Virus record (IMG/VR): IMGVR_UViG_2671180849_000023
Reading direction: 5' to 3' (one strand)
Length of the DNA: 8,248 bases
Source: a virus
Taxonomy: Duplodnaviria > Heunggongvirae > Uroviricota > Caudoviricetes
Part shown: positions 1 through 8,248 of the stretch, in pieces
How the letters are laid out: the number at the start of each line of letters is the position of its first letter
Position numbering within the stretch: the stretch's first letter is position 1
Position numbers and translations under genes: made by a program
Notes under the pieces: generated by a model
What the model was told of the DNA's origin: nothing
Seen by the model: the letters and a program-made list of their open reading frames with translations, nothing else
Databases searched by the model: none

Positions 1-324
1 ATGGAAGACGGCGTTCAGGCAATGCGCGATTATCTTGCCGGACTGGATATCGCTTCGCCAGAGCATCAGGTTCTGATGAACGTAACAGCAAAAAGCGAGG
101 TCGCTCCGTCAATTATCAAAGAAAATCTCTCATTACACTTAACCCATACGGTGAAATGGACTGAATCTCTCGATACATTTCTGAATATGCCAACCCCGGT
201 AGCTTTCCTTGAAATAAGTAATAAGCCCTATTTGGGGAATATGTTAAATGATTTTGCTGGCGTGGTTCAGCAACGAGTTATGCATTGTCGTAAAGCATTT
301 AGTGATGCAAAGGTATTCAAATAA
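1..324 (+). CDS. 3' end of an acyltransferase gene (FabD/MdcH-like malonyl-CoA:ACP transacylase fold); 5' part lies outside the window
   Basis: Open frame running from the window edge to TAA at 322..324. The C-terminal 107 aa (…VKWTESLDTFLNMPTPVAFLEISNKPYLGNMLNDF…) aligns by eye with the C-terminal region of E. coli FabD (…VQWTKSVEYMAAQGVEHLYEVGPGKVLTGLTKRI…). Family assignment is from memory, not a search. Confidence 0.45.
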   Translation: MEDGVQAMRDYLAGLDIASPEHQVLMNVTAKSEVAPSIIKENLSLHLTHTVKWTESLDTFLNMPTPVAFLEISNKPYLGNMLNDFAGVVQQRVMHCRKAFSDAKVFK

Positions 325-378
325 TTCCTGATTATTTAACTTTTATTCGCTTTCAGGATAAACGAAATCTGATATACA

Positions 379-2196
<1,818 letters not shown>

Positions 2197-2199
2197 TCC

Positions 2200-2943
2200 A
2201 TGCATCGTATAGACACGAAAACCGCGCAGAAGGATAAGTTCGGCGCGGGTAAGAACGGTTTTACCCGTGGTAACCCCCAGACCGGCACACCTGCCACCGA
2301 TCTGGATGATGACTACTTTGACATGTTGCAGGAAGAACTCTGCAGCGTGGTGGAGGCATCCGGTGCCAGCCTGGAGAAGGGGCGGCATGACCAGCTGCTT
2401 ACCGCGCTTCGTGCGCTGCTGTTAAGCCGCAAGAATCCGTTTGGCGATATCAAATCTGATGGCACGGTGAAAACGGCTCTCGAAAACCTTGGTTTGGGAG
2501 AAGCGGCAAAACGAAATGTGGGCAACGGGGAAAACCAAATCCCTGATATGTCTTTCTGGACGGTTACTGGTGGCAATGGAAATTTTGTGATTCGTCAACC
2601 TGACGGGCTAATCATTCAGATGGTTACTGTAAGTATAAGCGGTCCAGTGGCGATGAATGGAATGACTGATAATGCTTATGCCATTACAGGTTCTAATAAG
2701 TCTTATATTGCCACAGCCACATTGCCCTTTGTATTTCCTAATAAGGTGCTGGGCGTTATCCCTCTGGTATCAACAACAGCTTATGGTGGTGTATCCAGTA
2801 ATATTACAGGTTCATACGCGACGGCGGTTTGTTCTTTTGCCGCTGTCAGGGGGAATAATACGATTGTGTTCAAAGTCGACAAACCACTGAATGCAGCCTT
2901 TCCTTCAGATACCAGCGTCTCAGCGTTAATCATTGGACGGTAA
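2200..2943 (+). CDS. Phage tail fibre protein in the currently expressed orientation (constant N-terminal domain to about 2502, then a variable C-terminal domain inside the invertible segment)
   Basis: ATG 2200 with GGAG Shine-Dalgarno 8 nt upstream. N-terminus [47 protein letters not shown] is the conserved N-terminal motif of Mu/P1/P2/e14-type tail fibres. The crossover site 2468..2503 lies in-frame, encoding …[11 protein letters not shown]…. Confidence 0.8.
2468..2503. repeat. Left inversion crossover site (pix/gix/hix-like), 36-bp perfect inverted repeat with 26-bp core at 2477..2502
   Basis: tgaaaacggctctcgaaaaccttggtttgggagaag is the exact reverse complement of 4421..4456. The 26-bp core ctctcgaaaaccttggtttgggagaa is an imperfect palindrome with central TT, resembling Hin/Gin/Pin recombination sites as I recall them. 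Confidence 0.8.
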
Positions 2944-2945
2944 GA

Positions 2946-3389
2946 ATGAACTCAGTATTCTTTTCACCCGCAAGTAAAAGTTTTTATCTGCAAGAATTGT
3001 TTCCAGAATATGAGGATGCGGGAACGCTTCCTGATGATGTTATTGAAATTACCAGAGAAACATATGAGCAATTTCTTGGGCTGCATCCAGAAGGGAAAGA
3101 AATTGGCGCTGACAGTTCAGGACGGCCAATATGGATTAATTCCCCGCCGCCTTCAAAAGAGGATGAGATGCTGGCGGCTGAAATGAAAAAGATATCTTTG
3201 GTTTCAGAAGTCAATACCTACATCAATACCCATCAGTGGCCTGGCAAAGCTGCTATTGGTCGTCTGAAAGGTTACGAGCTGGAACAATATAATTTATGGC
3301 TGGATTATCTGGACGCACTGGAACTGGTTGATACCTCCAGTGCTCCAGATATTGAATGGCCTACGCCTCCGGTAGTTCAGGCCAGATGA
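2946..3389 (+). CDS. Tail fibre assembly chaperone (Tfa) paired with the expressed fibre variant
   Basis: ATG 2946 lies 2 nt after the fibre stop, consistent with translational coupling. 147 aa, with the C-terminal motif …LDYLDALELVDTSSAPDIEWPTPP typical of Tfa proteins. Confidence 0.7.
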   Translation: MNSVFFSPASKSFYLQELFPEYEDAGTLPDDVIEITRETYEQFLGLHPEGKEIGADSSGRPIWINSPPPSKEDEMLAAEMKKISLVSEVNTYINTHQWPGKAAIGRLKGYELEQYNLWLDYLDALELVDTSSAPDIEWPTPPVVQAR

Positions 3390-3966
3390 CATCCGGCGCG
3401 GTGCTGGTATCTGTTGCAGTCACCGCGTCAATGTAATCCAGCACAGCGTTAAGCCGGGTTGTTTCTGCCTGCGTCAGCTTCCGCCCGGCCTGCAATTTCA
3501 GCTGAATCAGACTAATGGAAGCCATAGCAGCATCAATCAGTGACTGGCGCCGTACTTCTGCCGCGTCTACTGCGGCGTTATGCTGTGCCTCAGTATCGGT
3601 CACCCATTTCTCACCATCCCATTTATCGTATGACGTTAACGGGGCGATAGTGGTTGTATTTTCAGGGTAATCACCCGGAAGTGTGATTTCTTTTGATTCT
3701 CCTGTTTCGGTGCTATAGACGATTTCACCGCGATGGTCTGGCACATATTCCCATGAGTTAAAATCTGCAGAACGGCAAATTGCATAACCAGCTTTATATG
3801 AGCCAGGAGCATCTAAACAGGAACATGCCGGGATACCAACACCCACAGCAAGATATTCAGTTGATGTGGAAATATATTCCCGTGTTTCACCATCATAATT
3901 ATAAACGGTAATGTCTCCGGCCTTTGTGGCGATGAGTTCATTATTTAATACAGCTTTACTTATCAT
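3361..3966 (-). CDS. Alternative tail fibre assembly chaperone (Tfa') for the silent fibre variant
   Basis: 201 aa on the minus strand, with C-terminal …LDYIDAVTATDTSTAPDVIWPELPEA paralleling the plus-strand Tfa. Its ATG overlaps the upstream cassette stop in an ATGA arrangement. It lies inside the invertible segment. Confidence 0.75.
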   Translation of the reverse strand: MISKAVLNNELIATKAGDITVYNYDGETREYISTSTEYLAVGVGIPACSCLDAPGSYKAGYAICRSADFNSWEYVPDHRGEIVYSTETGESKEITLPGDYPENTTTIAPLTSYDKWDGEKWVTDTEAQHNAAVDAAEVRRQSLIDAAMASISLIQLKLQAGRKLTQAETTRLNAVLDYIDAVTATDTSTAPDVIWPELPEA

Positions 3967-4475
3967 GCAGCCCTCACAATATAATTAAAGGCGATGTTAC
4001 GGGAGCGGGTTTCAGATGCTGTGCGAACTGAGCGAGATGCGTCGAATGTCCAGTTATAAGCGCCATAACCCTCAATAATTGCGGCTTCCTTTAGACCTGT
4101 AGATAATACTTGCCCATGTTGACTAAATGGCCCTGAACTAAGTACGTCTCTAAAAAGCTGGGTACGCCCAAAAGAACCAACAATATTCTGAATTGCATCA
4201 TTCTGTGCAGATAATAAGTTACGACCAGAGTCAATCCCGCGCCCATCATCCCAGCCACGAATAAATTCACCGCGTAAATCTGGTAATTTTAATGTTGGGT
4301 AAGCCTTTGCCAGATTTGGGTACTTTTCAGAAGAAAATACTGCTCCGTTACATTTTAGCCACCCCGTTGGCGGAGTGGCGGAAGGCCACGGAACAGGCAC
4401 ACCAACGGGTAATGCCGAACCTTCTCCCAAACCAAGGTTTTCGAGAGCCGTTTTCAAACGAGCAAATGGCATCAT
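3963..4475 (-). CDS. Alternative tail-fibre C-terminal variable (receptor-binding) cassette, silent orientation; becomes fused to the constant N-terminus at 2200 after inversion
   Basis: The minus-strand ORF begins [18 protein letters not shown]…, so the crossover-site-encoded [11 protein letters not shown] lies at its N-terminus. The rest (153 aa) differs from the plus-strand variable domain. The ATG at 4475 lies outside the right crossover site and may be fortuitous. Confidence 0.65.
   Translation of the reverse strand: MMPFARLKTALENLGLGEGSALPVGVPVPWPSATPPTGWLKCNGAVFSSEKYPNLAKAYPTLKLPDLRGEFIRGWDDGRGIDSGRNLLSAQNDAIQNIVGSFGRTQLFRDVLSSGPFSQHGQVLSTGLKEAAIIEGYGAYNWTFDASRSVRTASETRSRNIAFNYIVRAA
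4421..4456. repeat. Right inversion crossover site, 36-bp perfect inverted repeat with 26-bp core at 4422..4447
   Basis: cttctcccaaaccaaggttttcgagagccgttttca; exact reverse complement of 2468..2503. Lies 46 bp upstream of the invertase start. Confidence 0.8.
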
Positions 4476-4501
4476 TCCTGCTTTTGTCAGGGAGATCTAC
4501 C

Positions 4502-5056
4502 ATGCTTATTGGCTATGTACGTGTGTCAACAAATGACCAGAACACAGATCTACAACGTAATGCGCTGAACTGTGCAGGATGCGAGCTGATTTTTGAAGAC
4601 AAGATAAGCGGTACAAAGTCCGAAAGGCCGGGACTGAAAAAACTGCTCAGGACATTATCGGCAGGTGACACGCTGGTGGTCTGGAAACTGGACCGGCTGG
4701 GGCGCAGTATGCGGCATCTTGTCGTGCTGGTGGAGGAGTTGCGCGAACGAGGCATCAACTTTCGTAGTCTGACGGATTCAATTGATACCAGTACCCCAAT
4801 GGGGCGCTTTTTCTTTCATGTGATGGGGGCCCTGGCTGAAATGGAACGAGAACTGATTGTTGAACGAACAAAAGCTGGACTGGAAGCTGCTCGCGCACAG
4901 GGACGAATTGGTGGACGTCGTCCCAAACTTACACCAGAACAATGGGCACAAGCCGGACGATTAATTGCATCAGGAGTTCCGCGCCAGAAAGTTGCGATTA
5001 TCTATGATGTTGGCGTATCGACTTTGTATCAGAGGTTTCCGGCAGGAGATAAATAA
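4502..5056 (+). CDS. pin: Serine DNA invertase of the Hin/Gin/Pin/Cin family
   Basis: 185 aa from ATG 4502, with GGGAG Shine-Dalgarno 7 nt upstream. MLIGYVRVSTNDQNTDLQRNAL… carries the catalytic serine motif VRVSTNDQ, and …DTLVVWKLDRLGRSMRHL…SLTDSIDTSTPMGRFFFHVMGALAEMERELIVERT…GRIGGRRPKL…VSTLYQRFP follows Hin/Pin closely. The track ORF extends upstream to 4292, but the conserved N-terminus sets the start at 4502. Confidence 0.85.
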   Translation: MLIGYVRVSTNDQNTDLQRNALNCAGCELIFEDKISGTKSERPGLKKLLRTLSAGDTLVVWKLDRLGRSMRHLVVLVEELRERGINFRSLTDSIDTSTPMGRFFFHVMGALAEMERELIVERTKAGLEAARAQGRIGGRRPKLTPEQWAQAGRLIASGVPRQKVAIIYDVGVSTLYQRFPAGDK

Positions 5057-5254
5057 AGACACAGCTCGTCGAATTCAAGAACGTGTGAGCCAATCTCATG
5101 ATGATTCATTATTTTCACATAGAGTCAATGACAAAAAACGGCTGCAAGGTAAACCACAACGATGGCTTTGTTAATTGATAGCGGTTTTGGTACTAAATGA
5201 TACAAATTAAAATGAATATCCTAGTGAATTACAACAATTTCAGGAGGAAATAGT

Positions 5255-5467
5255 ATGCCAAGAAAAACGCTAGAAAATTTGGTAAATGTTGCACGTCAGA
5301 CTCAGGAAATAGCGGATAAGAGAAGCCGTTTTTTCGGGTATCTTGAACAGCATGGCTTGAAGAGGAATGAGGATAGTGCTCACCTTTTTGCTATGCATTT
5401 ACGGTTGCAACACAATGAAAGAGATAATCTTGTCCATGAACTGATGTCCGGATTACATCATAAATAG
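5255..5467 (+). CDS. Hypothetical small protein (70 aa), no recognisable family
   Basis: ATG 5255 preceded by a strong Shine-Dalgarno AGGAGG (5242..5247, 7-nt spacing). AT-rich, convergent with the 114-aa/343-aa operon. Function unknown. Confidence 0.5.
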   Translation: MPRKTLENLVNVARQTQEIADKRSRFFGYLEQHGLKRNEDSAHLFAMHLRLQHNERDNLVHELMSGLHHK

Positions 5468-5501
5468 TGCATCATTCGAGCAAGAATATTATAAGACAAT
5501 A

Positions 5502-5524
5502 AACCAGCCAAAAACTGGCTGGTT
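5502..5524. terminator. Possible bidirectional hairpin terminator between convergent genes
   Basis: Stem CCAGCC (5504..5509), loop aaaaact, stem GGCTGG (5517..5522). On the minus strand it is followed by a T-rich run (TTTATTGTCTTAT); the plus-strand U-tract is weak. Confidence 0.35.
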
Positions 5525-5551
5525 GAACGTTAACTTTTTGAATTTAATCAA

Positions 5552-5896
5552 TTAACTTTGGTGTATGTCTTGGTAAGTCTCATCCGTCAGAGCCAATTTC
5601 ATGCAAATATCATCGTTAAGACTGACAATATCTTCGATCAGTTTATTGATCTCGAAATCGTTAAGTTTTGATACTGTTGCTTGAACTCGCCCCTCATCGC
5701 CAGTGGCATCAAACTTAGTCAGTTCCTTACATAATTCATCGAACCTGCTTTGTAAGGCATTTGGAATATCATCGGCTGTTTTAAGATGCCCAAGGCTAAA
5801 AACATACGAATTAATCAAGCGTTCTTGAATACTTCCATGGCCCGCAAGAGTAAGTACTGCAGTATGAAATTTTTCATGTGCATACTTTAAGGACAT
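5552..5896 (-). CDS. Hypothetical protein (114 aa), second gene of the cargo operon, no recognisable family
   Basis: ATG 5896 with GGAG Shine-Dalgarno at 5904..5907 (7-nt spacing), 51 nt downstream of the 343-aa gene on the same strand. AT-rich. No motif I can assign. Confidence 0.6.
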   Translation of the reverse strand: MSLKYAHEKFHTAVLTLAGHGSIQERLINSYVFSLGHLKTADDIPNALQSRFDELCKELTKFDATGDEGRVQATVSKLNDFEINKLIEDIVSLNDDICMKLALTDETYQDIHQS

Positions 5897-5947
5897 ATCT
5901 GGTCTCCGTGACTTATAACCTCAACCGACATAAATGGGGTTAAGTGA

Positions 5948-6979
5948 TTATTCTGAAACAATAGTGTTGAACTGACCTATAGAAACAGCACCCTTTTCAA
6001 TTACCTCTAAGTAACTGATTTTAATATGAGAGTTGTTTGACAAAGCGTCAACAATAGCTGTCAACTCATCTTGGGTGATAACATCAGCTGAAGCTTTGAT
6101 TGTGAAGCATTCGTCATTAGAGACCCTAACAACGTTAATATTAATATCCTGATTTGTTGGCCCTGTTCTGGTTACACCTTTGATGGAAAATATATCAGTT
6201 CGTTCTTTACGTTCTCTATCTACAGATTGTCGGCTGTTGTAGGTATTTAGGTCTTGTCGTGTTAGTTTCTCATTTCCTAAAGTCACGGTTTCGACAGTAG
6301 GATCAGCAGCTAATTGCTTCACTAAAGCACTTTTACCTGCTTGTCCGTGACTAGTAACTTTATCGCTAATCGCTGATTTCCCATAGATTTTATAATCTAA
6401 TGTTGCTTCTATGGCTTTGTTTATGCCATCGGATGTGGTTTTTGCAATTTCAACCTGCCGATCAGTTGCATGTCTTTCTGTTACGGCATTTTCTGAAATG
6501 TAGTGATAACCACATGTGCTGGCCGCGCCAACCATTGTGATTATAACAAGCATTTTCTGCCAGCCGTTCAGTCCAGACATAGTATCTCGCAAAAAATCAG
6601 TTACTGCGTTGATGATCTTGTCAGTGGTGCCTTCCGCATCACTAGAACCTTCGCTAATTTTAAAATTTATATCAAGTCGTTGCTTGTCTTCATTAGTCAA
6701 GCGTTGAAGATTCTGCGATCCGTATCGTATGGTTGCAAACGCCCGCTGTATCTCCTCGTTGAGCATTGACATACCAAACAACATTGCTGATGTAATTGAT
6801 GAATGATACCGCTCTCCTTTTACATTTATGTCTAAGGATGGCCAGCCTGCAAACTTTACGTTAGGGAAAATAAACTCTTTAGAATCAAGCCCCTCTCGGG
6901 CTTTCATTTCTTCCAGAAAGTTTAGAAAATCATCTTCACTACGGATCAGAAAATCAATCGAATCCACAGTAGCTTCCAT
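5948..6979 (-). CDS. Hypothetical protein (343 aa), first gene of the cargo operon, with one hydrophobic segment (aa 143..161); no recognisable family
   Basis: ATG 6979 with AAGGA Shine-Dalgarno 7 nt upstream; a long uninterrupted ORF. GC counted at 20/60 in each of 5941..6000 and 6001..6060, against 38/60 in smpB (7981..8040). Confidence 0.7.
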   Translation of the reverse strand: MEATVDSIDFLIRSEDDFLNFLEEMKAREGLDSKEFIFPNVKFAGWPSLDINVKGERYHSSITSAMLFGMSMLNEEIQRAFATIRYGSQNLQRLTNEDKQRLDINFKISEGSSDAEGTTDKIINAVTDFLRDTMSGLNGWQKMLVIITMVGAASTCGYHYISENAVTERHATDRQVEIAKTTSDGINKAIEATLDYKIYGKSAISDKVTSHGQAGKSALVKQLAADPTVETVTLGNEKLTRQDLNTYNSRQSVDRERKERTDIFSIKGVTRTGPTNQDININVVRVSNDECFTIKASADVITQDELTAIVDALSNNSHIKISYLEVIEKGAVSIGQFNTIVSE

Positions 6980-7034
6980 ATGAATATCCTTATTAAATTC
7001 TCATTCGGTTACTGTTTATTGTTGACTGATCAAT

Positions 7035-7063
7035 AAAAAAGCCCGCAATTTGCGGGCTTCTTT
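7035..7063 (-). terminator. Rho-independent terminator downstream of ssrA (minus-strand orientation)
   Basis: Stem GCCCGCA (7041..7047), loop att, stem TGCGGGC (7051..7057). On the minus strand the hairpin is followed by TTTTTTATTG; on the plus strand by the weaker TTCTTTC. Confidence 0.55.
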
Positions 7064-7188
7064 CACACTTGAGAGCCGCGGCTCCTTTGCGTATCCTTTT
7101 TTGTCTCCTCACCGTCTGGTCGGTGTCCTGCTGAGACTGCTAACTTCCTGTTTTTGTTGGTGTTGTCCTTACACCGTCCAATCATGAT

Positions 7189-7551
7189 TGGTGGAGCTGG
7201 CGGGAGTTGAACCCGCGTCCGAAATTCCTACATCCTCGGTACTACATGCTTAGTCAGTCTTTACATTCGCTTGCCAGCTGCGGACGGACACGCCACTAAC
7301 AAACTAGCCTGATTAAGTTTTAACGCTTCAACCCCAGGCAGGGCTTCCACGCGATCTCTTTTGGGTTTGACCTCTCTTGATCCCCGTCCTAAGAGCGGAG
7401 GCTAGGGAGAGAGGGCTCTAAGCAGGTTATTAAGCTGCTAAAGCGTAGTTTTCGTCGTTTGCGACTATTTTTTGCGGCTTTTTACGAGGCCAACCGCCCC
7501 TCGGCATGCACCTTGGGTTTCGCAAATCCCGTCGAATCCAGAATCAGCCCC
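7189..7551 (-). ncRNA. ssrA: tmRNA (transfer-messenger RNA, 10Sa RNA), 363 nt
   Basis: Reverse complement begins GGGGCTGATTCTGGATTCGACGGG and ends …GGGTTCAACTCCCGCCAGCTCCACCA (tRNA-like acceptor/T-arm with encoded CCA). The internal tag reading frame is at 7430..7462. Confidence 0.95.
7430..7462 (-). other. tmRNA tag-peptide reading frame (resume codon GCA through stop): ANDENYALAA*
   Basis: Minus-strand codons GCA AAC GAC GAA AAC TAC GCT TTA GCA GCT TAA, read directly from the sequence. This is the proteolysis tag of E. coli and close relatives. Confidence 0.9.
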
Positions 7552-7565
7552 AATGTGTAAAGGTA

Positions 7566-7571
7566 AGTATA
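7566..7571 (-). promoter_or_regulatory. Candidate -10 element (TATACT) of the ssrA promoter
   Basis: On the minus strand, TATACT lies 15 nt upstream of the mature tmRNA 5' end, consistent with a short precursor leader. No convincing -35 was found, so this is a weak call. Confidence 0.3.
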
Positions 7572-7765
7572 CCAGATTTATGAGCGCCATGACCAGCCTC
7601 AATGGCGTTATCGTTAAAGATTTAGCACCCATGTAGCCTGATTTTTATTCGATTAAGCAATGGGATGGCAACATTTGTGTCGGATGTGATAGCCAATAAG
7701 ATGTTGATTCGCGCCGCCGGAGAGGGAGGCGCGGTGAGGAACTGGTCAATAATTGGAGTGCAGGT

Positions 7766-8248
7766 TTAACGGTGGGCGTTTTTCATGATACGTGCTTTAT
7801 CCACCTGCCATTCGCGTTCTTTGATATCTGAACGTTTATCGTGCTGTTTTTTACCTTTGGCGACGCCGATTTTCACTTTGCACCAGGCATTTTTCCAGTA
7901 CAGGGAGAGCGCCACTACGGTATAGCCTTCTCGATTGACGCGACCGTACAATGAGTCCAGTTCGCGCTGGTTGAGAAGTAACTTGCGGGTACGGGTAGGA
8001 TCGCACACCACATGCGTGGAGGCCACGGCCATTGGCGTGATGTTAGCGCCAAACAGAAATGCCTCTCCGTCACGCAGAAGGACGTAGCTGTCGCTGATAT
8101 TGGCTTTTCCTGCGCGCAGGGATTTAACCTCCCAGCCTTGCAGGGCAAGTCCCGCTTCGAACTCTTCTTCGATAAAGTATTCGTGACGGGCGCGCTTGTT
8201 AAGCGCGATGGTCGCTGAACCAGGTTTATGTGCTTTTTTCTTCGTCAT
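7766..8248 (-). CDS. smpB: SsrA-binding protein SmpB (160 aa, complete)
   Basis: ATG at the window edge (8248..8246), stop at 7766. [56 protein letters not shown]… is the canonical SmpB sequence, upstream of and co-oriented with ssrA as in E. coli. Confidence 0.95.

Follow-up and report, generated by a model that had tools for sequence, protein, structure and literature searches.

Does a tail-fibre switch that has lost its phage still turn, and what would it be good for? This question is raised by a stretch of 8,248 nucleotides (the window), a short-read draft contig of Escherichia coli (GCA_001284165.2, CYDZ01000042.1). A first-pass annotation had noticed in it an apparently intact invertible fibre segment and had read the perfect 36-bp inverted repeats around this segment as a hint of ongoing inversion or selection. 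We assign the locus, with a probability of roughly 90%, to the canonical Pin/pix inversion modules of the Gin/Cin/Hin/Pin family, here in an e14/SfV-type prophage at ssrA. It is a tail-fibre switch with an intact invertase inside a decayed prophage remnant (Table 1). Most likely, the remnant switch is a cheap, self-contained relic that is still running and does not serve a virion of the locus itself.

Table 1. Features of the prophage remnant and its surroundings, in coordinates of the window.
Feature	Position	Strand	Remarks
IS3-family insertion sequence truncating the prophage	378..1637	-	OrfA 1253-1600, OrfB 387-1133; 27-nt terminal inverted repeats
5'-truncated ymfQ / Mu gp48-like baseplate wedge gene	1638..2196	+	Pfam PF10076 E=1e-26; first 7-9 codons missing
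stf, current configuration: constant N-terminal part (2200 to ~2488) and tip A	2200..2943	+	
pixL, 26-bp recombination site	2477..2502	.	CTCTCGAAAACC TT GGTTTGGGAGAA; predicted crossover dinucleotide 2489-2490
Tail-fibre assembly chaperone for tip A, 147 aa	2946..3389	+	Pfam Caudo_TAP E=6e-27
TfaE-like tail-fibre assembly chaperone for tip B, 201 aa	3361..3966	-	Pfam Caudo_TAP E=1e-31; annotated tfaE in relatives
Silent alternative tip B, phage tail collar domain, StfE equivalent	3963..4475	-	Pfam Collar E=2e-15
pixR as written in this contig	4422..4447	.	predicted crossover dinucleotide 4434-4435
Private 21-bp in-register patch	4436..4456	.	reverse complement of 2468-2488, replaces native CGTTTATGAAAATGCAGAAAT
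pin, serine DNA invertase, 184 aa, intact	4502..5056	+	PinE / Gin similarity
Putative recombinational enhancer equivalent, pin nt 19-90	4520..4591	.	G-N13-C Fis-type cores 4523-4537, 4572-4586
Low-GC cargo, three ORFs: 70 aa (+), 114 aa (-), 343 aa (-)	5255..6979	.	between pin and the ssrA-proximal element end
ssrA (tmRNA), chromosomal anchor and attachment locus of the element	7189..7551	-	ARAGORN; RefSeq annotation in relatives

Between the insertion sequence and ssrA only the truncated ymfQ, stf, two tfa genes, the alternative tip, pin and the cargo are left, which bears out the earlier view that the rest of the phage is gone and that the baseplate-like gene upstream was cut by an IS. All that once lay upstream of ymfQ appears to have been lost to the IS3-family element, whose far side adjoins an ACP-malonyltransferase gene, perhaps through an IS-mediated inversion. 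The genomes CD45, 602687 and PS1Thumoskin9 share the IS/ymfQ junction. Full-length ymfQ (585 bp) is present in NWU_3, EC1515 and K-12, and IS-free genomes match the window from position 1633 on. Intact relatives at ssrA combine an HK97-type head with a Mu-type contractile tail, and in the SfV / SfIV-type myovirus-tailed lambdoid phages of Shigella and E. coli the ymfQ-stf region is 94-96% identical. SfV itself matches just the first 913 bp of the query, and in this search no invertible module was detected at that position. A role as a tailocin, which had been offered as one reason for the retention of the switch, does not fit: the headless make-up of sheath, tube, tape-measure, baseplate and lysis cassette was not found, and the sheath, tube and baseplate genes are absent from the locus.

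The arrangement of the fibre genes is that of a host-range switch (Sc + Sv/Sv' + U/U'), with the constant 5' part outside the segment and the convergent 3' parts together with their chaperones inside. Both the ORFs and the Pfam matches confirm the convergent alternative tips, each with its own chaperone, that had been described within the repeats. The first 106 amino acids of stf are 97% identical to K-12 StfP, whereas tip A is unrelated to StfP past this residue and shows a weak Pfam Gp53-like_C match together with PHROG tail-fibre matches. The two chaperone genes overlap by 29 nt, and a short fixed leader precedes tip B. When the segment was flipped in silico, an intact, in-frame fibre of 253 amino acids resulted, with tip B as its 3' end, in comparison to 247 amino acids in the present orientation. 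No ORF of the module is broken in either orientation, and the flipped in-frame fusion is also found in real genomes.

The neighbouring invertase had been called intact-looking, and we found no inactivating change in it. Catalytic Ser9 and the DRLGR motif are both present, Pfam detects the Resolvase (E=4e-51) and HTH_7 (E=6e-13) domains, and the protein aligns over its full length with the Mu Gin structures 3UJ3/4M6F (E=1e-93), with YVRVSTNDQ and KLDRLGRS conserved. It is identical to K-12 PinE at 180 of the 184 positions (98%), and exactly this protein occurs on 993 contigs. The longer invertase ORF from 4292 in the first-pass annotation is an upstream extension of the real gene, which starts at the ATG at 4502.

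The 26-bp core site is present in exactly two copies in the window (0 expected, 200 shuffles). pixL is identical to that of e14, and the 12-2-12 layout is the one of Mu gix and of the annotated P1 cix sites and crossover. The core dinucleotides of both sites match (TT/AA), and the native pixR of the relatives keeps the TT core too. Together with the serine recombinase architecture and an inversion of the segment observed at the level of the lineage, this inverted site pair places the system in the Din family. A shufflon or multiple-inversion system of the type of Min of p15B or Rci does not match the locus, in which exactly two sites are seen even when 3 mismatches are allowed.

Within the 5' end of pin, the region that corresponds in position to the annotated enhancer of P1 cin (cin nt 19-90) is 70/72 identical to e14 pinE and carries two putative Fis-type cores, placed as they are in gin; this region is also coding. 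The two comparisons that the first-pass annotation had pointed to, with the Fis-bound enhancers and with e14 pin/pix, are both positive, the former at the level of sequence. The candidate enhancer lies ~95 bp from the centre of pixR. In the Hin/hix system of Salmonella, which shares the invertase family and, at the level of sequence, the Fis-enhancer geometry with a TAATG motif between the cores, the corresponding distance is ~100 bp, and the proximal Fis core is ~95-100 bp away from the nearby site in both systems (PMC3798978).

In the mechanism that we propose, Pin dimers would bind the two inverted 26-bp pix sites and, together with Fis on the enhancer inside the pin 5' end, would assemble an invertasome on supercoiled DNA. 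Both sites would then be cut at the central TT/AA dinucleotide (2489-2490 and 4434-4435), and a 180-degree rotation of one half followed by religation would leave ~1.95 kb inverted. The constant 5' part of stf would in this way be joined either to tip A (gp53-like, with the 147-aa chaperone) or to tip B (collar, with the TfaE-like chaperone). Judged by its homology, the local pin copy is the probable catalyst of the inversion, and the reaction should depend on Fis.

The segment has inverted recently in this lineage, since near-identical complete genomes differ only by its inversion. CD45 and 602687, two complete genomes with the same IS3-truncated remnant, have opposite orientations, with flanks that are 100% and 99.98% identical. 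Likewise, the segment is inverted between EC1515 and EC974 with 1-2 mismatches across 28.7 kb of flank. In a census using the chaperone pair, pin and the cargo as queries, the module was located at ssrA in ~22 of 5426 complete genomes, ~10 of them in the orientation of the window and ~12 flipped. As the tips vary, an earlier census with the exact tip alleles of the window yielded no more than 9 versus 1 genomes. The hint of ongoing inversion was therefore well founded, as the opposite orientations in the two genome pairs speak for recent or ongoing inversion, in the lineage rather than in the isolate's own culture.

It is very improbable that the switch is frozen and that the orientation differences go back to assembly errors or RecA-mediated events. 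The short-read drafts of this clone are indeed unreliable at the locus, and CD45, a sister genome, harbours in another prophage a second pinE and a second invertible segment that is near-identical; this other prophage is complete-looking, its fibre constant part is 96% identical and its chaperones are the same proteins. A second e14-like element was also seen in the clone-mate draft CYDJ. Orientation differences among short-read sister drafts cannot be trusted, and we rejected the chimeric sister drafts as proof of a mixed-orientation culture, since two near-identical segments could give the same assembly graph. However, three independent pairs or sets of complete genomes differ cleanly at the pix cores, and the 15-16 bp of shared core are too short for efficient RecA recombination. 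Moreover, identical modules flip in K-12 culture, with e14 at a ratio of ~1:1 in MG1655 (PMC4272514).

The second pinE of CD45, which adjoins the near-identical segment, brings up the question of whether the local pin is inactive at its own segment and inversion is catalysed in trans by the Pin of a second e14/SfV-type prophage or by PinQ/PinR-type enzymes. The P segment of e14 is inverted by PinE, PinQ and PinR, Din-family invertases cross-complement, and PinQ/PinR were reported to be dominant for e14 inversion in K-12 (PMC12529663); according to literature cited there, PinE is interchangeable with Gin, Hin and Cin and requires supercoiling. We regard catalysis in trans as a tentative and doubtful alternative. 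It is countered by the undamaged local Pin with its close identity to PinE and its wide occurrence in exactly this form, and by the position of the putative enhancer in cis close to pixR. An enhancer in cis would still belong to the same mechanism. Catalysis by the local pin is the reading that we prefer.

The perfect repeat itself is a different matter. In the window as given, the arms (2468-2503 and 4421-4456) comprise 36 nt, are 100% complementary and lie 1917 nt apart, exactly as first described, but their perfection is private to this one draft contig. At least 14 independent relatives, clone-mates among them, have CGTTTATGAAAATGCAGAAAT as the outer 21 bp of the right arm, and their arms are perfectly identical over just 15-16 bp. 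The patch that creates the 36-bp repeat corresponds to GGTTTTCGAGAGCCGTTTTCA, or ...CCAAACCAAGGTTTTCGAGAGCCGTTTTCA, joined to AACGAGC. We detected the patch in none of the relatives, clone-mates, 5426 complete E. coli genomes, GTDB representatives and metagenome contigs, the last two of which were searched for the patch junction with 44-mer and 24-mer queries. The exact 170-aa tip protein is not on record, and a 169-aa form is recorded.

These findings indicate that the perfect repeat probably arose when one draft was misassembled; failing that, it would be a conversion event private to the isolate. The latter would mean that gene conversion or a template switch copied 21 bp of the outer arm of pixL onto pixR, and we consider such a real patch unlikely. 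It is exactly in register, reproduces the other arm without a mismatch and leaves the tip ORF open. One of its ends lies inside the 15-bp shared core, as expected for a template switch primed there, and the draft contig has no Ns at that point. Yet the clone-mate CYDA, with no other difference over 6.5 kb, lacks the patch, and so do all further assemblies and collections that we searched. Microhomology, also for a template switch, is missing at the outer boundary. In addition, the same contig has a second odd cluster, three SNPs in pin, and sister drafts of the same project are demonstrably misassembled here, with chimeric sequences and single-N joins.

Other origins of the patch were rejected. 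A second e14/SfV-type prophage as the source of the patch or of the three odd pin SNPs is in conflict with copy 2 of CD45, which has a native pixR and 26 differences in pin. Displaced crossovers in two inversions would exchange the arms instead of duplicating one of them, and inter-element Pin recombination would change far more than 21 bp. As to assembler errors, De Bruijn paths make no k-mers without read support, whereas gap closing or consensus updating could do so. An attempted reconstruction of the exact assembler error leading to an in-register 21-bp patch found no specific route.

The perfect repeat plays no part in the mechanism, and for native e14-type sites 15-16 bp of identity are enough to flip well (PMC4272514, PMC12529663). 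The step from a perfect repeat to selection cannot be upheld, as none of the relatives or clone-mates has the repeat, which most likely goes back to an error of assembly; in a short-read draft, a perfect repeat is by itself no signature of selection. If the patch were true, the converted pixR would perhaps be a better Pin substrate. Synapsed or cleaved invertase sites could then undergo short-tract non-reciprocal homogenisation, a possible origin of long perfect repeats such as the 34 bp of Mu.

Selection could also act on the switch via a use for the host, either as a phase-variable anti-phage device or as a reservoir of fibre tips and chaperones for a co-resident prophage. In the first case, the short-leader chimeric tip protein of the flipped state, the equivalent of StfE2, would block phage receptors; in the second, an intact e14/SfV-type prophage in the same cell would be the beneficiary. 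For e14, Kirigo et al. (2025) described that P-segment inversion yields StfE2, which blocks T2 adsorption (PMC12529663). The open reading frames in either orientation, the matching fibre part and chaperones of the complete-looking prophage in CD45 and the survival of the module in at least eight assemblies of the IS-truncated lineage are in agreement with such a use. In contrast, tip A has no relationship to StfP beyond residue 106 and the T2 result is therefore not simply transferable. The remnant may express its fibre, but a simple consensus scan for a promoter upstream of stf gave nothing above chance. Furthermore, the lineage is young (0-2 mismatches per 8-10 kb), and persistence therefore needs no selection.

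The cargo points in the same direction. It is present in 46 of 5426 complete genomes versus ~22 with the switch, so that about half of the cargo-bearing genomes are without a recognisable switch, which argues against strong selection and also against the earlier suggestion that the switch is kept for the linked cargo. The ORFs of the cargo had zero matches in Pfam or PADLOC, and the 343-aa protein matches phrog_6191, a family of unknown function. Taken together, a use for the host appears rather improbable. The same holds for the joint proposition that the patch is real in the single isolate and/or that the remnant switch was domesticated as a phase-variable receptor-blocking device like e14 StfE2. 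The self-contained relic that is still running remains our preferred reading.

The closest known system is the P segment of e14 in K-12 (stfP-tfaP-tfaE-stfE-pinE). Gene order is shared (ymfQ-stf-tfa / tfaE-tip-pin), the similarity extends over Pin, the fibre constant part, pixL and the putative enhancer region at the values given above, and both loci belong to defective prophages that are known in two orientations. Nevertheless, the locus is an e14-like module in a different element and not e14 proper: e14 is integrated at icd and has mcrA 3' of pinE, whereas the present element adjoins ssrA/smpB and carries three unrelated ORFs of unknown function after pin. Unlike e14, it is truncated by an IS3-family element and has a different tip A allele, and its segment is longer (~1.95 versus 1.80 kb). 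Only in the present contig does pixR copy pixL perfectly; the native e14-type pixR differs in the outer half.

The G segment of Mu (Gin) and the C segment of P1 (Cin) share with the locus the 26-bp sites with a 2-bp crossover, the enhancer, here a putative one, within the first ~90 nt of the invertase gene, and a constant S N-terminus outside a segment that contains alternative tips and chaperones. Pin and Gin are ~78% identical, and Mu too has a long perfect repeat (34 bp). In contrast to the short fibre left here without its phage, the fibres of Mu and P1 are much longer, as are their segments (3-4.2 kb), and both phages are functional. Hin flips a promoter and sits in its own segment, whereas the present switch swaps the 3' end of a coding region and has pin outside the segment.

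Knowledge of Pin-type fibre switches in defective E. coli prophages goes back to the 1980s. A study from 2014 put numbers on the constant flipping of these switches in culture (PMC4272514), and one from 2025 claimed that they have an anti-phage role at the level of the host (PMC12529663). As a Pin-type module, the locus adds little biologically, since a working switch in a dead prophage and a possible host use are already published for e14. It shows that the e14-type module also occupies ssrA and that it inverted after the phage had been reduced to ~5.5 kb. The slot 3' of pin is a variable cargo position, which is occupied by mcrA, GmrSD, a GIY-YIG nuclease, UmuDC-like genes or the present three ORFs, and it may merit mining for defence genes.

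The window is E. coli DNA with a module from a textbook family. RefSeq annotates ymfQ, tail fibre, tfa, tfaE and pinE in its relatives, in the gene order of the cryptic K-12 prophage e14, and already labels the invertase gene pinE. In the sequence as given, a perfect 36-nt inverted repeat (2468-2503 and 4421-4456) encloses the segment, and its 26-bp core occurs exactly twice in the window, where chance predicts none. Flipping the segment in silico resulted in an intact fibre of 253 aa instead of 247 aa. The first-pass annotation, which had described the repeats, convergent tips with their chaperones, the invertase and an IS-cut gene, is therefore accurate for this sequence. At their 3' ends the two convergent chaperone genes share 29 nt (3361-3389), as with e14 tfaP/tfaE, and an imperfect 18-nt inverted repeat (3299-3316 and 3425-3442), conserved in K-12, spans the overlap.

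Features of the inversion module and its surroundings
Feature	Position (nt)	Strand
IS3-family element, in place of the 5' end of the Mu-gp48/YmfQ-like gene	378-1637	
stf fibre gene, 3' end inside the segment	2200-2943	+
Caudo_TAP chaperone	2946-3389	+
Second chaperone, converging on stf and the first chaperone	3361-3966	-
Collar-domain fibre tip, converging	3963-4475	-
pin (184-aa Resolvase + HTH_7 protein)	4502-5056	
Cargo ORF, low GC (about 37-38%)	5255-5467	+
Cargo ORF, 114 aa, low GC (about 37-38%)	5552-5896	-
Cargo ORF, 343 aa, low GC (about 37-38%)	5948-6979	-
tmRNA	7189-7551	-
smpB, last feature of the window	7766-8248	-

The comparison with e14 proposed earlier confirmed the relationship: Pin is identical to K-12 PinE at 180 of 184 residues, and the left site equals e14 pixL exactly. 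Pin also aligns end to end with Mu Gin structures, including the catalytic serine and the DRLGR motif. Fibre residues 1-106 are 97% identical to StfP; beyond that tip A, the current fibre C-terminus, is unrelated and differs from K-12's tip. Based on the pixL identity and the 12-2-12 layout shared with Mu gix and with P1 cix, for which the P1 record annotates the crossover, the predicted crossovers lie at 2489-2490 and 4434-4435. The P1 record also places the Cin enhancer at nt 19-90 of cin. The equivalent stretch of pin (4520-4591), a putative enhancer, is identical to pinE at 70 of 72 positions and contains two G-N13-C cores (nt 22-36 and 71-85), as in gin, with the proximal core about 95 bp from the centre of the right site, pixR. 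This matches the geometry of Hin, with a core-site distance of about 100 bp and TAATG between the cores (PMC3798978). At the sequence level, cores, position and identity agree with the enhancer that the earlier check had in view, but because the stretch also encodes protein, being conserved is no proof in itself that it acts as an enhancer. Given the near-identity to the studied systems, inversion would proceed through an invertasome, with crossover at the central dinucleotide and exchange of the fibre tips.

The perfection of the repeat, in which the first-pass annotation had seen a hint of ongoing inversion or selection, turned out to be private to one contig. In CD45, 602687, NWU_3, EC1515 and K-12 e14 the right site reads CTTCTCCCAAACCAA-CGTTTATGAAAATGCAGAAAT-AACGAGC, as it does in Logan, ENA and NCBI assemblies fetched via the fibre protein, and perfect arm-to-arm identity in those relatives is only 15-16 bp. 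In the window, these 21 bp (4436-4456; the patch) are instead an in-register, reverse-complement copy of 2468-2488, and the leader that the tip ORF encodes changes from the native MMPFARYFCIFINVGLGE to another 18-residue stretch. This variant occurs in no complete E. coli genome (best full-length match 90.9%), and a junction-spanning 44-mer and 24-mer gave zero matches in GTDB representative genomes and metagenome contigs.

The window sequence is a short-read draft contig (CYDZ01000042.1, GCA_001284165.2). Same-clone sister drafts, retrieved by the lineage-specific chaperone variant L96, all carry the native right site (CYDA, CYBL, CYDJ, CYEK and CXZN). The CYDA contig has the same length, and over 6.5 kb only three things set it apart from the window: the orientation, the patch with its 14 mismatches, and a cluster of three synonymous positions in pin. 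The other four contain impossible structures, in which pin or the constant fibre part flanks the segment twice, with single-N joins at these points. We rejected these chimeras as proof of a mixed culture, since short reads cannot phase the switch region: CD45 carries a second prophage with the same chaperones and tip. Taken together, we assign a probability of about 75% to the patch being an assembly, gap-closing or consensus artefact. The exact software route to such an artefact could not be reconstructed, which leaves some room for a real conversion private to this isolate, but the outer boundary of the patch is without microhomology and we regard a conversion as unlikely. Whether artefact or conversion, the perfect repeat is a non-native state and no evidence of selection. 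The chimeric clone-mates warn that invertible segments, especially if duplicated in the genome, are systematically misassembled in drafts.

At the three pin positions (4666, 4669 and 4696; third codon positions within 31 bp), the window differs from every clone-mate and sister genome and carries the alleles of K-12 pinE and the ssrA-locus pins of NWU_3, EC1515 and EC974. They stem either from conversion over a short tract or from mosaic assembly of paralogous pin copies; the second CD45 copy was ruled out as source, its pin differing at 26 positions.

For an orientation census, the conserved chaperone pair in either orientation was joined to a locus-specific anchor (pin and cargo). Among complete genomes, about 10 have the window orientation at ssrA and about 12 the opposite one. 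EC1515 and EC974 show 1-2 mismatches in 28.7 kb of flanks around an inverted 1.8-kb segment; the segment is likewise inverted between CD45 and 602687, both IS-truncated, with flanks 100% and 99.98% identical. NWU_1 and NWU_3/NWU_4, compared by orientation only, are opposite. Opposite orientations in near-clonal pairs mean that the segment has inverted after the IS truncation took place, in line with the earlier hint of ongoing inversion. This agrees with published e14 flipping: in MG1655 cultures grown from single colonies the two orientations coexist at about 1:1 (PMC4272514), and the P segment is inverted in 33% of 562 deposited genomes (PMC12529663).

EC1515 and EC974 harbour a complete-looking prophage with HK97 head and Mu-type tail at the same ssrA position, the closest phages being SfV/SfIV-like; that of NWU_3 is partly deleted. 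The lineage of the window has lost all that lay upstream of ymfQ to an IS3-family element, and what is left spans about 5.5 kb (ymfQ', stf, two chaperones, tip B, pin and three low-GC ORFs), with the identical IS/ymfQ junction in the complete genomes CD45, 602687 and PS1Thumoskin9. No sheath, tube or head genes are left at the remnant locus, and therefore it cannot make the tailocin considered earlier. Persistence of the switch needs no selection because the lineage is so young. A host role like that claimed for e14 StfE2 (PMC12529663) is possible, as is tip donation to a co-resident prophage; a consensus scan for a promoter upstream of stf gave nothing above chance.

The second CD45 prophage (4.29-4.32 Mb) is complete-looking and of e14/SfV type. 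Its two chaperone proteins and its short tip ORF are identical with those of the remnant; its segment lies in the opposite orientation, and it has its own pinE allele and the native right site. Inversion in trans and tip exchange between the two loci are therefore plausible. The 'full' NWU_3 prophage is defective: the small terminase gene runs straight into the tape-measure gene, and portal, capsid, sheath and tube genes are absent. Despite this, the switch flipped between NWU_1 and NWU_3/NWU_4. Its far end adjoins yghU/gss and not the genes usually found near ssrA, which points to another rearrangement.

Pfam and PADLOC searches of the three cargo ORFs gave no match, and the sole match of the 343-aa protein was phrog_6191, of unknown function. 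This slot, between pin and the ssrA end, holds mcrA in e14, and GmrSD, a LEM-3-like GIY-YIG nuclease, UmuD/UmuC-like genes, or DinI and an integrase in related elements. The slot appears to be a variable one for cargo or defence genes, making the 343/114-aa pair a candidate uncharacterised system. Of 5426 complete genomes, 46 contain the cargo block, and a switch is recognisable at ssrA in about half that number; so the switch does not keep the cargo, nor, as had been suggested, does the cargo keep the switch.

Earlier publications already cover the e14 version in a defective prophage, its inversion in cultured cells and a role at the level of the host; with its ssrA location, different tips and different cargo, the module is another instance and not a new kind. 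Its main value lies in the caution on repeats in draft assemblies and in the variable slot downstream of pin.

Left of the IS, positions 1-377 hold part of an ACP S-malonyltransferase gene, which in sister complete genomes lies about 2 Mb away, adjoining ycdU; CD45 has an identical copy of the IS3-family element at the ycdU site in inverted orientation. This junction, also present in CYDA, arose either when the IS mediated the inversion of a large part of the chromosome or when short reads were wrongly joined across the repeated IS. The roughly 160 bp downstream of ssrA (7029-7188) have matches in >4000 E. coli genomes, with identity of only about 88-93%, and include a GC-rich hairpin with a T-run behind it (AAAAAAGCCCGCAA/TTGCGGGCTTCTTT, 7035-7063). 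The stretch probably comprises the terminator of ssrA together with the boundary of the island or its attachment region.

Follow-up and report, generated by a model that had tools for sequence, protein, structure and literature searches.

An exchangeable accessory slot between pin and ssrA at the right end of e14-family prophages in Escherichia coli, and a candidate anti-phage cassette within it

In the e14 prophage of E. coli K-12, which is integrated at icd, a low-GC defence gene encoding the type IV restriction enzyme McrA lies between the DNA invertase gene and the attachment site (pinE-mcrA-attR), and lit lies beside intE at the opposite end. Accessory host-interaction genes also follow the invertible tail-fibre module at the prophage end in the arrangement familiar from Mu, whose right end carries gin-com/mom, and from the SfV-type Shigella phages, which carry O-antigen modification genes near attP. 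Non-defence lysogenic-conversion genes likewise occur in prophage-end slots. In the temperate elements P2 and P4, short intervals between core genes are hotspots in which anti-phage systems are swapped between near-identical elements, some of the occupants being without known function (PMC9122126; Moura de Sousa et al., 2026, PMC13586616). The position between cI and N, occupied by rexAB in lambda and by bstA in BTP1, is a lysogen-expressed abortive-infection hotspot (Owen et al., 2021, PMC8585504).

The window, by which we mean the whole 8,248-nt stretch of DNA analysed here, is the right arm of a remnant prophage of the e14 family, inserted into the E. coli ssrA gene at its 3' end. Pfam domains and crossover repeats give the order baseplate J, ymfQ (Mu gp48), stf, tfa, tfa, stf and pin, which is that of e14 (jayE/J, ymfQ, stf, tfa, tfa, stf, pin, cargo, att); upstream of ymfQ the arm is cut off by an IS3-family element. 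DNA identity to e14 in the common genes is 89–96% (ymfQ-stf 96%, tfa/stf 89%, pin 90%), and the ymfQ/stf part is 95–96% identical to SfV, SfI, SfII and SfIV. The invertible P segment, 89–96% identical to e14, is bounded by 28-bp inverted crossover sites at 2477–2504 and 4420–4447 (two matches against none expected by chance). The pin gene is annotated as pinE in RefSeq relatives and is 89–92% identical in prophages with other cargos.

Integration at the 3' end of ssrA shows in an intact 39-kb relative in strain XH990, whose integrase lies at the opposite end and which is flanked by direct repeats of the 3' part of ssrA. A repeat of the att core, comprising the last 31–46 bp of ssrA, lies at the integrase end of this intact element (direct repeat at L003 7672–7717), beyond the integrase and the AAA/RloB genes; the window itself ends short of the integrase end. 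In strain A29 the search for the integrase end reached core genes because the prophage is internally deleted. A second copy of the ssrA trailer, 91% identical, adjoins ypjA where the island array ends on the far side (L003 483–639), and in 2569 of 5426 genomes ssrA is directly followed by such a trailer. The terminator downstream of ssrA has a folding energy of -19.3 kcal/mol (z = -4.0) on the strand of ssrA and is followed by a U-run, and across cargo variants its stem is kept while its loop varies. An earlier note on this DNA had taken this hairpin for the end of the island; it is the conserved right edge of the slot, but the real end is the att core inside the ssrA 3' end, and the prophage carries the 152-bp trailer.

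The interval 5057–7036, described in that note as markedly AT-rich, has 38.4% GC against 49.7% in the rest of the 8,248-nt window, and the lowest-GC 1980-bp window of the entire sequence starts at 5072. Unconstrained maximum-likelihood segmentation with two boundaries on a 10-bp grid placed them at 5050 and 7040 (38.2% versus 49.8% GC; log-likelihood gain 41). Sliding-window GC and codon usage, the check proposed at the time, also detect the shift, with GC3 of 0.34–0.37 in the three ORFs of the block versus 0.57 in smpB and 0.62 in ymfQ, and the AT-richness is confirmed. The claim that the block differs in composition from its surroundings holds best against pin (GC 0.50), ymfQ, the IS element, ssrA and smpB, and less well against the variable tail-fibre and tail-fibre-assembly genes, because these are fairly low themselves (GC 0.44–0.49, GC3 0.34–0.48). 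The low GC alone is therefore no proof of foreign origin, and the block could in principle be core phage DNA with AT-rich codon usage, such as regulatory or late genes.

Comparison of junctions with related loci shifted both edges slightly, the left by 29 bp and the right by 1 bp, so that the variable segment proper runs from 5086 to 7035 (Table 1). BLAST homology stops at 5085 in three related loci (L011, L012 and L014), which have the breakpoint 5085/5086 in common, and related prophages resume homology at the terminator, at 7036, with breakpoint 7035/7036 common to L011, L012, L013 and L015. In L013 and L015, pin is truncated and the left break lies inside it.

Table 1. Features of the window and cargo types occupying the slot between pin and ssrA.
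Feature	Position	Strand	Basis or remark
Invertible P segment: tail-fibre C-termini and two tail-fibre assembly genes	2477–4447		Caudo_TAP, Collar and Gp53-like_C domains
pin, pinE-type serine DNA invertase; conserved left flank	4502–5056	+	Resolvase 3.6e-51, HTH_7 6e-13
29-bp conserved stretch after the pin stop	5057–5085		Last homologous bases before cargos diverge; junction alignment
Exchangeable cargo cassette, 1950 bp, 38.3% GC	5086–7035		Junction comparison with related loci and composition
orf70, 70 aa, near-orphan, AGGAGG upstream	5255–5467	+	ORF call
Bidirectional terminator-like hairpin between convergent orf70 and orf114	5502–5524		Folding
orf114, 114 aa, all-helical, near-orphan, 52 bp downstream of orf343	5552–5896	-	ORF call
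orf343, 343 aa, phrog_6191	5948–6979	-	PHROGs match; predicted bitopic membrane protein
Rho-independent terminator downstream of ssrA; conserved right edge	7036–7063	-	Fold and U-run
ssrA trailer, 152 bp; prophage-borne copy of native downstream sequence	7037–7188	-	Second copy and genome survey
ssrA (tmRNA)	7189–7551	-	3' 31 nt (7189–7219) are the att core
Cargo: three-ORF block	slot		Window; 46 genomes
Cargo: PD-T4-3 and type II restriction-modification system	slot		
Cargo: PD-T4-3, CapH/CapP-like genes and BRO-N	slot		
Cargo: type IV restriction enzyme and AbiTii	slot		
Cargo: PifA-like NTPase	slot		
Cargo: 502-aa protein without known function	slot of L015		

Among 5426 complete E. coli genomes, this prophage end lies beside ssrA (within 4.5 kb) in 87 or more; the three-ORF block of the window is found intact, at 99% identity or more, in 46 of the 5426. 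We aligned related elements, namely E. coli loci with the J/gp47-ymfQ-stf-tfa-pin arm beside ssrA. Pin with the following 29 bp and the terminator-ssrA-smpB side are 89–99% conserved, whereas the interior consists of unrelated gene sets, the block of the window being absent from some relatives. At least six cargo types occupy the slot among related E. coli prophages. Among the 60 matches listed, 28 carry PD-T4-3 with the type II system, 20 this block, seven the type IV enzyme with AbiTii, three PD-T4-3 with the CapH/CapP-like genes and BRO-N, and two the 502-aa protein. PADLOC models matched the alternative cargos strongly (PD-T4-3, 4.7e-140; REase_II, 1.5e-233; MTase_II, 3.8e-230; mREase_IV, E = 0; AbiTii, 4.4e-33; PifA, 7.4e-79), and recognised defence genes are present in five of the six other cargo types when the mcrA of e14 is counted. 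All cargos have a GC content below that of the genome (0.40–0.47; 0.35 in the e14 slot). BRO-N and a DinI pseudogene are present in other slot variants.

These comparative data refute the idea that the block is core phage DNA, to which we give almost no credence: prophages with 89–99% identical flanks carry wholly unrelated genes in the interval, and the block is kept in remnants stripped of virtually all phage functions. The interval has conserved flanks, a variable interior and a substantial share of occupants that are recognised anti-phage systems, as expected of a defence hotspot, and we consider it highly probable that it is one. The view of the block as discrete, exchangeable cargo between the invertase gene and the island end has therefore held up. 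Its likeness to a phage-defence hotspot module applies to the slot, most of whose alternative cargos are known anti-phage systems, but not to the cargo of the window, which contains no recognised defence system.

One and the same cargo-ssrA junction is found on three backbones, e14-type, P2-type (FDAARGOS_1287) and lambdoid stf/tfa (strain 042), with joints in or near pin. The content of the slot is exchanged among related prophages, and from these breakpoints we infer homologous recombination as the likeliest route, through the conserved DNA to the left (pin) and to the right (trailer-ssrA-smpB). Cassette-specific recombination sites are lacking, and some joints lie inside pin. Alternatively, Pin might excise its own gene together with the cargo as a discrete circle by site-specific recombination. 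A RefSeq record of 2637 bp labelled as a circular plasmid (NZ_CP148395.1) consists of exactly pin and the three cargo genes, and its genome has no other copy of the block. However, one end of this record lies beside the pix crossover repeat (record position 22 corresponds to window 4457, the preceding 21 bases being the sequence usual upstream of pin at other loci) and the other lies at window 7072, within the trailer, of which the genome has two copies; at such repeats assemblers break and falsely circularise contigs. Neither end coincides with the cargo boundaries at 5086 and 7035, pix occurs only at the two crossover sites of the P segment and not at the cargo edges, and a repeat search at those edges returned no direct or inverted repeats beyond short chance-like matches. 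Excision as a circle is thus very improbable. We also rejected an integron-like or invertase-mobilised cassette, as the boundaries carry no corresponding recombination sites or repeats.

In the window the slot holds orf70, orf114 and orf343. The hairpin that separates the convergent genes orf70 and orf114 has folding energies of -16.2 kcal/mol on the plus strand (z = -4.9) and -15.2 kcal/mol on the minus strand (z = -3.5). A word-based homologue search returned only three protein clusters for orf70, all at least 95% identical, and six for orf114, all at least 84% identical; with near-identical sequences only, these two proteins therefore offer no informative contexts. The AF2 model of orf114 (pLDDT 50) is unusable. 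Homologues of orf343 elsewhere stand without orf114 or orf70, and orf114 appears in none of their contexts. Rfam at a permissive threshold gave nothing credible inside the cargo, and promoter-like matches in the cassette region are not above chance.

The orf343 family comprises at least 848 clusters at 50% identity. The predicted layout of the protein is an N-terminal alpha/beta domain, a hydrophobic helix at about 139–161 (139–153 in the AF2 model), a helical hairpin and a C-terminal OB-fold. The hydrophobic 19-mer is conserved in the family (KD 1.4–2.2; 1.6–2.2 in most relatives), and the segment of orf343 itself, at KD 1.41, is borderline for a transmembrane helix. Its fold match is to a generic OB-fold only, as similar to OB domains that bind sugars or metals (pertussis toxin B, SilF) as to those that bind DNA. 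Scans of the three ORFs gave no match in PADLOC-DB 2.0.0 (2023) at E ≤ 0.1 and none to a Pfam or NCBIfam family, and PHROGs gives only phrog_6191 for orf343. Searching PADLOC-DB 2.0.0 with 45 diverse family members yielded four isolated weak single-member matches and nothing consistent; orf343 and 44 relatives have no Pfam matches beyond isolated noise, and a profile search of PDB sequences returned noise only (E ≥ 0.25). Neither the protein accessions nor the PHROG number led to any publication, and the literature searched, general hotspot papers only, describes no named system matching orf343. An apparent replacement of orf343 by two shorter ORFs (L028) proved to be a frameshifted copy of this block.

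Homologues of orf343 lie immediately after cI and before N in prophages of Yersinia, in metagenomic contigs, in phage phi458 and in PhiR12 phages. This arrangement, with the gene in the orientation of cI, occurs in seven or more independent contexts in phages or prophages and is the most frequent setting of the family. Other homologues lie at the tail-fibre/att end or within tail modules of other prophages. One distant homologue is on a 1.1-kb contig without gene context.

Because the cargo of the window has no recognised defence match, the case for a defence role is made by its position and by the contexts of its homologues; on this analysis the chances that orf343 has an anti-phage function are about even. 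The cassette could instead be an exchangeable accessory module of another kind, with orf343 serving in lysogenic conversion or in the envelope, to the benefit of the host (for instance through surface modification, resistance to serum or stress, or colonisation). Temperate-phage ends do carry conversion genes, and one homologue (L027) follows tail fibres beside acetyltransferase and pyruvyl-transferase genes. The membrane-anchored appearance of orf343, an OB-fold no closer to DNA-binding than to sugar- or metal-binding domains and the silence of the defence models also fit such a role. Conversely, defence genes predominate among the other occupants of the slot, and the commonest setting of the family is where rexAB and bstA lie. 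The two readings moreover overlap, as conversion genes that modify receptors amount to superinfection exclusion. We regard a role outside phage defence as unlikely.

Taken together, we favour, with a probability of roughly 80%, an accessory slot with exchanged content at the right end of e14-family prophages, in which the present cassette would be an anti-phage or exclusion module. Prophages of this family combine an early region of lambdoid type with a baseplate and tail of Mu type and a tail-fibre segment that Pin inverts; in the window, the prophage in the ssrA 3' end is cut down to a remnant by the IS3-family insertion. The slot, from 29 bp past the pin stop to the prophage-borne ssrA trailer and terminator, is equivalent to the mcrA slot of K-12 e14. 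The cassette may be expressed in the lysogen as two convergent transcription units, orf343-orf114 and orf70, with a common bidirectional terminator. Its active component would be the membrane-anchored 343-aa protein, which stands alone elsewhere, and orf114 and orf70 would be lineage-specific add-ons.

A broader proposal, which we hold tentatively and at slightly less than even odds, is that phrog_6191 constitutes a new anti-phage system, encoded by a single gene and anchored in the membrane, which would act by abortive infection or by blocking DNA entry and would be carried in lysogen-expressed slots after cI, at the tail-fibre/att end and in tail modules, with orf343 as its founding E. coli example. 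The e14-type pin-att interval would at the same time be an uncatalogued defence hotspot holding at least one further candidate, the 502-aa protein; we found no description of a pin-att hotspot of e14-type prophages in the literature searched. The 1.95-kb candidate is exactly delimited and easily cloned, shares its slot with mostly proven anti-phage systems, and is tied to a widespread unannotated family found in the rexAB/bstA position of lambdoid phages. Should orf343 protect against phage, the number of single-gene defence families would grow by one, and e14-type prophages, which are common in E. coli, would join P2 and P4 as a platform for the exchange of defence genes, with the invertase and tmRNA genes as recombination anchors. 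Should it give no protection, the locus would be an ordinary case of accessory-gene turnover in prophages.

Compared with the described systems, the cargo of the window differs from those of Mu and the SfV-type phages, whose functions are DNA modification and O-antigen glucosylation. With rexAB and bstA, the homologues of orf343 have position alone in common: like bstA, orf343 is a single gene (PMC8585504), but it has no sequence relationship to BstA or RexAB, a Pfam scan finds in it no KilA-N-like domain such as BstA has, and unlike either it is predicted to combine one membrane helix with an OB-fold. The hotspots of P2 and P4 belong to another phage family and another slot, the slot here lying between the DNA invertase gene and att, although in FDAARGOS_1287 it has been recombined onto a P2-type tail module. 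From e14 the window differs in its integration site and in carrying three uncharacterised ORFs where e14 has mcrA, and homology between the two ends 2 nt past the pin stop. Both place a low-GC cargo between pin and att, and in the intact XH990 relative a second cargo, an AAA ATPase with RloB, lies beyond the integrase, as lit does in e14.

The window is E. coli DNA, and its gene order and DNA match those of e14, the cryptic prophage of K-12 (jayE, ymfQ, stfP, tfaP, tfaE, stfE, pinE, mcrA, attR). Reading leftward from ssrA, a terminator hairpin is followed by three unannotated ORFs, the invertase gene pin, the tail-fibre/assembly segment and a Mu gp48/ymfQ gene, just upstream of which an IS3-family element truncates the prophage arm. 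The Rfam isrC sRNA model matches 1446-1568 (150 bits), inside the orfA region of this element, and therefore seems to describe part of this IS. To its left, bases 1-324 (GC 42%) hold a fragment like the C-terminal part of ACP S-malonyltransferase or malonate decarboxylase epsilon subunit (fabD 7.6e-7). The complete genomes that match best have no counterpart of bases 1-375, so something different lies there in the source strain. Just upstream of pin, the 21 bases at 4436-4456 differ from most related loci, which have CGTTTATGAAAATGCAGAAAT; this is consistent with the P segment being inverted relative to those loci.

Features of the window and their coordinates
Feature	Position	Strand	Remarks
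IS3-family element	~376-1632		
IS3-family orfB	387-1133	-	
IS3-family orfA	1253-1600	-	
Tail-fibre and tail-fibre-assembly segment			28-bp inverted crossover sites at both ends, 2477-2504 and 4420-4447
pinE-type serine invertase (pin)	4502-5056		
orf70	5255-5467	+	preceded by AGGAGG
Bidirectional hairpin	5502-5524		common to both convergent units
orf114	5552-5896	-	begins 52 bp after orf343
orf343	5948-6979	-	first gene of minus-strand unit
ssrA/tmRNA	7189-7551	-	ARAGORN, Rfam; tag ANDENYALAA
smpB	7766-8248	-	ARAGORN and Rfam (named jointly for smpB and ssrA)

The earlier note had described 5057-7036 as an AT-rich block. A GC profile across the window bears this out at those coordinates: the block has 38.4% GC against 49.7% in the remainder, the lowest-GC interval of 1980 bp begins at 5072, and a free two-boundary likelihood segmentation breaks the sequence at 5050 and 7040. 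The three ORFs have GC3 values of 0.34-0.37. In GC the block stands out strongly from pin, ymfQ, the IS element, ssrA and smpB, and less so from the variable tail-fibre genes, whose third codon positions are themselves fairly AT-rich.

Of 5426 complete E. coli genomes searched with the full window, some match the ymfQ-to-pin and ssrA-smpB parts but not the interior, and five of these were retrieved for alignment. Pairwise, homology stops at 5085, 29 bp past the pin stop, and restarts at 7032-7036, the A-run at the terminator foot; the stretch 5086-7035 is thus the unit that is exchanged, essentially the block first proposed, with the flanks kept and the interior replaced. The terminator (7036-7063) keeps its GC stem in the window and in four loci with other cargos (L011, L012, L013 and L015) with differing loops (ATTT, ATAA, ATTA, ATCA), consistent with selection on structure, not sequence. 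The three-ORF block itself is present in 46 of the 5426 genomes at ≥99% identity, always as one unit.

With a cargo-free query (baseplate J/ymfQ, pin and 6 kb of the ssrA side), 87 genomes were found to hold the query parts within 4.5 kb of one another. Among the 60 of these listed in our tally, the interval between pin and ssrA (the pin-att slot) is occupied by a GIY-YIG gene with a cytosine methyltransferase and a type II endonuclease in 28, the three-ORF block in 20, a DUF262 protein with AbiTii in seven, GIY-YIG with an HTH/ImmA-like pair and BRO-N in three, and a single 502-aa protein in two. A sixth variant carries a KAP-family NTPase. All cargos lie below genome GC (0.35-0.47).

The other occupants of the slot are mostly defence genes. 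PADLOC assigns the GIY-YIG protein to PD-T4-3 (4.7e-140), recognizes both members of the type II restriction-modification system (1.5e-233 and 3.8e-230) and AbiTii (4.4e-33), and places the DUF262 protein among the type IV methyl-directed restriction enzymes (full length, E = 0); the KAP NTPase scores as PifA-like (7.4e-79) and the HTH/ImmA pair as CapH/CapP-like. The 502-aa protein (4108-5616 of the TUM11352 locus), sole occupant of the slot in at least two genomes, is without a PADLOC match and represents a second uncharacterized candidate. Taken together, conserved flanks, unrelated interiors, a predominance of defence genes and the presence of McrA in e14 support the proposal that the interior is a swappable module of the phage-defence-hotspot kind. 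For E. coli, the tmRNA locus is listed among the integration hotspots of defence-carrying elements (PMC10121019), and Lit and McrA of e14 are textbook examples (PMC12529663); in the literature searched we found no paper that treats the pin-att interval of e14-type prophages as a hotspot. The slot is the type of phenomenon that specialists would expect; it is nonetheless cleanly delimited, with a content testable by simple plaque assay.

DNA identity between e14 and the window is 96% in ymfQ/stf, 89% in tfa/stf and 90% in pin; homology stops 2 nt beyond the pin stop, and the e14 slot holds the type IV enzyme McrA. An intact relative of ~39 kb lies at the same site in strain XH990, comprising a lambdoid early region, HK97-type head genes, a Mu-type tail/baseplate, pin, the same three ORFs and then ssrA, with the integrase at the far end from ssrA. 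A copy of the ssrA 3' end (7672-7717 of the XH990 locus) lies beyond the integrase and an AAA-ATPase/RloB pair, so direct repeats of the ssrA 3' end bound this prophage. The pair (7837-9788), possibly AbiL-like judging from the annotated names, lies between integrase and repeat in the position held by lit in e14, which suggests that this phage family has a second cargo slot. On the opposite strand, a KAP-family NTPase gene (20820-22151) sits between the Q antiterminator and holin genes of the same prophage and is likely another accessory insertion. Between ssrA and the cargo lie 152 bp (7037-7188, terminator included) that have a second copy, 91% identical, beside ypjA at the outer end of the island array, and sequence of this trailer type adjoins ssrA in 2569 of 5426 complete genomes. 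From this repeat layout we infer that the trailer in the window was brought in by the prophage as a replica of the native one and would restore the 3' flank of ssrA upon integration.

Repeats and recombination sites were looked for at the cargo edges and none was found; the breakpoints fall where long conserved flanks end. The same cargo-ssrA junction sits on other prophage backbones in several genomes, with the joint in or near pin. In FDAARGOS_1287 the backbone is a P2-type tail module and homology begins at window position 4421; in strain 042 and ~18 related genomes it is a lambdoid side-tail-fibre (stf/tfa) remnant with homology from 4582-4585 and a hybrid, frameshifted recombinase. Because homology breaks at or inside pin, invertase genes seem to serve as recombination anchors between unrelated prophages. 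The simplest account of these alignments is that cargos would be swapped by homologous recombination in the flanks, through invertase genes on one side and the trailer and ssrA on the other. A RefSeq record labelled as a circular plasmid (NZ_CP148395.1, 1-2637) comprises exactly pin and the three cargo genes (2637 bp, window 4457-7072), the only copy of the block in that genome. One end of the record is next to the pix crossover repeat and the other within the duplicated ssrA trailer, making an assembly artefact the most likely explanation and a real excised circle a less likely one.

The cargo of the window consists of two convergent units, orf343-orf114 and orf70. Models in Pfam, PADLOC and NCBIfam match none of the three ORFs; orf343 falls in phrog_6191 (function not assigned). 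Both orf114 (six protein clusters) and orf70 (three) are near-orphans confined to close relatives and are missing wherever more distant orf343 homologues occur. The AlphaFold model of orf343 (pLDDT 76) comprises, from the N-terminus, an alpha/beta domain (~1-135), a helix (139-153), a disordered stretch, a helical hairpin and a C-terminal beta domain. In a metagenomic copy of the block a frameshift splits orf343 into ORFs of 112 and 210 aa (L028, 124-1156), the only disrupted copy seen.

A word-indexed search returned 76 clusters for the orf343 family, all from Enterobacterales, and a full HMM search 848 representatives at 50% identity (E <= 0.001), 502 of them at E <= 1e-10. Among 45 diverse members no Pfam or PADLOC family matched, and no name for the family was found in the literature searched. 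An Enterobacter lambdoid prophage has a homologue at its tail-fibre/att end. In a Mu-tail prophage the gene follows the tail fibres and has acetyl- and pyruvyl-transferase genes as neighbours, in a Klebsiella siphovirus prophage it lies between tail chaperone and tape measure, and in Cronobacter it adjoins the ends of two different mobile elements. The Cronobacter homologue (L009/L010, 8001-9023) is the closest outside E. coli, at 82% identity. In different strains its site receives a P2/186-type integrase end or a CP4-57-like island ending in cbeA/cbtA, with identical right-hand neighbours, and is thus probably another integration hotspot.

In nine fetched loci, representing at least seven distinct contexts, the orf343 homologue lies directly downstream of cI, co-oriented and ahead of N: two Yersinia prophage contexts, two metagenomic contigs sharing one homologue, three metagenomic contigs of near-identical gene content with another, Escherichia phage phi458 and the PhiR12 phages. 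Judged from gene neighbourhoods, in these and the other contexts above the family behaves as a self-contained, lysogen-expressed accessory gene would. Considered along with the other occupants of the pin-att slot, this makes an anti-phage or superinfection-exclusion role the most likely one, at roughly even odds; a different lysogenic-conversion function related to the envelope is the main alternative. We therefore regard orf343 as one moderately interesting uncharacterized candidate gene, from a large, unannotated family consistently placed where temperate phages keep exclusion genes. In lambda the position after cI and before N holds rexAB, and in BTP1 it holds bstA; Owen et al. (PMC8585504) describe it as a lysogen-expressed abortive-infection hotspot.

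Follow-up and report, generated by a model that had tools for sequence, protein, structure and literature searches.

A small conserved gene at the attachment-proximal end of a decayed Escherichia coli prophage, probably an autonomous moron of temperate phages

The window analysed here, the whole 8,248-nt stretch of DNA, is part of the Escherichia coli chromosome. Within it, a decayed prophage at ssrA is represented by its tail-fibre/Pin-invertase end. The smpB gene (7766-8248) and ssrA, which encodes tmRNA (7189-7551), are both annotated on the minus strand, and leftward of them lies the prophage end with its Mu/e14-type tail genes. The tail region contains a Gp48/YmfQ-like baseplate gene (1585-2196), with the Hfq-binding small RNA isrC upstream of it on the minus strand (1446-1568; Rfam RF01387, 150 bits), and an invertible tail-fibre segment that holds a convergent pair of tail-fibre-assembly genes. 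The region 2200-4475, which comprises the tail-fibre C-terminus and the assembly genes and lies upstream of pin, is present in both orientations in otherwise identical loci and also carries different fibre tips (L002 and L010 against L004, L007 and L009; L numbers denote the compared loci). The two orientations are consistent with active or past Pin-mediated inversion. The Pin invertase gene pinE ends at 5056 on the plus strand and is annotated in RefSeq with 184 aa; the mechanical ORF (4292-5056, plus strand, 254 aa) over-extends it, the resolvase domain starting at ORF residue 73.

An AT-rich block follows pin, with a GC content of 0.36-0.39 across 4951-6300 as against 0.49-0.54 in the pin gene. 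Within it lie the 70-aa ORF (5255-5467, plus strand), the 114-aa ORF convergent on it (5552-5896, minus strand) and the 343-aa ORF (5948-6979, minus strand), which abuts ssrA. The 70-aa ORF thereby occupies a prophage accessory position, between pinE and ssrA, in DNA of a composition unlike that of pin (0.36-0.39 against about 0.5). Likeness of the window to other E. coli pin loci ends at about 5058-5085. The left boundary of the module (5035-5144) is a stretch of ~110 nt that shares about 80% identity with the 3′ end of K-12 yedL and its downstream flank. In K-12, yedL (GNAT) neighbours the SRAP gene yedK; in the window the yedL-like stretch directly follows pin and is, to judge from its sequence, a recombination scar just past that gene. 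An Rfam search of positions 5000-5650 gave no match.

The 70-aa gene comprises 70 codons, from the ATG at 5255 to the TAG stop at 5465-5467. It already carries a RefSeq annotation as hypothetical protein WP_001137529.1, an accession for which a literature search found no papers. A Shine-Dalgarno sequence, AGGAGG (5242-5247, plus strand), precedes the ATG with a 7-nt spacer, AAATAGT. AGGAGG occurs once in the window, where 2.7 copies are expected, while AGGAGG-N4-9-ATG is expected 0.24 times and arises at least once in 42 of 200 shuffles; by itself, the combination of this motif with the ATG is not beyond chance. What sets the ORF apart from chance is its same-length homologues, each with a Shine-Dalgarno sequence of its own, and their coding substitution pattern.

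A candidate -10 region on the plus strand (5208-5222) contains TAAAAT (5208-5213) and TATCCT (5217-5222), with no good -35 element. All ten family loci have a -10 hexamer (TATAAT, TATACT, TAAAAT or TACAAT) ending 25-42 nt before the ATG, and the -35 elements are poor in all ten. The TATCCT of the window is as far from the ATG as TATACT is in L041, with TAAAAT 9 nt upstream of TATCCT, and the upstream regions of the two loci (about 5187-5222 in the window) are 78% identical over 36 nt. Compared with its relatives the TATCCT hexamer is degraded, and a generic promoter scan of the window reported no site upstream of the ORF. A promoter for the 70-aa gene is therefore plausible but probably weak, as the first-pass annotation had described it.

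A G+C-rich hairpin (5502-5524; no strand assigned), with a stem of 9-10 bp and a loop of 3-5 nt, lies within the 84-nt gap that separates the stops of the convergent 70-aa and 114-aa genes. Folding of 5460-5560 gives -19.6 kcal/mol (z = -2.6). The terminator scan reports the hairpin on the minus strand only, with the tail TATTGTCTTA; on the plus strand, a T-run (TTTTT) begins 10 nt past the stem. The hairpin probably serves as a terminator whose form suits the minus-strand transcript of the 114-aa gene better, and the 70-aa transcript would also end there, at what is a poor plus-strand terminator. The window stem (AACCAGCC/GGCTGGTT) is identical to the stems of hairpins located beside tRNA relics in L020 and L037; the placement relative to the gene differs, and the identity may be a coincidence. 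The layout drawn from the letters alone in the first pass, namely the ORF with AGGAGG 7 nt before its ATG, TAAAAT at 5208-5213, the hairpin, the convergence with the 114-aa gene and the AT-rich setting, was recovered throughout.

An exhaustive HMMER scan of 1.84 billion representatives returned five relatives, all full-length and 67-76 aa long, with identities of 40-58% and E values of 2e-12 to 7e-5, and homologues are found in Escherichia, Citrobacter, Scandinavium and Pantoea. A word-indexed search with the same protein found near-identical copies only. A profile search led to 17 clusters, of which those named by source come from Escherichia, Salmonella, Citrobacter, Scandinavium and Pantoea. 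The family is small, unnamed, 67-76 aa in length and confined to Enterobacterales. Its members align from a common start (M-P/R-R/K-K-T) to a common end and share the motifs ARQT, NExSAHxFA and RxNLVxxLMS, without any conserved stretch of 7-10 residues. A 1959-aa match of the exhaustive search, P0063, is a eukaryotic BRCA2-repeat protein that the family profile does not support, and was set aside as spurious.

Scans of Pfam, PHROGs, NCBIfam and PADLOC with the ORF and all 16 family members gave no usable match, in agreement with the first impression that the ORF has no recognisable family, and a PDB sequence-profile search with the 70-aa protein returned nothing. When three family members were compared by tblastn with INPHARED (50,697 phage genomes), two had no match at all. 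The third weakly matched (E 5e-3) the N-terminal helix of a hypothetical Phapecoctavirus protein of 152 aa, a product of Escherichia phage phiWec179 (L052 2977-3435). This helix weakly resembles helix 1 of the family and its LERNE motif (hhalign probability 70% over 51 columns), a likeness that may reflect a shared helical module or chance. Because the family has no INPHARED match apart from this weak partial one, its phage origin rests on prophage context. A search of a plasmid collection gave one match, a 2.6-kb E. coli record with the same block.

Comparison of the DNA of ten homologous loci revealed a Shine-Dalgarno-like purine run at the same distance from the start in all ten. In nearly all pairs, position 3 of the codon varies more than positions 1 and 2. 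The Nei-Gojobori dN/dS is below 1 in every pair tested and amounts to 0.07-0.50 in the eight with an estimable dS. Frame +1 is the only frame free of stops across all ten homologues. The two closest pairs, with dN/dS of about 0.5, indicate only moderate constraint, and the two differences seen among E. coli variants of the protein (R23K and Y29D) are both non-synonymous. DNA homology among the family loci is limited to the ORF, with about 35 nt of promoter in addition in one pair (the window and L041). These patterns of substitution mark the 70-aa ORF as a genuine, conserved gene that is under purifying selection. The first-pass annotation had allowed for an ORF lacking conservation in related loci or coding constraint; what was found instead is homologues at 40-58% identity with the same start and length, constrained codons and closed alternative frames. 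Its view that the ORF is probably translated agrees with this constraint and with the matching position of the Shine-Dalgarno sequence in 10/10 loci.

An AlphaFold2 model built from a 16-sequence alignment consists of three helices (residues 4-33, 39-48 and 53-65; pLDDT 78). Inspection of the sequence found no signal peptide, hydrophobic span or conserved Cys/His cluster, and nearly every invariant residue is a core hydrophobic (A13, L30, A42, A46, L59, V60 and L63). The product is thus predicted to be soluble and roughly neutral, a three-helix protein in which nothing looks catalytic or membrane-associated. Fold and sequence comparisons yielded no PDB or BFVD match and no significant fold match. 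Two specific identities were considered and rejected. A type II antitoxin would be expected to have a co-directional partner, which is lacking in all ten lineages, and the three-helix model has no significant antitoxin match, meeting PezA only at a Foldseek E of 7.3. An excisionase or recombination directionality factor does not agree with the all-helical model or with the location of the gene on the prophage arm opposite int; the excisionase family phrog_8896 was matched by only one of the 16 members, at E 0.15.

At the prophage tip, the phage genes typically end with the homologue or just after it. The homologue lies past the tail-fibre or tail-spike genes and further cargo and reads outward to the phage/chromosome junction. 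In L020 (Pantoea), tail spike, UmuDC, Abi, SRAP and DinI genes lead to the family gene and then livF. In the Citrobacter loci L029-33, the gene stands between tail fibre/Tfa or DinI-UmuD-SRAP genes and an MFS/kdgR locus. It follows a tail spike in L028 and a tail spike, an O-acetylase and SRAP in L041, where a convergent 114-aa ORF examined as a counterpart of the 114-aa gene of the window proved to encode an unrelated secreted protein. In L037-40, the order is tail spike, UmuDC, SRAP, DinI, family gene and a displaced icd 3′ fragment, and the family gene lies on the prophage arm opposite int (L037-L040). A ‘50-aa ORF’ past the family gene of L037 (6637-6789) encodes the C-terminus of isocitrate dehydrogenase. 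The icd fragment reads as an icdC-like attR, left by e14-type integration. In L039, int and xis of a second prophage follow the icd fragment (6912-8271), an arrangement that would represent tandem lysogeny at icd. Finally, the gene is still intact in some prophage remnants that are otherwise heavily decayed, namely in the window and next to the chromosomal gene frmR in L023 and L042; in L023, the gene stands between a terminase remnant and frmR.

Relics of attachment sites accompany many of these loci. On the strand opposite to the family gene and about 75-90 nt upstream of it is a 3′ fragment of tRNA-Pro(GGG), 47-55 nt long and on the minus strand in L020 (5871-5925), L028 (2849-2895), L029-L032 (5876-5925), L034 (5879-5926) and L037-L040 (5958-6012). 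L021 (263-294) and L022 (248-279) carry a fragment of the ssrA 3′ end instead, likewise on the minus strand. The tRNA-Pro fragments are 89-100% identical to the E. coli proL sequence and are far better conserved than the adjacent family gene. Most of these loci also have a hairpin before the fragment, with stems such as AACCAGCC/GGCTGGTT, and a search near the fragments found no intact tRNA. A tRNA 3′ end combined with a replacement terminator looks like an attP-type structure, and such a relic lies about 75-90 nt from the family gene in at least six diverged lineages. In L034, tRNA-Pro fragments occur at 4209-4239, 5879-5926 and 7122-7141 on the minus strand and at 5637-5651 on the plus strand. 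The three serial fragments bound small cassettes, a 142-aa ORF and then the 70-aa gene with an SRAP gene, a layout suggesting that cargo was added or exchanged in succession at relic att sites.

The two minus-strand genes of the block have histories of their own. The 343-aa protein matches phrog_6191 (E 7e-38) and is not included in PADLOC. Its homologues, at 29-83% identity (among them L057 3680-4696, L058 2891-3907 and L059 1547-2563), are spread across Enterobacterales and reach Pseudoalteromonas and Pseudomonas. The gene stands between cI and N, the rexAB position, in three lambdoid contigs. The Photorhabdus copy comes after a cI-like repressor gene, and in Cronobacter-type loci the gene stands at the end of a CbtA/CbeA island; elsewhere it lies directly beside tRNA-Pro (L014) or ssrA. 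In L004, the 343-aa gene is split into ORFs of 124 and 165 aa. The 343-aa gene is a candidate for a stand-alone, lysogen-expressed exclusion or defence gene, and its occurrence at the cI-N (rex) position recommends it over the three-gene block as a defence candidate. For the 114-aa protein, all copies found in E. coli and IMG/VR are identical. Distant relatives (33-40% identity) occur on plasmids of Deinococcus and Methylobacterium near ParA, XRE and recombinase genes (L050 4001-4324; L051 4001-4315), where they stand alone, with no 343-aa partner and no 70-aa relative beside them.

Whether the 70-aa gene acts by itself or with these neighbours can be judged from where the homologues of each occur. 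The first-pass annotation had left the ORF as either independent cargo or a third component of the 343/114-aa operon (a regulator, antitoxin or anti-defence factor), and had suggested checking whether its homologues are always found with the pair. Adjacency in a common AT-rich block, the hairpin common to the ORF and the 114-aa gene, and co-occurrence speak for the latter: searches with the ORF and with the 114+343 segment both give 46 of 5426 complete E. coli genomes, and all 10 contexts of the identical 70-aa protein contain the three genes side by side. However, these copies are always at least 99% identical, and the linkage thus represents one young block that carries no functional information. 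In the diverged loci compared outside this block, homologues of the 343-aa and 70-aa proteins never occur together. By tblastn, none of 14 loci with 343-aa homologues (29-83% identity; about ten lineages; L012-L019 and L054-L059) has a 70-aa or 114-aa relative, and none of ten lineages of 70-aa homologues has a 343-aa or 114-aa homologue nearby. Neither partner accompanies the lambdoid cI-N copies or the 82%-identical gene of Mangrovibacter, which sits between ssrA and pin. There, the place of the E. coli 114-aa and 70-aa genes is taken by a tRNA-Pro-like relic and a hairpin; in L012, this degenerate fragment and hairpin lie at about 7025-7070, past the 343-aa homologue, and are followed by the convergent pin. 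Moreover, the ORF (plus strand) and the 114/343 genes (minus strand) converge with a hairpin between them and do not form one operon, an arrangement atypical for antitoxins and operon regulators. By comparative genomics, then, the 70-aa gene has no evolutionary linkage to the 343-aa and 114-aa genes, themselves separate morons. The third-component reading is largely refuted by this phylogenetic unlinking and must be considered very unlikely, while the cross-genus separation lends support to independent cargo. A fortuitous or decaying ORF without function would suit the statistically ordinary Shine-Dalgarno and ATG motif, the weak promoter and the absence of a known family, yet it is hardly credible beside homologues of the same length and start at 40-58% identity, dN/dS values below 1 and alternative frames that are closed.

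Other proposals tie the gene to its surroundings at prophage ends. An accessory role in a prophage SOS/lesion-tolerance cassette, for example as a modulator of RecA, SRAP or translesion synthesis, is suggested by an SRAP (YedK-like) gene within about 0.2-0.8 kb in five of ten lineages (L020, L030-33, L034, L037 and L041), by DinI and/or UmuDC in L020, L030-33 and L037, and, in the window, by the yedL relic that immediately precedes the 70-aa ORF, yedL being next to yedK in K-12. SRAP genes are described as clustering with SOS mutagenesis genes and occurring in prophages (PMC3765255); that article contains no occurrence of ‘small protein’, and the passages of it examined do not mention the 70-aa family. 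Against such a role, a terminator hairpin and a tRNA relic between the gene and the cassette form a module boundary, and the cassette is absent from L023, L028, L029 and L042. The only LexA boxes found upstream of family genes are the dinI operators, about 290 nt away and beyond the terminator, which leaves SOS control of the 70-aa gene unsupported. The association may only mirror a common location at prophage ends, and the role is doubtful. It is unlikely that the protein is a DNA-binding or recombination accessory of the att site, with an architectural or directionality function, as the geometry of the att relics and weak core-binding-domain-like fold matches of the model might be taken to indicate. 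A combined formulation, in which the family is an att-linked phage factor at relic att sites (in secondary integration or cargo exchange) or a modulator of SRAP, DinI or UmuDC, has a similarly slim chance of being correct.

On balance, the 70-aa ORF is probably a bona fide, autonomously expressed moron of temperate phages that encodes a small binding or modulator protein. Under the moron model, a weak sigma-70 promoter would transcribe the gene in the lysogen. Since the invariant residues are core hydrophobics and no catalytic-looking features are present, the product would not be an enzyme but would bind a host or phage macromolecule and act stoichiometrically. The retention of intact copies in decayed prophages (the window, L023 and L042) points to a benefit for the lysogen, which could be a function in lysogenic conversion or in phage-host conflict. 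The family evidently belongs to no named family and would be a new small family of an ordinary kind of element. What had been a ‘hypothetical protein’ becomes a defined small-protein family of 17 clusters, found in Enterobacterales only and absent from Pfam, PHROGs and NCBIfam, with a reproducible genomic address at the att-proximal tip of temperate phages. The description of the locus as a cargo operon plus a third gene is corrected to a mosaic of three independent morons. Specialists would expect unannotated small morons at prophage ends, and there is no sign of an unusual mechanism here; the family nevertheless offers a clean test case for surveys of small proteins and prophage cargo.

Several known systems resemble the 70-aa gene or its product in part. 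Hha/YmoA, T4 AsiA (phrog_1166) and YmgB/AriR are also about 70 aa long, all-helical and horizontally acquired, and, as expected of the 70-aa product, protein binders. The likeness is one of size and type: none of the 16 family members matches Pfam HHA, a single member matches the AsiA anti-sigma factor family phrog_1166 (E 0.11), and YmgB is reached by Foldseek at E 8.8. The fold matches of the 70-aa model are weakly core-binding-domain-like, recalling the N-terminal domain of tyrosine recombinases (Cre, XerC/D and IntI4). The closest parallel in position is the mcrA slot of e14, where the order is pinE, mcrA and icdC/attR and mcrA is the last cargo gene before the att duplicate. Like mcrA, the 70-aa ORF of the window is an independent cargo gene past Pin and the invertible tail-fibre segment, and the family gene of L037 directly precedes the displaced icd 3′ fragment, as mcrA does in e14. 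McrA is a nuclease of ~277 aa and has no relation in sequence or size to the 70-aa protein, and the window, unlike e14, has the 114-aa and 343-aa cargo genes between the ORF and the att site (ssrA). A further parallel is provided by the lambdoid morons, such as bor and lom of phage lambda, which are units of promoter, gene and terminator set between conserved phage genes. Bor and Lom carry signal sequences and belong to the envelope, whereas the 70-aa product is predicted to be a soluble three-helix protein. The genetic unit nonetheless resembles them in being an AT-rich insert with its own candidate -10 and Shine-Dalgarno sequence and a downstream hairpin, with homology limited to the unit itself and a place in the accessory arm of the prophage.

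What the first reader, a model, noticed from the sequence alone, without database searches (positions are those of the whole stretch)
5552..6979. Uncharacterised two-gene AT-rich cargo operon between the invertase and ssrA: candidate new anti-phage or exclusion system
Two co-oriented minus-strand genes (343 aa and 114 aa, 51-nt gap, each with its own Shine-Dalgarno) match no family I recognise: no nuclease, ATPase, HEPN, TIR, SIR2, methyltransferase or toxin-antitoxin motif. They sit at the distal end of a phage tail-fibre/invertase module, next to the ssrA integration hotspot. In related invertase-bearing elements this slot holds defence or DNA-modification cargo (e14: pin then mcrA; Mu: gin then com/mom). 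GC is about 33% in sampled stretches, versus about 63% in nearby smpB, pointing to a separate horizontal origin.
Basis: partly seen in the sequence, partly recalled or inferred. Interest (0 to 1): 0.8.

Follow-up and report, generated by a model that had tools for sequence, protein, structure and literature searches.

The report
Prophage membrane-protein moron beside ssrA
The 343-aa gene belongs to a large, unstudied family of prophage accessory genes that usually sit just behind the phage repressor, a spot where phages keep genes that shield their host from other phages; the 114-aa gene is a local add-on, so this is a single-gene exclusion candidate, not a two-gene system.

Summary
Both minus-strand genes are real: 343 aa and 114 aa, a 51-nt gap, a Shine-Dalgarno each, and purifying selection on both. 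They lie in an AT-rich block between pin and ssrA. The block also holds a third gene of 70 aa.

The 343-aa protein matches no Pfam, NCBIfam, PADLOC or PDB entry. It belongs to phrog_6191 and to a large family (839 clusters at 50% identity). It is predicted to be a single-pass membrane protein: a conserved N-terminal domain, one hydrophobic helix and a C-terminal OB-fold.

In 28 of 41 informative loci outside the ssrA clade, its homologues sit as a single gene directly behind a LexA-type cI repressor, with a terminator after them. This is the slot that holds rexAB and bstA. The family also occupies other accessory slots, and its GC is below its neighbours in all seven contexts measured, so it is a classic moron.

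The 114-aa gene accompanies only near-identical copies (E. coli and two short metagenome contigs). It is absent from the 82% Cronobacter orthologue and from all other homologues.

Best reading: a stand-alone, lysogen-expressed membrane protein, probably for superinfection exclusion. The function is untested.

The parts
5948..6979 (-). 343-aa gene, a member of an uncharacterised prophage moron family (phrog_6191)
   Evidence: ORF. phrog_6191 at E 7e-38, full length. 76 close and 839 distant clusters. dN/dS about 0.07.
6575..6979 (-). Codes for the N-terminal alpha/beta domain (residues 1-135), the most conserved part and inferred to be cytoplasmic
   Evidence: AF2 model. Highest conservation, 30% mean pairwise identity across 52 distant members. 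No invariant catalytic set. G111 followed by S/C112 is nearly invariant.
6494..6559 (-). Codes for the single hydrophobic helix (residues 141-162), the predicted transmembrane anchor
   Evidence: Top Kyte-Doolittle 19-residue window is 1.41 here and averages 1.83 in 31 homologues, always at the same position. Weak profile match to the MotB TM plus linker (E 0.004).
5960..6214 (-). Codes for the C-terminal OB-fold barrel (residues 256-340), inferred to be periplasmic
6987..6991 (-). Shine-Dalgarno AAGGA of the 343-aa gene, 7 nt before the ATG
   Evidence: Read from the sequence.
7036..7062 (-). Hairpin plus U-run terminator between ssrA and the 343-aa gene, conserved in Cronobacter
   Evidence: Fold -17.4 kcal/mol, z -4.8. 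The same element is seen in L003.
5552..5896 (-). 114-aa gene: small, acidic (pI 4.9), all-helical, restricted to this lineage
   Evidence: ORF. Only 6 close clusters. dN/dS 0.15. AF2 pLDDT 50, helical. pI.
5904..5907 (-). Shine-Dalgarno GGAG of the 114-aa gene, 7 nt before the ATG
   Evidence: Read from the sequence.
5502..5524 (-). Terminator after the 114-aa gene, lying between it and the convergent 70-aa gene
   Evidence: Found by the scan. Fold -14.6 kcal/mol, z -5.2.
5255..5467 (+). 70-aa gene, the third gene of the AT-rich block, with a strong AGGAGG Shine-Dalgarno
   Evidence: ORF. Sequence. Present in the same 46 genomes. Absent from L062 and L063.
5650..5675 (+). Secondary pix-like recombination site inside the 114-aa gene
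   Evidence: 16 of 26 bases match the true pix arm at 2478-2503. The L010 inversion junction lies exactly at its centre.
7189..7233 (-). 3' end of ssrA, the att core that stays attached to the 343-aa gene when other islands insert
   Evidence: Homology to the window starts at about 7203-7233 in L003-L005, L010, L018 and L022, where other elements lie upstream.

Best explanation
The 343-aa gene is a stand-alone prophage 'moron', that is, horizontally swapped accessory cargo. It encodes a single-pass inner-membrane protein with a conserved N-terminal domain (inferred cytoplasmic), one transmembrane helix, a helical hairpin and an OB-fold barrel (inferred periplasmic). In its usual home it lies directly behind the cI repressor, with no terminator between and a terminator after it. 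It would therefore be made in lysogens together with the repressor, as rexAB and bstA are. Its most likely job is to protect the lysogen from other phages. I favour superinfection exclusion at the membrane, with the variable periplasmic half binding an incoming phage's ejection or tape-measure proteins or the inner-membrane entry route, as P22 SieA and HK97 gp15 do.

The window copy is an att-proximal remnant. It has been fixed next to ssrA since before E. coli and Cronobacter lineages exchanged it, and in E. coli it has picked up a 114-aa gene downstream. That gene is probably co-transcribed but is not a conserved partner.

Shown: gene anatomy, family size, genomic slots, the GC deviation, selection, and the lack of a conserved partner. 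Inferred: membrane topology, lysogenic expression, and all of the function.
For: Slot. 28 of 41 loci outside the ssrA clade with enough upstream sequence have an HTH plus Peptidase_S24 repressor directly upstream on the same strand, involving about a dozen different repressor sequences. These span Escherichia, Yersinia, Pseudomonas syringae and Moraxella. In three lambdoid loci scanned there is no terminator between cI and the gene and a strong one right after it. The literature names the cI-N interval as a mosaic hotspot that holds rexAB and bstA and is transcribed with the repressor (PMC8585504).

Cassette swap. Stx2a phages with the same cI (98% identity) carry DUF3024 (PADLOC candidate PDC-S43, E 7e-42) plus a NYN protein between the same boundaries.

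Moron signature. GC is 4-13 points below the flanking genes in all seven contexts measured. The family also sits in the Mu G-to-protease slot, which holds anti-CRISPR loci in Pseudomonas Mu-like phages (PMC3993853). It is also found after Q, inside tail modules and next to att or int.

In the phage collection, all six full-length matches are lambdoid coliphages; the seventh, Moraxella Mcat17, has the gene behind an S24-type repressor.

Membrane protein. The hydrophobic helix is conserved in position in 31 of 31 homologues. There is no N-terminal signal peptide before a 140-residue folded domain. The C-terminal half is more variable than the N-domain. The OB-fold is acidic, with pI 4.9.

Single-gene unit. 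No 114-aa or 70-aa homologue is found in any other context. In Cronobacter, homology ends at the stop codon.
Against: No phenotype of any kind is known, and no paper mentions the family. There is no similarity to any known exclusion or defence protein.

The topology is inferred. Flanking charges are ambiguous, and the window protein's own hydrophobicity (1.41) is borderline.

The cI-N slot and other moron slots also hold non-defence cargo, so position alone is not proof. The strongly conserved N-domain has no counterpart in the Sie proteins named here.

In the window the gene has lost its cI, and I found no convincing promoter between the ssrA terminator and the ATG, so expression of this copy is unproven. 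Frameshifted copies exist (L009, L024).
Confidence: 0.4

Rival explanations
1. Abortive infection. The conserved cytoplasmic N-domain senses a phage cue, and the protein then oligomerises through its TM helix and helical hairpin to depolarise the membrane. This would be a one-protein functional analogue of RexA plus RexB.
For: Same slot as rexAB and bstA, both Abi systems. A membrane anchor plus a well-conserved intracellular domain.
Against: No homology to RexA or RexB. Only one TM helix. Membrane-disrupting Abi effectors do not usually carry a folded extracytoplasmic region of about 180 residues with an OB barrel, and this model leaves it unexplained (my knowledge). No toxicity data.
Confidence: 0.2
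2. A lysogenic-conversion or prophage-maintenance factor unrelated to phage defence, for example modulation of an envelope process, a transporter, stress signalling or induction control.
For: Moron slots also carry bor, lom, toxins and effectors (established knowledge). The OB-fold resembles periplasmic metal and sugar binders such as SilF/CusF, YgiW and AB5 B subunits. Loss of prophage phi458 changes biofilm and virulence, though no gene was assigned (PMC9701743).
Against: The tight and repeated linkage to cI across distant hosts resembles that of rexAB, bstA and stk, which are defence genes. The alternative cassette in the same slot includes a PADLOC defence candidate. The hosts range from plant and insect-associated bacteria to gut and airway bacteria, which argues against a niche-specific virulence role.
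Confidence: 0.25
3. One reading: the 343-aa and 114-aa genes form an obligate two-gene defence or toxin-antitoxin-like system.
For: Co-oriented, 51-nt gap with no terminator, a shared downstream terminator. The pair stays together in two different downstream contexts, pin/70-aa and SRAP. Both genes are in the same 46 E. coli genomes.
Against: The 114-aa gene has only 6 close clusters against at least 839 for the partner. It is absent beside the 82% Cronobacter orthologue and beside all other homologues. In one genome it is split by a Pin inversion while the 343-aa gene is intact.
Confidence: 0.08
4. In this window the genes are inert leftovers of a decayed prophage with no current function.
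For: The prophage is reduced to about 5.5 kb and is cut by an IS3. No promoter was found. Only 0.85% of complete E. coli genomes carry it. Frameshifted copies occur.
Against: Low dN/dS for both genes. Intact Shine-Dalgarno sites and terminators. ssrA-adjacent synteny is kept between E. coli and Cronobacter at saturated dS with dN 0.11.
Confidence: 0.07

Closest known systems
Lambda RexA/RexB (the cI-rexA-rexB operon)
   Same: Same genomic slot (directly behind cI, before N, closed by a terminator). Includes a membrane component. Expected expression in lysogens.
   Different: One gene rather than two. One TM helix against four in RexB. No sequence or profile similarity (hhalign probability <1%). 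It has an OB-fold domain.
BstA (Salmonella prophage BTP1 and relatives)
   Same: A single gene immediately downstream of the prophage repressor, with a family spread across Gram-negative prophages (PMC8585504).
   Different: No sequence match to any PADLOC defence model or any annotated PHROG family, and no Pfam domain at all. By my knowledge BstA is a soluble DNA-associated protein, whereas this one has a predicted membrane anchor.
Inner-membrane superinfection-exclusion proteins (P22 SieA, HK97 gp15, T4 Imm)
   Same: Prophage or phage-encoded inner-membrane proteins carried as morons. This is the mechanism I favour by analogy (PMC10883804).
   Different: No homology (the PHROG scan hits only phrog_6191). 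It is much larger and has a conserved 135-residue N-terminal domain and an OB-fold. No exclusion phenotype is known.
e14 pinE-mcrA and Mu gin-com/mom cargo slot
   Same: The window's module is colinear with e14 ymfQ-stf-tfa-tfa'-stf'-pinE followed by cargo and then att. The cargo in e14 is a defence gene.
   Different: The cargo proteins are unrelated. The element sits at ssrA rather than icd. The 343-aa gene is linked to ssrA even where the pin module is absent (Cronobacter).
Anti-CRISPR/accessory locus of Pseudomonas Mu-like phages (between G and the protease/scaffold gene)
   Same: A distant family member (P0229) sits in exactly this interval, with a 228-nt upstream gap and GC 12 points below its neighbours (PMC3993853).
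   Different: A 342-aa membrane protein rather than a small soluble Acr, with no aca-like regulator next to it.

Membership tests
phrog_6191 (PHROGs, function unknown) | Full-length match to the family profile | tested here: met
   E 6.8e-38, residues 7-340 against profile positions 5-331 of 338.
Moron (prophage accessory cassette, in the sense of Hendrix and colleagues) | Base composition differs from the flanking phage genes | tested here: met
   GC is lower than the neighbours in 7 of 7 contexts, for example 51% against 63-66% in L065 and 40% against 50-54% in L015. In the window it is 39% against 50% for pin.
Moron (prophage accessory cassette, in the sense of Hendrix and colleagues) | Present or absent between otherwise near-identical phages, with sharp boundaries | tested here: met
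   PhiR12 and Stx2a phages share cI at 98% identity. The cassette is swapped between 23 nt after the cI stop and the terminator.
Moron (prophage accessory cassette, in the sense of Hendrix and colleagues) | Own terminator and own promoter | tested here: inconclusive
   A terminator follows the gene in L007, L015, L011 and, after the pair, in the window. No convincing promoter was found in the window. In the cI slot the gene probably uses the repressor promoter.
Lambda RexAB | Homology to RexA or RexB | tested here: not met
   hhalign of the 52-sequence family profile against RexA and RexB gives probability 0.6% and 0.4%.
Lambda RexAB | Location downstream of cI in the repressor operon | tested here: met
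   Met for 28 of 41 homologue loci but not for the window copy, which lies next to ssrA.
Known anti-phage defence systems (PADLOC-DB v2.0.0) | Match to any model of a known or candidate system | tested here: not met
   No hit for any of the three window proteins. No recurrent hit among 52 distant members. Newer DefenseFinder models could not be run.
Superinfection-exclusion proteins (SieA, gp15, Imm type) | Inner-membrane localisation | tested here: inconclusive
   One conserved hydrophobic helix, mean Kyte-Doolittle score 1.83 across 31 homologues, 1.41 in the window protein. This is prediction only.
Superinfection-exclusion proteins (SieA, gp15, Imm type) | Blocks phage DNA entry without blocking adsorption | not testable with these tools
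   Needs infection assays.
Superinfection-exclusion proteins (SieA, gp15, Imm type) | Sequence homology to a described Sie family | tested here: not met
   The PHROG scan at E<=1 returns only phrog_6191 plus two chance-level hits. No Pfam hit.
Two-gene defence or toxin-antitoxin module | The two genes co-occur across diverged homologues | tested here: not met
   The 114-aa gene is found only beside copies that are near-identical where the gene or fragment is present. It is absent from all 50+ other loci.
OB-fold nucleic-acid-binding proteins (SSB, PriB type) | OB barrel fold | tested here: met

The most novel reading that the evidence does not exclude
The 343-aa family (phrog_6191; at least 839 clusters at 50% identity across Gammaproteobacteria) is a new, widespread single-gene prophage immunity protein with a previously unseen architecture: a cytoplasmic alpha/beta domain, one TM helix and a periplasmic OB-fold. 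It would detect or block incoming phage genomes at the inner membrane. That would make it a third major occupant of the rexAB/bstA slot, with a mechanism unlike either.
Probability: 0.4. Interest if true: 0.65.

Novelty: new member of a known kind. Interest (0 to 1): 0.45.

Why it matters
The cI-N interval of lambdoid prophages has already yielded RexAB and BstA. This analysis identifies another large, wholly uncharacterised protein family that occupies that slot and several other classic accessory slots in prophages of Escherichia, Yersinia, Enterobacter, Klebsiella, Pseudomonas, Halomonas and Moraxella.

It is a single gene of about 1 kb with cultured carrier phages (phi458, PhiR12) and a well-studied carrier strain (E. 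coli 042), so the exclusion hypothesis can be tested directly. If confirmed, it adds a membrane-anchored, OB-fold-bearing protein to the small set of known prophage exclusion mechanisms. It would also give a name to a gene now annotated as 'hypothetical' in every record and source name I saw, apart from a fold-based 'T2SS GspM containing protein' label in the PhiR12 records.

If the gene proves not to be defensive, it would show that this slot also carries non-defence cargo.

Tried and rejected
- **Family libraries.** Pfam, NCBIfam and PADLOC scans of the three window proteins gave nothing. Pfam scans of 31 close members and Pfam and PADLOC scans of 52 distant members gave only scattered chance hits such as DUF6495, BrxC and DegS.
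- **PDB by sequence.** Nothing except a weak MotB TM-plus-linker match (E 0.004). The TM helix lacks the MotB aspartate, so I rejected this as homology.
- **114-aa protein.** The AF2 model had pLDDT 50, so I ran no fold search on it. The PDB profile search was empty.
- **Enzyme idea for the N-domain.** Only G55 is invariant. A near-invariant S/C at residue 112 is suggestive, but there is no conserved His, and the Lys position alternates with Arg, so I did not pursue it.
- **Rex homology.** Rejected.
- **P2 hotspot cargo.** The identical locus in FDAARGOS_1287 lies beside P2-like tail genes, but the tail-fibre/pin module next to the cargo is e14/Mu-like (Gp48/YmfQ).
- **Distant-alignment locus search.** It failed because no stretch was conserved enough.
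- **Literature.** Searches by accession, phage name and slot found no study of this family.
- **Promoter.** None convincing upstream of the 343-aa gene.
Full report
**1. The window**

The window is E. coli chromosome. On the minus strand it carries smpB (7766-8248) and ssrA (7189-7551, tag ANDENYALAA). To the left lies a short prophage remnant:
- an IS3-family element (387-1600);
- a truncated Mu-Gp48/YmfQ-like gene (1585-2196);
- a tail-fibre gene and an assembly gene (2200-3389);
- the alternative pair on the other strand (3361-4475);
- a Pin invertase (4502-5056).

The invertible segment is bounded by perfect 36-nt inverted repeats at 2468-2503 and 4421-4456. The whole module is colinear with e14 of K-12, ymfQ-stfP-tfaP-tfaE-stfE-pinE-mcrA-att. 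The stretch between pin and the att site is therefore the slot that holds the restriction enzyme McrA in e14.

**2. Checking the observation**

Both ORFs exist as described: 5948-6979(-) of 343 aa and 5552-5896(-) of 114 aa, separated by 51 nt.

Each has a Shine-Dalgarno 7 nt before its ATG, AAGGA at 6987-6991 and GGAG at 5904-5907.

A strong hairpin plus U-run (7036-7062, -17.4 kcal/mol, z -4.8) separates ssrA from the first gene. The 51-nt spacer has no significant structure (z -0.07). A second terminator (5502-5524, z -5.2) follows the 114-aa gene. Co-transcription of the two genes is plausible.

I found no convincing promoter in the 50 nt between the upstream terminator and the ATG.

The two genes are 39.5% and 38.6% GC (GC3 34%), and smpB is 51.6% (GC3 57%). 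The block is AT-rich relative to its surroundings, but less so than claimed.

The AT-rich block (about 5057-7030, 38.4%) also contains a third gene. It is 70 aa, at 5255-5467(+), with an AGGAGG Shine-Dalgarno, and it converges on the 114-aa gene.

All three genes are present, at 99% identity or more and in one copy, in the same 46 of 5426 complete E. coli genomes. These include strain 042.

Both genes of the finding are under purifying selection. For the 114-aa gene, dN/dS is 0.15 (dS 0.49). For the C-terminus of the 343-aa gene it is 0.07. Against Cronobacter, dS is saturated with dN 0.11.

**3. What the proteins are**

None of the three proteins matches Pfam, NCBIfam or PADLOC.

The 343-aa protein is a full-length member of phrog_6191, function unknown (E 7e-38). 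A word-indexed search found 76 clusters across Enterobacterales, all named 'hypothetical'. A profile search of 1.84 billion representatives found 839 clusters at E<=1e-3 and 495 at E<=1e-10. Nearly all of the 150 best hits listed are 315-360 aa. Members occur in Pseudomonas, Halomonas and Salinicola, and Moraxella phage Mcat17 carries one.

Neither 31 close nor 52 distant members share any Pfam family, and the 52 distant members share no PADLOC family.

AlphaFold2 with a 31-sequence alignment (pLDDT 74.8) gives this architecture:
- an N-terminal alpha/beta domain (1-135);
- a hydrophobic helix (about 139-162);
- a disordered linker;
- a helical hairpin (181-224);
- a confident C-terminal beta-barrel (256-340).

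The hydrophobic segment is present at the same place in all 31 aligned homologues, with a mean Kyte-Doolittle score of 1.83. There is no N-terminal signal peptide before the 140-residue folded domain. I therefore infer an N-in/C-out single-pass inner-membrane protein.

Across 52 distant members the N-domain core is the best conserved region (30% pairwise identity). The OB-fold stands at 19% and the linker and hairpin at 12-15%. No conserved catalytic set is evident.

The 114-aa protein has only six close homologue clusters. It is acidic (pI 4.9) and predicted helical, but at pLDDT 50 the model is unusable.

**4. Where the family lives**

This is the main new result. In phage phi458, the PhiR12 phages, Yersinia prophages, several metagenomic lambdoid contigs, a P. 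syringae prophage and Moraxella phage Mcat17, the homologue (24-70% identical) is a single gene. It lies directly downstream of, and co-oriented with, a LexA-type cI repressor (HTH plus Peptidase_S24). Where an N homologue was identified, the gene lies upstream of it.

I scored all fetched loci with a repressor HMM. Of 41 loci outside the E. coli/Cronobacter ssrA clade that have enough upstream sequence, 28 show this arrangement, involving about a dozen different repressor sequences. Many of these loci are near-duplicates, so the count is not a count of independent events.

In the three lambdoid loci scanned, no terminator lies between cI and the gene, and a strong one follows it. This is the layout of lambda cI-rexA-rexB.

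The BstA paper states that the cI-N interval is a mosaic hotspot holding rexAB and bstA, and that it is transcribed with the highly expressed repressor (PMC8585504).

Stx2a-converting phages share the PhiR12 cI at 98% identity. Between the same two boundaries they carry instead a DUF3024 protein, which matches PADLOC candidate PDC-S43 (E 7e-42), and a NYN-domain protein.

The family also turns up in other well-known accessory slots:
- between the Mu G-like gene and the protease gene of a Pseudomonas Mu-like prophage, with a 228-nt upstream gap; this is the interval that holds anti-CRISPR loci in such phages (PMC3993853);
- after antiterminator Q;
- after a gpK-like tail gene;
- after a baseplate hub gene;
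- at the predicted prophage edge next to an integrase.

In all seven contexts where I measured it, its GC is 4-13 points below that of its neighbours. It is a textbook moron. In the phage collection, all six full-length matches are lambdoid coliphages; the seventh match, Moraxella phage Mcat17, also has the gene behind an S24-type repressor.

**5. The window copy and the 114-aa gene**

In Cronobacter the 82% orthologue also lies immediately after ssrA and the same terminator. When another island has integrated at ssrA, it lies after the att copy of the ssrA 3' end instead. Homology to the window stops exactly at the stop codon of the 343-aa gene.

The same displacement is seen in E. coli loci L010 and L018, where an integrase island sits between ssrA and the gene. 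The 343-aa gene is thus an old att-proximal remnant. The 114-aa gene is not part of the conserved unit.

The pair does stay together in two short metagenomic contigs, where an SRAP gene replaces the 70-aa/pin side. Within this narrow lineage the two genes therefore travel together. No 114-aa or 70-aa homologue accompanies any other family member.

**6. Mechanism**

Shown:
- a single-gene accessory cassette;
- a large family;
- strong, repeated linkage to the prophage repressor;
- purifying selection;
- a predicted single-pass membrane architecture with an OB-fold.

Inferred:
- expression in lysogens from the repressor promoter;
- N-in/C-out topology;
- a host-protective function.

I favour superinfection exclusion at the inner membrane. 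The more variable, acidic, probably periplasmic half would engage an incoming phage's ejection or tape-measure proteins, or the entry route, as P22 SieA and HK97 gp15 do. The large folded extracytoplasmic region is hard to explain for a pure membrane-disrupting Abi effector.

My estimates are about 0.35-0.4 for Sie, 0.2 for a Rex-like abortive mechanism, 0.25 for a non-defence conversion function, and under 0.1 each for an obligate two-gene system or an inert remnant.

There is no homology to RexA or RexB or to any PADLOC defence model or annotated PHROG family.

**7. Verdict**

This is cargo in a defence-prone slot, and the large gene is a good exclusion or defence candidate. However, it is a single-gene module, and the 114-aa gene is a lineage-specific neighbour.

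The kind of element, a prophage moron in the repressor operon, is well known. The protein family is uncharacterised and unrelated to known occupants, so I rate it a new member of a known kind. Interest is moderate, because the candidate is easy to test and widespread but has no phenotype yet.

Noticed in passing
window 5650-5675; L010 4530-4640 and 5740-5850: The 114-aa gene contains a secondary pix-like site (TCTCGAAATCGTTAAGTTTTGATACT). In one E. coli assembly (GCA_042170565.1) the segment holding pin, the 70-aa gene and the 3' end of the 114-aa gene is inverted. The junction lies exactly at the centre of that site, giving a truncated and fused 122-aa ORF. None of 5426 complete genomes has this junction.
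   Followed up: partly
window 5255-5467 (+): A third AT-rich gene of 70 aa (basic, His-rich, strong AGGAGG Shine-Dalgarno) converges on the 114-aa gene. It is present in the same 46 genomes, has no family hit, and is absent from the metagenomic contigs that carry the 343/114 pair.
   Followed up: partly
window 2468-2503 and 4421-4456: Perfect 36-nt inverted repeats with a gix/pix-type core bound a 1.99-kb invertible tail-fibre segment. The segment carries two alternative fibre C-termini and their assembly proteins, colinear with e14.
   Followed up: yes
window 1-1600: An IS3-family element (orfA 1253-1600, orfB 387-1133) truncates the YmfQ/Gp48-like gene. The ORF at 1-324 has no Pfam hit. In other strains that share this IS junction it is replaced by the ypjA/ehaD autotransporter region.
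   Followed up: partly
L071 1680-3026 (Stx2a-converting phage Stx2_EH1965): Phages with the same cI as PhiR12 carry a DUF3024 protein (PADLOC candidate PDC-S43, E 7e-42) plus a NYN-domain protein in the slot. This is a clean cassette swap with the family gene.
   Followed up: yes
L067 5486-7047 and L068 901-2462 (Halomonas): A Phage_tail_S (Mu G/P2 S-like) gene plus a family member persist as an isolated pair with no other phage genes, next to a 719-aa CoiA_N protein and a 920-aa SNF2 helicase. This may be a defence-island-like setting.
   Followed up: no
L003 10157-11188 (Cronobacter): About 1.1 kb downstream of the ssrA-linked orthologue lies another 343-aa gene at only 32% GC. It is unrelated to the family and has a weak PADLOC LeoBC hit (E 1e-4).
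   Followed up: no
L009 124-1156; L024 1270-2300: Frameshifted copies of the 343-aa gene, split into 112+214 aa and 165+124 aa, occur in some E. coli-type loci. The gene is therefore sometimes lost.
   Followed up: partly
L001 8776-11957 (E. coli FDAARGOS_1287): In the strain with an identical cargo block, the invertible region is flanked by two recombinase genes and abuts P2-like tail genes (FI to ogr). The locus is therefore a composite of different prophage remnants.
   Followed up: no

What the first reader, a model, noticed from the sequence alone, without database searches (positions are those of the whole stretch)
6497..6553. Single hydrophobic segment in the 343-aa protein suggests a membrane-anchored effector
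Residues 143..161 (MLVIITMVGAASTCGYHYI) form the only long hydrophobic stretch in an otherwise charged, polar protein, flanked by K before and E after. A single transmembrane or membrane-inserting helix in a cargo protein is typical of abortive-infection or superinfection-exclusion effectors that act on the membrane. If real, it narrows the mechanism.
Basis: inference. Interest (0 to 1): 0.4.

Follow-up and report, generated by a model that had tools for sequence, protein, structure and literature searches.

The report
Probable membrane anchor in prophage cargo protein
The hydrophobic stretch is real and is kept in hundreds of related prophage proteins, so it is most likely a single membrane-spanning anchor in an uncharacterised protein that prophages make alongside their repressor, probably to keep other phages out; neither the membrane location nor that role has been tested.

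Summary
In this copy alone it is borderline. Its 19-residue Kyte-Doolittle (KD) mean is 1.41, below the usual 1.6 cut-off, and shuffles of the same protein reach that value 45% of the time. The family settles it. In 132 of 133 distant relatives the most hydrophobic window sits at the same place (median 1.73; next peak 0.84). The residues themselves vary, and there are no invariant or ≥90%-conserved columns between Q141 and G200. This fits a lipid-facing transmembrane helix better than a conserved protein core. The modelled layout is an N-terminal domain with no recognisable fold, the hydrophobic helix, a variable helical stalk and a C-terminal OB-fold. No Pfam, NCBIfam, PADLOC or PDB relative was found; only PHROG 6191 (function unknown). 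Relatives always occur as solitary prophage cargo. They often lie directly after the cI repressor with a terminator behind them, which is lambda's rexAB slot, or next to attachment sites. Best reading: a bitopic inner-membrane protein, N terminus inside, made in lysogens and probably excluding other phages. Nothing shows that the helix itself is the effector. Interest is moderate.

The parts
5948..6979 (-). CDS of the 343-aa protein (RefSeq WP_021530618.1, 'hypothetical protein'); member of PHROG 6191
   Evidence: ORF list; RefSeq annotation of the identical locus; PHROG 6191 E=6.8e-38 over residues 7-340; 76 close homologues and 846 cluster representatives.
6987..6991 (-). Shine-Dalgarno-like AAGGA, 7 nt upstream of the ATG
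   Evidence: Read directly from the sequence: the minus strand reads ...TAATAAGGATATTCATATG.
6575..6979 (-). N-terminal domain, residues 1-135. It is the best-conserved part of the protein (motifs F-x-GWP-x-L-x-INVKG and L-D-x-x-F-x-I-x-EGSSD). It has no signal peptide, so it is inferred to be cytoplasmic.
6497..6553 (-). Hydrophobic segment, residues 143-161 (the finding): probable single transmembrane helix. The charge-free run is 143-162.
   Evidence: AF2 models a helix at 139-153, a break at S154/T155 and a weaker helix at 156-164.
6290..6496 (-). Variable polar linker and two long helices (residues 162-230), a 'stalk'. It is the least conserved part and varies in length across the family.
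   Evidence: pLDDT below 50 for 155-191 and helices at 176-200 and 203-225; highest column entropy at 161-200; Q/E/K-rich stalks of different lengths in distant members.
5960..6214 (-). C-terminal OB-fold domain, residues 256-340 (beta1-3, helix, beta4-5)
5552..5896 (-). Downstream 114-aa ORF on the same strand, 51 bp after the stop. It is probably co-transcribed in this lineage but is not a conserved partner.
   Evidence: ORF list; present with the 343-aa gene in the same number of E. coli complete genomes, 46 of 5426; absent from all other loci carrying a homologue; no family hit.
5502..5524 (-). Intrinsic-terminator-like hairpin that closes the two-gene unit
   Evidence: Terminator scan: 10-bp stem with 5 G-C pairs.

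Best explanation
The 343-aa protein is a bitopic inner-membrane protein encoded by prophage cargo ('moron') DNA. Residues about 143-161 form one transmembrane helix that works as an internal signal-anchor. The conserved N-terminal domain (1-135) stays in the cytoplasm. A variable helical stalk (162-230) and a C-terminal OB-fold domain (256-340) lie in the periplasm.

The gene works alone and is expressed from the resident prophage. In many relatives it is the second gene of the cI repressor operon. Its most likely job is to protect the lysogen against other phages at the cell envelope, that is, superinfection exclusion or injection-stage defence. In this reading the helix is the anchor and connector between the two conserved domains, not the toxic element.

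Shown:
- the segment, its family-wide conservation of position and hydrophobic character;
- the domain layout in AF2 models;
- the solitary prophage contexts and the cI-gene-terminator arrangement.

Inferred:
- actual membrane insertion;
- the N-in/C-out orientation;
- the anti-phage role and the step at which it acts.
For: (1) Hydrophobic character is conserved while sequence is not.
- The family-averaged KD19 is 1.81 at residue 143 against 0.65 for the next peak.
- In 132 of 133 distant representatives the top window is in the same place, with a median of 1.73, and 69% reach 1.6.
- My GES trapezoid score is at least 1.0 in 98.5% of 201 family members (scale and cut-off recalled from memory).
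- No invariant or ≥90%-conserved column lies between Q141 and G200. The TM and linker blocks have the highest entropy.
- The charge-free run varies from 15 to 26 residues, and 4-residue deletions occur at the end of the segment. That is poor behaviour for a packed core helix.

(2) The helix is uniformly apolar (muH 0.19-0.23). The preceding helix 120-133 is amphipathic (muH 0.70).

(3) AF2 gives helix 139-153 followed by 155-191 at pLDDT below 50, two long helices and a confident OB-fold.

(4) Orientation. The N terminus is acidic with no signal peptide. Among close homologues the N-flank carries more K+R than the C-flank in 85% (2.44 against 1.61; net charge +1.4 against -1.3).

(5) Context.
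- The gene lies directly downstream of cI on the same strand and before N in phages phi458 and PhiR12, and in Yersinia and Pantoea prophages.
- 17 of 40 IMG/VR loci have a cI directly upstream, across several cI types.
- There is no terminator between cI and the gene, and a strong one lies right after it.
- This is the rexAB/bstA hotspot (PMC8585504).
- Other slots are between the icd att site and int, a tail-module moron between chaperone and tape measure, a lambdoid prophage edge, and here between Pin and the ssrA att site.

(6) No conserved partner gene was found.
Against: - The window's own copy is borderline: KD19 1.41 is below 1.6, the Eisenberg mean H of 0.58 is below the 0.68 'initiator' level, and the crude Hessa sum is +3.7 kcal/mol. 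The value is not unusual against shuffles (P=0.45) and only just exceeds soluble SmpB at 1.34.
- AF2 breaks the helix at S154/T155.
- The positive-inside bias disappears in distant relatives (K+R 2.31 on the N side against 2.97 on the C side).
- OB-folds are as common in cytoplasmic nucleic-acid binders as in periplasmic proteins.
- No member of the family has any experimental phenotype. PADLOC has no model for it, and no paper mentions the accession.
- The defence role rests on genomic position only.
Confidence: 0.5

Rival explanations
1. Abortive-infection effector. The hydrophobic helix is itself the killing device. On sensing infection, through the N-domain or the OB-fold, the protein oligomerises or inserts and depolarises the inner membrane. 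This would be a one-protein functional analogue of RexA/RexB.
For: It occupies the same genomic slot as rexAB. There is one uniformly apolar helix with small residues (G/A/S/T) along one face, which could mediate helix-helix packing. Marginal hydrophobicity in this clade would suit conditional rather than constitutive insertion. The OB-fold could be a nucleic-acid sensor.
Against: A single helix of about 19 residues is a poor pore former unless it forms higher oligomers, and no oligomer evidence is available. The helix is the least conserved element, while both flanking domains are conserved; that is more typical of an anchor. There is no homology to RexB or any PADLOC model.
Confidence: 0.15
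2. Soluble protein. Residues 139-161 are a buried helix of the N-terminal domain or of an oligomer interface, and the protein never enters the membrane. The OB-fold binds nucleic acid in the cytoplasm.
Against: Across relatives of under 50% identity the segment keeps a charge-free run of median 19 residues and a KD19 of about 1.7-2.2 with no conserved residue. It also tolerates length changes of 15-26 residues. Buried core helices are normally among the best-conserved positions. The helix is not amphipathic. It lies at the edge of the domain, directly before a disordered, variable linker.
Confidence: 0.17
3. A genuine bitopic membrane protein whose benefit to the lysogen is not phage exclusion. 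It would be another lysogenic-conversion function, for example envelope stress, metal or sugar binding in the periplasm, or a colonisation or virulence trait.
Against: The most frequent slot, downstream of cI, is best known for exclusion and abortive-infection genes. CusF-type metal ligands were not examined, and identity to SilF is only 13%.
Confidence: 0.15

Closest known systems
Lambda RexA/RexB (abortive infection, cI-rexA-rexB operon)
   Same: Same genomic slot and the same logic of expression. Relatives lie directly after cI, on the same strand, before N, with a terminator behind them (PMC8585504). A membrane component is involved in both.
   Different: This is one gene, not two, with one hydrophobic segment instead of RexB's four TM helices (RexB topology is established knowledge). 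There is no sequence relationship and no PADLOC hit. Here two conserved soluble domains flank the helix.
HK97 gp15, P22 SieA and T4 Imm: small prophage or phage inner-membrane proteins that block genome entry
   Same: All are solitary, lysogen-expressed membrane proteins. One relative sits as a moron between the tail chaperone and the tape measure gene, which is where HK97 gene 15 lies (my recollection; PMC3594210 was listed but not read). Genome-entry exclusion is the mechanism I consider most likely here.
   Different: This protein is much larger (343 aa). Its TM lies in the middle, between a conserved 135-aa cytoplasmic domain and a stalk plus OB-fold. No homology was detected; PHROGs gives only family 6191, of unknown function. 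I did not have the gp15, SieA or Imm sequences to compare directly.
SNIPE / PD-lambda-1 (membrane-anchored GIY-YIG nuclease that cuts injected phage DNA)
   Same: A single-gene, single-pass membrane-anchored defence protein with an elongated helical region and a putative nucleic-acid-binding module. The anchor positions the protein at the site of genome injection (PMC13190303).
   Different: SNIPE has an N-terminal TM with a periplasmic N terminus, a DUF4041 domain and a GIY-YIG domain in the cytoplasm. Here there is no Pfam or PADLOC hit, the TM is central, and no nuclease motif was recognised.
GspM/PilO-type bitopic proteins (basis of the GenBank label 'T2SS GspM containing protein' on the PhiR12 homologue)
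   Same: Overall layout of a short hydrophobic anchor, then a helical region, then a small globular C-terminal domain.
RseA/ToxR/CadC-type bitopic proteins with an internal signal-anchor
   Same: Topology class: a cytoplasmic N-terminal domain of 100-180 aa, one TM helix and a periplasmic C-terminal domain (established knowledge). They show that this layout inserts without a signal peptide.
   Different: No sequence or fold relationship. Those proteins are host regulators, not phage cargo.

Membership tests
PHROG 6191 (phage protein family of unknown function) | Full-length match to the family profile | tested here: met
   E=6.8e-38, 131.6 bits, residues 7-340 on profile positions 5-331 of 338.
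Bitopic (single-pass) inner-membrane protein | One uncharged apolar stretch long enough to span the bilayer (about 18-23 residues) | tested here: met
   Charge-free run 143-162, 20 residues. Family median is 18-19.
Bitopic (single-pass) inner-membrane protein | Hydrophobicity above accepted cut-offs (KD 19-residue mean of at least 1.6) | tested here: inconclusive
   The window copy scores 1.41, so the cut-off is not met. The family average is 1.81 and the median of distant members is 1.73, so it is met there. Local calibration: soluble proteins reach at most 1.34 and membrane proteins at least 1.7.
Bitopic (single-pass) inner-membrane protein | Call by a dedicated topology predictor (DeepTMHMM, TOPCONS or Phobius) | not testable with these tools
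   No such predictor is available. Only hand-coded scales were used.
Bitopic (single-pass) inner-membrane protein | Positive-inside charge bias that defines an orientation | tested here: inconclusive
   Close homologues: N-flank K+R 2.44 against 1.61 on the C-flank, with N greater than C in 85%. Distant members: 2.31 against 2.97, so no bias.
Bitopic (single-pass) inner-membrane protein | Experimental membrane localisation and topology | not testable with these tools
   Needs fractionation and PhoA/LacZ-alpha or GFP fusions.
OB-fold (structural superfamily) for residues 256-340 | Five-stranded closed beta-barrel with a helix between strands 3 and 4; significant structural matches | tested here: met
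Lambda RexAB | Two-gene system with a multi-pass RexB and sequence homology | tested here: not met
   Single gene with one hydrophobic segment, and no PADLOC, Pfam or PHROG Rex hit. Only the genomic slot is shared.
SNIPE / PD-lambda-1 | N-terminal TM + DUF4041 + GIY-YIG nuclease domain | tested here: not met
   No Pfam hit at E<=1 and no PADLOC hit. The TM is central, not N-terminal.
T2SS GspM / PilO family | Match to Pfam T2SSM and a ferredoxin-like periplasmic domain | tested here: not met
Prophage-encoded anti-phage (exclusion or abortive-infection) gene | Located in recognised prophage cargo or defence slots and expressed in the lysogen | tested here: met
   Location: cI-downstream slot with the gene followed by a terminator, att-adjacent slots and a tail-moron slot. 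Expression was not measured.
Prophage-encoded anti-phage (exclusion or abortive-infection) gene | Demonstrated protection against at least one phage | not testable with these tools
   No experimental report was found.

The most novel reading that the evidence does not exclude
The family is a new type of trans-envelope anti-phage protein. A periplasmic OB-fold on a helical stalk detects or binds a component of an incoming phage's genome-delivery apparatus (or the DNA itself). Through a single TM helix it is coupled to a conserved cytoplasmic domain of previously unseen fold, which carries out or signals the block. It would be a one-gene occupant of the lambda rexAB slot with no relationship to any described defence system.
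Probability: 0.25. Interest if true: 0.65.

Novelty: new variant of a known kind. Interest (0 to 1): 0.42.

Why it matters
If the helix is a true anchor, it fixes the geometry of a widespread, entirely uncharacterised prophage protein family. The family has 846 clusters at 50% identity and occupies the repressor-operon slot in many lambdoid phages. The geometry would be a conserved domain on each side of the inner membrane. That narrows the mechanism to events at the envelope, namely genome entry or trans-membrane signalling, and gives an immediately testable candidate for a new single-gene exclusion or defence system in the classical rexAB position. If the helix is instead buried, the protein is a soluble OB-fold protein and the envelope hypotheses fall away.

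Tried and rejected
- Pfam, NCBIfam and PADLOC scans of the 343-aa protein and its two small neighbours gave nothing significant.
- A profile search of all PDB sequences gave only chance-level hits, E at least 0.22.
- The AFDB Foldseek library was not installed.
- A BFVD fold search found only uncharacterised phage proteins and generic OB-fold matches.
- The GenBank label 'T2SS GspM containing protein' on the PhiR12 homologue could not be reproduced.
- The 343-aa ORF 1.1 kb downstream in the Cronobacter loci was tested as a possible paralogue. It is unrelated.
- The 114-aa and 70-aa neighbours were tested as conserved partners. They are absent from every other locus, although the 114-aa ORF occurs in the same number of E. 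coli complete genomes (46 of 5426) as the gene (the 70-aa ORF lies within the 2-kb stretch found whole in 46 genomes).
- Literature searches for the accessions, phi458 Orf11 and PhiR12 found no functional data.
- The single-sequence shuffle test showed that the segment alone is not statistically remarkable. The case therefore rests on the family.

Full report
**Where we are.** The window is E. coli chromosome. smpB (7766-8248, minus) and the tmRNA gene ssrA (7189-7551, minus) lie at the right end. To the left is a decayed mosaic prophage: an IS3-family transposase pair, a Mu gp48-like baseplate fragment, two tail-fibre/assembly-protein pairs in an invertible arrangement, and a Pin-type serine invertase. 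Between the invertase and ssrA lie three low-GC (about 37-42%) ORFs with no annotation: 70 aa (plus strand), 114 aa and 343 aa (both minus strand). The 2-kb stretch holding these three ORFs is found whole in 46 of 5426 complete E. coli genomes. The 343-aa and 114-aa genes, searched separately, are each in 46 genomes at 99% identity or more.

**The observation.** The 343-aa ORF runs 5948-6979 on the minus strand, with an AAGGA seven bases before its ATG. Residues 143-161, MLVIITMVGAASTCGYHYI, map exactly to 6553-6497.
- It is the top Kyte-Doolittle (KD) window (19-residue mean 1.41; next separate peak 0.71) and the longest charge-free run (143-162).
- K142 precedes it. The acidic residue after it is E163, following S162.
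- Taken alone the segment is unimpressive. It is below the classical 1.6 cut-off, and a crude Hessa sum is +3.7 kcal/mol. 45% of shuffles of the same protein do as well.
- It sits between soluble neighbours (up to 1.34 for SmpB) and membrane proteins (1.7-2.5) of the same genome.

**The family.** No Pfam, NCBIfam or PADLOC model matches. PHROG 6191, of unknown function, matches end to end. A word-indexed search found 76 homologues, all of the named ones in Enterobacterales. A profile search of 1.84 billion cluster representatives found 846 at E<=1e-3 and 506 at E<=1e-10, most of those listed being 310-380 aa long.
- In 132 of 133 representatives of at least 290 aa, the most hydrophobic 19-residue window falls in the same place (5th-95th percentile 124-141). 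The median is 1.73 against 0.84 for the second peak.
- The family-averaged profile of the close set peaks at 1.81 exactly at residue 143, with the next peak at 0.65.
- The residues themselves are free to change. No invariant or ≥90%-conserved column lies between Q141 and G200.
- The segment and the linker behind it have the highest column entropy of the protein.
- The charge-free run varies from 15 to 26 residues, and 4-residue deletions occur at its end.
- The helix is not amphipathic (muH 0.19-0.23), whereas the helix just before it is (0.70).

This combination is what a lipid-facing anchor looks like. It is not what a packed core helix looks like.

**Structure models.** The full-length AF2 model has a mean pLDDT of 68. 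It gives:
- an alpha/beta N-domain (1-135);
- helix 139-153;
- a stretch at pLDDT below 50 (155-191);
- two long helices (176-200 and 203-225);
- a confident C-terminal OB-fold (256-340, pLDDT about 83-94).

This last point cuts both ways. The N-domain appears novel, but the bundle-type hits suggest that the model may fold the apolar helix back on the domain. AF2 does not model a membrane, which could explain this.

**Orientation.** The N terminus is acidic and has no signal peptide. If the helix spans the membrane, N-in/C-out is therefore by far the more plausible orientation. RseA, ToxR and CadC show that this layout exists (established knowledge). Close homologues obey the positive-inside rule in that sense (K+R 2.44 against 1.61, with N greater than C in 85%). 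Distant ones show no bias (2.31 against 2.97). The stalk behind the helix is Q/E/K-rich and variable in length in distant members. This is reminiscent of periplasm-spanning stalks, but it proves nothing.

**Context.** The gene is always solitary cargo, in at least five different slots:
- directly after the cI repressor, on the same strand and before N, in phages phi458 and PhiR12 and in Yersinia and Pantoea prophages;
- between the icd attachment site and the integrase in Lelliottia and Serratia;
- between the tail chaperone and the tape measure gene in Klebsiella siphophage-like prophages;
- at a lambdoid prophage edge in Enterobacter and at island edges in Cronobacter;
- here, between Pin and ssrA, a position reminiscent (from memory) of mcrA in the e14 element.

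In IMG/VR, 17 of 40 loci have a cI-like gene ending just upstream of it, across several cI types. These include relatives 66-72% identical to the window protein. Another five have an integrase immediately downstream. In phi458 and the Yersinia prophage there is no terminator between cI and the gene, and a strong one lies 9-10 bp after its stop. The gene should therefore be made in lysogens together with the repressor, as lambda rexAB is. That region is a recognised hotspot for exclusion and abortive-infection genes, including rexAB and bstA (PMC8585504). The 114-aa and 70-aa neighbours are absent from all other loci, so they are not obligatory partners.

**Mechanism.** My best reading (confidence about 0.5 for the whole statement; about 0.75 for 'spans or inserts into the membrane') is a bitopic inner-membrane protein. 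It would have a conserved cytoplasmic domain and a periplasmic stalk plus OB-fold, be expressed from the prophage, and most likely exclude other phages at the envelope. The helix would be the anchor and connector rather than the effector, because the two flanking domains carry the conservation.

The rivals are:
- a Rex-like abortive-infection device in which the helix depolarises the membrane (0.15);
- a soluble protein with a buried helix (0.17);
- a membrane protein with a lysogenic-conversion role other than defence (0.15).

**Comparison with known systems.** The protein works in the niche of RexAB, HK97 gp15, P22 SieA and SNIPE (PMC13190303), but it is not a member of any of them. There is no homology, the number and placement of TM helices differ, and no nuclease or other known domain is present. 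The GenBank label 'T2SS GspM containing protein' on the PhiR12 homologue is not reproducible. It is best described as a new variant, with an unrelated architecture, of a known kind: prophage-encoded, membrane-anchored, single-gene cargo in exclusion slots. No function has been shown experimentally for any member.

Noticed in passing
window 387-1600 (minus strand): An IS3-family insertion sequence: OrfA (HTH_Tnp_1) at 1253-1600 and OrfB (rve integrase core) at 387-1133, in different frames as expected for programmed frameshifting. It abuts and apparently truncates a Mu gp48-like baseplate gene (ORF 1585-2196).
   Followed up: partly
window 2200-5056: A complete-looking invertible tail-fibre switch. 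Two tail-fibre C-terminal ends (2200-2943 plus strand; 3963-4475 minus strand, Collar domain) and two Caudo_TAP assembly genes (2946-3389 plus; 3361-3966 minus) face each other next to a Pin/Gin-type serine invertase (Resolvase + HTH_7, within 4292-5056). The inverted-repeat crossover sites were not looked for.
   Followed up: partly
window 1-324 (plus strand): A 107-aa ORF running from the window's left edge, in a region of about 40% GC, with no Pfam hit. It lies beyond the IS element, so the island continues to the left with unrelated cargo. In strain FDAARGOS_1287, the region to the left of the shared Pin/tail-fibre segment carries P2-like tail genes rather than the window's IS3 element, so the island is mosaic between strains.
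   Followed up: no
window 5255-5467 (plus) and 5552-5896 (minus): Two small orphan ORFs (70 and 114 aa) lie between the invertase and the 343-aa gene. The 114-aa ORF is in 46 of 5426 complete E. coli genomes, the same count as the 343-aa gene, and the 70-aa ORF lies in the 2-kb stretch found whole in 46 genomes. Neither has a family hit, and both are absent next to homologues in other genera. The 114-aa ORF shares a terminator (5502-5524) with the 343-aa gene, so it may be a lineage-specific accessory.
   Followed up: partly
window 7034-7058 (minus strand): A perfect 8-bp hairpin (AGCCCGCA-AAT-TGCGGGCT) followed by a run of six T then ATT, downstream of ssrA on the minus strand. It looks like the ssrA terminator, but the terminator scan did not list it. 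The 343-aa gene starts only 55 bp beyond it, and no consensus promoter was found in between.
   Followed up: no
L008-L010, 10157-11188: In Cronobacter, a second unannotated ORF of 343 aa lies 1.1 kb downstream of the 82%-identical homologue. Despite the identical length it is unrelated in sequence. It is followed by a DUF7079 gene, which suggests a small island of unknown cargo.
   Followed up: partly
L005-L007, 8001-9050: In Klebsiella prophages the homologue is inserted between the tail assembly chaperone (DUF6246) and the tape measure gene, together with a 157-aa gene on the opposite strand. The position resembles that of the HK97 gene 15 exclusion moron.
   Followed up: no

Follow-up and report, generated by a model that had tools for sequence, protein, structure and literature searches.

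A probable integrase-distal remnant of a phiNP/LLS-type prophage beside ssrA, with an apparently phage-borne tmRNA trailer and terminator

Gene content of the window

The window (the whole 8,248-nt stretch of DNA that was analysed, IMG/VR record IMGVR_UViG_2671180849_000023) ends on the right with two genes on the minus strand: smpB, a gene of the chromosomal backbone (7766..8248; a 160-aa ORF annotated as smpB in all matching genomes), and ssrA (7189..7551), the 363-nt tmRNA gene, which encodes the tag ANDENYALAA and was identified by ARAGORN and by Rfam (RF00023, 295.8 bits). On the same strand, the tmRNA end is followed by a 126-nt 3' trailer (7063..7188), which folding and alignments characterize as a structured, GGA-rich RNA, and by the intrinsic terminator of ssrA (7035..7063). 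The terminator has a 13-bp stem in the MFE fold and then UUUUUU on the minus strand, i.e., downstream of ssrA; a simple consensus terminator scanner missed this hairpin, which folding and an inverted-repeat search reveal. Two palindromes are found here, GAGCCGCGGCTC (12 bp, 7073..7084), which corresponds to helix 5 of the trailer fold, and CCAATCATGATTGG (14 bp, 7178..7191), which straddles the boundary between the tmRNA CCA end and the trailer. The cargo begins 57 nt beyond the terminator hairpin with ORF343 (5948..6979, minus strand) and continues with ORF114 (5552..5896, minus strand), which is hypothetical in the annotation of all relatives. An earlier note on this DNA had described a tmRNA end at 7189, a 126-nt spacer with a perfect 12-bp palindrome, a strong terminator, and a cargo operon. 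ARAGORN, Rfam, and folding agree with that description (minus-strand order: ssrA, 126-nt spacer, hairpin with U-run, ORF343, ORF114), and the palindrome is present as it was reported.

The remainder of the window contains phage genes and, at the left, unrelated DNA. ORF70 (5255..5467, plus strand) encodes a hypothetical protein (WP_001137529.1 in CD45 and EC1515). It is followed toward the left by a gene for a serine DNA invertase of the pinE type (4502..5056, plus strand; Resolvase and HTH_7 domains; annotated pinE, WP_000904997.1) and by an invertible tail-fibre segment (2468..4456) encoding alternative fibre C-termini and two tail-fibre assembly proteins (two Caudo_TAP domains, Collar, and Gp53-like_C). 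Perfect 36-bp inverted repeats at 2468..2503 and 4421..4456 flank this segment. A baseplate gene similar to ymfQ and Mu gp48 (1637..2196, plus strand; Phage_Mu_Gp48) lacks its first 21 nt and abuts an IS3-family insertion sequence of 1258 bp (379..1636, minus strand; rve and HTH_Tnp_1). The leftmost piece (1..378, plus strand) is a fragment of an ACP S-malonyltransferase gene from the ycdU locus and is unrelated to the ssrA locus. Each of the 5426 complete E. coli genomes that were compared matches some part of the window, and only two of them cover at least 80% of it.

A domain search found the Pin-type serine invertase and the IS3 transposase as the only recombinases in the window, which encodes no tyrosine integrase. 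Likewise, when the window was searched for the ssrA 3' end as a 25-mer with 3 mismatches allowed and as a 15-mer with 2 allowed, the only matches were at 7189, and there is no second copy. Both absences had been pointed out in the earlier note and hold under these searches.

ORF343, ORF114, and ORF70 have no match in Pfam, PADLOC, or NCBIfam. In PHROGs, ORF343 belongs to phrog_6191, a family of unknown function. Its homologues form 76 clusters, most of which are unnamed, and every named one belongs to a genus of the Enterobacterales; the Enterobacter homologues are again found at prophage ends beside an invertase or tail-fibre gene. The AlphaFold model of ORF343 (pLDDT of 63 overall) is confident only in the C-terminal 90 residues, which are predicted to form an OB-like barrel, and a Foldseek search against the PDB gave no match at an E value of ≤1e-3.

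The gene order of this end is reminiscent of e14, the cryptic prophage of E. coli K-12, which has ymfQ, a tail-fibre gene, tfa, the invertible segment, pinE, and an accessory gene at one end; the window genes are in fact annotated as ymfQ, tfaE, and pinE in matching genomes. What lies between the trailer and pin varies: this slot holds mcrA at the corresponding position in e14, hicAB and others in phage phiNP, and different genes in phage LLS. Such a slot would be typical of accessory or exclusion genes, and we claim no function for the cargo. Unlike e14, which integrates in icd and has intE on the side of the restored target, the window element has ssrA as its target, and it is the pin/cargo end that abuts the restored gene.

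Full-length relatives and the origin of the trailer

E. coli strain EC1515 carries the same cargo, pin, and tail-fibre end (99% identity) where a complete myovirus prophage of ~39.2 kb adjoins ssrA. This prophage encodes a P27-type terminase, an HK97-type head, a sheath and tube, and a Mu-like baseplate and has lambdoid early genes. The gene for its tyrosine integrase (L006 11032..12228) is at the far end; after it come RloB/AAA_21 cargo and then a 32-nt duplicate of the ssrA 3' end (L006 8733..8764). Directly past that copy begins a CP4-57-like island with its own P4-type integrase, which ends ~24 kb farther on with a third, 15-nt ssrA fragment and an ancestral-type trailer beside ypjA. Overall, the EC1515 ssrA locus is a classical tandem array. 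NWU_1 has the same layout with a 34-nt ssrA repeat, so that in both genomes a phiNP-type integrase and an ssrA repeat of 32 to 34 nt are found ~31 to 39 kb from ssrA. The integrase of EC1515 shares 92% identity with that of Citrobacter phage phiNP and 86% with that of Escherichia phage LLS, and the integrases of the full-length relatives have Arm-DNA-bind_2 and Phage_integrase domains. One of the two possibilities offered in the earlier note, that the window holds the integrase-distal end of a larger element, is borne out by EC1515 and NWU_1, which carry the identical end together with a far integrase.

The recombination site of this family is known from phiNP: in E. coli K-12, this phage was shown experimentally to integrate into the 25-nt TGGTGGAGCTGGCGGGAGTTGAACC with which ssrA ends (PMC6456863). 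This att core is an exact match to window positions 7189..7213. Displaced copies of the ssrA 3' end in EC1515, NWU_1, and PS1Thumoskin9 are 27 to 34 nt long, and the PS1Thumoskin9 alignment ends at window position 7222; the block of att identity accordingly covers the last 25 to 34 nt of ssrA, i.e., the 3' strand of the acceptor and the T arm (7189..7222, minus strand). The part of ssrA that lies 3' of the crossover in the window is a phage-derived copy. When the two prophage ends were compared in EC1515 and NWU_1 for other att repeats, only the ssrA core stood out, the next-best repeat being a single 18-nt match inside the cargo genes.

Free phage genomes give the orientation of the element. 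The LLS record (PQ299149) places a "tmRNA pseudogene"/attP between xis-int-gene31 on one side and gene30, the Fin invertase, and the tail fibre on the other. With the integrase and cargo before attP and the trailer, cargo, and invertase after it, integration leaves the invertase/cargo end adjoining the restored ssrA and the integrase adjoining the displaced fragment. LLS thus resembles the prophages in its layout (xis-int-gene31-attP-trailer-terminator-cargo-Fin invertase-tail fibre) and differs from the window in its cargo genes; its deposited annotation marks 20 to 39 nt only, as attP or pseudogene, and does not mention the extended homology in the trailer. LLS was isolated from lake water on K-12, in which ssrA is followed by CP4-57 and not by the trailer. 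phiNP (OR565852; Petty 2011, Magaziner 2019) shares with the family of the window the 25-nt ssrA core and the trailer after it and, like NWU_1, has its accessory and tail-fibre genes on the ssrA side, with int, an AAA ATPase, and a Dam methylase at the far end. In contrast to the window, it has ddi, hicAB, and an acetyltransferase after the trailer in place of ORF343 and ORF114, has no invertase annotated in its first 6 kb, and is a complete and viable temperate myovirus rather than a 5.6-kb stump.

The earlier note had taken as a rule that elements at the tmRNA gene carry a tyrosine integrase right next to the ssrA 3' end. This is true of P4-type islands such as CP4-57, in which the integrase is ~200 nt from the ssrA 3' end and only ~15 nt of ssrA are duplicated, but it fails for the phiNP/LLS family, as the gene order of LLS demonstrates. 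The two types of element share ssrA as their target and occur together in the tandem arrays of EC1515 and NWU_1, although the ssrA-proximal flank of the CP4-57/P4 type is unrelated to the trailer. The window itself was considered as a P4-type or CP4-57-like island, and this assignment was rejected: ORF343 follows the terminator, there is no integrase, and there is no repeat of the 15-mer.

The trailer and terminator have homologues on the E. coli chromosome as well as in phages. Alignment with the region downstream of ssrA in other strains, a comparison that the earlier note had proposed, finds sequence 88 to 91% identical to window positions 7029..7188 in 4204 of the 5426 genomes. SMS-3-5 has no recent insertion at ssrA, and there the homologous 158 nt are the whole ssrA-ypjA intergenic region, and the homology ends at the ypjA stop codon (90.6% identity between the trailer and this site). 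In K-12-type and O157 genomes, the homologue adjoins ypjA and is preceded by 15 nt of ssrA, which constitute the attR of CP4-57; in K-12 this fragment has a 1-nt deletion, delta-U357 (PMC10107115). Taken alone, the SMS-3-5 match would fit a scenario in which the spacer and terminator are plain chromosomal backbone and prophage DNA was put in just past the terminator, replacing ypjA, independently of ssrA-specific integration. However, this is largely refuted by the free phages: LLS carries the module directly after its att core, the 196 nt from this core through the terminator being 90% identical to window positions 7227..7032, and in phiNP the trailer directly follows the attP core. The trailer is contiguous with attP in both of these free phages and is therefore a phage-borne P' flank. 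EC1515 argues in the same direction, with two trailer alleles, one of the window type in the att-bounded prophage beside ssrA and one of the ancestral type beside ypjA, after two more ssrA fragments. Furthermore, the query has a best match of at least 99% identity in 47 records, of which 45 also carry the junction with ORF343. We regard insertion past a backbone terminator as very improbable.

The alignments instead indicate that 7035..7222 was supplied by the phage, with its ssrA 3' end, trailer, and terminator as the P' flank of attP. An unoccupied attB would accordingly resemble attP over ~190 bp, not 25 bp. Several features identify the hairpin at 7035..7063 as an intrinsic terminator, namely, the hairpin itself, the U-run, and compensatory changes in the stem between alleles (pair 141-149 is GC in 62 and AU in 16 of the aligned trailers), and phiNP has an entirely different terminator stem at the same position. 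The hairpin with its U-run is thus a terminator on the ssrA strand, and it would also insulate the cargo genes. We infer that the trailer-terminator module would restore normal termination and 3' maturation of the tmRNA after integration.

The trailer is widespread. Its core was found in 16 species representatives across the Enterobacterales, including Erwinia and Mixta, and in at least 120 IMG/VR viral contigs. In 27 of these contigs, only 23 to 36 nt of ssrA precede the trailer core; we use only this figure, as ungapped fragment lengths in the 120 contigs are confounded by indels in the full-length tmRNAs of other species. The tmRNA body is itself 93 to 97% conserved across 8 species, which limits what a comparison of body and trailer identities can say about horizontal spread. 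The alleles of host and phage seem to recombine: in the O157:H7 genome TR01, a trailer of the window type is joined to the ypjA flank within the terminator U-run and appears to be a recombinant. The chromosomal series pinH'-ypjA-terminator-trailer has the same order and orientation as pin-cargo-terminator-trailer in the window, and pinH' is 84% identical to positions 4625..4771 of the window pinE. The E. coli "backbone" of trailer, ypjA, and pinH' may therefore be what is left of an ancient phage of this type, in which case the trailer would be phage derived everywhere.

We consider it very probable that window positions 1637..7222 are the integrase-distal, ssrA-proximal 5.6 kb of a temperate myovirus of the phiNP/LLS type, truncated by IS3, immobile, and carrying a phage-borne trailer and terminator. 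The parent phage was of a type with an HK97-type head, a Mu-like baseplate and tail, and Pin-invertible tail fibres. The window has the ssrA target with TGGTGGAGCTGGCGGGAGTTGAACC and, from the core onward, the succession of trailer and terminator, accessory genes, and invertase with tail fibres. It lacks the far-end integrase and xis beside a displaced ssrA fragment, which are present in EC1515 and NWU_1, and its gene content points to a remnant of a member of this family and not to a functional member. In a search of the phage database for the cargo of the window, only the invertase matched, and the exact cargo or trailer junction was absent from the deposited phage genomes searched; we infer the attP of the exact parent phage from the prophage junctions and the relatives. 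The kind of element is already known, experimentally in phiNP and from annotation in LLS. In the mechanism that we propose, an integrase of this family, with an arm-binding N-terminal domain, would recombine attP with the last 25 to 34 nt of ssrA in a phage with the gene order xis, int, accessory gene(s), attP core, trailer, terminator, accessory genes, invertase, and tail fibres. After integration, an intact ssrA would be followed by the phage-supplied 3' end, the 126-nt trailer, and the terminator (7035..7188) and then by the cargo and tail genes, and the integrase would come to lie ~39 kb away, beside the displaced ssrA fragment.

Truncation by IS3 and states of decay

The insertion sequence at 379..1636 has the ends TGTAGTGG...CCACTACA, terminal inverted repeats, and both OrfA and OrfB (HTH_Tnp_1 and rve). 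Its flanks in the window are ACA and TCC, without the 3-bp target-site duplication of a simple insertion, which indicates either recombination between two IS3 copies or a deletion next to the element. On the prophage side, window position 1633 aligns to L006 42522, and the start of ymfQ is at 42501.

CD45, the nearest complete genome, has no integrase between ssrA and ileY and carries two IS3 copies, which are mutually inverted. Copy B, at the ycdU locus, has the 3-bp duplication (ACA/ACA), and window positions 1..378 are 100% identical to this locus. Copy A separates a 5' stump of ypjA from ymfQ', and its flanks (CAC/TCC) show no duplication, which implies a deletion of the 3' part of ypjA, any intervening island, and ~34 kb of the prophage, including int, xis, and attR. 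The junction in the window combines the left flank of copy B with the right flank of copy A, and, as the copies are inverted, this points to an IS3 × IS3 inversion or to an assembly join through the repeat; the left junction of the window could thus be an assembly artefact. Under an inversion and an assembly join alike, the CD45 comparison predicts no integrase or att partner beyond the left edge of the window. Very probably, an IS3-mediated event removed everything past ymfQ, including the integrase, xis, and attR, and a second IS3 × IS3 exchange (or the assembly join) brought the ycdU-locus fragment to the left.

The earlier note had stated that an ordinary intact island would be indicated if the spacer and terminator were conserved downstream of ssrA in island-free strains and an integrase/att pair lay just outside the window. 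The former holds, in that the spacer and terminator are homologous to the ssrA-ypjA region of SMS-3-5; the latter does not, since no integrase/att pair lies just outside, and the objection consequently does not apply. Full-length relatives with exactly such a layout do exist, and these are what would favour an intact element whose integrase and second att lie just to the left. However, the DNA at that side is an IS3 copy without target-site duplication, followed by a malonyltransferase fragment that belongs to ycdU in CD45; ymfQ lacks its first 21 nt; and the remnant is truncated in the same way in CD45 and PS1Thumoskin9, the closest genomes. An intact element is thus extremely unlikely. The second possibility offered in the earlier note, immobilisation by decay, also applies, given that IS3 cuts the element at ymfQ and an unrelated locus lies beyond. 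The remnant should be unable to excise by site-specific recombination and should have lost particle formation, as int, xis, attR, and the head and replication genes are absent.

Other genomes display related states. PS1Thumoskin9 has the identical IS3-truncated stump, displaced from ssrA by a second prophage whose integrase is 68% identical and abuts the 27- to 34-nt core. In genomes of the 042/AR24.2b type, the module is joined via a truncated pin to the body of a lambdoid prophage.

Conservation of the trailer as DNA and as RNA

The palindrome GAGCCGCGGCTC is not significant as a palindrome alone: the window contains 5 perfect 12-mer palindromes, compared with ~2.0 expected from mononucleotide shuffles. 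It does lie in a block that does not vary among eight trailers of hosts and phages, which were aligned with no pattern imposed, and helix 5, which it forms, is 100% paired in the trailer alignment. Its invariance in 83 unique trailers retrieved from databases is uninformative because the retrieval pattern demanded GAGCCGCGGCTC. The second palindrome, CCAATCATGATTGG, is kept in trailers of the E. coli type and not in the phiNP type.

It is quite possible, though somewhat short of probable, that the trailer is conserved as DNA, as the P' arm of attP with arm-type sites for the integrase, IHF, or Xis, the palindrome being part of one of them. The Arm-DNA-bind_2 domain in the integrase of the full-length relatives is consistent with this, as is a direct copy of 29 to 32 nt of the trailer segment GACAAAAAAGGATACGCAAAGGAGCCGCGGC, including the palindrome, in the P arm of phiNP and NWU_1 (P < 0.002 against shuffles). 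However, the repeat is not significant in the P arms of EC1515, LLS, and PS1 phage 2, and the phiNP and NWU_1 repeats count as one observation, because the two P arms are mutually homologous. In addition, the compensatory changes in helix 1 and the terminator suggest selection at the level of RNA, and the trailer is retained in chromosomal copies that need no arm sites. The trailer-terminator module probably does form the P' arm of attP as well, and a role as P' arm and a role as RNA are possibly not exclusive of each other.

Several features of the trailer do suggest a function as RNA. Its fold is more stable than those of shuffled sequences (z = -4.2), and helix 1, which encloses an invariant AGGAC loop, covaries (pair 15-31, GC:44/AU:27; pair 19-27, AU:37/UA:27/CG:15). 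The 126 nt contain 7 GGA motifs, with 3.7 expected (P = 0.013), and 6 AGGA motifs, with 1.45 expected (P = 0.0015; dinucleotide shuffles in both cases), and none of the other 126-nt stretches of the window reaches 7 GGA. Four of the seven GGA motifs are wholly in a loop or linker of the structure tested, a fifth abuts a stem, and the three that were not forced by the search pattern are kept in 78 to 79 of the 83 unique trailers. An excess of conserved GGA motifs in loops and linkers is characteristic of the sponge RNAs of the Csr/Rsm systems, and ACAGGAAGU in the trailer resembles the CsrB repeat, CAGGA(U/A/C)G. Furthermore, four different trailers gave weak full-length Rfam matches to members of the Rsm clan (CL00106), at 19 bits for RsmZ and 18 to 19.5 bits for RsmY.

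The trailer might therefore be kept mainly as a CsrA-binding, GGA-rich, terminator-capped RNA of ~150 nt released from pre-tmRNA, a small sponge of the Csr/Rsm type that phages bring into every lysogen. The motif excess, the covariation around the AGGAC loop, and the RsmZ and RsmY matches argue for this. On the other hand, the Rfam scores are far below the gathering thresholds (44 bits for RsmZ and 57 bits for RsmY), no family reached its threshold in the trailer, and the other leader and small RNA matches are generic matches to terminators. Only one GGA is in a classical hairpin loop, and the repeated GGAC and CCGC motifs could instead be DNA sites for an arm-binding integrase. In K-12, the native trailer is parted from ssrA by CP4-57, and a literature search on CsrA in connection with the ssrA trailer or ypjF found nothing relevant. 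Like CsrB, CsrC, RsmY, and RsmZ, the trailer is short and structured, carries many (A)GGA motifs in its loops and linkers, and has an intrinsic terminator at its end; unlike them, it has no evident promoter of its own and would be a processing product of pre-tmRNA, its binding of CsrA is putative, and its similarity to RsmZ and RsmY is far below the family thresholds. We consider retention mainly as a sponge unlikely. We are slightly more doubtful still of the broader claim that the trailer, on the E. coli chromosome and in every phiNP/LLS-type phage, would be a functional RNA cut from the very abundant pre-tmRNA and acting as a small CsrA-binding, sponge-like molecule.

For the remnant of a phiNP/LLS-type prophage that the window very probably contains, the absence of an integrase from an island adjacent to ssrA is not anomalous, as phages of the phiNP type place the integrase at the far end. 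IS-truncated stumps are common, with the cargo junction present in 45 complete E. coli genomes and in at least three states of decay. A short repeat alone is insufficient to define the boundaries of islands at ssrA, since attP and attB are similar through the trailer and terminator. Only the extended, structured, GGA-rich trailer common to host and phages might merit experiments. If it does act as a sponge, phages of the phiNP/LLS type would install or replace a decoy for a global regulator at each lysogenisation, and a trailer that binds CsrA would connect the Csr regulon with transcription of the tmRNA and carriage of prophages.

Cargo genes and the integrase-side slot

The cargo genes of the window (5255..6979) comprise ORF343 (5948..6979, minus strand), ORF114 (5552..5896, minus strand) and ORF70 (5255..5467, plus strand), and none of the three had a match in Pfam, PADLOC or NCBIfam. 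ORF343 falls within phrog_6191, a family annotated as being of "unknown function," and every homologue of it that bears a name comes from Enterobacterales, including some located at the ends of other prophages in Enterobacter. Its predicted structure has a long, helical central region and a confidently modelled C-terminal OB-like barrel.

Variable, defence-like cargo likewise occupies the space that separates the integrase from attR, the displaced ssrA 3' fragment. This slot encodes RloB and an AAA_21 ATPase in EC1515 (L006 8890..10841), a Dam methylase and an AAA ATPase in NWU_1 (L002 16887..19599) and also in phiNP, and a DUF4760 protein in PS1 phage 2 (L009 16945..17853).

The trailer as a possible CsrA-binding RNA and a partial copy in the P arm

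The 126-nt tmRNA trailer (7063..7188, minus strand) carries seven GGA motifs, four of which lie entirely within a loop or linker, and contains a covarying hairpin with the loop AGGAC. Together with a weak full-length similarity to the Rfam families RsmZ and RsmY, these features indicate that the trailer is possibly a CsrA-binding RNA. A perfect 14-bp palindrome, CCAATCATGATTGG (7178..7191), covers the tmRNA CCA end and trailer nucleotides 1 to 11. The window contains just this one 14-mer palindrome, against an expected 0.46; it could pair the CCA end within the precursor.

The trailer segment with the 12-bp palindrome (7073..7084) has a direct copy of 29 to 32 nt (P < 0.002 versus shuffles) in the P arm, the attP side toward the integrase, of phiNP (L014, about 9930..9962) and NWU_1 (L002, about 16865..16895). 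This copy, which was not seen in EC1515, LLS, or PS1 phage 2, may be an arm-type or accessory protein site.

An invertible segment and probable rearrangements

Perfect 36-bp inverted repeats (2468..2503 and 4421..4456) border a 2-kb Pin-invertible tail-fibre segment. Within it lie two assembly genes as well as two alternative C-termini for the fibre. At the left of the window (1..1639), IS3 (379..1636) links a ycdU-locus malonyltransferase fragment with ymfQ'. Because its flanks (ACA and TCC) show no target-site duplication and the two parental IS3 copies in CD45 are inverted and 2.1 Mb apart, this junction is the product of either a large inversion or a join introduced during assembly. In NWU_1 (L002 11693..16576), yggR, not the ypjA/ileY region, follows the CP4-57-like integrase beyond the prophage, a sign that the chromosome has undergone a large rearrangement, with one breakpoint inside the ssrA island array.

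Trailer and cargo in host genomes and other prophages

Between ypjC and ypjA, the E. coli "backbone" holds an invertase pseudogene, pinH' (CD45, L001 19992..20159), that shares 84% identity, as well as its orientation, with window pinE (4625..4771). The backbone order pinH'-ypjA-terminator-trailer thus mirrors the window order pin-cargo-terminator-trailer, and this correspondence in sequence and arrangement suggests that the backbone stretch is an earlier remnant of this type of phage. In O157:H7 TR01 (L011 2993..3160), the phage trailer allele of the window extends as far as the terminator and is followed by the ypjA flank. This pattern resembles a recombinant of, or a scar between, the phage and host trailer copies. 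In the 042-type AR24.2b (L156 7010..9395), a pin lacking its 5' end connects the same cargo-trailer module as in the window to the body of a lambdoid (essD/rrrD) prophage. Therefore, the module is common to different prophage backbones or decay products.
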